Assembly (NCBI GenBank): GCA_036785375.1
Contig: JAWMAR010000030.1
Coordinates: 6,882,001 to 6,946,000 of the forward strand
DNA length: 64,000 bases
Direction of reading: 5' to 3'
DNA from: Leucoraja ocellata
Lineage: Eukaryota
The translations under genes and the position numbers were made by a program. Shown here one piece after another: positions 1 through 64,000 of the stretch (the first letter of the stretch is position 1; every line of letters begins with the position of its first letter). The notes beneath the pieces are model-generated. The model did no database searches. It was not told where the DNA came from and saw nothing but the letters and a program-made list of their open reading frames with translations.

Positions 1-1584
1 AAATACATTGTCTGTCAAATACAGCATCAAGCTTATTATAAACAGAAAGCCCATCAATCATAGACACACAATCCCATTGCAAACACAGTGCCCATCAATC
101 ATGGAATGCCAATGTTGTTACAAAAATATAACCATTTAATCATAGAATAACTTTGCTAGTACAAGTTGTTTGTCAATTTACCATTATTACTGGGTTAGTG
201 ACAATTCGTTTTCTCAGATGGCAAATTATTCTAAAACTAGAAAAGACTAGAAAAGGAGTATTCACTGTGATGGGTCTTCAACAATATTTTAGATTTTTGT
301 TTTCTTGAATGATCTGCTAATTTCAAATCTCTCAATTCTCTTCATTACTACAAATTCTATCAAGAAACATTCTAACTATTATTTTGACAGCCTACTCTTT
401 TCTTGACAATTGCTTGGGTTTTTTATTCAGCTACAAACATAAGCATCCACTGTCGATGTGATTGGAAAATAAAAACTCAAATATTTCCTGGGTTTAGTAG
501 CTTTAAGAATTAAGTGTTTTTTAGAATAGTGTGGACTGAATTGAGAGTGGTAACCATAATAAGATATAACCATTTTGGATTCAGCTGCATTTGTTCACTG
601 AAAACGTGCAAATATTTTAACAGGAAATAAAATGCTGTTGGATATAGAATTCTACATTAAGATGCAGTTCCACATAACTATTTAGGGCCCTTAAAGATTA
701 TCCTTCAGGATTGCTGAACCAAATGATTGAAGGCCTTGTATCGCAAAAACAAAAATGCATCGTGATCATTTATTGAATTATCTCACTTTGGAATAACAGT
801 ATCAGCGAGGAGATTTTAGTGTTTAAAAAGCGAGTTAAAATGTCTGTAATTTTCTTCAGGACTTGCAGTGGAACTATACGTGTGCAGACACACGTCTACA
901 AGCAAGCAAAGCTCCACAGGAAGCTAATTAACAAGTTGTTTCATCCTGTGGGCCCAATTAAATTCAATATAAATTTAAACTGCAAATCTAATATAACATG
1001 CCTTGACCTGAAATGCAGTGCAGTATTCTTTACTGGAATGGCAATTCAAATCTCATCAAAATTCCAAATAATGTCTGAGTGTGATAGTGAGTTGGTCCCG
1101 AATTACAAATTGCTTTCTTCCATGGAGTTGCACATGCATTGCTCAGTTCAAGAATATTTACTTTGCAGATTAACCTTATATTCATAGAGCAGATTGTCTC
1201 ATCCATAGATTATTCTACATAATTACTATCCACTGACAGTACCACTGAATAGTTACCACTGTTAAATAGGCAAAAACAACCACCAATTTCCACTGATCAA
1301 GTTCCCATTAGTTTTAATCTGTTTTTCATTATGATAGCAAGGACAACAGAAGGGTTCCCTGGTGTAGTTTTAAGTAGTTTTAAGGAATTCGATACATTCC
1401 CTTTGCATTATTTGAAAGCTTGACTCTTGAACAATGCAGTGCTCCTTCAGTTGGCACTAAAATATTCTGCACAAAAAAATCAGTGGTGCCTGAATTCATG
1501 ATTCTGACAGGAAATAGAGTATTACCACCTACTTACAGCAGGGGTAAAATTGTTATAGACAACATAAAGAAATTATAAAATAAA

Positions 1585-2150
1585 TCAAAAACTGTAGATG
1601 CTGGAAATCAGAAAATAAGCTGAAAATGGTAGAAATAAATCAGCAACATTGGTGGAAAGACAACATTTTAAACCAGAGGATTCTCACTCCCAACTGTTTG
1701 CTGAATTTGAATCTATAGTGAAATGAAACGAGGAGAGAAAATCTCGGAGAGCTGGAATTACTTCATGTATAAAAACTTGGAAAGAGATTTATGTTCTTGA
1801 GAACAACCCTCCAACAAAATTTGTCAATTATTTTATATGTCAATAAGTCACTTATGAAATATTTCAAAATACTCTTAATATATAATGTGAACATTTAAAT
1901 GTTCAAAATGAAAAGGTGTTGGGAAATTCAAAGTAAAACCAGAAAACGCTAGAAACACTCAACAGGTCAGGCAAATGGTTGAATAAATAAAGAAGCGTCT
2001 GAAGGAGGGTCCCGACCCAAAACATCACATATCCATTTTCTCCAGAGATGCTGCCTGACCCGCTGTAACTCCAGCATTTTATGTCTATTGTCAGAATAAT
2101 TAAGTTACTTTCTCCACAGTTACCTGAATAGCTGTATATTTTCAGCAAGT
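1585..2150. mobile_element. Two degenerate Penelope-end (pLTR-derived) short repeats
   Basis: actgtagatgctggaaat..., gtctgaaggagggtcccgacccaaaacatcac and ccagagatgctgcctgacccgctg match the family repeated throughout the window. Confidence 0.6.
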
Positions 2151-2184
2151 TCCATTTTTATTTTTAAATATGATTTTAGATTAC

Positions 2185-2800
2185 AAGGTCATAAGTAATA
2201 GGAGCAGAATTAGGCCATTTGGCCCATCAAGTCTACTCCGCCATTCAATCATGGCTGATTTATCTCTCCCTCCTAACCCCATTCTGCTGCCTTCTCCCCA
2301 TCACCCCTGACACCTGTACTAAACAAAAATCTATCTATCTCTGCCTTAAAAATATCCACTGACTTGGCCTCCACAGCCTTCTGTGCCAAAGAATTCCACA
2401 GATACACCACCCTCTGACGAAAGAAATTCCTCCTCACCTCCTTCCGAAAGGAACAACCTTTAACTCTGAGGCTATGATCTCCAGATCTGGACTCTTTGAC
2501 TAGTGGAAACATCCTCTCCACATCCACTCTATCCAAGCCTTTCACTATTGGGTAAGTTTCAACAAGGTCAACCCTCATTCTTCTAAACTCCAGCGAGTAC
2601 AGGCCCAGTGCTGTCAAACATTCATCATAAGTTGACCCATTCATTCCTGGGATCATTCTTGTAAACCTCAGCTGGACCATCACCAGGGCCAGCACATCCT
2701 TCCTCAGATATGGTGCCCAAAATTGCTCAAAATACTCCTACTGCGGCCTGATCAGTATTCCATCCCTGTTTTTGTATTCTAACCCTCTTGAAATGAATGC
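2185..2800 (-). mobile_element. CR1-clade (HER1-like) LINE 3' fragment
   Basis: ORF 2273-2695: RFTRMIPGM..LGLYSLEFRRMRVDLVETY..KGLDRVDVERMFPL..RRNFFRQRVVYLWNSL..FKAEIDRFL, a typical CR1 ORF2 C-terminus followed by its 3' UTR. Confidence 0.9.
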
Positions 2801-3634
2801 TTGAAATAAATACTGGTCTTTTATGACAATATTTTATAAATACTCAAAGTAATTATTATCTAATGTGGGCATTTGGTGGCACAGACCACACAACATCCAC
2901 CATCTTAGTGTGTTACATCTAGCAATTGCCATGTTATTAGATATTCACAGATTAATCACTAAGAGGCCACATAATTTAAAATAAAATGGAAATTAACTAT
3001 TTTAGACAGTTCTTTGTCGCGCGTATGGTTGTATACAATTCTTGATTGTATTCTCTGATGGACACTCTAAAAAACGGAATCTCTCACCTGCAACTCGTTC
3101 TTTAACTGCTCAGCCCTTATATTTTGCTAGCACTCTTGGCCAGTGCAGAAAATTAATGGAATTCCACCTAATACTTCTTTTCAGGCAGTCTCTTGGGATG
3201 GACTATAGTTCTGTGAGTTATGAAGTAGTTGATGAGGCCAATGATAAAGTTGGTTCTTTTTCCACAATCTAGAATATATCTCGAAAGCGCCGACTTCTTA
3301 AGTAGATATTTTAGTTGTTTAACTTACAAGAATCTGGGAGAAAAGAGCCACTATTTTATCACCCAGATTGGTGATTTGGAACACAGCCCAAAAACATATG
3401 GTATATAGTAGCTAATGGGCCTGCAAGCCAAGGGTCTCAAGTTCAAAATCACACAACAGGTTGTGAAATTGAATTCAATAAATCAGGTAATTTAAAGCCA
3501 GCAAAAAATTCTAAGAATATTTTTCTGCGTTCAACACCATTCTTGGTTGGTTCTTACAACAGTCAGGAGAACAATGGGTGGAAGGTAAATCACTCATTTG
3601 TTTGTTATAAAAATACGTAAAACAGGAGAATAGG

Positions 3635-4212
3635 GTTATAGAGTGATACAGTGTGGAAACAGGCCCTTCGGCCCAAGTTGCCCACACTGGCCAACATGTC
3701 CCAGCTACACTAGTCCCAGCCGTCTGCATTTGGGATAGGGGGGGGGGGGTGGGGTCAGGGAGAGGAGAAGGGGGGATGAAGGGGAGAGAAGGGGGGGGGG
3801 GGGAAGAAGGAGTGGAGACACTTTTAAAAAGCCAGACAAATTTTAACTTTGTTCTGAAAACTCGTACTAGCATTTCTTTTTTCCCCAATGAGCCAATGCC
3901 CAATGCCCGGTCAGCAATGGAGATTGTCTACGGCTACCTCAACTACCTATTACTACATGGCGACCCCACTACCACTGCACTACGAGTTCAAAAGAACTAT
4001 GCCGACCAATTTTTACTCGCGGAAAAAAGTTTCAGCACGTTGAAAAATGTTCTTCGACCAAACTGAGGTTGCGAGTATGCAGGAACATCTCTCGAGCATG
4101 AAGGAGAGTTACAGTGACCTCTAGGACCACGTGTCGACCATGCTACGAATTTGTGGCAGGCGCAAACTCTTCTAAACTCGCAAATTAGGTCGCCATAGTG
4201 GGATAGGCCCTT
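3635..4212. mobile_element. CR1 3' tail (3635-3730, minus) joined to a G-rich tract and a PIF/Harbinger-like MITE fragment
   Basis: The tail is the reverse complement of the 39900-40005 tail. The right end, agtgggataggccct, matches the GGGCCTGTCCCACT-type terminus also seen at about 29298 and 35460. Confidence 0.65.
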
Positions 4213-4289
4213 AGGTCTCTTGCTGGTTACTGATTATATTATGGATTTTGTCTTCAGTTAGTGAGCAAGATAAAGAAATCTAAAAATGA

Positions 4290-4880
4290 TTTAAAAATTG
4301 TCAAGTGGAGGAGGAAAACTTCCAAACTCAGGAGGATATGAATAATTTGGTCAATTGGGTAGGAAAGGGGGCAGGACAGGACAATTGGGGAGGACAGGAA
4401 GATCAGCAAATTAAGAATGCAAAAGGATGCTTCATTTTATTGTCAGACATATAATATAAGAGCATGAAAATTGTGGTATGAAAGCACAGAAGAGTACAAT
4501 TCTACTTAGGTATAATACAAGTACTGTATACAATTCAGGTCACCATTGTTCAGGAAATATATAATTGTACAGGAGATGGTGCTATGGTAATTTATAAGAA
4601 TGGTGCCCAGGACTAAAAATGATTAATTATGAGGAAAAGTTGGATAGGCTGGGAAATTCTTTCTGTCATAGGAAATATGTGTGTCAAAATACAAAGGACA
4701 TAGACTTGGTAATTGGTAAAATAGAGGAAAAGTGACGCCATTTTATGTAATCTAGAGAGTGCAGGGTTCTCAAACTCATTGCCAGAGAGGGCAATAAAAA
4801 CAAAAACAATCATCATATTTTAATAGTGTCAGTAGGGTTATGGATCAAGTGCTGGAAAATGGGATGATGTTGTGTAGATC
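4290..4880 (+). mobile_element. Highly decayed CR1-like LINE
   Basis: Residual motifs (gtatacaattcaggtcaccattgttcaggaa, tttataagaatggtgcccagg, tcattgccagagagggca) parallel the CR1 3' region. Confidence 0.5.
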
Positions 4881-6444
4881 ATTTTTTGTTGTGTCATAAC
4901 TTTTTAATAATGTTATTTATAGATTTGTTTAATGTTATGAAGGTAAGAACTTATTGATCGGCAACCTTGAAACACATTTTAGACTTAAAATTACTGCAGA
5001 GCATGTTTCATTATGATTCTTAGTGTCCAAATAAAAGATGGAACATGCATGCCTAAAAGGGTTTCCTTGGTTTAAGGGTTCATTTGTGGAGCTGGGTGAT
5101 GTGGGGGCAGTGGTATGTGGGCTTAGTTGGTGGGAATTATCCTTCAGCAGGAGTTCAAGTTTAGCCACGATCTTTTTAAACTCAAAGTACAGCCAAATCA
5201 CTTCACATTAGGCAGGGAGTGATGCTCAATGGAATGGGCAGCATAAGATGCAGCTTTGGTGTTAAAGCAATACTTACAAATCATATGTCCGATTTCAGTT
5301 GACATGTCGAGTTTTTCTGTCTAACAAACTCGAAATTTGACAATGAGCGTTTATCATTTTCTTGAAAACCAGAAAAAAAGGATTTTGCAGATATGGCAGA
5401 AATGCTTGAACACAAATGATTGGCAAACTAACATTTAACTAAGATTAAGAAAAGCACAGAGAACAAAAGACACAATGAAAGACAAAGAAACATTGTCAAA
5501 CAGCTGACAATGAGAAAATGATGAATAAGAGCAAGAATTTTATGGGACGTTTTGGTAACACATGTTCCGTCTTGTTATTTTAAAGATGGATTTACACTAC
5601 ATTTCATAGTCGTTTTGAAGCCAACACATGCACAACACTGTTATAGGACTGTCAACATTGATGTCTGTAGCTTGCCAATTGTCCTGGCCTGCAATGATAA
5701 AATTGCATCTGAACACTTGCCTTATGCTGTGGTATACATCTACAGGCTGAACTACAGTGGCAGTAAATGAATTCCAATATTGTTCCACAGGGGATTACAC
5801 TCCTGTATCATCCTTTTAATTACTGGCAGGTCTGAGTTCATTTTAGCATGCTGCCTTGTAAAGATTTCTGTCCCATTATTTTTACCTCGACTATATTTCA
5901 CCTAGTCATCAATTTATTCTCCAAATAACTTCACTGAATGCTAGATTAGATTACCAATTAGTCGGCCCCAAATATCTCTTAATGTCTATGAAACGTAATG
6001 TTAAAAATGCAAATTTTAATTCTATTTGAATAGTCATTTATCAGTGACAGCAAAGTATGTAATTATGTCTTTTCTGAAAACATTGACCAATAGTACATTT
6101 TTAATGTAATATCGACTGCCAGAATTGAGTGCAATATAATCCAGTGAATACAGATGGCCGAGGGTGTAGCAAAACTGCAGACATAAGCCATAAAATCAAT
6201 TTGACTTTTATTGAAGCACGGATTCAAGCATTCTTAACAAAAATTAAATCTCATGTTTAATTATTTTGCCGGATTGCAGGCAAATGGGATTAATGCAGAT
6301 GGCAAAATGGGCAGCATGGGCATGGCATGAGGGAAGGCACACTTCTGTGATGTACACCTCTAATACGTAAACTAAATGTTTATGTTGGGTATCTATTCTA
6401 AGTTTTGATTTTGAATTTTCTGCTCCAATGAACTTTACTCTAGG

Positions 6445-6790
6445 ATAGATAGGTTTGGTTTATTATTGTTACGTGTACTGAGATACAGTGAAAAGTTTAT
6501 TTGCGTGCTATCCAGTCAAAACTTGCTTTACAGGAGTACAATTAAGCCATACAACAGGAGAAGCAAAGAGAAAAATACCAACACGCAGAATATAGTATTA
6601 TAGCATTATAACAATACAGTTACTGAGAAAAGTGCAAGGTCCACAATGAGATGGGTTGGAGAGTCAGAACTACAACTACTTTACGAGAGAACCATTCAGT
6701 CTGATAACGGTGGGGTCCTGAATCTGGTGCACATGTTTTCAAGCTTTTGTATCTTCTGTCCAACAGGAGACAGGAGGAAAGAGTAAGACT
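6445..6790 (-). mobile_element. Rex1/Babar-like LINE 3' fragment
   Basis: tttattattgttacgtgtactgagatacagtgaaaag tail and ttcaagcttttgtatcttctg, shared with the 39100/40140 copies. Confidence 0.6.
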
Positions 6791-7732
6791 GGGGTGAAAA
6801 TTGTAAACTCTAACTTTTGCTTTACAATGAAGCCTCCAATAATATTCCTCTATTAATGGTCACTTGGCAACAAGCGACTTGATTAGTCTGGAATCAGTGA
6901 AAGACGTCAGAAATTCAGTACGTGAACGTGACATATTTAAGCTCATACTGACCTTACTTTAGACTGATACATCTTCATTTACTTTATTCAGATATCAGAG
7001 ATGAAGCTAGTGGCACAGGACAGCACTGAATCGTGTGAAAGGAACATATGAAAAGCTAGTGACCTATACGAAAATTAAATATGGTGAAATAAATCAAATT
7101 ATTGATTGAAAATTACATTTTAATATGGGTTCCCCTGAACATTCTTCATTCTACAAAGTATGTACGGTGCAATAAACAAGATCAATACGAACTAGCGGAT
7201 ACTCGAACATATAATTATATTTATAATATTGTTCATATTCGAACAGCTGCTGAGTGTGAGATGGAACATTTATATTCAATCTTAAGGTAAATGTAGTTTG
7301 TGATGTGGGTCAGGCCACTTGCGATTAAGTTACAAGAAATGTTGAAACATGGCGGAGATTGCCAACAATGTGGTTGAATTATGTTCATGACTTAAAAGAA
7401 ACGAGTACAAATGAAATAATACTTTATAAAGACAAACTGATGGCCTGTTCATAAAATCAACTAGAGCAGTGCTGTGTTGGAAGAAAGGATGATTGTATTC
7501 AAAGCTCCAGGGCAGAGAACTGAAACGTCAGTAGGGAAGGATGGTAACAGTGTGTGCAATAATAGAGATAAGTTTTGGATTGGGGCACAAATGCATGACA
7601 CCTAACATGTTATGCAAGTTACATAGGATGGCAACCATAATAAAACCTCATTATAATGGACCATATGGGAGGGGGGGTACTCATTATTGCCGATTGTCCA
7701 TTATAACCGAATAAAGTGAATCGTGTGAAAGG

Positions 7733-8202
7733 CGCTCCCGTGAGGGCGACCCGGCTCGGGGCTGGAACTGTGCTCCGGCGGCTGAGACGGCGTTCTGGCG
7801 GCGGCAGCCTGAGGCGGGGTTCTGGCGGCGGGGTTCGGCCGCGGGCCAGTGGACGACATCGTCAACAGTTGCGTCCGCTGGACTGGAGGGCGGCAGCTTC
7901 GACCACCCCCGGGCCGCGGAGTTTGAACCGGCCCGTTCGCGGAGCTCGGTGAGCTGCGGGACTGACTTACCATCGCCCGGTGAGGTATCGCCTCAGCGCA
8001 GAGGGAGAAGAGGAGGGAAGAGACAGCAGCCCTAAGATTTTTGCCTCCATCACAGTGAGGAGGTGTTTGGTGGACTCACTGTGGTGGATGTTAATTTGTG
8101 TTTACTGTCTGTTCATTTGTTTATTATTGTATGTATAGCTGCAGGTAACGACATTTCGTTCAGACTGTAAGGTCTAAATGACAAATAAAGGATCTAATTC
8201 TA
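7733..8202 (+). mobile_element. GC/CpG-rich non-autonomous retroelement-like insertion
   Basis: Abrupt CpG-rich block in an AT-rich intron, ending in a LINE-type tail (atttcgttcagac...aatgacaaataaagg); overlapping ORFs are low-complexity. Confidence 0.55.
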
Positions 8203-8219
8203 AAGTATAATTGTACAAA

Positions 8220-8395
8220 CAACTGCAGATGGTGGTTGATACACAAAAGGACACAAAGTGCTGGAGTAACTCAGTTTTGGGTTGGGCAGCATCGCTGGAG
8301 AATATGGATAAGTTGGGATCTTCGGACTGATTCAGTCTCAGATTCAGATTCAATTTTAATTGTCTGCCGAGTTACTCCAGCACTTTGCGTCTATC
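8220..8395. mobile_element. Penelope-end repeat interrupted by a short (ttcaga)n LINE tail
   Basis: aactgcagat...gacacaaagtgctggagtaactcag ... gagttactccagcactttg, with tcagattcagattcaattttaattgtc inside (same tail at about 57740). Confidence 0.6.
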
Positions 8396-8469
8396 TGGGA
8401 TGGTAAGGGTTGGGGAAGGAGTTCGTGGGTTTGAGCGAGGAAGGGTCTCCATAATTTGGGTATTTTGTC

Positions 8470-9150
8470 ATTGTGCTATTCATACAAGGGAAAAAAATCA
8501 CATTCATGCTGGTATCCCGTTTAGGAGGTGGCAGAAATGTCGGAGGATGATGTGTTGTACGCAATAGCTGATTGGGTGAAAGATGAGGACTAGGGGGACT
8601 CTGTCCCTGTCGCGACTGGGGAGAGGGGGAGCAAGAATGGAACTATGGGATACAGAGGAGGCACGTGTGGGAGCTTCATCTGTGATAGAAGAGGGGAACC
8701 CCTATTCCCTAAAGAATGGGAACATCTCAGATGTCCTGGTATGGAACACCTCACCTTGGGAGTATATGAGGCAGAGACGGAGGAACTAGGAGTAGGGGAT
8801 AGAGTCTTTGCAGGAGGCAGGGTGGGAAGAAGTATAGTCCAGATAGCTGTGGGAGTCAGTAGGTTTGTAATATACATTTACGATAGTCTATCTTGTGTGA
8901 TGGAGATAGTGCGATCAAGAAAGGGGAGGGAGATATGAGACTTGGTCCAGGTGCATTTGAGTGCAGTGTGGAAGTTAGTAGAGAAGTTAATGTCCACGAG
9001 TTCTGGATGGGTGCAGGAGGTAGCTAGAATGCAGTCGTCAATGGAGTGGAGATAGGGTTTGGGGATAAGGGCCAGTGTATGCCTGGAACTGAGAATATTT
9101 GATGTACCCAACAAAAGGCAGGCTTTGCTTGGACCCATGCAAGTGCCCGT
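8470..9150 (-). mobile_element. Penelope-like element, reverse transcriptase fragment (decayed)
   Basis: Minus ORFs give TCMGPSKACLL, YLHSIDDCI (YIDD-like) and SLPFLD..ISITQDRLS, followed by frameshifted YKPTDSHSYLDYTSSHP-type sequence. Confidence 0.85.
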
Positions 9151-9768
9151 AGATCTTGACTTGGCATTGGACTTATTTATACATGTTGGATTAAAAGGTA
9201 TAAAAAATAATGAAATAATTTGAGTGGACTTCAGAAGAAAGCTTTTCAAAAAAATATATAATTCATAGAAATAATGGTCAGGATTTAATTATCCTTATGA
9301 TGACATTTTGTTCATTAGATTGACTTAGATTTCTGAAAGACTTCTGATACTGATTCTGATGGCAATTAATCAGTGATCCACAAGTTAAAATGAAGGCTCA
9401 TAGTCTACGGTTATAGCTATTGGAAATGCAGCAAAAATAATGGGGAATTTATGATGTCAAGAGCACCTATGATAATCGTTGAGCCAGCAGACACTGGTCA
9501 ACTATCTTTAACAAGCGTACAAATCTCTTCATCTCCTGAATTTTTGGTACACTGCCTTTAGACAATTCATTTCAGCATATGCACGTTCTTCATTTTTCTT
9601 ATTTATCAATGTTTCAATTCCAGCAAAATCAAATCATTGGATGTTTTATTCTATTTTTGTAGCGTCTAAATCTTAATAATTAAGGTTTTCAATTAGAATA
9701 CCACACATAATTTAGATATAAATTATTGGTTAGGTTAGTTACCAAGATAATCATTTTGGGATTTTTAT

Positions 9769-9970
9769 GTGTAGGAAGGAACTGCAGATGCTGGTTTAAA
9801 ACGAAGATAGACACAAAAAGCTGGAGTAACTCAGCAGGACAGGCAGCATCTCTGAGAGAAGGAATGGGTGACGTTTCGGGTCGAGACCAGTCTGAAGAAG
9901 GGTCCTGACCCTAAACGTCACCCATACCTTCTTTCCAGAGATGCTCTTACTCCAGCTTTTTGTGACTATC
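9769..9970. mobile_element. Fold-back Penelope-end element with degenerate hammerhead motif
   Basis: Inverted arms meet at gaccagtctgaagaagggtcctgaccctaaacgtca; flanked by an imperfect ttgggatt..tat duplication. Confidence 0.8.
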
Positions 9971-10898
9971 TTGGGATTATTTATCTTCACTTTCAATTAA
10001 AACTATTAGTAGTACATTAATCAAAATGCTTTGATCATTCCACACAGCAGTGTTTTCAAGTTATTGGTTAGAATTAGATGTGTGCCTGCATTGGCGCGCA
10101 TAGATTGGCCTCCCGCATTTAATCTGAAATTCAGTATTGTTTGTTTGACTATTTCTCACTGGACAATTATTGGTCAATTTTACCATCCTCAAAAAAAGTT
10201 ACATGTTCAGAAATTATTTAAAATGTGACTGTAAAAAATAATGTCAGAATTCCTCCTTTGGCACATTGTCTGAATTGAAAATATGCACACCCACTCAAGG
10301 GCTTCTGGTTCAGAGGCTGCAAACCCCAATCTTTCCCACCTCTGCTGGATAATGGACCAGATGACAGGAATTTAATTGGGCCAATTAACAATATTACAAG
10401 TAGTTGGGGAAGTTGTTACTGAGAGACAACAACTGCATATTAATATACACTTGGTTGTGATGGATGAGTTGGGGTGAAGGCCTGTCTCTGTGCTACATGC
10501 CTATGTGATTCTGCTGTAGTGCAAGGCTGTATCAGAAGCAGAAATCAGGGACTCTATGGCACCAGTCACATTTCAGAAGCTACTTTGCCTTCCAGGCTAT
10601 GTGCAGTGTTCAAAGGATTAAAACAACCATCACAAAATAGGAAAGCGAACAGCATACATTGCCATAACACCCATTTACAGATTCCCGCATATGGATTGGT
10701 GAGTGGTCTATGAATGTCAACAAAATACAAACAAGGAGACTGATATTACAGCCAGCCAGAGGCAATCTCTGTTGGTCACCAGCAAAGCACGGCACCCACT
10801 GTATCTGTCAGAATGCAACCCCAACTGTGCTCCTGGAATGACTGAATTCAGGATGAACTAAACCAGTAAGAGCTAAGGGACAACACTTGTAAGTAACA

Positions 10899-10939
10899 GG
10901 TCTACCTTCGATTTTTCCAGCATCTGCAGTTCTTTCTTA
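10899..10939 (-). mobile_element. 41-bp Penelope-end insertion with 17-bp target duplication
   Basis: aacacttgtaagtaaca at 10882-10898 and 10940-10956 flanks ggtctaccttcgatttttccagcatctgcagttctttctta. Confidence 0.85.
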
Positions 10940-12540
10940 AACACTTGTAAGTAACACTCACCGAGATTCAGTAAACAGCAGCCTGGGAAGTTAGTTTATT
11001 TTACCAAGACCAAGACTGGATAAATTGAAAGGTATAAGACAGTGGACATGTGGTTGCAGTGAGATAAGAAACAATGGGTTTGCCGTAAGACATCTCCAAT
11101 TCCATCCAAGTCTTCAGCAGCAGGCTTCTGCTGTATTGGTAATAGAAAATAACTAAAGGCCTAGTTTAAGACACAAATACCTAAATGGCAAGGCTTGGCC
11201 ATGGGCCCCATGTTGTGAACAAGGTCCTTGCCTATGCAATCAATTCCACAAATCTCTGTATATAATTGACACAGTATCAATAACTAGGATACTACTCAAT
11301 TGAAGTTGAAAACAGAGATGATACTTTGGCAACCAATAGGCTATAGGATGAAGATGACCACTATTGGCGGGATTTGGACTGTACTAGCAATCTATACTAT
11401 TTTATTGGAAAGAATCAGAAGGAATAGGAAGGAGATGAATCTGAGGAATAGAATTTAACTCCTCACTAAATACTGAACAGCACAAGAACTCGGGATTGCA
11501 CAGAGAACCATGAAACAACAAAAACAAGGAGAGATGCCAAGTATGGGACTCAGAGAACAAATAAAAGTCTAAAAGTCTGACTAAAACTATTCAACTCATG
11601 TCTTGAAGATTGTATACGGTGCAAGAGTTCTTATATATTATCTTTGCAATCTAAGAGTTTGAATAAGGCAAAGTATATCTTTCTCCAGCTGTCAATGGTG
11701 TGCATCGAATATAACCATGATTTCAGCATAAATGGAGTCAGAGATTAAATGGAGTATAACACTACTACCTCATTTAGAAATAAGTTAAATCAGCACCAGT
11801 AAGGATTTGAACACAGGTCCACAGGTTTTTGATATTTAGAGGCAGTATACCTTGAAAATAATGCAGTCATACTCATAGTGCACATTTGCTGCACTATAGA
11901 ATGAAAGAAAAGACATACATAACAGTCCTTGTGAATAAGTAGCGATTTGGAGAATATGATAAGAGTAATTGTGTAATAAAGATCTGAGGAATTGTTGGCC
12001 TTTATGAAAAATTAAACTATGAATCAGCATTTGGACTTGGATCTTATTTGACTTTTAATAATAATGATCATAAATGTGGAATGAGGAACATCTGTGATTT
12101 AATTCAAACGTGTAAGTATTTTTATTTTTAACATCTCTATTATAAACAGTGCCAATGGTGAGCTTATGACAAACCATGAAATCATAGATAATTATCACTT
12201 AGGCTTATTAAGCAGTACCTGTGCCAGATACGCAGCAATCTTATAACTGGCTGAATTGTTGCCTTGTCAAATCTCAGCAGGACCAATCACAAAAAGCAGT
12301 GGAAGCATTATTCTTCCATGCTGTTGTCTCAAGAACTATGTGATTCCATGCCTTTGGCCCAGTGATAATATGTTACAACTTGCCCCCATGAAGAATCTAT
12401 TTTCTAGTTCAAATGTTGAGATGCAAATATGACAGGGTGTAGGAGTTGGGAACAATCAATAAAAGGAGCCGGAACATGGTACGGTGAAGCAGCACACCAG
12501 GATTTTAACATGAATACCCAAGCAAGCTAGTTCAATATTC

Positions 12541-12682
12541 TGTAGGAAGGAACTGCAGATGCTGGTTTAAACCATAGACACAAAAAGCTGGAGTAACTCA
12601 GGCAGCATCTCTGGACCGGAAACGTCACCCATTCCTTCTCTCCAGAGATGCTGCCTGTTACTCCAGATTTTTGTGTCTATCT
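12541..12682. mobile_element. Fold-back Penelope-end element (internally deleted)
   Basis: gtaggaaggaactgcagatgctgg... and inverted arm ...ctccagattttttgtgtctatc; tagttcaat duplicated on both sides. Confidence 0.75.
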
Positions 12683-12769
12683 TTAGTTCAATGTTGTTAT
12701 AGGTACTAGGTCATGGTGATCGAGTATAGAAAATACTTCAAAACACCATTCATACTGGCCATCCAGCAT

Positions 12770-13180
12770 CCACTTACACTAGTCCCATTTTATTCTCTCT
12801 ATTTTTCCATCATTCACACCCCACCAAATTCTACCACACATCTATACACCAAATTTACACTCATCAATTAATCAATCAACTGCCCATATCTGAGATGTGG
12901 AGGAAATTGGAATATTTTGGGGAGACACATGGTCAAAAGAAGAGCATGCAAACTTCACACAGACAGCACCCGTGGGCAGGATTGACCTGGATTGCTGGGG
13001 TGGGAGATTGCAACCTTCACGTCATCCACCCTGTTTCGACTAATGCAATCAACCCGACGTGCACACACAATTGGATCAAATAGAAAAGTTGACCTTCAAC
13101 TTTAGGCTGTGCACACCATACGCAAGAAGACGACCTGGTTCGCTAATGTTATAAGGCAGCAGCTCCACTAGGTGCTTCAC
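12770..13180 (-). mobile_element. Decayed HE1-like tRNA SINE carrying a nested ~135-bp GAA-tailed element (12997-13130, plus)
   Basis: Reverse-complement similarity to the 38278 SINE; the insert is near-identical to 53598-53736 and flanked by gacctgg..gct duplications. Confidence 0.7.
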
Positions 13181-13374
13181 CATTCTACCCAACCATTCAT
13201 TTGATATATTACCTGCAATGCTGAGGGTGTTGACATTATTCCAGAATCAACTGGGGATCCTCATTCTTTCTTCCTAGTGCTATTAAAATAATTACCTGGT
13301 CATTCATTACAATTGTTTTTCTGATCATATTTGCCTCCCTGCAATGCTGGCTGTAGCTCAGAGAAGTACTTCTC

Positions 13375-14230
13375 TTGTAGAAACATGGAACGGCAAATGT
13401 TGGTTTACAAAAAAAGAGACACAAAGTTCAGGAGCCACTCAGTTATCTCTGGGGAACATAGGTCACATTTTGGGTTGGGACTGTTCTTCAGAATGATTGT
13501 GGGGGGACGGTGGGGCGGAAGAAAGCTGGAAGAGAGGGGCAAGACAGCATGTGGCAAGTAATGGGTGCACACAGGTGAGGGAAAGGGGTTTATAGGGCCA
13601 GAGATACATAAAAGATGTAAAATAAAACAATTGAAGTGTTGCAAATTGTGAAGCCAAAGGAAGGAATGTAGGTGATGGGGAAATGGAAAAATCGGTGCAA
13701 GTCCAGGTGCAGCACAGGAGTGGGGTGGGTGGAAGAAAGATGGTGGGGGGGAAGAGGGGGGTTTGTTGGAGATTAACTAAAATTGGAGATTTGTATGTTC
13801 ATACCGTCGGGATTGTAAGCTATCCAAGGGGAATATGAGGTGCTGTGCCTTCAGTTTGCATATGGACTCACACTGGCTCGGGACAAAAAAGTAAGTATGA
13901 AGTTAGAGAAGGTGCACATGAACCTCTGGCACACATGGAAGGACAGCTGGGGTCCCTGCATGGAAGCGAGGGAGCAGGTAAAGGGACAGGTGTTACATCT
14001 TCTGCGGTTGCAGGGGATGGTACCTGGGGATGGGGTGGTTTGGGTGGGAAGTGATGAGTGAACCAAGGATTTGCAGAGCGTGTAGTCTCTGTGGAAGGCA
14101 GAAAGGGATGGAGAAGGAAGATGTGACTGGTGCTGAGATCACGTTGGAAGAAACAGTAATGTCGGAGGATTATGTGCCTGATGCGGAGGTTGGTGGGATG
14201 AAAGATGAGGGCAGAGACACAGGAATTGAG
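13375..14230 (-). mobile_element. Penelope-like element 3' part (Cys-rich linker preceding the GIY-YIG region) plus pLTR
   Basis: ORF 13851-14066: PGTIPCNRRRCNTCPFTCSL..QGPQLSFHVCQRFMCTFSN. Terminal sequence at 13375-13490 is homologous to the fold-back repeats. Confidence 0.85.
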
Positions 14231-14762
14231 CCATCTCTTGGAATCAGAAAGTTGTGCACTTTAGTGATATCAGAGAATTGATGACCAATCTAGTTGGATA
14301 TTTTGTGAGAATTCGGTACTGATGCGGGGGTTTCAATTGTGAATGGATTATGAAGATAACGGTCTCATCCTTCATTGTGGATATTATTGAAAGATTCACT
14401 AATCAACAATTTCCTCCATCACACTTCAATACGATAAATATAGGTTATGAAATGTGCTAACAAAATCCATTTATTTTTGTTTGTTTTGTTCTATAATGTA
14501 AAGTTAATAATCAGAATGTCACTTCCTCCATGCACAATGATTTATCTGTCTGTGCCACTGCAGTAGATACAAGGATGAAAATGCTGTTTGATCAGCAGTT
14601 CTTTGTATGACTCATGTATTTTATATAAATCACAGATATTTACAGCAGCTATACTGCAGTAGCCTGATTATATATTAAACAACAAATTCAATATATATTA
14701 GACATAAGCAAAGGGCTTTTTCTGTCTTTATTGTTCAAACAAGGAGTGTACCTTCTTTGATA

Positions 14763-15943
14763 CAGTGCCCTCCATAATGTTTGGGACAAAGACTCATAAT
14801 TCTTTTAATTTGCCTCTGTACTCCACAATTTGAGATAATAGAAAAAAATCACATGTGGTTAAAGTGCACATTGTCAGATTTTAATAAAGGCCATTTTTAC
14901 ACATTTCGGTTTCACCATGTAGAAATTACAGCAGTGTTTATACATAGTCCCCCCATTTCAGCGCACGAAAGTGTTTGGGACACAGCAATATCATGTACAT
15001 TAAAGTAGTCATGTTTAGTATTTTATTGCGTATCCTTTGCATGCAAATGACTGCTTGAAGTCTGCCTGAAGCATGAACATCACCAGTTGCTGGGTGTCTT
15101 CTCTGGTGATGCTCTGCCAGGCCTGTATTGAAACATCTTTAGCTTATGCTGTGTTTAAGAAGGAACTGCAGATGCTGGAGAATCGAAGGTTACACAAAAA
15201 AGCTGGAGAAACTCAGCGGGTGCAGCAGCATCTATGGAGCGAAGGAAATAGGCAATGTTTCGGGCCGAAACCCATCTTCAGACTGAAGAAGGGTTTCGGC
15301 CCGAAACGTTGCCTATTTCCTTCGCTCCATAGATGCTGCTGCACCCGCTGAGTTTCTCCAGCTTTTTTGTGTAACCTTTAGCTTATGCTTGTTTTTGGGG
15401 CTAGTCCCCTTCAGTTTTCTATTTTCAGCATATAAAAGGCATGCTCAATTGGGTTCAGATCAGGTGATTGACTTGGTCACACAAGAATTGACCATTTATT
15501 TAGTTTTGAAAAACTCCTTTGTTACTTCAGCAGTATGTTTGGGATAATTGTCTTGCTGTAGAATGAGCAGTCGCCAAACGAGTTTTGAGGCATTTGTTTA
15601 AACTTGAGCATATAGGATATGTCTATACATTTCAGAATTCATTATGCAACTACCATCAGCAGTTGTATCATCAATGAAGATAAGTGAGCCAGTACCTACA
15701 GCAGCCATACATACCCAGATCATTACACCCCTGTCACCGTGTTTCACAGATGAGGTGGTATGCTTTGGTACAGCTGTAATTTCTACATGGTGAAACCAAA
15801 ATGTATAAAAATACCCTTTAAGAAAATCTGGCAATGTGTACTTTAACCACAAGTGATTTTTCTATTACAAATCTCAAATTGTGGAGTACTGGGGCAAATA
15901 AATAAATGATGGGTCTTTGTCCCAAACATTATAGAGGGCACTG
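14763..15943 (-). mobile_element. Tc1/mariner transposon, internally deleted, with long TIRs and TA target duplication
   Basis: TA|cagtgccctccataatgtttgggacaaagac ... gtctttgtcccaaacattatagagggcactg|TA, with inverted repeats of about 170 bp. Transposase remnants VKHGDRGVMIWVCMAAVGTGSLIFID..MNS..Y..IL and PSQSPDLNPIEH. Confidence 0.93.
15151..15375. mobile_element. Near-perfect fold-back Penelope-end element nested in the Tc1, 14-bp duplication
   Basis: About 95-bp inverted arms centred on tcttcagactgaaga; ctttagcttatgct at 15137-15150 and 15376-15389. Confidence 0.9.
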
Positions 15944-16363
15944 TATATCATGACCTGCTCAGTCTGTGTGGAACATGATGTCAAACTAAACAAATCCTTT
16001 CTGCCTGCATGTGATCTATATCCCATTTCTCACATCCATGTGCCCATCTAAAAGCCTTTTAAACAACACTATCATCTTGCTTCCATTATTAATTCTGTTG
16101 AAATTTTTATGAACATGTAGAGTTACTTATTAGTTTGTAATTATTAGACTAGCAGATTTTTTCTCCCGTAGTTTTTCTTTTAATCTCTCTCCTGCGCTGT
16201 TTCTCCAATCATTTTTCTGAAAACTCAACAGTTAGGTTCAGATATTTAATATTGCTGCACTGATGGCTGTGCTTTCGTTTGGCTGCAAGCTGCAAAACAA
16301 CATTTATACCATGGCTGTCTGTTTTGGTTTGTAACCTCTTTGCTCTGGTTTCAATGGAGTTGT

Positions 16364-16569
16364 AGATGGACACAAAATGCGGGAGGGACAGGCAGCAGTT
16401 CTAGATGGAAGGAATGGGTGATGTTTTAGGTCGAGACCTTTCTTCAGACTGATCTCGACCCGAAACGTCACCCATTCTTTCTATCCAGAGATGCAGCCTG
16501 TCCCGCTGAATTACTCCAGCATTTTGGGTCTATCTACAATGTAAAATAGCATCTGCAGTTCTTTCCTAC
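16364..16569. mobile_element. Fold-back Penelope-end element
   Basis: Inverted arms around ttcttcagactgatctcgacccgaaacgtcaccc; ends gcatctgcagttctttcctac. Confidence 0.8.
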
Positions 16570-16984
16570 TTATTTTAATGGAGTTATGATGACCAGGTTG
16601 TTGGAAGTTTCATCAGTTGCAGAAAAATGTTAAACATCAAAATATTTAAGACCCTAACAGAATTTGAATCAAGTTTTACATTTTTCAAAATTAATTTCAC
16701 TCCATTACATTATAAGCTGCAGAAAACCGAATTGTCTTCCCATAATGATCTTATAATTTCACTGTGTTCTTTCTCGATTTTTAACATTCTCTCTTGTTCT
16801 CTCTCATGCGATTTCATTTAATGCCTAGCTTTCCTCAAGTGCTTCTTTTATCCCAGAACTAATCTAGATATCCACGCTCTGTGAGCATTTTAGTTTGGAA
16901 GTCTACAAGTAGTGGCCCCAACTAATAGACTAGTGGAATGATCATGCTGTCTCCATAGCATAGATGCCTCTTGCACTGAAGTAG

Positions 16985-17620
16985 AGGTTAGTGCCCGTGA
17001 GATTCAGAGGAAATAGGATCCAAAATTAGTTTGGCAATCGGAGGTAGAGGTGATTATGAAGAGTTCTCTTAGTGGTTGGAAGCCTGATACCCACAGTGCA
17101 GCACATGAATGAGTGCTGGGACACTTACTGTCTGTTTAACATTAACAAATCAACTTGAATGTAATAGGTAAACTTGCAGTTGACACAAAAAAGGTTATTG
17201 AATGTTAGGACAATCGCAGTTTACAGGTTGACATTGATCAGGAGGTAAAATGGCAATGCAACAGCAGATATAATTTAATTGTGTCAAGTGTGAAGATGAT
17301 GCATGTGAGAAATAATAAAAGGAGGACAGACACAATGAGTGGCTGGGATTTAGGGGATATTGAAGAACAGAGAGACTTGTGTAAAGTCTAAGCCTAAGGA
17401 TCTCTAAAAATGATAGGTAGTAAAATAGACGTACATGACACTCACATCGAAAATACAAACACGTAGACTATAATAGAATTTTACAAATCATTAATTACAT
17501 TAACAGCAATTAAGGCAAAGGAAATATTTGTTTTATTACAGAGGCCTTGGTGAGATTACTTTTTAAGGAAGGAGATTGCTTTAGAGGAGGAGTGAGGGGT
17601 TACTCAATTTATTAATTTGA
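16985..17620 (+). mobile_element. Highly decayed CR1-like RT region
   Basis: tggatccaaaat..ggca..agagtg, gtgctgggacacttactgt, aaacttgcagttgacacaaaa (KFADDTK-like) and tttaat..aagtgtgaag remnants. Confidence 0.55.
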
Positions 17621-20593
17621 TTGTCCCAGCCCTTTTACAGTATATATTTTGAAGAAGGATATTTCAATCTGAAATATTCTCCTTCCACAGATGATGTCTC
17701 TTTTGCGGAATGTTTCTATCATTTTCTGGTATTATTCCAGAGTACAGCATCTGCAGTTTGTTGATTTTGTTTATTTTATCACCATGCTAATATGTTAAAA
17801 AAATGGTCTGAGAAATCATTATCTTCATAACACTTAATTACTTGTCAGAATGCCTATTTTATGAAAGAAAGTAGAGAAGCCATTTTGCAAAAGATATGAC
17901 AATGAGATGATGGGTCTCCTAGTAGGTTTGGACTTTTTTTATCCCACATTCCAAATGTTATACCCAACTCAAATTGTAGGCACAATTTTCAAAATTAAAT
18001 CATAATGCAGAGCTTATTCAACAGTCACATACTCGGAACTATAGGCAGACAACTTCAGCAAGACATGTATTGACCTCCAAATTTACCAACAATGATCAGA
18101 AGTTCCAGCCAGCATGTAATTGGATAGAATGGAGCATTTTTTAATATTTCTTTTTAAATAAATCTGACTGGAAGAATTGTCTGTATTTCACAGACAAGGT
18201 TAACCCAAGGATGTAATGACCATCATGCGTTCTCTCCACAAAGACTCTGTAGTCTGACTGCCTCTGGTCTTTCTAGAGGCTGTAAACAATTTATCCAGGT
18301 TTTGATAGGGCCGAAGTCTTCCTCATCACAACTTCTCCATGATAATCAATGTCATGGGATTAATTGAATTAGAGTGCACAGCTTTATTAGAAAGAGACTT
18401 GATTTGGAAGGGACAAACGATCGCCATAGCGTCAATTTATTGTATTATAAAAAAGGAAGAGGGGGTGGGGGGAAATGGTCTGGGACAAAACTAGACTGGT
18501 TGCAGAGAAACTAATAAGAGATTAGATTAATCAGTACATACACGGCCTATTACTCTGCTTGATCGCCCGGGTGAGTTGCTTTCGGAATAGGACTTAATTA
18601 TTGGGAGCTGGAGTAACAGTTAAGAATTAAGAGCTGTGCAACACCATCAAAACACAAATGCTGTAACGGCGCACAGCACTTTATTATGGTGTGCAGTATT
18701 TTCAAGCAACATTATATTGTGTAACTACAGTGTCTTACGTTGTTTATAATGTTTACATTATGGTAGTTGTGGTTTTGTTAGCTTCAACACAATAGAAGTT
18801 GTGCTGCCGCATGAGTTTTGATGGCGCTTTATTCCACCCTGATGGATTAAATAATGAACACAGGTAGCAGGTGTCAGCGAGACATACCCAAAGGACAACA
18901 GCAAATTTAAGCAGGTTGGAGAGGTGTCAAAAAGTTCCCATTTCTGTGCTAAAGTACTTACTTCCTGCCATGGTTGCATTTATTCTTTTCTATAGAATGA
19001 CAAAATTCTGAAATTTAAAGTACAAATGTACAAAAATGGGTGATTTAAGGAACTGCGCCAAAATAACTGAAAAAATGGGCTGAGATTTTTCAAACTTTAT
19101 AGTAGATTTTATGCTCAACATAGTAAATCACTTTTTTTTTTAAGTATATGTAAAAGAAATTCATGCTAAAACCAAATTCCCTTGGTTCATAAGGTGCGAT
19201 GGGAGATTCAAACAAAAAGCTATGACACCTGAAGAACATTTCACAACAAAGAACTGGTATAAAAACCAGGTCTTTTACCCTGGACAGTAGGTATCCAAGG
19301 GATGATTTCATAGAATTATGTATTTGAAACAGTTTGATTTCTATTACTGGCATCATAAATAATATCAGTAATTATGTGGGAGCTACGCACCACTTAGCCA
19401 TTCGGCCTTGTTGGTGAATGCATTGACGAGGCAAGGATTGCTGTATCCTCTAGTCCTCAGATCTGCTTTGCCCATCGAGACAGATTAATCTGCTTGTGAA
19501 AGAATGTTTTTATATAACTGGCCATTCTCTGCACTTCCTGAGTGAATCTCAACATCATTTGAATGCTTGGGTCATCCACCACCTTAAATGTACCTTTCCT
19601 TCACCATCAATTATCTGTGTTAATAAGCATTCTACTATTTATCCCTTTTATAGTTAGTTATGTAGGCTCGCATCATTGAAGGATAGTACCTTACACAACT
19701 GCTGGAGGCCAATACTTTTTTGTAGATAAAAAGGTACCATATAAACATACATGTCTGGAAAACAAAATAATAATATTCAACTTTCTGGAGGTGCTGTTCT
19801 GTGGTACATTGCGTACCATCACACACAAAAACCAGCACCGCTGATGGAAACTTACACTCCAATACTTATTTTTACCCCCAAAAAAATGCGTTCATTTCCC
19901 CAGATGAGGGTGGTCCTGATTAGGCCAGCATTTGTGTATCTACTCTAACTCCCATGAGAGTGTAATCGTGAGCTGCTGCCTTGAACTACTACAATCCTGA
20001 TAAAAGGTCCAACCACAAATTGTTAGTTTGGAGATTTTGGACCAAAACCGAGCAACAATGTAAGAATGGCGATAAATTTCCAAGAGAAAGTTATGTGCAG
20101 CTTGAAGGGGGAACCTGTGGTGGCATTCTTATGCCACTGACACCCATATCTTTCTTGATGTTGGAAGTGTTGGGTTTGGGACCATATTTATCTCAGCTTA
20201 TCTAGCTCAGCCTAGATAAATACCTGCACTGCATTTTGTAGATTGTACACAATGTAGCTATTATGCTTCAGTGAAGGAAACAAATGATCAGGAAACAAAT
20301 GCTCAGCATGCCCATCAAGTGGGATGTTTAATATTGAATCCCATTGATTTATTCATGCAAGTGCAGAGTACTCTGGTATATGCTTGAAATATGCTTTGCA
20401 GGTGGTGGAACATTTTTATGATATCAGAAGTGAATCGCCTGCCCCAAGATATCCAGCCTTTGACCTGTTCTATCTCCAGAGTATTTACCTGGCTGGTCAG
20501 TGGTCATTTCAAGGATTTAATGGCATGGACTCGACAATTGTTATAATTTGCTTCCATGGATGACAAAGAAACAAAATTCTATAGCTAACTGAC

Positions 20594-20608
20594 CTTAACA
20601 GCTGGTAA
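20594..20608 (-). CDS. ccser2: Candidate 15-nt ccser2 microexon (TTACCAGCTGTTAAG)
   Basis: tgcattttctccttctatccttttattttttcAG|TTACCAGCTGTTAAG|GTCAGT: about 30-nt pyrimidine tract, AAG|GTCAGT donor, 3n length, same strand as the gene. No transcript evidence. Confidence 0.55.
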
Positions 20609-22427
20609 CTGAAAAAATAAAAGGATAGAAGGAGAAAATGCACCAGAGATATCAGACAAATGGATGCCAGTCGGACTAACTCAGGAGAGAAGCAACATGA
20701 ATAATGCAGAATATACATAATCATGATCTCAACTAAGAAACTACAGAGAAAGGACAGAAACACTTAATAGTGTGGTTATGCTACGTTATGGCAGATGTGC
20801 ATCGCAGTAAATTTCAAATTATTTGAAACAAACAAACTCAGTAATTATATGTATTTCTAGGTCGAAAGTGTGCACAACAATGATGAATTTCAGCTGCGAG
20901 GGAAGGCACTGACCAAGCAGAAAAAAATCTCCTTAGTTACAAATATTGAAGAAGTCATCAACAAAATATGAGAGTGAGCAGAAATTATTTTAGCTAACCA
21001 ATTTAAACTATTAGCTTGACAATCTCTGCAATATAAGATGGAAGGACATGGAACAACCAATAATAACCATCTCAATTTTTCCTGGAGTCAATGGATTATC
21101 GCGTGGCATGCTTCATACCCATTGCATGTAATGCTCATTATAGCACCAACCTTGCAATGTTATCCTTTTAATTAAGTTAACAAGGAGTCCAGGTCATGTT
21201 CATCTGATCAGTGCCATGGAAGATTATACAAAATCCATATTTAACAATATTGCAAGCCCTCATGCAAAAAATAGTCCTTATCATGGATTCATAAGTGGAG
21301 TGAAAAAACTAGAATATACATACTGTGCCTAATGTATATTTTATGCACTGCGGTACAGTAATGTGTTGAGATTGTGCAGATTTTGTAAACTGCAGGATCA
21401 TTAAAGTAATGGTAACATTTTATACATTCCTGACTGTCCCATTCTTTACAACATCAATAATCTTGATGGCTATTTACTATTGAACCCATTTGTTGCCAGT
21501 GCTTCAATGAACAGTAACCTTGAGATTTATTAGAGTTGAGACCTTGCAGAGAGCATCTTAAGTTTATACACTAGATAAACTGACAGCCCATTTCTCAATT
21601 CATCAGTTAGGTTATTTTGTTGCTAAAGATGTCAAAGCCTCATACTGTGCTCTGTTCTTCAACTGCTCAATAACTTTTCAATCACAGTGGAGGAAACCTC
21701 AAAGACAGTACTCTATTACACATGTTAATGACCATTTACTTATCTCACTGCACAATGTATTTACCAAGTTCTAAAACTGTCACTAACACTGAACTTATTG
21801 AGGATTCATTAAAGTTTTCCTTAACTTAGAAGATTCAAATTCATTTATAATTAACAATGCGAGTGCCTTGCATATCTTTTGCAGGGCTTAAAATGCAACC
21901 AGTGAACCATGCACTTTTACCAAATAAATTGTAAGTGCTCCCCAGATAAGTATAACCCTATAACGAATCATACATCATATACATATCTTATATCAAGCAT
22001 GCCTAGGAATGTTCATAAACAATTTAAGTCAAAAGAATTGAAGAATTGGATGCAGTTAGTTGCATGAGTAAAAGTAGCTAAGTGCTTACTTGTCTTAAAG
22101 CTGAAAATATTTTTTTTTTGTATGAAGAGATAATTCCTCCCGATTTCAAGGGAATTGTATGGTTTCAATAGAATAACTTGCAACATATGGCATGATGACA
22201 TTGTTAGCAAAGACTTATACTAAATGACTTTTTTGAAAGAACTAATAACAAAACATCAATCAATTTTTGAGAAGCAAGAACACAATGTGAAAGTTGGATT
22301 TGTTTTTTTTTTATATATAGAAACCTACATAAGAGTGCCAGATCTTTAACTATGTCAAAGTAAGAGAGATTTCATGCTGTATCTCTGGCAGTGCTGTGTA
22401 AGTCTGACTGTAGAGTGTTACACTCAC

Positions 22428-22512
22428 TCTGTCGGCGATGCTGCTGGACAGGACCTGGGTTGCCATGGAACGTGGCCTGCAAGGGAGAGGAGGATGGAGC
22501 AGAAGGCCCAGC
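22428..22512 (-). CDS. ccser2: CCSER2 85-nt (3n+1) cassette exon, with an internal alternative acceptor giving a 49-nt form (22428-22476)
   Basis: Long pyrimidine tract ...ccttttctcctgcacAG|exon|GTGAGT; translates AGPSAPSSSPLQATFHGNPGPVQQHRRQ, similar to recalled human GGYSAPSFSPWQGSFQGIPRTVPPHRRQ. A second acceptor, cctcctctcccttgcAG, lies 36 nt inside. Confidence 0.85.
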
Positions 22513-23639
22513 CTGTGCAGGAGAAAAGGAGTGGGGGAGGGAAGAAGGTGAAAACAAAAAAAAAGAAACAAACACACATTATGTCAGGAAAAGCTGCATC
22601 AATTGGACAGAATCAGACACAAAGTGAAAGCAGAAATGGGACTCCCAAGAACTAGTCAGACAGCTTGCAAACGTCTAGAATTTCTAGCAGATCTGCTTTG
22701 ATCATTTACATCAAAACATACTGTGGAGGAATCAGTTATCACATTATTTTTTAACGTTGTTGTATGTCACTCTATCAGGATAGTCTTTATATAAAGTAGA
22801 AGCAACAATAATATTCCCTCCCCACAACATAATTGTGCAATGTCAAAACTTGTACCTTAGAATTCACTTTATGAGCAAATAATCGGGATGAAGTGATGGT
22901 ACTCTTTACTGATTTTGAAGATAGCTACCTGAAAAGATCTGATGATCTCAATGGCCTGTATTTATCTAATGCCAGGTCCAATCAATTACTGGCATCTGAA
23001 TCTAGGTATCTAACAACAGTGATGTTGTCATATTAACTAATCATTCACACTGAATTTTCAGACAGTAATACAAAAATAAAAAGCACCATTTTTAATGCAT
23101 CTTAAATAGTTTGCTGTTAATATTCAAACATATAGATTTTTTCAGAAGCTGAAACTACCTAAACAACCGGTCGAACTATTGAAATATACAATTAAACAAA
23201 TTTAAATATGTATATAGAGAATTAATTATTTTATGTCCAGAATATTTTCTACAATATTGCTGATATAGGTTGTTAAAATACTATAAGACCTTATGAGGAA
23301 AATCACCACATTTTTAGGATATTTTAGTGATATCAGTTTATAAATGCATCATTATTGTCAATTCATAGAGTTTGGGAGATGACAATGAAAGGTTGTATAC
23401 GATGACAGGGGAACCGATGACAGCAAACTGCGGATTTCCAAGTTATTCGGTTCTTGAGTGAATTTCTGAAAATGCCATGTTCCATAGTGCAAGGACAACA
23501 AATTATAACAAATATTCTGTGATACAACTGTAGAAACTAGAACAATAAAAACTGAAAAAGCATCAAGCTACTGATTCTCAACAATTATTAGGGAAGACCT
23601 TCAATCCGTTTCAGCACATACAAAATACCAAACTCTATT

Positions 23640-23826
23640 TGTTTAAGAAGGAACTGCAGATGCTGGAAAATCGAAGATACACAAAAAAGCTGGAGAAACT
23701 CAGCGGGTGCAGCAGCATCTATGGAGCGAAGGAAACAGGCAACGTTTCGGGCCGAAACGTTGCCTATTTCCTTCGCTCCATAGATGCTGCTGCACCCGCT
23801 GAGTTTCTCCAGCTTTTTTGTGTACC
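23640..23826. mobile_element. Fold-back Penelope-end element
   Basis: Palindrome centred on aacgtttcgggccgaaacgtt; arms near-identical to the 15151 copy. Confidence 0.9.
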
Positions 23827-24314
23827 ACTGAACTTTATTTTATCCTTTCAGCATCTTTGATGTCCTGTGTTCTGATCTCAGTCGCTTCCTGACACTATGA
23901 CCAAGCTGCAGTTCAACCTTTGCATTAAGAAATACTCCCTGCTTTATATGTTGAATTGCCCATAGACGCAGAGCATGAGATTTAACCACAATCACAAATT
24001 CATAATAAATCGTTGCATGAGACGCTGTCTTTCTGCACTTTTTCCCACCCTGTACAACATGTTTATAATCCTAGGATTCATTTCACCTTCTACATTATAT
24101 AATCATGTCCAAAAAACTCTTCTCAATATTGTGATTTGCTCTATTCCTGGTGATGAATAAGATGTGACCAGACAGATCTAGAGACTCAAAGACATTAGTT
24201 GTTTAGCCATTCTTCTTATTGCTCCTCTTCAAGTCATTCTCTAGCCTGAGAGGATATACAGGCATCTTGCGGGCATAGACTTGGGTTAGTGCCAGTTTGT
24301 CAACAACCACAGAA

Positions 24315-24870
24315 TAGGTCTCGACCCCAAATGTCACCTATGCATGTTCGCCAGAGATGTTGCCTGGCCCACTAAGTTACTCCAGAACTTTGTTTATTTT
24401 CCTTGTAAATCTGCATCTTCAATTCCTTCTGTAAACAGCTCAGTCAGCATTAATGGTGCTGAACTGGAGATGGTTGTGACCTTCAAGCTCCTGGTGGTAA
24501 AAATCACCAATAATTTGTCCTGGTCCAACCACATTAATGCTGCTGTCAAGAAAACACACCAATGCCTCTACTTCCTCAGAAGACCAAGGGAGTTTTACAG
24601 GTCTCCAATGAGTCTTGCCAACCTCTACGGATGCACCATAGAGAGCATCCTGTCGGGATGCAATACTGTTTCATTTGGCAACTGCCCTGCAGAAGACCAC
24701 AATAAATTGTAGAGAGTTGTGGATGTAGCCAGTCCCTCACACCAACTAGTCTTCCCTCCACTGAATCCATCTACACTTCACGTTGCCTCGGAAAAGAAGC
24801 CAACATAATCAAGGACCATTTACACACCAGTTATTCCATCTTCTCCCCTCTCTCTTTAGGCAGAAGATGT
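24315..24870 (+). mobile_element. Rex1/Babar-like LINE RT C-terminal fragment preceded by a Penelope-end remnant
   Basis: ORF 24344-24712: FKLLVVKITNNLSWSNHINAAVKKTHQCLYFLRR..LANLYGCTIESILSGC.TV.FGNC. Confidence 0.85.
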
Positions 24871-25859
24871 GGGCTGCCTTCCCCAGATAAATATTCACCC
24901 ACCATTTTCCACATTAAATAATATTTCTGGAAGGTTGCTTTTTCAGCTTTTCTTGACTACCCGTCTGCTGCCTCCCTTCTGCTGTTTCATGTTCATCTAT
25001 TCCGTTCTGATTGCATTTCCTTAAGTGTGGGGTGCTCATCTGCAAAAATGGGCCAACCCTATTTTCCGCGCTCTTGTGACTCCAGCCATCACTCAGGCTC
25101 CAAAGCTGGTGCTCCAGCAGGTAAACCAGTGGAAATTCCTGCAGTTGTCTTCACCCAAAAACTGCAAGGACCACCCAGGAGTTTACTAATGCAACAGCTC
25201 AAACAACACGTGAATGAGTTCTCCTGCCACGTCTTTAATTTTAAATATAGAGCCCCTTTTTTTCAAATGTATTCCAACTAGAAAGAAAAACCCTTATATT
25301 AATCTCCTAGTTACCCCCACCGCTTAATTAAAGAATAATTATCATGGTATACACATTATTAAATTATAAATACCACTTACATCGATGTAAAGTCTTTAAC
25401 TTAATTTATCCAATTAACTACAATACTGGAAATATCCATCCAATGCTAATTACAAACCACACTCTAAACCAATGCTGAGCCTGTACAGTCTCTATTCCCT
25501 GACAGTATTGAATTATAAAAATGTCAAAAGACCCATCAGATATCTAATTGATTCAGGAAACAAAGACAAGTGTTGAGAAGATCTCACGGTCCCGACATAC
25601 CATCATTCACAAAGCCTGCACTCTGAAGATTGCTCAACTTTGGCGACAGTCGCGAACAAAGCACATAAAAGTAGATAATTCCCCACCACCTGATGAGATG
25701 TATCTTAAATTATGACCAAAAAGAAAGGAGGAGAACTGGGGATTTGACAGAATTTTTCAGTGTATTTGGCTGCAGCAAAGCTGCTAAATAACTGGACTAC
25801 GACAAATGGATAACTTTATTTAAAATGAGCAGAAGGAATAAGTCAGTTAATTACAAGCT

Positions 25860-26270
25860 GGAATGTCCCACTGAGTGGCAGCTGGATGATACGATAGATA
25901 GTAAGAAGCTTTCCCTCTAGGAGAGGTGTCTATAACTATAACTAGAGAGGATAGATTTATGGTTAGAGGTGGAAAATTTGATGGAAATTTCAGGGAGAAT
26001 TCTTTCAGCCACAGGTGATTGCACTGGCTAAGAAAGTGATGTAGGCAGATGCTCACAATAAATTTAAGATGTATTTAGATGAAAGAAGCTGCAGAGGTGG
26101 GTACAATTATGACATTTAAAAGGCACTTGGACAGGTGCATGGATAGGAAATGTTTGGAGGGTACAGGGACAGGCCCAGGCAACGGCAAACAGCTCTGTCT
26201 GGCAACTTGGTTAGCATGATTGAGTTGGGCCGAAGATCCTGTTTGCATGCTGCACTGCTCTCTGACTCGA
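25860..26270 (+). mobile_element. CR1-like LINE 3' fragments (two overlapping remnants)
   Basis: gaagctttccctct..aactagagagg..ggttagaggtggaaaattt..., then acatttaaaaggcacttggacagg...gggccgaag tail. Confidence 0.75.
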
Positions 26271-29044
26271 TCAGTAAGCAATTTTTAACAGTAACTTCAT
26301 CACATTCAACAACCCAAAAGTTAATCAATCAATTGATCTTTCCCTTCTGAGATGTGGATAAATTAGTTGCTGCAATTCATCCCATTCTAACAATTGCTTC
26401 ACTTCCAAGGCAATTCATTGTAAATATGTAGAAATCACAGATCACAATAAACTAAGGGATTAATTATTTAGGACTGGGATAAAGTCAATTTATTTTCATT
26501 CATGGGAAATATGAATCTTTGGAATTCTCCGACCTGCAGGTCACCCAAAGTGGAGGTTCGTTCATCATGTTTATTCAAACACAGATGGAGTAATTTTTAA
26601 GGGAAAACGTATAGAGGTAGTGCAGGAAAATGCAGCAACGATTTTAGTTTAGTTAAAAGGTTCAGAGTGGAAATAAGCTCTTCGGACAACCAAGCCCGCG
26701 TCGACCAGCAATCCCTGCATATTAACACTATCCTACACACTCTAGGGACAATTTGCATTTACAGCTATCTTGCCATAACTATTTATAACTTTAAACCCCT
26801 TCTAAATCTGTTTCTAAAGGGATAAGAAACCTTCCCCGTTGAACTTGATAACTGTACCCACTCAATACTGTCACCTTTCTCCAGCATGCTTATGGTGTAC
26901 AATAAAAAGAAATTATGCACAATAATTTAAATGACCAGTTTCCTAAACAAATTCAACAAAACTTCAGTCCTTTTGAATCTCAGTGTTTAATTTGCATTTT
27001 GCATCACTCTGCTGACCTACAATGCTGCTTAAAGTAATTTGTTCACTTTTATGAAAGAATCCTTTTGCTCCACAATTTCATTCACATTTTAAAATCTCCT
27101 GTAGAAGATGTTTCCCTTAGAGTTCATTTAACGCATAACTACTGAGTCAGCAAGTTGTTCAATGATATGTTGAAGAATTCTGCTTTTTCCAAGTTAACTA
27201 ATTTCAACTCCCATTTGGAGTCAGCTGCAAATTTTGAAACGAGTTTCTTGCGTCTAAAAGTTGATCTTCTAAATCTCGATATCTAGACTTTACCCTTAGC
27301 TTCCATTTCTATTTTCAACAGATTTGCATATCATTTAGCAGTTTGGCCTGATTCCATAATGCTCATTTTTGCATGAGCAGTGTTATACTTCAAAAAAAAG
27401 ACATTCCAAGCATATGACAACTACTTTGTTTATTGATTCTTTGATTTAATTCCTGAGATAATACTTGCCATCTACTTTGTAGATGTTACATAAGAAATCT
27501 GTGCAAAATGAGAAAGTTGACTAACCTTTCAAAATCTGTGCAAATTATTTTTAAATCTCTATTTTCTCTAGGTTTTATTTTCAAATAGATTCTGAAAGAT
27601 AAATTGTTGCCCTGCCCTCTCCTGCCTAACATCCTTGAGTATGTGTGAGTGGATATCAGAAATAAAATCGTCAAATACACAGAACGTAGGCATTTACATT
27701 CTATTCTACCACTCAATGAATCATAGCTGTGGAGAGATTTAAGTCTGCACACCTGCCCATTGCCCTTAATACATTTGGTATTGAAAATTTATCATACATG
27801 GATTGCACTTTTGCAACTAGTTTATTTATTATGCCACAAAATTACAGTTCCCAATTTCTTGTAACCACTAGATCTCAAAGTATTTCCTATCTTTAAGCCT
27901 AAAATGCCTGTCTCTGGGACCATTTTCTTCTCTCACTCTTCTCCAACAGTTCTTCTTAGTATGAAAACTTCAATGAACTCATCACTTTCCTTTGCATGTC
28001 ACTCTAAAACTTAATGTTGAACATTACCAAGCTGTGCTTACTACATTACAGATGCTCGCTGTCTTACTTCTTTTGGCTGTTCTTGTTCATTATCAGTTAG
28101 ATAAAGACAAGTCATGATATTTCTCTATCTGATGTATACTCAGTGAAAGTACAGAAATACTCAATTCCCTTTTCTCCTGACACAACTATTTCTTATCTGC
28201 TTATTGATTTATAGTGAGTTTTAAAAGCTGCTACAGTTATTAATATGTGCCTGGATTTGTTTCCATTTTCTTTCTGCAATTCCTCTCCAACTATTTGATG
28301 TTGCAGAAAATATCTTTATTAGGATAGTAAATCCCTTACCTTTTAGCTCAATTCATTAGAATTGGCAATCCACTATATCTGTACGATTCTTTTTCTTATA
28401 ACATTTATGTTATCTCTAACTGATGCACTCATATCACCTTCCTTCCTTTTCCTGCTCCAGTGAAATGTCTGCTGGGGAAATTTCAGTACTTAATGTTGAA
28501 TTCACTAGTATATCAAACAAAATGCTTCTTATCAAAGTAGCTTTACACAAAGTGAAACAAAATCCCCAGGCACTGTAGCCATCTGGAATAAGACAAATCT
28601 TTTTTAATTATGCCAGAGCATATATTTGTTGGGATATCAAACCCCAAAGCACTACACTTAGTTTCCATGCATTAAAATAATGTAAAGATACAATCTCCAT
28701 TCTTTAATGCTCATGTCTATGGATATTATCCAGGAGGACCAAAGTGATTACAGTTGGCTGAGACACCATTTTATAATTTCACAAACAATAGCCTTCAGTC
28801 TACAGTTTTTGAAGGTATCTAATTCCAAAGACTGCAATTTAAACCGGTGAAATATTTCTAAATTAAATGTCTTCTTCTAAAGCAGTCTCTCAGGGTTGAG
28901 GATGATTTGCTCCAAAGTTCTATAGGATCTGAGATGGCTGGAGAGTGTGATATGGGAACCATAGACCCTCCCACAATTGGGCATGTTATTCATGATCAAG
29001 TGCATGGATGGATTGTCTGGGACGTTGAGTGTTTCCTTCAGTGA

Positions 29045-29420
29045 CTGTGCATGACTTCCCCTGCCATCGGGAAGAAGGTACAGGAGCCTGAAAACTGTAA
29101 CGTCCAGGTTCAGGAACAGCTTCTTCCCTACAGCCATTCGGCTAGTAAACACAACAACCTCAAATAAGCTCTGACCAACATAACTATTATTGTTATTGGA
29201 GATAGACACAAAATGCTGGAGTAACTCAGCAGGACAGGCATTATTATATTGTTTACAGTGGACTATGTTTACATATTCTGTTGTGCCATTACAAGTAAAG
29301 GACCTGTTCACTTGGGCGTGATATGCGCGTCACGCAAATGGCGCGCAAAGATTTTGTACATCCCAAAATCCTGGGGCGCCGTGCGCGAACACACGTCACT
29401 TATTGCCACATGTGCAAATG
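29045..29420 (+). mobile_element. Composite: Rex-like 3' end, Penelope-end fragment (29198-29240) and left end of a Harbinger-like MITE (from about 29298)
   Basis: ctgccatcgggaagaaggtacaggagcctg..ttcaggaacagcttcttccc; agacacaaaatgctggagtaactcagc; aaggacctgttcacttgggcg. Confidence 0.65.
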
Positions 29421-29620
29421 CTCAGTGAAATTATTTTTTGCATACAGTTCAGGCAGGTATTGCCATACCACATTCCCTGATTAGCAACGTGTACAGAAAC
29501 AATCCACTGAGACCACATGCAAGAGGTGCCCAGTTTTGGCTTAAATTTCAAAGTCCAGTCCATGCTCTAGATCGATCCGGGGTGGGGGAGGGGGGGGAAC
29601 AGTGCACTGGGGCAGAAGTC

Positions 29621-29675
29621 CATAATGCACTTTAGCATCCATAATGCACTTTAGCATCCATAATGCACTGCAGCA
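29621..29675 (+). repeat. Tandem repeat, 19-bp unit cataatgcactttagcatc, about 2.8 copies
   Basis: Directly visible. Confidence 0.9.
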
Positions 29676-30484
29676 ATGCTCTGCACATCTGCCAACCAGA
29701 CGTCAGTGCATTACAGAACATGTTTGTCAAATTGCATATCCACTACAATAATTTTGGCCACATCAGCATGTCTTCAAACTAACTATTGCCATTGAGGAAA
29801 TCTGAAAGTGTTAAACTGTTTTCTAAATAGTAAGACACAAAATGCACCATTTTGTCATAGCAGCTCCTGTTTTTGTAAGTAATAAACCCTGTTTTACATT
29901 TCCAAGATACACAAAACTATTTGTTTTTTCAATAGACTGCAGCAGCATTTATAAGCTCAATACCTAATCAATACCCTGCTCTGCATTCAGTTCTGTGACC
30001 TCAGGACTAATAATTATCTCATTTAAGGCAATCCATTTACGGCTGTACTCTTGTATGTGCTATCGCAGCAATATATCGCAGAGAAGTAATGTAATCAACC
30101 CAAGCAGCTAAAATATTTATTTAGATTATTTCTAAAAGTGAAACATAATCAGAATTTGTGAAGGAAAGCAGGATAACAACCTAATGGAAAGAGCCTTGTC
30201 CATAACCTCTTCCATCACTTCTCTAGTCCTGAAAAATCAGTGGTTCAAATTTGACTAAATGAATTCTCGATAGAACATTATAAAGAAATGCATGAATCAT
30301 TTGCTCCAGTACCATCTGTGAACACTTCCCCAAAAGGTCATGACTTTCAGAGATCCCGAGTCCTTCAATATGGTCATCTTCAAATTAAATTTTACTTATT
30401 ATAAAGTAACAGGGTTAAAATATAAGTATTAATAAAGAGATGAATTCATTATATAATGTTCTATCAATATATTCTTATGATCCA

Positions 30485-30685
30485 CAAGATACTGCTGATG
30501 CTGGAATATTGAACAAAATATAAAGCATTGGAGGAACAGCAGGTCAGGCGGCATTTGTGGAGGGTCTTGAGCAAACAAAAAGTGGTGGAACTTTCTGCTC
30601 AAAGAGGCTAAAGGGTCCCGATCTGAAACGGCATCTGTCTATTCCCTCCACAGACTTGCTGAATTCCTCCAGCACTTTGTGTTTA
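30485..30685. mobile_element. Old fold-back Penelope-end element
   Basis: actgctgatgctgg...ggaggaacagcaggtcagg ... gaattcctccagcactttgtgt. Confidence 0.6.
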
Positions 30686-33023
30686 ATTCTTATGATTTAC
30701 ATCGCAGGAACTTAAAATTCCATTAGCACAGATTGACAGATATAGGGTCTTGATGTGGTGGACAAAGTAAAATCAAGAAATCATAAGATGTCAGAACTGG
30801 AAGCGTTTAGAAATCATATTTTACCTTAGGGCTGGGGAAAGTTACGGAGACAGAGAAGTGGTAGTCAGAAAAGATTGGACAACGATGAGAATTTAAAAAG
30901 AATAGCAGCTGACAACAAGTACATAGGAAGGGAAGAGAAAAGTTGTAGAGAAAAGAGAGAAGTGAGCAGTTGTGGTGACAGCGAAGAAACAGGACCAAGC
31001 TCAGGCCAAGGGAAGCTAAGGTAAAAATGTGAATGTGTTTAGCCACAGGTCTAAAGGTGAAGTCAATTGCGAGAGAACAGGGTTTATTATAAGGATTATC
31101 AGGCAATCGTTTTAATCCCCACTATAGTTAATTGGAGCATTATTTATTCCAGACTAGGTAGTCTCTAAAATGATAAGTGATATTTGGTATTAATTAGATC
31201 TTCAAAATGGAAGGGCAGCTCATTGAAATGCATTTTGCCCCTCTAACCCACTCATATTTAACAGTCATTAGCTGCGCTAAATCTTCTCAACTAGTCGGCA
31301 CAATTACAAATTATATTTATTTTCACATATTCATAAACAGAATTCAAACCGCTGATTTATTTTGAATGTATTTACCTCGTGTTAAACCATGAATCTGCTT
31401 GGCCATCGTATTTTTTCGTCTGTGTTATCAGAGAACACACATGTGACACCATTGACATTCAGGGAAGTAATGCAACATTTTATTGATTATCCTGTGCTTC
31501 CTTCACAGTGTGGTACAATTCATGTACTCTTTGTGAGAACTTCAGACTGTCGGACTTTAGATTTTTACTGTTCCTCTTTCAACAGATGCTGCCTGACCTG
31601 CTGCTGTTCCCAACATTTTCTGAGTGAGTTAATCTCTGATGGGAATCTAAGAGGGCTCAACCATTTTAAGTGAATTATTACAATTTACAAATACTAGCAA
31701 ATTTACTCCAAAAATAATTCATAGCAGTCAGTGCTTCTAAATTTAGGATAGTCTCTGGCTCTATAACTTAAAAAAAAAAGTTAGTACGAGTCAAAGCCAG
31801 ACATCTTCCAATAATTAGGCCTAAGTCATACTGTATGACCAACTTGTCATCTTTCTTGTTCCAGTCTCTGAAACCGTAAAAGATCAGGATTAACTGCAGA
31901 CCGTTCTTGCTTGGTAGTCGCTCAATGAAAGTAACAATTTTTACCACCTCCAATAAAATGCATCTCCGCTGCTTTCATTCAGGCAGAAATTCAATTAGAT
32001 TAAAATTGCTGTTGTGTTTGAACTGGGATAACAACCATTAACACAGGGCTGCAGAAGCTCACCGTGTCACAAATTATTTCCAAGGTTCTGAATGAAAGAA
32101 GGGAATAGAGCACAACCATACCAGTAATAAACCAGCTTTGAAATGTAGAGGACTAACAACTACCTGAACAAACAATAAATCATGAGAATTCAATATTATA
32201 TTCAATAATACCACCTTAATGTGGCTATCTGTATCTGTATCTGTATCTTAATCAAATTAATAGAACACAGTGTTTCTAATGTTCTATGATACAAAGGGTA
32301 ATAGAATATTATCAATATTGCAAATAATGTAATTATTTGTCACTTCAAATATGGTTTGACATTGAACCTGACCAACAAAATGGTTTCTTCTCTGCTTTAG
32401 TTCACCCAAACTAAACTGAAGATATCCTGAACAAATTCTTGGTAGGCTTGACCCATTGTAGAAAATGACTCTGAATTTTGCAAAATTAGCAGGCATCAAG
32501 AAGGACCAATAGCAAAATGAGTCAAAAGAAAAAGAAAAAAAAAATCATAGCAAAACAACGGATTATGTTGGGGGCTTTTAAAATCCATGTTGCAAAATTG
32601 AATACAGTGAGTCTTACTCTACACGTGAAACAGCCCACAGACCAAGTTCAATGAATCCTACTGCAATCTTCCTCACCTAGACCTTGTAGATTGTCCTGTA
32701 CTGTGGGTGACACAGAGAACCTAGCTGCTGTAGGACACATACAACCTATCCCAATGTGAATCAGGTACGTAATCTACTTTTTATGGACCAGCCACTGTTG
32801 ATCAAGTTCAATGATTTCATCAAATTTCTGCTCAACCCTCTTTGCTCCAATGAAGAATATTCCAGATTCTTATATGTAACCTTACCAGTGAAATTGATCA
32901 TTCTTGAAACCATCTTAGTGATTTTTTTCCTGCATTCTCTCTCTAGGATGCTTCTAAAGTTAGGTGGGTAGGATCAGAAGCAATATTTCATTTGTGTACA
33001 AACCAGCCTTTATTTTTAAAAGG

Positions 33024-33250
33024 TACTAGACCAAGGGGGACCCGTTGGGTCCCGGCCCCTCAACACGCGGGTTGCAGGGGTGGGGGGGCTTGCAGCATCA
33101 CACACACACTAACCACCCCCCACACACAGGGGGGGGGGGGAAGAGGTGGAGGGAGGGGGAAAGGAAGGGGGAGGGAGGACGAGGGGAAGGGGGGAGAGGA
33201 GAGGGAAATGGGAGTGGGGGAGGGAGGAGAGGAGAGGGGGAGGGGTTTGG
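33024..33250 (+). repeat. Repeat fragment beginning ACTAGACC with a GGGACCC/GGGTCCC hairpin, followed by a G/A-rich low-complexity tract
   Basis: actagaccaagggggacccgttgggtccc then G/GA runs. Possibly a non-autonomous Helitron/Helentron-like end (inference). Confidence 0.45.
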
Positions 33251-34978
33251 ATAATTAAGCAGTATATGGCATCCTCAATATAAAAACCCAGAATTTTAGA
33301 AGAAAATACTGTTTCGGACAGTTGGGAGTTTCAAGTCCATGAGTAGCAAATAAAAATGCAATCAGTCCTAGCAGCATTTAGGAAACATTTCTGCATATAA
33401 AATGCAGTAAAAAATTGGAACAGCAATTGATGCAAGGTCAATTGTTAACTTTTAACCTGAAAATTTCAGATTTTTATTCATGAACAGAGTTAGCGAATAA
33501 GGGTGAAGATCATGAGTTATGTCACCGAAAAGCCATGATCTCATTAAATTGTGGAAAGGACTTGAAGGGCTAATTGATTACTCTTTCTTTATGGATATGT
33601 TGGCGCAGCTTGAGGTTACATTTATAATTGTTCCAAAGAAAGGTGCTAGGGCAATGAGAATGTTAAATTGGAAAGACTTTGTAAAAATGAAACCAATAGT
33701 GTATTTTATCCATACATAATTTACATTAGAACTGCAAAATACCTATTTGCTGATAATATAAAAGGCAGCAGAATATGCTGTATACCATGTACCTAGATAG
33801 AGATAACATTTGTGCATGATACCACGCATTACTCTGAAGGTAATGGAAAACTGTTTTAATTAGAAAGATAAACAAAACTTTAATTTGTTTTTGCAGTTTG
33901 ATACATGGTTACTTTTGAACAGCCTGGGTCGCTCTTGACTGGGTATCTTGACTGCGGTTACATTAACTGTTTCTCATGCACCACCATAGCTGGATAACAG
34001 GTTATCCCCTGTAAATGCAGGTAGAATTTATTAATAGTGTATGAACCTGCACTATAACCTTAATCAATTGTCAATTATGCTCAGTATCGAAGATCAGTAT
34101 ATTTTGTGATTAGAACACAATAAACTCTTAGTTGTTGAAGTGGTGAGGCCAACAGAGCCAGTATGACTGGGAGAAAAGTTGGGTAGTATGGTTTACCACC
34201 ACTGGAGTGATTATTTTGGTCACAACATGTTCTCCTGTTGCCTCTACAGTTATCATCCTGATAAAAATATGGTACGTGCGAGATAATATGTGAAACCCGT
34301 AACAAATGTTTGCTGATTATATATTTTAGCATACATTGGTTTTACCAAGTGCATACCAAAACAATAAAAGGAAAAATAAGTATGATGTTTGAAATTTCCC
34401 CCATCTATTTAAGTTTTACTACATGCTGCTACATACTACAATCAACAAATTGAAGCAAGCGTTTAGCTTTTGTCACGGCAACATTCAATTGAGAGCTAAT
34501 CTCTGTTCTGAGATAGGCAGAAACATTTTCAGACGGTGGACAGGTTTAGTGTTAATTGTCATAATTTCAACATAAGCTTCATCAAGCTTGGTTGGAAGAT
34601 GTTGTTTTTGATGTTGTTACACAATACTTCCTACTATGCCAACCACTGGGTTAGCAGGCTCTGTAAGGACAAGGTATTTGATATTTAAAAGGTTTAATTT
34701 TGTTTTAACACATCAAAACCCTCCATTGACAACAAGTCAGAACAGAAAACTATTAAATCCACTATTCATAACAGGAGATATATTTTGTTAATGTACTTTC
34801 TTAATTTGCATGCCAGTACACAAGTCCTAAATATCGTAACTTTTACCTTGAGTTGGTGCAACAGTATTTCGAACAATGATGGGTATGGAGATATGGAAAA
34901 TGAAAGACAAACAAATCGAGAAAGGATACATGAGGCGAGTGATGATCAGGCTAAGTGATCAGGAGGCAATGGACTTAC

Positions 34979-35077
34979 GGATATTCCTTTAGTGACTGTT
35001 TGGGTGGTCTTATCGGCATTAGAACACGCTGGTCCTTTTGTGGCTGAATTTTCTTTCCGGCAATGACATCTGGTGCT
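34979..35077 (-). CDS. ccser2: CCSER2 internal coding exon, 99 nt, phase 0-0, with DKTTQT (LC8/DYNLL-type motif)
   Basis: ttttttccttatatacAG|exon|GTAAGT; translates STRCHCRKENSATKGPACSNADKTTQTVTKGIS, in phase with the 52.7-kb exon. Similar to recalled CCSER2 ATQHICHQKCKEEKCTYADKYTQT. Confidence 0.88.
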
Positions 35078-35314
35078 CTGTATATAAGGAAAAAACAGCA
35101 ATTGGTCAAATAAACTCCCACATAAAATAATGTCACAACACCTTGGTGTCATGCTTTCCTTGTGTGCTCAATATAATCAGCTATAGCTTTCCAAGCTTCT
35201 TGATTTTAAAGTTCTTATTATCTTGCTAACATTTTTACATGGCTTCTCGCCCTAACAAACCTTGGAATTCCTCAAACAAAATTTGACTCATTTGCCCCAA
35301 CACCTCTCTCTCTC

Positions 35315-35476
35315 AGCCGATGGTCGTGAGAGGTCTCCTATGGTCGTGAGAGGTCTCCAAAGAGTCGTAGCGTCTTTCTGGTCGCCACTGAATTTTCAAC
35401 ATGTTGAAAATGTTGACGACCTATGATGGGTGCCGGCAGTCGCCTGTAAAGGTCGCGTAAGTGGGACAGGCCCTTT
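35315..35476. mobile_element. PIF/Harbinger-like MITE right end
   Basis: Subterminal tandem atggtcgtgagaggtctcc x2; terminus aagtgggacaggccct followed by TTA. Confidence 0.7.
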
Positions 35477-35557
35477 ATGCTCCTTTAACTCTACGTTATC
35501 TACGTCCCATCCTTACAACTATTGGCAACTGTGTTTTTACCAAGCTCATTAATTCAG

Positions 35558-35649
35558 GATAGACACAAAAAGCTGGACTAACTCAGCGGGATAGGAAGCA
35601 TCTCTGAAGAGAAGGAATAGGTGACGTTTCGGGTCGAGACCCTTCTTCA
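35558..35649 (-). mobile_element. Penelope-end fragment truncated at the hammerhead core
   Basis: Reverse complement reads TGAAGAAGGGTCTCGACCCGAAACGTCACC. Confidence 0.8.
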
Positions 35650-37009
35650 AATATCGTCTCTCTAAACCTCTTTATCAACTTCTAATTTCTCCAGAATTAC
35701 TTAACATAACTCTTTGATAAAGCATTCCTAATTGCTTTTCCATTATCTTGGCATAAGTTTTTAACCAAGTGTGTTCCTGTAAAGCACCTTGAAACATTTT
35801 ACAATTAAGGCTCTGCAGCTATTTTACTTCCTGATCCACTATGACCTCTATTGCAATTTATTTCAAGGCAAGATACCTGGGGAAGAGACCTGTACAAGGT
35901 AAATATTTTGAAACCCTTTCTATTTGTTGCAGCCTCTATACATATAAAAGCGGTCCCTGTATTTCTTAACACAATATTAGATACGACAGTACATACTGCT
36001 GGTCAGAACATGTTGCAGTGTCATATGCCAATGGCACTGCAATCTCGGAAAACATTTTAAAACATAATCAATGCTTTACCTCAAGGCATATACAGGTTTT
36101 CTTTTTACAATATCTATCAATATTGAACAACACTTATGACTTGGCCAAATGGTAAATATTTTTAGAAAACATCTATTAATGAATCATTTGTTGGACAGAG
36201 ATTCATTTCTGGAGATGTTGCACCACATTGCAAATCCTGAGGCAAAGCAATTTCTTGCAGTAATGAGTTTCTATCCTTATCGTAATGTCCTTATTCTAAT
36301 CAGGAACAGCTAGACTATACACCAGTCAAACAACACAGATGAATGTGTTCTTTCAGCAGCAGCTGATGACTCAATTCTTACTGTTCTGGCCAGCAAGGCA
36401 TCCTCAGCTTCCAGTGAGCTGAAGGAATCTGGTAGTAATTAAAGCAACGGACTACAATGTATATAACTCTGTCAAGGGAAAGATGCAATTATTTTACACC
36501 ATACAGAATCACTCTGTAACATAATCAATTGAAAAAACATAAATGAAAAATAGAACAGAATGAATTAGTACAATCTAACAACCAATAATGGGATATGCCG
36601 GTAAAGTGTCCAAGGTTGGGAATTCAATATTCCAGAATATTTAAGTTGTGGAAGTGATAGGCAAAATGAAAAAAAAAATATCAGCACAAATGAGAAAAAA
36701 GGAGATAAAAGGCAAAGAGAGAAGGGACTACAGCTTGGAAAATAAGTAGTATTGTCAGAGCGAAAACAACAGTATGGGGACTGACCCCCTGAGTTCCTCC
36801 AGCACTTTGTGTTTTTTTCCTAATTATGTTTCTGCACCAATGGCTTGATTTTTTGCATAGCCTTTCTTTTGGGAAAAATAACGTTATTTCCGTGTTTGTC
36901 AGCAAATAAGTACATGTAATGCTGCTGCAAGCAATCTTTTTCATTGTACCTGAAACTCACTATACTTGTACATATGACAATAAATCCGACTGCATTTGAC
37001 GACTAATGG

Positions 37010-37294
37010 CTTTAGTTTAGTTTAATTTAGAGATACAGCATGGAAACAGCCCCTTTGATCCACTGAGTCCACACCGACCAGCGATTCCCATAAACGACAC
37101 ACTAGGGGCAGTTTTTATAGAAGCCTATTAACCTACAAACTTGCACATCTTGGATATCAGGAGGAAACCAGAGGACCCAGAGGAAATCCACGTAATCATT
37201 GGGAGAATGTACAAATTCCGTAAGGACTGCATCCGTAGTCAGGATTGAACCTGGGTCTCTGCCGCTGTATGGCGGCAACTCTACTGCTGTGCCG
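37010..37294 (-). mobile_element. HE1-like tRNA-derived SINE
   Basis: Reverse complement of the 38278 copy, including the (ctaaa)n tail and A/B boxes. Confidence 0.85.
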
Positions 37295-38277
37295 TCCCCA
37301 AAGGCATACGGAGCAATTGTGCCTGCGTTTGGCTTTTAATCAGTTTATAAAATGTCTATCTTCATCTACACAAAGCTATTTTGATGTTCTAAATTTTAGT
37401 CCTATTGTTACGTTTGTTTTCCAACAGGAGAACTAAAAAAATGTATTATGATTAACATGAACTGCTGCAACACCTTAGAAGACAATAAAGCAGGAATCCC
37501 TAGACCCATAGTGACGTTAAATAAGTGTTCAACAAGGGCAAAGATGACTTGGGGCTAATGCAATAGGTACAAACATAATTCCCTCAACAATTAAGAGGGA
37601 GAAATCAGAACAAGTCCACTTCACCTTCATCTTTTGTAGGACTTTAACTCTCAAAGCTAAGCATTTTCTCAGTAAGATTTTCTCATTATGATTTTTACTG
37701 GCTGGTTTTGTTCATGTGATACATGTTTAACTATCTAAGCCTTCACATGAAAATGTATTTTGCATAACAAATCACTTTATGGAATGTCAGATTTTAAAGC
37801 GATTTTTAAGATAGAAATAAAATAACGTACATGTTTGATAATCACCAAATATAATCCCAAATCATAATTTCCATTCATAATTCAGTATCAAAAATGTACA
37901 AGTCCACCAATGGCCACATTATAAACTCAAATATGCAACTCAGATACAGAAAGAAAAAATAAATATGTAAAAAGTTTGAAGTTTTCAACTAATAAAACAA
38001 TACACTCAGTACCTCTAATAATTAATTTAGAGCAGCAGAGATATTTAACTACAATTATCACATTGTTGAAAGGAAAGATACAAGGATTGAAATCACAAGA
38101 CCTCTGTGGTGAATTTACCTTGTATTAACTGTAAGCAAGGCAGCAATTTATGCAAGATGCTGTTTATGCAAATCTACTTGTACCATGTCTCAGGCATTAA
38201 CCTTTATGTGGTTCCGACCAAACATCTTCTGCTTGCCATTGGAGTATCACTGGCACATAAACAGGGCAGCAGTTAGA

Positions 38278-38556
38278 GGTGGCACAGCGGTAGAGTTGCT
38301 GCTTACAGCACCATAGACCTGGGTTCGATCCTGACTATGGGTGCTGTCTGAATGGAGTTTGTACATTCTCCCCATGACCACGTGGGTTTCCTCCCACACT
38401 ACAAAGACGTACAGGTTTGTAGGTTAATTGGCTTGGTTTAAAAATGAAAATTGTCCCAGTATGTGAAGGATAGTGTTAATGTGTGGGGATCGCTGGTCGG
38501 TGAGGTCTCGGTGGGCCAAAATGCCTGTTTCTGCACCGTGTCTAAACTAAACTAAA
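38278..38556 (+). mobile_element. HE1-like tRNA-derived SINE, near full length
   Basis: A box tggcacagcgg, B box ggttcgatcc (38322-38331), CR1-like tail gggccaaaatgcctgtttctgcaccgtgtct(aaact)n. Confidence 0.88.
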
Positions 38557-39231
38557 CAGTGAACATCATTAGCCTATCCGCTAATTTGACACGTAAAAAA
38601 ATCTGGGACAAAGTTTCTAGTTTTGTACTAATGTTTATGATGGGTTTTTAAAATATAGATTAGTATTGAGATGAATTAATTGATTGATAATTAAGGAATA
38701 TCAATGGAAATAATGGCCACAACAATGATCATACAATGCAACAAAATAAAGTAAAAACTCAAATACTTAACTAATTTTCTCTGGAAAAGAAGTGTACATT
38801 ATTTTAAGATGAAGAGACTGCTGCAAAATCTCGTGTACGTTGAGTGGGTAAATCATAAGTGACAATCACACTGTGCAGTACTTTGTACAACAGCAGATAG
38901 CCTGCAGTATAAATCTAATTTATTTGAAGGCATGCTGTTTTATATTTTGAATAATATGCGTCTGTAATAGATTAAAAAATTGTCGAGCATATATATTAGC
39001 ATGGATGGATGCAAGAACTCTAAACAAATAAAAATAGACCAATGCTCTTCACTAAAATATGAAGTAGGTATGTTGTCCATTTGCTCAGCCTACATTGGTA
39101 TTGGTTTATTATTGCTATGTGTAATAGGATACAGTTACAAACTTGTTTGCTATTTAGTCAAATCGTACCTTACATGTATACAATCAAACCATAATCAAGT
39201 ACGACACCTAATGCATCGAGATAAAATAACT

Positions 39232-40006
39232 ACCATTTACACAGTGAATGGTAGGGTTCTGGGGAATGTTGTAGATACACAGTGAATTGTAGGGCTAAGG
39301 AGTATTCTAGAGCAGAGGGATCTCGGCGCGCAGGTGCATGGTTCCTTGAAGGTGGTCACAGGTAGATAGGGTGGCATTTAAAGGCATTTGGCACATTGGC
39401 CTTCATCAGTCAAAGTACTGAGTATAGAAGTTGGGAGGTTGTATTGCAGTTGTATAAGGCTGCATTTAGAGTATTGTGTTCAGTCTGGGCACCATGTTAG
39501 AGGAAAGATGTTGTCCAGCTGGAAAGGGTACAGAGAGGATTTACGAGGATGTTGATAGGACTAGAGTCTGAGCTATAGGGAGAGGTTGAGTAGACTGTGA
39601 CTCTATTCCTTGGAGTGCAGGAGGATGAAGGGTGATCTTATTGAGGTGTATAAAATCATGAGAGGAATAGATCAGGTGGATGCACAGAGTCTCTTGCCCA
39701 GAGTAGGTGCATCGAGAGAACATAGGTTTAAGGTGAAGGGGAAATATTTGACAGGAATCTGAGGGGTAACTTTTTCACACAAAGGGTGGAGGTGGGTGTA
39801 TGGAACAAGCTGCCAGAGGAGGTAGTTGAGGCAGGGACTATCCCAACGTTTAAGAAACGGTTAGACAGGTACATGGATAGGACAGGTTCGGAGGGATATG
39901 GACCAAACATGGCAGATGGGACTAGTGTGGCTGGCAAATGTTGGCCGGTGTGGGCAAGTTGGGCCAAAGGGCCTGTTTCCACGCTGTATTACTCTATGAC
40001 TCTATA
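39232..40006 (+). mobile_element. CR1 (HER1-like) LINE 3' portion inserted into a minus-strand Rex-like relic (about 39095-40480)
   Basis: ORF VWNKLPEEVVEAGTIPTFKKRLDRYMDR with a (ctctatga)n tail; both flanks carry Rex-like sequence (gataaaataacta / tataactagagtgc). Confidence 0.9.
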
Positions 40007-43000
40007 ACTAGAGTGCATAATATAATGTTACAGCATTACAATGTTATAGCTAAAGAAAAAGAGCAGATTTTAAAAAGTGCAATGTGAGAGGATGGGAGAG
40101 CAGGAGAGGTTCGTTCAGTAGCCTGATAACAGATGGGAAAAAGTTGTTCCTGATTCTGGCACCTCAAGCTTCTGTATCTTCTGACTGAGGAAAATGATGA
40201 GAAGAGGGAATGCCGGGATTGACAGGGATGTCAACTCACTGCAAGTTCTTGTGGTCATGGGTAGAGCTGTTGCCAAACAAGTTTGAGACACTTTCTATGG
40301 TACATCTGTAAAAATTGTTAAAAGCCATAGAAGGCACGTTGAATTTCCTTAGTCTTTTGATGAAGAAGAGGTGTTAGTGTCAATGTGGTTGGAAGCGGAT
40401 GAATTGTTGGTAATATTTATGCCAAAGAACCTCAAGTTCGTAGCCATCTATACTTCAGCACCACTGATGCCGACTGAGGCATTGGCAACCCAATCTAATT
40501 GCAGCAATTTAACTCAATAGGTCTGATGGCTCCTGATCCAAAATCAAGTTGGCTGTCCATTTCTATCCACAGATGCTCTCTGAGACTGAGTTCCACCAAC
40601 AGTTTAAAAAAGTGTTATAATTTATACTCACTGAATGCTAAGAGACAATTGAGGTATTTCTCTGCATCGATGGAGAACTATTAATTTTGAGGCTATGGAC
40701 ATTACAGGCAAGGTTAACTCTCTCTGGTCCTTAAGAAGGTAGTTCTGAACTGCCTTTAAGAATCATGGTTATCCATGATCTCATTGCTGTTTATGGCAAA
40801 AGGTTTTGGTATGGTATGTTTCTTAGTATAGTGACTACACCCCAGAAATATATTTTGGCTATGACACATATTGAGATGCACTAAGGGTGTAAAGCATGTT
40901 CAGTCTTTATATCTGCCAATGCATAAAAAATAAATTAAAGAACTAAATGAAACTTTTAATAATGGTTTAGTGTGTATTCATCTGGCAGAATGAATTGCTA
41001 ATTGCTTAGCATTGACACAGAATAAGAAAAACACACTCCCCTGAATTACAATGGAATCTGATCCACTAACCATCAGCTCAGCATACAAGGGAACCATGCT
41101 GACTAGTAATACCAGGTCTCCTTAGGACATACACTGATGATAAATTATACTCATTGACATTCTATTGTTGGAGTGAATCAATTTTAAGGAAAAAAAGAGC
41201 TGGCTTGGATCTCCAGCCAGTTGGCATATATAATTCTAGAATGTTTTTGGAAGGATGACTGAGCTCAGTAGCCTCTCTTCAAACAGTCTGCAGCAAAAGC
41301 TAACTTGCATAAATTATTTGGAACAACACATCAAATGGTAGCAATAATGAGAGGATTAAAATCGTCCTCAAATAATTGCAAGTGTGACCAGACACTCAGT
41401 CCCACCATTAGCTGATGAGAATTAACTTTGAATTTGCAATCGCATTTAATAAAATGGTTTTTAAAAGGTCTTGGCTCCCAGGAAATTAGTTAAGGTACAT
41501 AAGAGATGATGTCAGCCTCGCAGGACCTCAGAAGAGGTTGACTCTCATTTCAATTAGTACATCAAAATATAAACTTTTTTACCACTGAAAGAAAGTGGAC
41601 ATCTGCTTTGGAGAATAAGGATGTAAATATGAATGAAGTTGACCAGCAAACCACTGGATTGAACCTGATAACTGAATGTTAGCTGAAAATTAATGTGCAG
41701 AAGTACCTTCTTGCTATTTTTAAACTTATCACTACATAGACAGACCTCCTCACACACAATTAGCTTCAGTCCAAAATATATGCCCCACTTGCTGCACAAT
41801 ATTCAGACCTCAAGTGGTAAATTCTAAAGAAATTCATGTAGTAAGTAAAATAATTTCCAATATTTTATTCTGAGTTTCTGTACAGTAATTAAATGTGACA
41901 TTCAATTGATCACAAGGAGGAAGATGGGCTGGTAGTGAGGAAGTGAACACTCAACAATATCCAGTTTATTCTACATCAATTTTAAAAATTATAATTAAAA
42001 CACTAATCAAGATCTAAATGGTGACCAGAGTGACCTTTTTCAGATTATACAGCTCATCATAAATTCTATTTTTTGAGAAGTAAATGTGTTTGTTGGGATG
42101 TAAGCAGATAGGAAGAATGTTCAAGCCCATGTTGCTGAGCTAGTGAATTCGCTCCTTTCCGATGCACCCGAGTCATGCAAATTTGGTACCACCTCCTCCT
42201 CTCTCAATAATACACAGCAGGGGAATTCTCAATGACGGTCATTCCAGTTGTTCTTACTCACTCGTAAAACCCAATGAGGAGTGATTTGTGGAGGGTCCTG
42301 GATATTTGACAATTTCAAATTTACCAGGATGCATAAATGCAGCAACATGTGGTGTAAATCTCAGCAAGATGGCTGAAAACAATATCACAAAGAAACTTCA
42401 GAAATTTCAGATGATTTTAAGCTTCACTCTGCTAAAATGTTTCAGTACATAACCTATTCCATGTATTACCTGCAAAAGTTCAAACAGCTTGTATGCCTCA
42501 GTGCTACCACATAAATGAACGTTTGAGGGTTTGGCTAAATATCTCAGAGAGATAAAGGAAATTCAAGCATCTAATGTTTCCATTTAAAAACAATGTACAT
42601 TTTCTGTTCAGATTTCTGGGAGAGTAAACAAAGGCACAGAAATTTGCTATAGACATTTTGGTTTTTGATAGTTGGCAAATGGATTTCTGATTAATTATTC
42701 AGGCTAAAAGTTGGGTAGCCTTATACATGTATCTGTTAAAATGCTTGAGATTCCATAAGTGCTGTCTGCTGTGGGGCAAATTTTAGATCACATGAATATC
42801 AAGGAATTAAGCTTTTAAAAGACTGAATTGGGCAAGGCTGCCAAAACCTTGGCACTCGTCAAATAGTTTGCAAAACTAAATTGATAAAATGGCATATTCC
42901 CAATTTACAATATATGAATACAACCATGAACATTTTGATAGGTTATACATCAATAGATCCTTTTTCATAAATCAGGACCTAAAATTGGTATGAATCTAAG

Positions 43001-44914
43001 TTAATTTCAAAGTCACTGACATAATTCTCATTCAAATAATAAATCTGTATCTCAGATCAATATCTTTCAATCCTCTTTTAATAAACATTGGAAGATCATT
43101 AACACTATGAAGATGGGGGGGTATATTCATCTTTGAAGCCAAAGCTTTATATCTGATTTTATTTATGGGAGAAGTTAAGTGATGAAACAAATTGTGATCA
43201 TGTTTCTGTCTCTATGTATTTAAGTGCTGTGAGCATGGCAAGGATTCACTGCATCCATTGTGTTTACAAGAGGAGAACTCTTCAGATTGAACAACTGCAA
43301 TTAATCACAGTTGAATAAGAAAGAACTGCTCTTGTTGCACCACAGTTAGGATTTCAAATACCAGGATCAAGGACACTGCTTTACCCGCGATAGTGGAATT
43401 AGAGCAAAATACGATCCACAATAGCTTTTATTCCTCTTGCTTGTCAATGTTATGTGTCTTCTCTTTAAGCAGTCACTTGGGGTCAAGGTTGAGTAGCGGT
43501 TGCCTGAACATGTCCTCTTTAATTGTCGGGTTGATGTGACTCACAAGCTACCACATGGCCATGATAGAGGGCGTTCTTAGACAAATGACAAGGTCCAAAT
43601 AATCAGAAACTAGTCTCTGCTGCACAAGCCTCATGGACAAACAACCCCATCGGGGAAGACTGTACTGGTTCAACAAGGTGCCTCACCACCATCTCCTTCT
43701 CATACACAATTGGAATAATCCAGGTCCCATTTTCTCAAAAGATTGGTTAGTTAACCTGCCCTGATGAACAAAAATGCTGGCATCTTTCTGCTCTTGCAAA
43801 TACTCGTTATTTGTACCCTTGATCCAAATTGTATCTTCTCACTCCTTCCACTTCATATGTTTCTGCACTCAATTTCAAATGGGTTGTGTCTATCTATTCC
43901 AATGTATCCACTTGAAAACGTTCTGTTATTCTACTCTTCACTATACTAACAAGTAGTTTCCTACATAACTGTATACTGTACAGAGTCGGTACATTCTCTT
44001 CTGAAATGGATTTAAATCAAATGTAAAAATTTGAGAAACAATGTTGTGCTATGCCGAGGGATTGCTGCACTGTAGGAGATGCTGACACTTTATTTTCTGT
44101 ACCTCATGGACTTGTAAAGGTTGGTATAAAATAGGTGAAAAATGTATTAGTAAAATAGCAAATAGCTTGGAGCTCAGTATGAATTTCAGCAATGCTTACA
44201 GTCTGCTTGCTTGAAAACAAACACTTTATTCCTATTGTCAGCTCTCTTTATTCAAATGTAAAGAGATAAAAAAGAAATGCAGGCCACAAGGGCTCAGTGT
44301 TCAACATCTCATCCTATGTGGAGCCCTCAGTTGTCCAACAATTCTTCAGCACTGCTCAAAATACCAGCAGAGATTATATGCTCAAGCCTCAACGCTATAG
44401 TTTAAATCCGCACAGAAAAATACTGTAAATGCACGGTATAGTAGAATCTCAATGATTGGAAGCATGCTATTTCCCAGTGCAAAGTATCTTATTAAAGGGT
44501 CCAAAACTACTGTGGCTCACTTACAGCTGTTTGCAATAGCATTAGTTCCACATTTTACCTCTAACAATAACCAAGGAAATGATCAGATGTTCAAGAATAG
44601 CTCCAAAAAATAGAAGCAATTTTCATCTATCAATGCGATGCATTTTCTAGAACACAACAATTCAAACAAAATTAGGGATCACATAAAACTAGGTCATTGC
44701 GTCCATATTGATTCAACTGCAGAGTGCCCCATTTCTTCAAAAATGAAAGCCTCTTCAGCTGTAAGTGGTTGGAGGTAGGTAGTGTTTCTCTTGCTTGACA
44801 TTAATTGTGTCTAATGGATAGCTCTCATCCAATTCAACTCAAACTGGTCATATTTGAACTGGGAAGTTTCAACTTCAACATTTCCACATTTTGTTTTTAT
44901 TTCAAATTTCCTGA

Positions 44915-45390
44915 TAGAGTTTCTGCCTCACTGGTACAGAGACCCTGGTTCGATCCTGACTATGGGTGCGGTCTCTATGGAGTTTGTACATTCTCCTTGT
45001 GACCATGTAGGTTTTCCCGAGGTGCTGCAGTTTCCTCCCATACAGTTTTGTAGGTTAATGGGTGTGGTAAAAAAAAAATGTGACATTATCTCTAGTGCGA
45101 CAGATAGTTTTAGTGCACAGGGTGATCGCTGGTAGGCCTAAGGCCAGTTTCTGCATTGTATCTCCAAAATGATAAGCACAAACTAAATCTATTGAGTGCT
45201 GCTGTGCTGCTGTAATTAAGAATTTCATTGTTCTGTTTCGGTACATATGACAATTAAACATGCTTGAGGTGAACCACCCGAAACGTCACCCATTCCTTCT
45301 CTCCAGAGATGCTGCCTATCCCACTGAGTCATTCCAGCAATTTGTGTCTATCTTTGGTTTAAACCAGCATCTGAAGTTCCTTACTGCACA
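44915..45390. mobile_element. Cluster: partial HE1-like SINE (44915-45170), LINE tail and Penelope-end fragment (45276-45390)
   Basis: ggttcgatcctgactatggg; aagaatttcattgttc..tatgacaattaaa; cccgaaacgtcacccattcc... Confidence 0.75.
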
Positions 45391-46975
45391 TTAATTTTTC
45401 TCTTCAGACAATGCTGGTTGACTTGACTGGATATGGCTATAATTATATATGTATTTTTCAAACAGAACTGTTGAATCTTTGTGCACTTTTAAGACATCAG
45501 AATCTAAGTGCTCATGGTGTAACTGCTAACGTTTCACTGGTTATCTATTTGCAAATAGTGCAATGGTATTTCTTATAATGAAGAAGTATTATATCTGACT
45601 ATTGACTATTCCACTAGGTACAATTTGTGAATGCTTGAGCATCGCAGCGTGATGTGTGTTGATTACCATTATGCTTCAAAACCTTCCAATAGATGTGCTT
45701 AACGATATCGACCCATTACAGAATTTGATATTCTTCACTTGGGTGATATACAGTAACTTTTAGTAACTGGATGGATTTTGGAGAACTGTTTTTAGTGAAT
45801 AAGGGAGAGTGAGCAAGCGTGCAAGAGAGTATATAGCGGAGGGGGGCTTAAAGTGGAGGACAGTGCCTGCTTTGATGGTTGGGGGAGGTAGAGAGGAAAT
45901 GGAGTAAGAACGCGAGTGGGAATGGAATGTGGAAGGAGCAGAAAGAGTAAGTGGAAAGTGAAAAGTGCAACTAATTTTAACTAACCACATTATATCATAG
46001 AATATGGAATGCTAGGTTATCAGGCTATGGAATAAAGCAGAAGAGGACGTTTAAAGTAAATGGCTCAAATGGTGCAAGGTAATCAGAAACATTCTGGATA
46101 GAAAAGGAATGAAGAAATTAATAAGAAGCTGGGATCAATGTTACCAAAAGAGATGTGTTTATTATATATAACTGGCAATCATTTATTAGTTTGAAAATGC
46201 TATCTACTTATATATTAAAAATAACAATTCCAAGAGGTACTTTTCCATTTTCAATAAAGCAACTGCCTGGAGAGTGTGACCAAAATTACTGTATCTTTTC
46301 AGAGCCATTATTTTTCTGCTAGTCTTTTAATTGAATGCATAACAGTGAAATATTTCACAGCATGGAAATAAACATTGGTTAGATTCTGCTGCTGGGAGCA
46401 ACAACAACTGCACAATTTATCGAAATTAAATGTAATAAGCCTGCAGGTGGAAGAAACTTGGTATCCATCCCAACTTCTCATTAGCTGCTGAGGTGCCTCT
46501 GAGCTGGCCAAGAAAACATGGAATGAAGAAGGATGCAATAATTCTCATCATGTGCCACCCTCAAATTAATTTTTAAGTGTTTGTGCAAATTCGAGGATGA
46601 GTTCCCCTTGAAGGAATCTAAATACTCCCTGCTGGCACATGGTACGCCTATAATTTGTATGCGGGTATGATACAATTTGGTGAAAGGAAGCTGACAAATA
46701 TCTGCTTACACATCAAATGCTACAGAAACGCCCATTAACCCTTTAAAATGTTAATACACAACAGGCTTTGAAACATGCAATTCATCAAACACCATTTTAT
46801 TTCAACTCGCCAATCTTCAGTAAATACACTGTATTACAGGATTGAAGACAATTGTTTGGAGGCTTTTTGTTTTAAATAAATTAATCATTCTCTCAACTGT
46901 CTCCCTTTTCACTATCAACAGGAGCCAACCATAGCCTTTGTTGGAGTCAAACTTCATAACAACTAGGTTAAGCTG

Positions 46976-47134
46976 TTTAAGAAGGAACTGCAGATGCTGG
47001 AAAATCGAAGGTAGACAAAAATGCTGGAGAAATTCAGCGAGTGAGACAGCATCTATGGAGCGAAGGAAATATTTCCTTTGCTCCATAGATGCTGCCTCAC
47101 CCGCTGAGTTTCTCCAGCATTTTTGTCTAGCTTA
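46976..47134. mobile_element. Fold-back Penelope-end element with 11-bp duplication
   Basis: Palindrome centred on ggaaatatttcc; aggttaagctg at 46965-46975 and 47135-47145. Confidence 0.88.
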
Positions 47135-49839
47135 AGGTTAAGCTGATTCTTTTTCAAAAATATCAAGAGACACCATGCACTCATCCTTTAAATCACTAAC
47201 AGTTCAGCTTATGACAGAGGAATTGGTGTCATGTCAAACTAATCAATAAAAATCTGAACAAAAAGATCAATTGATATCAATTAGGATTTTCCTTCAAGTG
47301 CCCGGAGCACTAACTTTGTACAATGCATCCAATTAGTAACATATCTGATCTATATTCTTTGATTTAAGTCCAGCAGTCAAAGGACTGTCATTTATTCTCT
47401 TTGTTTCATTTATGTCTAAGCCTGTGGAATTAACAATATCGTGACACGGTACCACATAGTTCTATTCCAGTAGCAGAAGAGCTTCATTCACAGTCTGAGT
47501 GGGCTGTAACCAAAGTCCCAGAGGTGGCACCTGTAGCACGACACAGAACCCTCAGCTGAGGCAGAAAAAGAGCTGCTCTCCAACCCAGCCTCTGGCATTT
47601 GACATTAATACCATTCACTTTCCATCTTGGTTGCACTAATGCTCAGCCAGCATAGGCCAAGCAAATAATAGTTTAAACAGGGCTGAATTATGTATTTTTA
47701 AGAATTTTACTTTTAGTTTTCAGATTGAAACTGAAGCATATTCAAAAACATACTCTCATTAAGTTGTTAAACTTAACATTATAAGGATACTTTCTAAATG
47801 TACATTGTTGGTTACATGACAAATATTTTAATGCAATAATTAAATATTTGCTTTGAGTAATGTGTAAATCGCTTTAAATAATAATATCACATTTATGAAC
47901 ACAAATTTGAGAATTCCAAGATCTCACATGTGCCTACCCCACAGTCCAAACATTTATCAAAACTAACTCTTGGAAAGAACTCTACACCAACTATTCAAAA
48001 AACATTTGGAATTTCCTAAAATTTAAATGTGGCAATTTTGGATCTTTGATAGTACACAGAAGGCAAAGCTGTTGAATTAAACAAAGCTTTCGATAAATGT
48101 TCATTCGAATTAAGAAAATGTCCAGCTTGGAGCCTCTGCAGCCAAACATAGATTTGGGAATCAGTCAAAAATGCTTGAAATCGGCTTTCTGTGTACCCTG
48201 AAATGGGAACATGATTTTCCATTGCAGTTAATGAAAGCAGATGATCTCCAAAATCCAACTCCATAGCTTAAATGAAGATAGACACCGGTTCTGCAGACTC
48301 ATTTAGTTAGAGCTCACTTAGGTCATCTAATTGCATTAGTAGGACCTGTTAAATTATATTAGCATGAATGTTAATTTGACGGATATGCAGATCTCAAATG
48401 ATCCATTGATAATCTGATAACGTTTTTTTGATTTAGATCCTTGACATCCTGTCAAATGACTGAAGCCACTTTTACTAATGTGCATTTATAACCCCCAATT
48501 CATTTAGAGTTACTGGCTTCGTAACCTAAGTGATTGTCATCTTTCCGGTTACTTTAATCAACGCTTTGAGAAAGAAAACTGCAGTCAACTATTTCATCTC
48601 CAGTGAACATAACAAGGAATTGATTTAAAAATTATAGCCTTCTTAAAAGAAGACATTTCCTGTAATTGACTTGTTTTAGTCAAACTGCGGGATAAGTTAC
48701 AAATGCTGGTAATCTCTCCTTCTCTCAAAGCAATTTAGGAGATTCATTTCATGCACATTTTTTTGTTCTTTTCTTGAAAGGCGTCTTATTTTCAATTCAT
48801 CATTTTATTTTTTTCAATTATGTTATGAAGGTGGAGCTGTCTGGTTATGGTAGATACAGCAATGATCAGTAGATAGAGAGAGTATCATTAAATCTTTACA
48901 CCTCGATTCAATTCAGAGACTGAGTGACCAAATGGATGGATTTTGGAACAAAAGCAGGTTTTGAAGTCGAACCAGCAGATGATGATATCCCCTGCATATG
49001 TTGGCTTTTCCCTTCTTGGTGGGAGAGATCATGGGTTTTGGGAGGCGCTTTTCATGTAGCCTGGTTGAGCAACTGCAGTTTGGACCCATTGCTGACTGCG
49101 CACTAAGGATGGTAAAAGGAATGAATGCTTGTGGTAGTTGATGGGGTATATTCAAGCTAGCTGATTTATCATGGATGATATGAAACTTCTTTGAGAATTG
49201 GCATTTGATTGACCTAAGCAACTGAGGGAGCAGTCCATCATCCTTCCCTCTTGTGTCTTATAGAATATGGAACGGTCTTACGGTCTGAGGAGATGAATCA
49301 CTTGCACAAAGATATTAAGCCTCTGACTTGCTCTTGCAGTAATGATATTTATGTGGTTGGTCAATGGTGGCCCCGGGGATATTGTTGGTGGGGGACTCAA
49401 TGATGACAACATCGCTGCATATCAAATGTTGGTGTCAATGTTTCTTGTTGGCAATGGTAATCATCTCCGACCTCTGTAGCGTAAATGCATACTGCTTATC
49501 AGTTTTGTCTTTCGCACTCGCATGCTGGGCATCACCATCAGTGAGGATGGGCTTGGAGACCGCTCTTCCTGGCAGTTGTTGAAGAATCCATCTCCATTCA
49601 TGATTAAATGTGGACAGACTCCAGATCTTTGAGCTAATTCATTGAGTGCAACATCACTATTGAAAGCTGTTTAGCATAAACATAATCCTGTAATTGCAGC
49701 TTCATTTGACTGACACCTCATGATTTTTTGGTTGGTTTGATTCTATTCCAAGTACGCCATTCTGCAGTCTCATTAAACCCGGAATGATCTCCTGGCCTTG
49801 TAGTAGCTGTCGAGCAAAGGATATGCTGAGGATAAGTTC

Positions 49840-50650
49840 TGCTAGGCGAAGGAGAGTGTTAGCAGATGGAAATTGGATGGGTGGAAGGAAGAAACAGAGG
49901 GCCTTGATACCTTCCTGGTGGAGGATGGAGGTGTAGAGGGACTGGACATCCATGGTAAAGATGAGTGACTGCGGGCCTCGAAACTGAAAGTTATCAAAGT
50001 GTTGAAGGGTATTTGAGGTGTCTTTGATGCAGGTTGAATCAATGGATAGAGGATAGGATAGCATGTGGGGATGAGTTCCGTCAGGCAAGAGCGGGGATGA
50101 AACAATGGGGCTGCCGTGCAGTTCTGTTTGTGGATTTTGGAGGGGGGTGGGGGGGTGGGGGAGTAGAAGCATGTAATGCAGAGCTGAAGAACAATAAGGC
50201 TGGAGGCTGTGAAGGGCAGATCGCCAGGGCTGATGAAATCAGAGACAGTCTTGGAGATGTTGGCCTGGTGTTCAACTTTGAGGTCATGGTCAAGGGGTGG
50301 GTTTGAGGAGGTGTCCGAAGGTTGGTGCCTGGTCTCCACATGGTAGAGGTCAGCCTGCCAGACTATGACTTCTTCCTTGACGACGGGTTTAATGACAATG
50401 TCGGAATTGTTGAGAAGTGAGCGGGCGAGAGGGCGAGTTTGGAGTGGGTGAGGGTGGTTGACGTTTTGCAGGCAATTAGAAATAAAAAAGTCCAGGGAGG
50501 ATAGGACAGCAGGGAGAGTCCATGAGGAGGAAGAATGTTGGAGATGGGAAAAGGGTTTGTCACTAGGCTGTGAGGACACATACCCATGGAGGCGGAAGCA
50601 ATGGAAGAAAAGCTATGCTTCATGGCAGGCATGGAATTCATTGAGGTGAG
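49840..50650 (-). mobile_element. Penelope-like element RT N-terminal region (decayed)
   Basis: Minus ORFs: SLLNNSDIVIKP...VIVW, PPSKIHKQ, IKDTSNTLQHFDNFQF.GPQSLIFTMDVQSLYTSI.HQEG.KAL.FFL..NTLLRLAELIL. Confidence 0.9.
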
Positions 50651-51269
50651 GGCATAAATGTAATAATGTAAGTTACAAAAGTAAGGTATAAAGATAACTT
50701 ATTTCTGCTTTGTCTAATTAATTGTTTTTGTACTGTTTGTTGGACTGCCAAAAGAAAAATGGATCAATGAGGTGGCATTATGAATTTAGCTAGATCAAAG
50801 ATGCTGTCTATTTTTGAAAGGCTTACATTGTAAAAAATAATGATCAAAGAAAGAGTTATTCACAGAACTAAACATAGCAAGAGGATTAGGCCAGTAAGTC
50901 CCTCAAGCCGTCTGTGCCATTCAATTCAATTTGATCTGCACTTTAGCTTTGTGGGTTATTGACATAGAAATATGATAAATAATGACACAAGGAAATTTCT
51001 GCATGGAAGTTTAAAAAATGTTCATCCAAGTTCATCTACGGCCTCTGGTGATGAGGAGTCAATAGAATCTATTATCCAGAGAATGATTTTAGCCTACAAT
51101 CACTTGTAAATTGTTTAACAGTTTAGACAGTCTGATTAACTACAAACCTGGCTATTCTTCAACTTGCAGTGGCGGCTTTGGTTGCCTTAATCTCATTGGA
51201 ATGTGCCACAAGGTAAACTTGAAGGGGTGATCCATGTGATAGACAAGTAATTGAAGATGTTGGTGTACA

Positions 51270-51385
51270 AAAAAGACACAAAATGCTGGAGTAACTCAGC
51301 AGGTCAGGTTACATTTCTGGAAAACATGGATAGGTGATGTTTCAGATCGAGCCTGAAGAAGCGTCTCGACCTGAAACATCAGTCT
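51270..51385. mobile_element. Penelope-end fragment with degenerate hammerhead motif
   Basis: gacacaaaatgctggagtaactcagc ... ctgaagaagcgtctcgacctgaaacatc. Confidence 0.7.
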
Positions 51386-51443
51386 GTCTGTCCTCATGCT
51401 CATGTTATTGCTCTTTCATTCCTACCATTCTTACCTAATCTTT

Positions 51444-51910
51444 AGTTCAAGTTCAAGTGAGTTTATTGTCATGTGTCCCTGTATAGGACAATGAAATTCT
51501 TGCTTTGCTTAAGCAAACAGAAAATAGTAGGCATTTACTACAAAACAGATAAATGTGTCCATATACCATGATATAAATATATACACACATGAATAAATAA
51601 ACTGGTAAAGTGCAAATAACAGAAAGTGGTTATTAATAAGCATAGTTTTGTCCGAGCCAGGTTTAATAGCCTGATGGCTGTGGGGAAGTAGCTATTCCTG
51701 AACCTGGTTGTTGCAGTCTTCAGACTCCTGTACCTTCTACCTGAAGGTAGCAGGGAGATGAGTATGTGGCCAGGATGGTGTGGGTCTTTGATGATACTGC
51801 CAGTCTTTTTGAGGCAGCGACTGCGATAAATCCCCTCGATGGAAGGAAGGTCAGAGCCGATGATGGACTGGGCAGTGTTTACTACTTTTTGTAGTCTTTT
51901 CCTCTCCAGG
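51444..51910 (-). mobile_element. Rex1/Babar-like LINE 3' end
   Basis: (agttca)n tail, tttattgtcatgtg..acaatgaaattctt and agcctgatggctgtggggaag..ttcctgaacctgg, complementary to the 29045 copy. Confidence 0.8.
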
Positions 51911-52107
51911 GCATTAGTTGTAGAATATACAAATCTGGCTTTGCTTTCAGAGATCTCAGATCTTTTGTAATGGTCTCAGTGAAATGAAGCAAATATATGT
52001 TCCAGAGCCCACAAATATTCCATAGGTAAATATCATAGTGGTGACAGTTCACCACCATTTCTTCCTTTTTGACTGCTTATTCCAAGCCTACATTGCCCCA
52101 AAATATA

Positions 52108-52312
52108 TAGGAAACAACTACTGATGTTGGTTTAAATCAAAGTTAGACATAAAATGTTGGAGTAACTCAGCGGGACAGTAGAGAAGAAATGGGTGACGTT
52201 TCGGGTCGAGACCCTTCTTCAGTCTGAAGAAGGGTCTCGAGCCAAAACGACACCCATTCCTTCTCTCCAGAAATGCTGCTTGTCCCGCTGAGTTACTCCA
52301 GCATTTTGTGTC
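52108..52312. mobile_element. Fold-back Penelope-end element containing an intact minimal hammerhead core on the minus strand (52195-52222)
   Basis: Minus strand CTGAAGA-A-GGGTCTCGACCC-GAAAC-GTC; flanked by an imperfect ttgcccc/aaaaatatata duplication. Confidence 0.85.
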
Positions 52313-52703
52313 TTGCCCAAAAATATATATTTTTAATGTTTTAAAAAGCAGAAGATATTTTCCCACGTATTAAATCACACCCTGCAATCTGTTAAGGTTA
52401 CTGTTGTCATATTCTTAAACTATTATCTGCAATAATAATATGGTATTAATGATGGGCAAGGTTATCCTCCTGCAGTAAAATACATCGTTGACAGTTATAT
52501 TGCAGCTAATGCAGAGGGAAACAAACAGTGTGTGTATGTGCCATGGTCAGTATCAACCAGTCACTATGATCACTTGAATGGATCCAGCAACACCAATGGC
52601 AAACAACATTATTTTTTTGTAAATCATAAATTTAGCTGACACTGTTTTGTTAATGGCAGTTAATGAATGGATATGGTAATAATTTCTACGGTGACAAACT
52701 CAC

Positions 52704-52790
52704 CAGTTGTTGTTGTAAATAGTCAATCATCTGATCTTTTCTTTTCATTTCCTCTTGCAAAATCTGGATCTCTCCAAGTAGCTCATCAGT
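52704..52790 (-). CDS. ccser2: CCSER2 (coiled-coil serine-rich protein 2 / FAM190B) internal coding exon, 87 nt, phase 0-0, coiled coil
   Basis: Minus strand reads ttgcttttcttcttgtccAG|exon|GTGAGT and translates TDELLGEIQILQEEMKRKDQMIDYLQQQL. This resembles the CCSER2 coiled coil as I recall it (NEDLL.EIKQLKDEIKKKDEKIQLLELQL) more than CCSER1. Confidence 0.9.
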
Positions 52791-53384
52791 CTGGACAAGA
52801 AGAAAAGCAACAAGTAATTATGTTATGTATAAATTCAAAAGCATAGATTCACCAACCTGGCTGACCATAATTTGTCACAATGGCAAATATATTTTATTAA
52901 ATTCTATAAGTATGATATCACAGATACGTACAGATGTCATGTACGATAAAGCAGCAAACATACTCATTTCAGCCTCAGCGGGTTATTACAGACTTAAAAG
53001 TATTTTCACAGATGAGCAAAGTTCCAGCTGACACACCAGTGCAATACTAATGGAGTTCTGCACTCCAGAGGTTGCAATGAAGACATGCCTGGTCAAAAAT
53101 CAATAAGTTTTTGGGTATTATTGGAATCAAGAGCCAGGGTAGTTCAGGACAGCAACACTAAGATGAAGGATGCACCTTGATCTATTGAATAACAGAGCAG
53201 GATTGAAGGGTCAAATGACCTCTTCCTATCTCTTACGAATTCTCTCAAAGCACTACATCAAAAAGTTAGGCATCACCCCTTCTGCCTTGGACCAATATTT
53301 ATTCCCCAATAAACATCATTAAAATAGTTTATCTGATGGTTTTCATGTGGCCTGAAATGTGAGCTTATTGTGCGTACATTTGGA

Positions 53385-53853
53385 GTGGCACGGTAGAGCA
53401 GCGGAGCGGCACTGTGACGCAGCAGTATTGCTGGCTTACAATGTCCAAGACCCGGGTTCAAACCTGACAACGGGTGCTGTCTGTACGGAGTTTATACCTT
53501 CTCCCCGTGACCATGCGAGTTTTCCCCGGAGCTCCGGTTTTCTCCCCACTCCAAAGATGTACAGGTTTGCAGTTTAACTGGATTCAGTAAAGATTGTGGG
53601 GTGGAAGATTGCAACCTTCACGTGGTCCGCCCTGTTTCGACTAATGCAATCAACTCGATGTGCACAAACGGAAGATCAAATAGAACAAGTTGCCCAACAA
53701 CTTTAGGCTGTGCACGCCACACAAAAGAAGAAGAAGTAAAGGTTGTAAATTATCCCTAGTGTGTAAGATAATGCGTGTACGGGGATCAGTGTTTGGCACG
53801 TTCTCAGTGGGCCGATGGGCCTGTTTCCATGCTGTATCTCTAAATTAAACTAA
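53385..53853 (+). mobile_element. HE1-like SINE interrupted by a GAA-tailed ~135-bp element (53598-53736)
   Basis: B box gggttcaaacc, SINE body and ctaaa tail; the insert is flanked by gtaaagattgt/gtaaaggttgt. Confidence 0.82.
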
Positions 53854-54019
53854 AATCAGCTTATTTTTAATTACAGTTGCGCCTAAAGCTCAAAATCTTC
53901 ACTGACGATAAAGCACTTCAGGACATCAAGGCTGTGAAAGATGTTAACCAGATTTTTGTGCTCTAGATCTAAGGGATACCTAGTTAGCAGAAGAAATAAA
54001 AGGAGGGATAAAACATTCA

Positions 54020-55390
54020 GCTCCTTGCCCACGCTCAGCCATTCAAAAAGATCATGTCTGATCTTTCACCCCAGTTCCACTTTTCTGCACTCCATATCCA
54101 TTGATCTCTTCAATATCCAAAAATAAATTAGTCTCCGACTTGAATATAGTCAATAGATGAATCTCTAAAGCTCTTTGCCCAGAGAATTCCAAAGATTCAT
54201 TACCCGGTGGGTGAAGATTTTTTTTAATCATCAAGCTTGAATATCCAACTGTGCCTCCCGAGATAAAAGGCACTCAACTCCTGCAAAATATCATTCCTTT
54301 ATTGAAACTATCAAGCCCCATAAGAATGTTTTAATACCTCAATGAGTTCACAGCTCACTCATCTAAATGCCCAACAGTACATGCTTAGTCTATTTAATCT
54401 CTCTTCTTAATCAATCCAGCGATCTTTTCATCAACTGCCTTTGCTGTGAATGCATTATTTTTTAAGTAGGTAATCAGATTTGTATATAATATTCCAAATG
54501 TAATTTTATCGGGGCCTGGTAAAATTTCATAAGACAACTTTATTCATACTCATTTATTTTTGCAATAGCAGCCAACATACTATTTACCTTCCTTGCTCTT
54601 TGCTGTACCTATTCATTTCCATTCATTTGCATAAAGGACACCTCAGCTTTTAACATTGACAATTTTCAACTCAGCCCATCTAAAAATGAAGCTCGGCTCA
54701 ATCACTTAGCTTGTCTACGCCCTCTTAAAGACTCTTTGCATCCTCTTCACAACTCAATCCAGTCTTTCATCACCAACAAAAGTGGATAATTCATTGGCTT
54801 TGCTCATCCAACAGAGATTCACAGTTATATTGCAAGAAAACAAACCCTTCAGGTCAACTCAACCATGCCAATCAAAATTCCTATCTACACTAACTCCATT
54901 TGCATGCATTTGGCCCAAACCCTCTAAGGCTTTCTGACCGATGTACCTGTCCAAGTATCTTCTAACTTTAGTGATTGTATCTGGCAGCTTATTCTATCTA
55001 CCCACAACCTCTGCATGAAAAGATTGCTACTCAGATCCCGTTCTTTCCCCTCGCACTTTAAACGTGCGTCAAGCTTTAGCATCTTCTACCCTGGGAAACA
55101 TTTTGTGCCTATCTACCCTTTGTATGTCTCTCGTAATTTTGAAAGTCTCTCAGGTCATCAGTCCACCATGTCCGGTTCCCTGGAAATAAGTCCCAGCCTA
55201 TCCATTCACTACGTAGAACACTGAGTGCAGGCAACACAGTGGTGAATCTTGTCTGCACCATTTCTAGGTAAATCGCATCCTTCCTATTGCACGACCACCA
55301 GAATTGCACATTATACTTCAACTGCAGCCTAACCAACTGTAACAAATCCCAAATCCTATATTCAATGCTTCAGGCAATGAAGGCAAGCAT
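54020..55390 (-). mobile_element. Two decayed CR1-like LINE 3' fragments
   Basis: Minus ORF LVRLQLKYNVQFW..CNRKDAIYLEMVQTRFT; agagaattccaaagattca and gatgtacctgtccaag motifs. Confidence 0.75.
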
Positions 55391-56329
55391 TCATATGGGT
55401 AATAAACCACAAAGCTCAGTTGGTGCAGTGGCAGAAATACTGCAAACCACCTCAAATGCTTTTGTGAACTTTGCTTGCTAAAACTAACGGCCTAATTAGA
55501 CTTTGCCTTCTAAGGTGCCACCACCTACTTGTTAACCGGGAAGGAGACATGGGCACAATAAACAGATCCCTGCAATATAGGCATTGAGCACATTTGGCTC
55601 TTTATTCCAATAATGAGAAAGTAATGAGAAGAAATGCCTTGAAATAATCCTTAGTTTGACAGAATAGTCATTTATATGATGTTTCCATTTTTGGAGAATC
55701 TAAAAGTGGCGCTTTTAAACGTAATATAATAATATGAAATCCAGCAAGAAACAGATTAATTTTGTTAGCTAGGGAGTGGTTAAAAAAGTAAAACTCTTTG
55801 CTAATGGATCTTTATGAGATGAATCATGGATGTATTTATGGGGGAAATGGAAGCTTTTAGTTAAAAAGTCAAGTATTGTATGGTGTGAGGGGACCCATGT
55901 GGTACATACACATTCCCATAGACCATTTGGGTAAAATGATCTCTTTCAGTGTTGTATGTTTTTAAATAGGTGACCAAATACATTTTATAATACACACTTA
56001 TCAACCTACTTGCCTGCAATGAACCCACTTTCATTTAAAGTTTGATGGAAGTCAGACCCAATGAAACTAAATAAATGTAAAAGTTTATGGAAAAAAGTAA
56101 TCAATAAAAAGTTCTGGAAGGGCAAAAGGATAAGGTTGATAATGAAAAATAATGATCGATGAGAATGTCACAAAAATAAAGCAAGAATTAATCAAATATC
56201 CAAATTAGACCAAATGAAAAAAATGACACAAATTATAACATTATCAATTCTAACCTCTGTACTAATGTTGGTCATTAATTGCAATTTATTTTTCATTTAT
56301 TCATCTACACATTGGTCATTTTCTCCCCT

Positions 56330-56619
56330 AGTCTGTACATCATCCTAGTCAGTAACTTGTGGCCTTGACAAACATAAGGGTTAGCACTACACGCTACGAA
56401 TTCCAGCTGTGGAGACACCGGTATCGTTGTCTCGTTGTAGGACATTGATCATCTTTTAATCTGGATTTTTAACTTAAGTATTGTGGGGGGGGTTTTAAAT
56501 ATAAATTATGATGTTTTTATGTGATATACCATGATTTTATATGTTTTTATGATATTTGATATGCAATGCATTTTTAACGTAATGTTGCCCCTTGTCTGGA
56601 CCTTGAGTCCGTAATATAG

Positions 56620-56652
<33 letters not shown>
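56330..56652 (+). repeat. Probable LINE 3' end terminating in a (TTA)n microsatellite
   Basis: gttgccccttgtctggaccttgagtccgtaata followed by (tta)n at about 56620-56650. Confidence 0.55.
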
Positions 56653-56653
<1 letters not shown>

Positions 56654-57569
56654 TTTCAATGTTCTTGTAATTTTTATAATTGTAATATTTGTTAACAATT
56701 GCTGTTTGGGACTGTCCAAAGGTTTGGATCTGTATTTTACTTAAGACCATCTGCTTCTCCATTGAACAAACCAGCACCATTGAGTATGAATTCTTCTCTA
56801 TTGCAACATAAAATTGAATCTGGCTCTGCTGAATCCCATTTACGTGAATGTGTTCTGTTGGGTCTGTCGAACAAGCATGATTTTGAGGTAAGGTATTACA
56901 TGTACAACATGATTACTAATCTGCAGTCTTCCTCACAGCATGAAGAATATGCCAACAATGAATGGCTTTGCCACCAGGAAAGATATGACTGACTATAATG
57001 ATGAAAAGCCAGTTGTTAATGCATTTAGCCATTATTAATACATTTACAAACATCAATTTTCAGTTTTAAATGGACACAAATCAGAGAGATGGAATCATGG
57101 TCAAAAGAGGTCAGAAAACATTTTGTACTTTTGGAATTATTTTGGAATTGTGCTTGTATTTTGTGTCCATAATTCAAGTTGCTGCCATCAAGCTGGGAGA
57201 GCACTGTCCATTAAGTCTAACAAACAGCAATGGGTCCTAATGAGCACCAGCAACTCATAATTGTAATTTATTCACCATTGAAATATATAAAATATTCAAA
57301 TCTATATTCAAAGTTGACTGCTCCATCAGGAAACAGCTGCCCATTCAGGATTTAATTTATTCCAGGAGACATACTGTTATGTTTTCTCTTTCAATGCAAT
57401 CCAGTTCCATTTTATCTCCCCCTCAACCTGTTTTTTCCTTTGAAGAAATTGTATCAAGCAATGTGAAATGTGGCCACATTCAGACAACTCTCACAAGTTA
57501 AAGCAACTAAAATAGTGAATAAACCTTTGAAATTATAATGTTTTAAAGAGAACATACAATTGACTGGTG

Positions 57570-58830
57570 TCATGGAGTCATAGAGTGTGGAAACACGCCA
57601 TTTGGTATGATTCTTTCATGCTGACCTATTGCCCATCTATGTTATTCCCATTTTCCTGCATTTGGTCCATTCCCCTCAATTTGTTTCCTATTCTTGTACC
57701 TGTTCCTGTTGAATTGCTTTTTGAATGCTGTAATTGCACTTCAGATTCAGATTCAGATTCAATTTTAATTGTCATTGTCAGTGTACAGTACAGAGACAAC
57801 GAAATGCATTGGAGACAACGAAATGCATTGTACTCTGTACTCATAATCTGCAGAAAAAAATGCCCCACAGATCTCCCCTCTCCCCTTAAACCTATGTGCT
57901 CTAAATCTTGATTCAACTACTCTTGGAGCATGGTTGTGATAATCTATCCTATATATGTGGATCATAATTTTACAAATCTCTATATGCACTCTCCTGTGCT
58001 CTAATGAGAACCATCACAGCCTATTCAATCATTCCTTGCAACTGAACCCTTCCAGTCCAGGCAACACCCTGGCGAATCACTTCTTGCACTCTTTATAGTG
58101 CCCCCACATCCTTCCCATTATGCAGTGACTTGAACTCTGCATACTATTCCAAGTGTGACCTCATCAACGTTTTGTTCAGCTCTCCAAACTCTTACACACA
58201 ATACCCTTTCCTGTGAAGGCAAGCAAGCAAAATGAATTCTTCACAACCTTATCCACGTAATAGAAACATAGCAAATAGGTGCAGGAATAGGCCGTTCGGC
58301 CCTTCGAGCCTGCAGCATCATTCAATATGATCATGGCTGATCATCCAGAATCAGAACCCCGTTCCTGCTTTCTCCCCATATCCCTTGATTCTGATATCCT
58401 AATGCCTTTTCAGGGAGCTGTGAACTTGCACCTTAAGATCCTTATGCACATCAACATTTCTACGATCTTCGCACTTTACTGTATATGTCCAGCCAAAATT
58501 AGACAACCCATTAATGTATTACTTGACACTTGCCTGGATTAAATTCCACTGCCGTGCCTTCACTCAACTTTCCAGCTGGTCTATGTCTCTTCGCGGACCT
58601 GGTGGACCTGTTTCCGAGCTCCCAGTCAACGTTTGCCAGCCCCTGTACCACACTATTGAAATCAGACCTCCCCCAATTTAAGACCAGAGTTCTAGGTCCA
58701 ACCTAGTACTTTTCCAGGACTTCCTTAAATCTTATCGAGTTGTGGCCATATTCACAAAGTGCTCCTCCACAGACACTTCCACCACTTTCCTAGCCTCCTT
58801 ACCTAAAATACGGTCAAGTACAACTCCTTT
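57570..58830 (-). mobile_element. Decayed CR1 LINE with nested younger insertions (Rex-like tail about 57740-57830; CR1 3' end about 58260-58390)
   Basis: ccaggcaacaccctggcgaatc and ccaagtgtgacctcatcaac; nested (ttcaga)n with duplicated gagacaacgaaatgcattg; atagaaacatag..ggccgttcggcccttcgagcc. Confidence 0.75.
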
Positions 58831-59334
58831 CCTTGTAGACTCTCTGTATGTTGCTGTAAAAACTCACCTGGGATGCATTTAACAAATTCCACCATTTTCA
58901 GGGACTGTTAACTTGCTGTTCAAGGTGCCTTGCACCAAGACAATCCTTGTAAATAGTGGAAAGTTGGACAATCACCACTACAACCCTGCTGATATTACAT
59001 TCTATCACTATTTGATTTTAGATAGCTGAAAAAGAATCAAAACCATGTGTTTGAACAAACTGTAATTATGAGTACATAGCAACAATATCAGCAAAAACAG
59101 AACACAGGAATGTAAAACTCAATCTAATAAAAGAATCATAACCAATTAAAAGTAAACACAGAAAATGTTGTTAACACTCAGCATGTGTGTGAGGGAAATT
59201 AAATTAGGACTAGCTCTGAAAAATTAATTTACTTTCCCCTTTATAGATGCAATCAGAATTGCTGAATATTTCTCCAATTTCTGTTTATCATTTAATGTTA
59301 GATTAAAGATTCAGAGGACTGGACTGATTGATTG

Positions 59335-59640
59335 AAAGATATAGCATGGAAACAGGTACATTGGCTCACCTAGTTCACATTGATCATCTGCTCGCACTTG
59401 TTCTATGTTATCCCACTGTTTCATCCATTCCCTGAACACTTGGGGCAATTTTATAGAGGCCAATTAACCTACAAACCTGTACGTCCATGAGATGTGGGAG
59501 GAAACTGGAGTAGCCAGAGGAAACCCACACGGTCACAGGGAGAATGTGCAAACTCTATCCAGACAGCTCCAGAGATCAGGATTGACCCTGGGTCTCGGGC
59601 ACCATGAGGCAGCAGCTCAACCCAGCTGCATCACCGCGCC
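59335..59640 (-). mobile_element. HE1-like SINE
   Basis: ccaattaacctacaaacctgtacgtc..gggaggaaactggag..ggtcacagggagaatgtgcaaactc, the reverse complement of the SINE body. Confidence 0.82.
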
Positions 59641-60710
59641 AACCATTATTACAGATATTTAGTATACACAGTTTATTTTTCTAATCCATTGCTGTTGGAG
59701 GGAAAAAATGTATCTCAAAAGGTTGGGTAATAATTTTGATAAAGTGAAAAAAGAGATTAACAATGGAAACATAAATTTAATGGAGTACTTGGTAGCAGAA
59801 AATAATTAAGTGACAATAACTCTTCCTAGCATTTAAGCGTTACTTAACAAAATGGCATTTTTCAGCCCTAACCCTAACTCTATTTATTTATTCACTTGGC
59901 TGGCTTCACAGCAATATGTTGAATAATAAATTACAGCATAGTTTTTCCTATGAATTATTGTATAAATTGAATCCAATTAAATAAATACTTAACCTTTAAA
60001 CAAGTTCATTAAAAAAAAATTAAGGTACAGTCAAACTGAAGTCAGACATCAGCACATAGTCCTTATGGCTAATAATTTAATTAATAATAAATGCAACAAG
60101 TGGTAATTGGCAATCAAAATAATTTATAAATTAAAGCTAAGGATGGTAAAATATGCATGAAATTGGCAATCTAATCAATTTATTACACCAAAGCCTTGAA
60201 TTGTTCGATATTAATACGTGCAATTATTTTGATGTGTTAATTAGCAATTAAATAGAGATTTTACTATCAGAAACTTATTGATATATTTTATTATCAATTG
60301 CTCAATGCATATTTTGAACAAACATTGGATGTGAAAATGAAACATCGTGAATGCTTTTTCCCTTCATTGTTTTTAAGATAATTTTAGTAAAAATCGCACA
60401 CACACTCAATCTGTGCCAATGGAGCAGGATACAGATCATAATTCAATCTGTCCCAGTACTATGCATACTGAAAGAAAAAGGCTTCAATATAAACAGATCA
60501 GTTTAATCCATGATTTGAAAGTTTCAATCCTGGTACTGAGACTAGTTAAAACAAATAACCTTTGTACCATTCGTTCTACAAAAGATCAGAGTCCTACAAA
60601 ACAGAAAACATTTCAGGTTCAATTGGAGGCTTCAGAGAGGGTGCAGAGAGGTTTATCAGAATGCTGTCTGGATTGGAGTGTATTAGCTAGAATGAGAGGG
60701 GGCGTGGGAG

Positions 60711-61083
60711 NNNNNNNNNNNNNNNNNNNNNNNNNNNNNNNNNNNNNNNNNNNNNNNNNNNNNNNNNNNNNNNNNNNNNNNNNNNNNNNNNNNNNNNNNN
60801 NNNNNNNNNNNNNNNNNNNNNNNNNNNNNNNNNNNNNNNNNNNNNNNNNNNNNNNNNNNNNNNNNNNNNNNNNNNNNNNNNNNNNNNNNNNNNNNNNNNN
60901 NNNNNNNNNNNNNNNNNNNNNNNNNNNNNNNNNNNNNNNNNNNNNNNNNNNNNNNNNNNNNNNNNNNNNNNNNNNNNNNNNNNNNNNNNNNNNNNNNNNN
61001 NNNNNNNNNNNNNNNNNNNNNNNNNNNNNNNNNNNNNNNNNNNNNNNNNNNNNNNNNNNNNNNNNNNNNNNNNNNNNNNNNNN
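60711..61083. other. Assembly gap (373 N)
   Basis: Run of N; a CR1 fragment (60615-60710) runs into it. Confidence 1.
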
Positions 61084-61187
61084 TAACACCAAGTGTAACA
61101 CCAACATTTTCTCAGGAAGAGTGACACGTGGGGCTCCTTGCACATGCTTCTTTCCATAAGTCAGCCTGTGCATCCTCGAGATCAATC

Positions 61188-62735
61188 ATGTGGCGTTACC
61201 TGAAAAATGGGGCAAACCCAAAGGATGAGGCAGCAAAAAGAAAAAATGAAATGGATAAAGAGTATGAGGATGAGAAAAGGTCAAGAAGTTATGGGAACGT
61301 GTTCACAAATGGTTGAGGTAGGATGAGAAGGGGAGATGTTCTGCCACTTGTGCAGGGAGGCAAACGTGGCAGAATATGGTTTTTAATGGTGGCACGAATA
61401 TTATATTTATATTTTTTCATACATCAGGAAGTCAACGCCAAACATGTTTGAATTTCAAGCACAGTTTCAGGGAGATCTGACCGGCAGCACCGACATTGAG
61501 GCTAGATTGCATGACATGAGTGACAGAGTCTGCGAGGCAATGAAGATTGTCAGCTTCAACTTCTGGCCAGAAGGCAGACTATCAGGTGATATTTCAGCAA
61601 GAGCAATGTTGCAAAATTTTCATGGGCATTTTTTAAAGTATGATGTATTGCATAGTTTTGTTCAGTATGTTTAATTCAATTCATGTCAAAGTAATTAATT
61701 TTAATTGCAAAAGCCTAGTTCTTGCAGCCCCCCTTGTAGCTTACAATAGGAGTCAGATATTTTTAATACCACTGTGGAGGAAATTTGGAGCAAATCTTAA
61801 TGTATGATTCACTGTATGATTCTCTCTGAATTTGCTGCACGTTACTTCTTTATAAAGCTTTCTTGTAAGCTACAATGGATCATAATCTAAACTTTACCGT
61901 AAAGGCAAAATTACAACTAGTCTATAACAATGATTACATACTTGAGATTTTATATAAAAATATAGGAAGATATTCTGCACATTGACAGTGTCACCAGTTG
62001 ATTAAGTACAACATAAGTTCAAAGTTTGTGCCCTAAGCGCTAGTAGTTGACTGAGTCAATATTTATTTTGTTTATTTTCCGCAGATTTCGGAAATGAAGC
62101 TGTCCAGTCACTGGCACAGCACTCAAGGGCAGCCTAACCACAGTACACGTGAACCAAGGAAACTGGGAATAGAGTGGGACCTCCTGAAAGCGAGGATGAG
62201 TTCCCAATCAAAGTAAATGTTCAAATATTCATTTAAATTATCCAGTTGTAATATTGCCATACCTTTGAAGAATTCAAAACTTAATTTAATAAATATTTTC
62301 ACGTGACAAGTCTGATTGTAATACGTTTTAATGACTCTATATAGCTTCAGCAAGAAGGCCCTGACCTGGTCAGCCATCATCCCTGTGAGGAAAGAAAAGC
62401 TACCCAACATCTGCACTCTTCTTGACCTCGTCCTTACCACACGGGCAAGTTCAGCTGAGGCGGAGCGAGCCTTCAGCCAGCTGAAGACCACCATCAGAAG
62501 ATCCCTCCAGATTGACGGGGTGACAGACCAGCTCCTCAAGATTCTGCATGGCAGTAACATCAAGGACTTTGATACTCGGCTAGCCATCAGCTTGTGGCAT
62601 GCAGGAGGGATGAGGGCAAGGATGCCTGACATGGGAGAGATCCCAGCTGCAGCATCTGCCTCTGGACCTCACTCTGACAGTGACAAGTCTGATGAGGAGG
62701 ATGCTCTGCTCGAGAGCGACAGACGACAATTAAGT
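61188..62735 (+). pseudogene. Decayed, internally deleted, intron-containing hAT-family transposase (ZNF862-like) gene
   Basis: N-terminal remnant MWRYLKNG...KWLR*DEKG/MFCHLCRE (Zn-finger-like); middle IEARL.D..V.EAMKIVSFNFWP|DFGNEAVQSLAQH..IEWDLLKARM; C-terminal dimerisation motif PNICTLLDLVLT..ASSAEAERAFSQLK..IRRSL. Contains frameshifts and stops. Confidence 0.85.
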
Positions 62736-62737
62736 GA

Positions 62738-62835
62738 TGTTTCCTTCGCTCCATAGATGCTGCCTCACCTGCTGAGTTTTTCCCAGCATTTTTGACTACC
62801 TTTGATTTTCCAGCATCTGCAGTTCCTTCTTAAAC
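62738..62835 (-). mobile_element. Penelope-end fragment inserted at the 3' end of the hAT ORF
   Basis: tttccttcgctccatagatgctgcc...gcatctgcagttccttcttaaac. Confidence 0.85.
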
Positions 62836-63384
62836 TGATGACAAATAAAGTAACGTTTTGATGTATTTGAACAGCTCTGTCTTTATTTTGCTTTTTAGGA
62901 GATGGTTTAAATATCAAGCAGAAAAGTTACACAAGTTTTCACAAATATAATGTTTCTGATCATTTAATGTTGATACCCCCCCCCCCCCCCCCCCCCCCTT
63001 CCCAAAAAAAAACACTTCACCAATTTTTATTGCCCTTCTGGGGAATCTCACTTGCCAAGTTCCAAGATTGATTCAATATAGTCACTTACTTCCATGACTC
63101 GTCTTCTTAGTGAGCACAGAGTAAAAGAGGTACTATGTACATTCAAAAGTCTGGTATAGGTCTGGTCAGGTAGTAATAATAATAATAATACAGTAACAAG
63201 TATGTTACAAGAAAAAAAAAATCACACTTCCATTCTCTTTATTTCTTTTAAATTACAAAATCCTAGAGCCGAAGGGATATATTGTGTATCTATTTTTCCC
63301 CTCTTGATGTTGTCAAACTGATCGATTCAATTATTTATCAACCTCCCTTGTTGTGACTGTGCATAATAGAGATTGATGATTAAA

Positions 63385-63633
63385 TATTCAAGAGGAAAAG
63401 AAACATGCTATGGCCATGTCATGATAATATTCGGTCCTACACAGAAAACATGCTTGAAGCAGAAATAATGTGAATGATTCATTGAGCATAAATCCGAGCT
63501 TTGCTGTTCGTCCGAGCACATTATCGCACGCGTCACGCGTTAAATGACCACCTAAACTGTCATTTGGCAACCTATAAAGTTGCCGAGGTTGCCCGGCTGG
63601 CAACAGAGAAAAAAAAGTTAAGTGAGAGACCTG
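63385..63633 (+). mobile_element. Probable hAT right terminus
   Basis: Subterminal ggcaac/gttgcc repeats; ends gttaagtgagagacctg (reverse complement CAGGTCTCTCACTTAAC, a CAGG-type hAT end). The matching left end is not visible and may lie in the gap. Confidence 0.5.
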
Positions 63634-63799
63634 GTATAACTATAGAAAAAAGGCTATGATGCTCGATATGGATTTATTTTACCATGTGCAAGAACAATGC
63701 ATGAAATGAACATATTTATTTGCTGATCTTATGTAAAATATTCATGGAATCTAAGGCAAAACTGAAAACTCTGGAATTAGTCAGTAGTTCGGGCAGATG

Positions 63800-64000
63800 C
63801 ATGGCAGATGCAGTTTAATGTGGATAAATGTGAGGTTATCCATTTTGATAGCAAAAACAGGAAGGCAGATTATTATCTAAATGGTGTCAAGTTGGGAAAA
63901 GGGGATGTACAACAGGATCTGGGGGTCCTTGTTCATCAGTCAATGAAAGTAAGCATGCAGATAGAGCAGGCAGTGAAGAAAGCGAATGGCATGTTGGCCT
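63800..64000 (+). mobile_element. CR1 LINE RT region (continues beyond the window)
   Basis: Translates WQMQFNVDKCEVIHFDSKNRKADYYLNGVKLGKGDVQQDLGVLVHQSMKVSMQIEQAVKKANGMLA. Confidence 0.93.

Follow-up and report, generated by a model that had tools for sequence, protein, structure and literature searches.

A 15-nt AG-GT pair in a long intron of skate ccser2 is likely a pseudo-exon, next to a C-terminal switch that appears to use other cassettes

In skate ccser2, the 15-nt stretch within the long intron that follows the 85-nt cassette exon, formerly proposed as a neural microexon with two readings, is likely a pseudo-exon. It would correspond to a chance AG-GT pair, probably skipped and free to mutate, with its donor gone from the second gene copy. 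The C-terminus of the protein is switched by the 85-nt cassette and a 40-nt cassette located further downstream, which set the frame, one of three, in which the terminal exon is read. We favor the pseudo-exon reading since the donor is lost in the second copy, the peptides of the stretch occur in 0 of 160 proteins, pairs of this quality are expected by chance at 0.74 per 64 kb, and the flanks are not spared from divergence; furthermore, another exon (40 nt, kept in both copies) supplies the second cassette, and a triple-coding exon has already been published for this gene. Against it stand the strong signals on a crude weight matrix (11.2 for the acceptor and 8.5 for the donor), the excess of such pairs on the sense strand (6 versus 1.9 expected), and the fact that the donor loss is a single event. 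The combinatorial switch sensed by the first-pass annotation is real, has already been described, and is made by another exon.

The window, i.e., the whole stretch of DNA analysed, comprises 64,000 nucleotides (G000:C30:6882001-6946000), and the candidate is read on its minus strand, from 20608 to 20594. The relevant features are the following:

Window 52704..52790, minus strand: 87-nt coiled-coil exon of ccser2.
Window 34979..35077, minus strand: 99-nt exon, phase 0-0, the last exon common to the three main isoforms.
Window 22428..22512, minus strand: 85-nt cassette exon (3n+1), shortened to 49 nt when the inner acceptor at 22476 is used; fits two annotated skate isoforms, of 845 and 848 aa.
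Window 20609..20642, minus strand: pyrimidine tract of the candidate, flush with the AG, with a TGC at -34; a 5-nt deletion lies inside the tract in the relative run X6.
Window 20594..20608, minus strand: proposed 15-nt microexon, for which a pseudo-exon is the likeliest reading; sequence and translations confirmed, peptides in 0 of 160 proteins.
Window 20588..20593, minus strand: GTCAGT donor of the candidate; both the second gene copy and run X3 read CTGC here, without GT.
G000:C30:6870017-6870056, minus strand: 40-nt cassette exon (L012), 32.5 kb downstream of the candidate and outside the window.

By sequence identity the gene is CCSER2 (ccser2), as had been proposed: the product of its terminal exon, which starts outside the window at C30:6856866, is 99% identical to a protein cluster whose named members are the CCSER2 of three skates, and the exons of the CCSER2 protein map in order across approximately 300 kb. 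On protein similarity, the organism is a skate. The 99-nt and 85/49-nt exons had also been correctly recognised, and match annotated skate isoforms. Shortened isoforms are present at the place matching the inner acceptor (22476) in crocodilian and mink models (P0097, P0101, P0112 and P0134), and this acceptor is probably ancient. On the plus strand, open frames at 61387-62756, with a presumed resemblance to a decayed hAT-type transposase, contain the top-scoring 120-nt exon-like stretch (62263-62382), which is absent from the annotated protein.

The splice signals ascribed to the candidate (a tract of about 30 nt, an upstream UGC and a GTCAGT donor, approximately 1.8 kb past the 85-nt exon) are all present. 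The candidate lies 1,820 nt downstream of the end of the 85-nt exon, and 26 of the 30 positions before its AG are pyrimidines in the minus-strand reading; the nearest TGC, and the only one within 45 nt of the AG, is located at -34, upstream of a pyrimidine tract running right up to the AG. In-silico joins reproduced both proposed translations: following the 99-nt exon, the 15 nt add LPAVK and keep the frame, and following the 85-nt or 49-nt exon they read ITSC and a stop. As described, this stop is found 1 nt before the junction, and it would be placed 41 nt before the last junction if the 40-nt exon comes next. Two other forms were tried and rejected: frame +2 could be opened by an 8-nt form that uses an AG at 20601, inside the candidate, yet the 40-nt exon already accounts for this frame, and a 120-nt form running to a donor at 20488 contains stops in every frame, with this donor altered in the relative X4. 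As a separate observation, the 7-mer TCAGTTA (minus strand) is common to the acceptor and donor of the candidate, 20 nt apart (window 20587-20613), and a small local repeat may be the origin of its AG-GT pair.

The chance expectation for such signals was addressed by scoring AG-GT pairs 3-27 nt apart with a crude weight matrix, built on consensus frequencies and not trained. On this matrix the candidate scores 19.7 (acceptor 11.2 plus donor 8.5). Pairs scoring at least 19.6 numbered 6 in 164 kb of the sense strand, 1 on the antisense strand, and 0 at ten loci outside the gene (200 kb of strands in total), with 1.9 pairs per 164 kb, or 0.74 per 64 kb, being expected from independent pairing of acceptors and donors. 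The sense strand holds an excess over both the expected value and the antisense count. In favour of the candidate, it is the only pair reaching both its acceptor score and its donor score, for which 0.59 pairs are expected, and the antisense strand and the outside loci hold fewer pairs. A TGC is located within 40 nt before the AG in 45% of 10,195 local AGs. An illustration of the background level is provided by a 25-nt AG-GT pair of equal score between the 99-nt and 85-nt exons (window 32063-32087, minus strand), for which no protein support was seen. The signals of the candidate are good, but one pair of such quality per window is ordinary, and the candidate is not clearly beyond chance.

The protein record was represented by 160 CCSER2-cluster proteins from chondrichthyans, amphibians, crocodilians and mammals, obtained by protein searches and cluster look-ups; the matches listed include 15 of 25 (skate cluster), 15 of 24 and 15 of 132 cluster members, and most entries are predicted models. 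Neither LPAVK nor QITSC occurs in these 160 proteins, among the matches listed. The junction is reached by 144 of them (16 fall short), of which 58 pass directly from the 99-nt to the terminal exon through the same spacer of 6 residues, 43 take the 85/49-nt exon and then frame +1, 27 carry a second cassette, the 40-nt exon (23 detected by pattern and 4 by eye), 5 are frog models with 3 additional residues at the junction, and 11 are other models. No 5-residue insert was found in 63 long-form junctions, nor any ITSC-like stop in the chondrichthyan, amphibian, crocodilian and mammal models examined, and the candidate is absent from the annotated isoforms of three skates and among the Logan skate proteins listed. 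Annotation pipelines often miss microexons; thus, the absence from 160 proteins is weaker evidence than it appears. A search for short proteins returned only P0137 (a gene model) and P0138 (an unspliced read-through). The electric-ray model P0086 stops 5 residues past the 85-nt exon with a peptide different to that of the candidate, and P0086, P0087 and P0011, which are electric-ray and skate models, finish in short, unusual tails past the 85- or 99-nt exon.

The assembly carries the whole gene twice, in mirror-image orientation. The second copy keeps the 15 nt unchanged but reads CTGC in place of GTCAGT, so that no GT is left. The AG and GT of the 87-, 99-, 85- and 40-nt exons show no difference between the two copies, and a substitution at 34992 marks the allele. 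The donor-less CTGC letters are also present in run X3 (public, same organism label), on contig 6, which spans the whole stretch; therefore, the donor loss is real and not an assembly error. X3 is a mosaic of both copy versions and may derive from the individual that was assembled, and so the donor loss counts as a single event; run X1 contains only the window version of the donor. The relatives X4 and X6 agree with the window at the donor positions, among the matches listed, and so the loss looks derived; at their divergence of approximately 3%, a kept AG/GT would carry little weight either way. Around the candidate, X4 displays at least 7 substitutions in 20500-20700 versus 68 in 2,401 overall, and X6 carries a 5-nt deletion in the pyrimidine tract; on these sequence comparisons, the flanks diverge at the local intron rate and are not spared.

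One alternative is a young, skate-restricted microexon, tolerated rather than selected, that GT-bearing haplotypes would include at a low level and that would be silent on the donor-less one. Its length keeps the frame, the tract and donor are strong in the window copy, X4 and X6 agree with the window at the donor positions among the matches listed, and neither product would be an NMD target under the 50-nt rule (stop 1 nt, or 41 nt with the 40-nt exon next, before the last junction); however, it is absent from the annotated isoforms of three skates and the Logan skate proteins listed, and chance accounts for one such pair per window, and we consider it unlikely. Rather unlikely, too, is a skate-specific microexon in the course of being lost, whose GT alleles would add LPAVK to the long form or, past the 85-nt cassette, a fourth C-terminus (ITSC-stop), with a segregating allele that has deleted the donor. 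If this were true, the heterozygote would constitute a natural allele-specific test, and a real 15-nt exon would be polymorphic and specific to its lineage, added to a switch that jawed vertebrates share. As a likely pseudo-exon, the candidate is of little consequence.

With respect to the second copy, the mirror likely reflects two haplotypes scaffolded head to head, the second copy being the other haplotype. It is improbable that this copy is a true segmental duplicate undergoing decay, whose donor loss would be uninformative on the first copy: the differences between copies, 974 substitutions (approximately 1.0%) and 173 gap openings (0.18%) over 97.7 kb, are high for alleles, but the mirror symmetry persists 0.1, 0.6 and 1.0 Mb to each side with a 200-N gap near its centre, the coding exons match in both copies, and X1 has the window version only while X3 mixes both. 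Even if the duplicate were true, the protein and chance evidence would be unaffected. At the scale of the contig, a mirror duplication of at least 2 Mb with 97-99% identity extends over approximately 5.66-7.67 Mb of G000:C30, with the 200-N gap at 6685159-6685358. Copy-number claims from this contig call for care, as it seems to hold both haplotypes.

Regarding the C-terminal switch, in-silico joins (skip, 85, and 85+40) reproduced the three annotated tails of 1096, 845 and 848 aa. Without a cassette, the terminal exon is read in frame 0, giving the 1096-aa form, which has an SRLP motif close to its end; inclusion of the 85-nt exon (or its 49-nt version) leads to frame +1 and the 845-aa form ending in RGPQ; and the 85- and 40-nt exons together (125 nt, 3n+2) lead to frame +2 and the 848-aa form ending in AAWEN. 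The proposal of two combining cassettes was correct in that two cassettes switch the C-terminus, the second one being the 40-nt exon and not the 15 nt. Instead of the up to four C-termini suggested in the first-pass annotation, the scheme gives three, since a 15-nt (3n) exon is unable to open the third frame, +2, and LPAVK leaves the C-terminus unchanged.

The 40-nt exon is identical in both gene copies. Its peptide, whose core in chondrichthyans is VVHYF, can be recognised in chimaera and as far as frogs, crocodilians and mammals. It displays a TGC at -6, a pyrimidine tract set back, and a weak AG context (score 2.4), features suggesting that it is likely an SRRM3/4-type neural switch for the third frame. 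In the catshark model P0041, this exon is extended and the reading goes back to frame +1. As to function, an SRLP motif is found at residue 1077 of the long skate form and in neither short form, and human Ccser2 tracks plus ends with the support of C-terminal SxIP motifs, according to the available text of PMC10486078; by analogy, both short forms would lose the C-terminal EB-binding motif and hence likely track microtubule ends less. The skate exon map behind the CCSER2 three-frame switch, and the 40-nt exon as a likely neural cassette, are by-products of this work.

The three-frame reading has been reported by Tress et al. (bioRxiv 10.64898/2026.05.28.727796), whose available text describes one CCSER2 exon read in three frames to give three C-termini. 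According to that text, each frame is conserved as far as jawed vertebrates, is under selection and has peptide support; brain-specific CCSER2 transcripts are cited as well. No literature pairing CCSER2 with a microexon was found in a search that left subscription journals and VastDB outside; Ccser2, Fam190b and Gcap14 are absent from the supplements of PMC4387716 (all but file 6) and PMC9303857 (all but files 13-18), and the word 'isoform' is absent from the main text of bioRxiv 10.1101/2024.06.13.598865.

Compared with known systems, SRRM3/4 microexons are described as highly conserved, with a tract set back from the AG and a key UGC tested between the tract and the AG, in the available text of bioRxiv 10.1101/2024.09.17.613571 and PMC12871342. 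The candidate is similar to them in its 15 nt, within the range of 3-27 nt between AG and GT in the window copy, and in its long pyrimidine tract, fairly strong donor and upstream TGC, but differs in that its tract touches the AG, its TGC is at -34, its flanks diverge and one version has no donor. Such microexons have a strong 5' splice site that is intact, while the candidate has a donor of 8.5 in the window copy and no GT in the second copy and X3, and no UGC lies between tract and AG; a looser rule, with the UGC between branch point and AG, may apply to the candidate, although 45% of local AGs have a TGC as near. The SRRM3/4-type identity originally proposed is not supported, in view of the missing donor of the second copy, the 0 of 160 peptides, the TGC placed 5' of an AG-abutting tract, and the diverging flanks. 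A conserved SRRM3/4-regulated neural microexon with the dual reading LPAVK or ITSC-stop is very improbable: the length of 15 nt, a TGC between the AG and a possible branch point (approximately -44, by eye), a UGC position that is no absolute requirement (bioRxiv 10.1101/2024.09.17.613571, available text) and the reported brain-specific CCSER2 transcripts (bioRxiv 10.64898/2026.05.28.727796, available text) agree with it, but the donor is destroyed in the second copy and X3, the 63 long-form junctions and the models examined hold no 5-residue insert or ITSC-like stop, respectively, the tract adjoins the AG instead of being displaced from it, and the flanks are unconserved in X4 and X6.

With its TGC at -6 and weak AG context, the 40-nt exon fits the SRRM3/4 architecture, as far as it is laid out in those texts, better than the candidate. 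Pseudo-exons in long vertebrate introns, the class to which the candidate likely belongs, present good-looking AG and GT at exon-like spacing, with no conservation or transcript support, and the candidate resembles them in its good AG/GT at such spacing. The long skate form shares an SxIP-type motif (SRLP, residue 1077) with human Ccser2, an SxIP plus-end tracking protein with two C-terminal SxIP motifs (PMC10486078, available text), whereas a pattern search found one motif in the skate terminal exon. Finally, the cassettes are not named, and no 15-nt exon is mentioned, in the available text on the CCSER2 triple-coding exon; the gene is the same, and the skate frames reproduce its three-frame reading.
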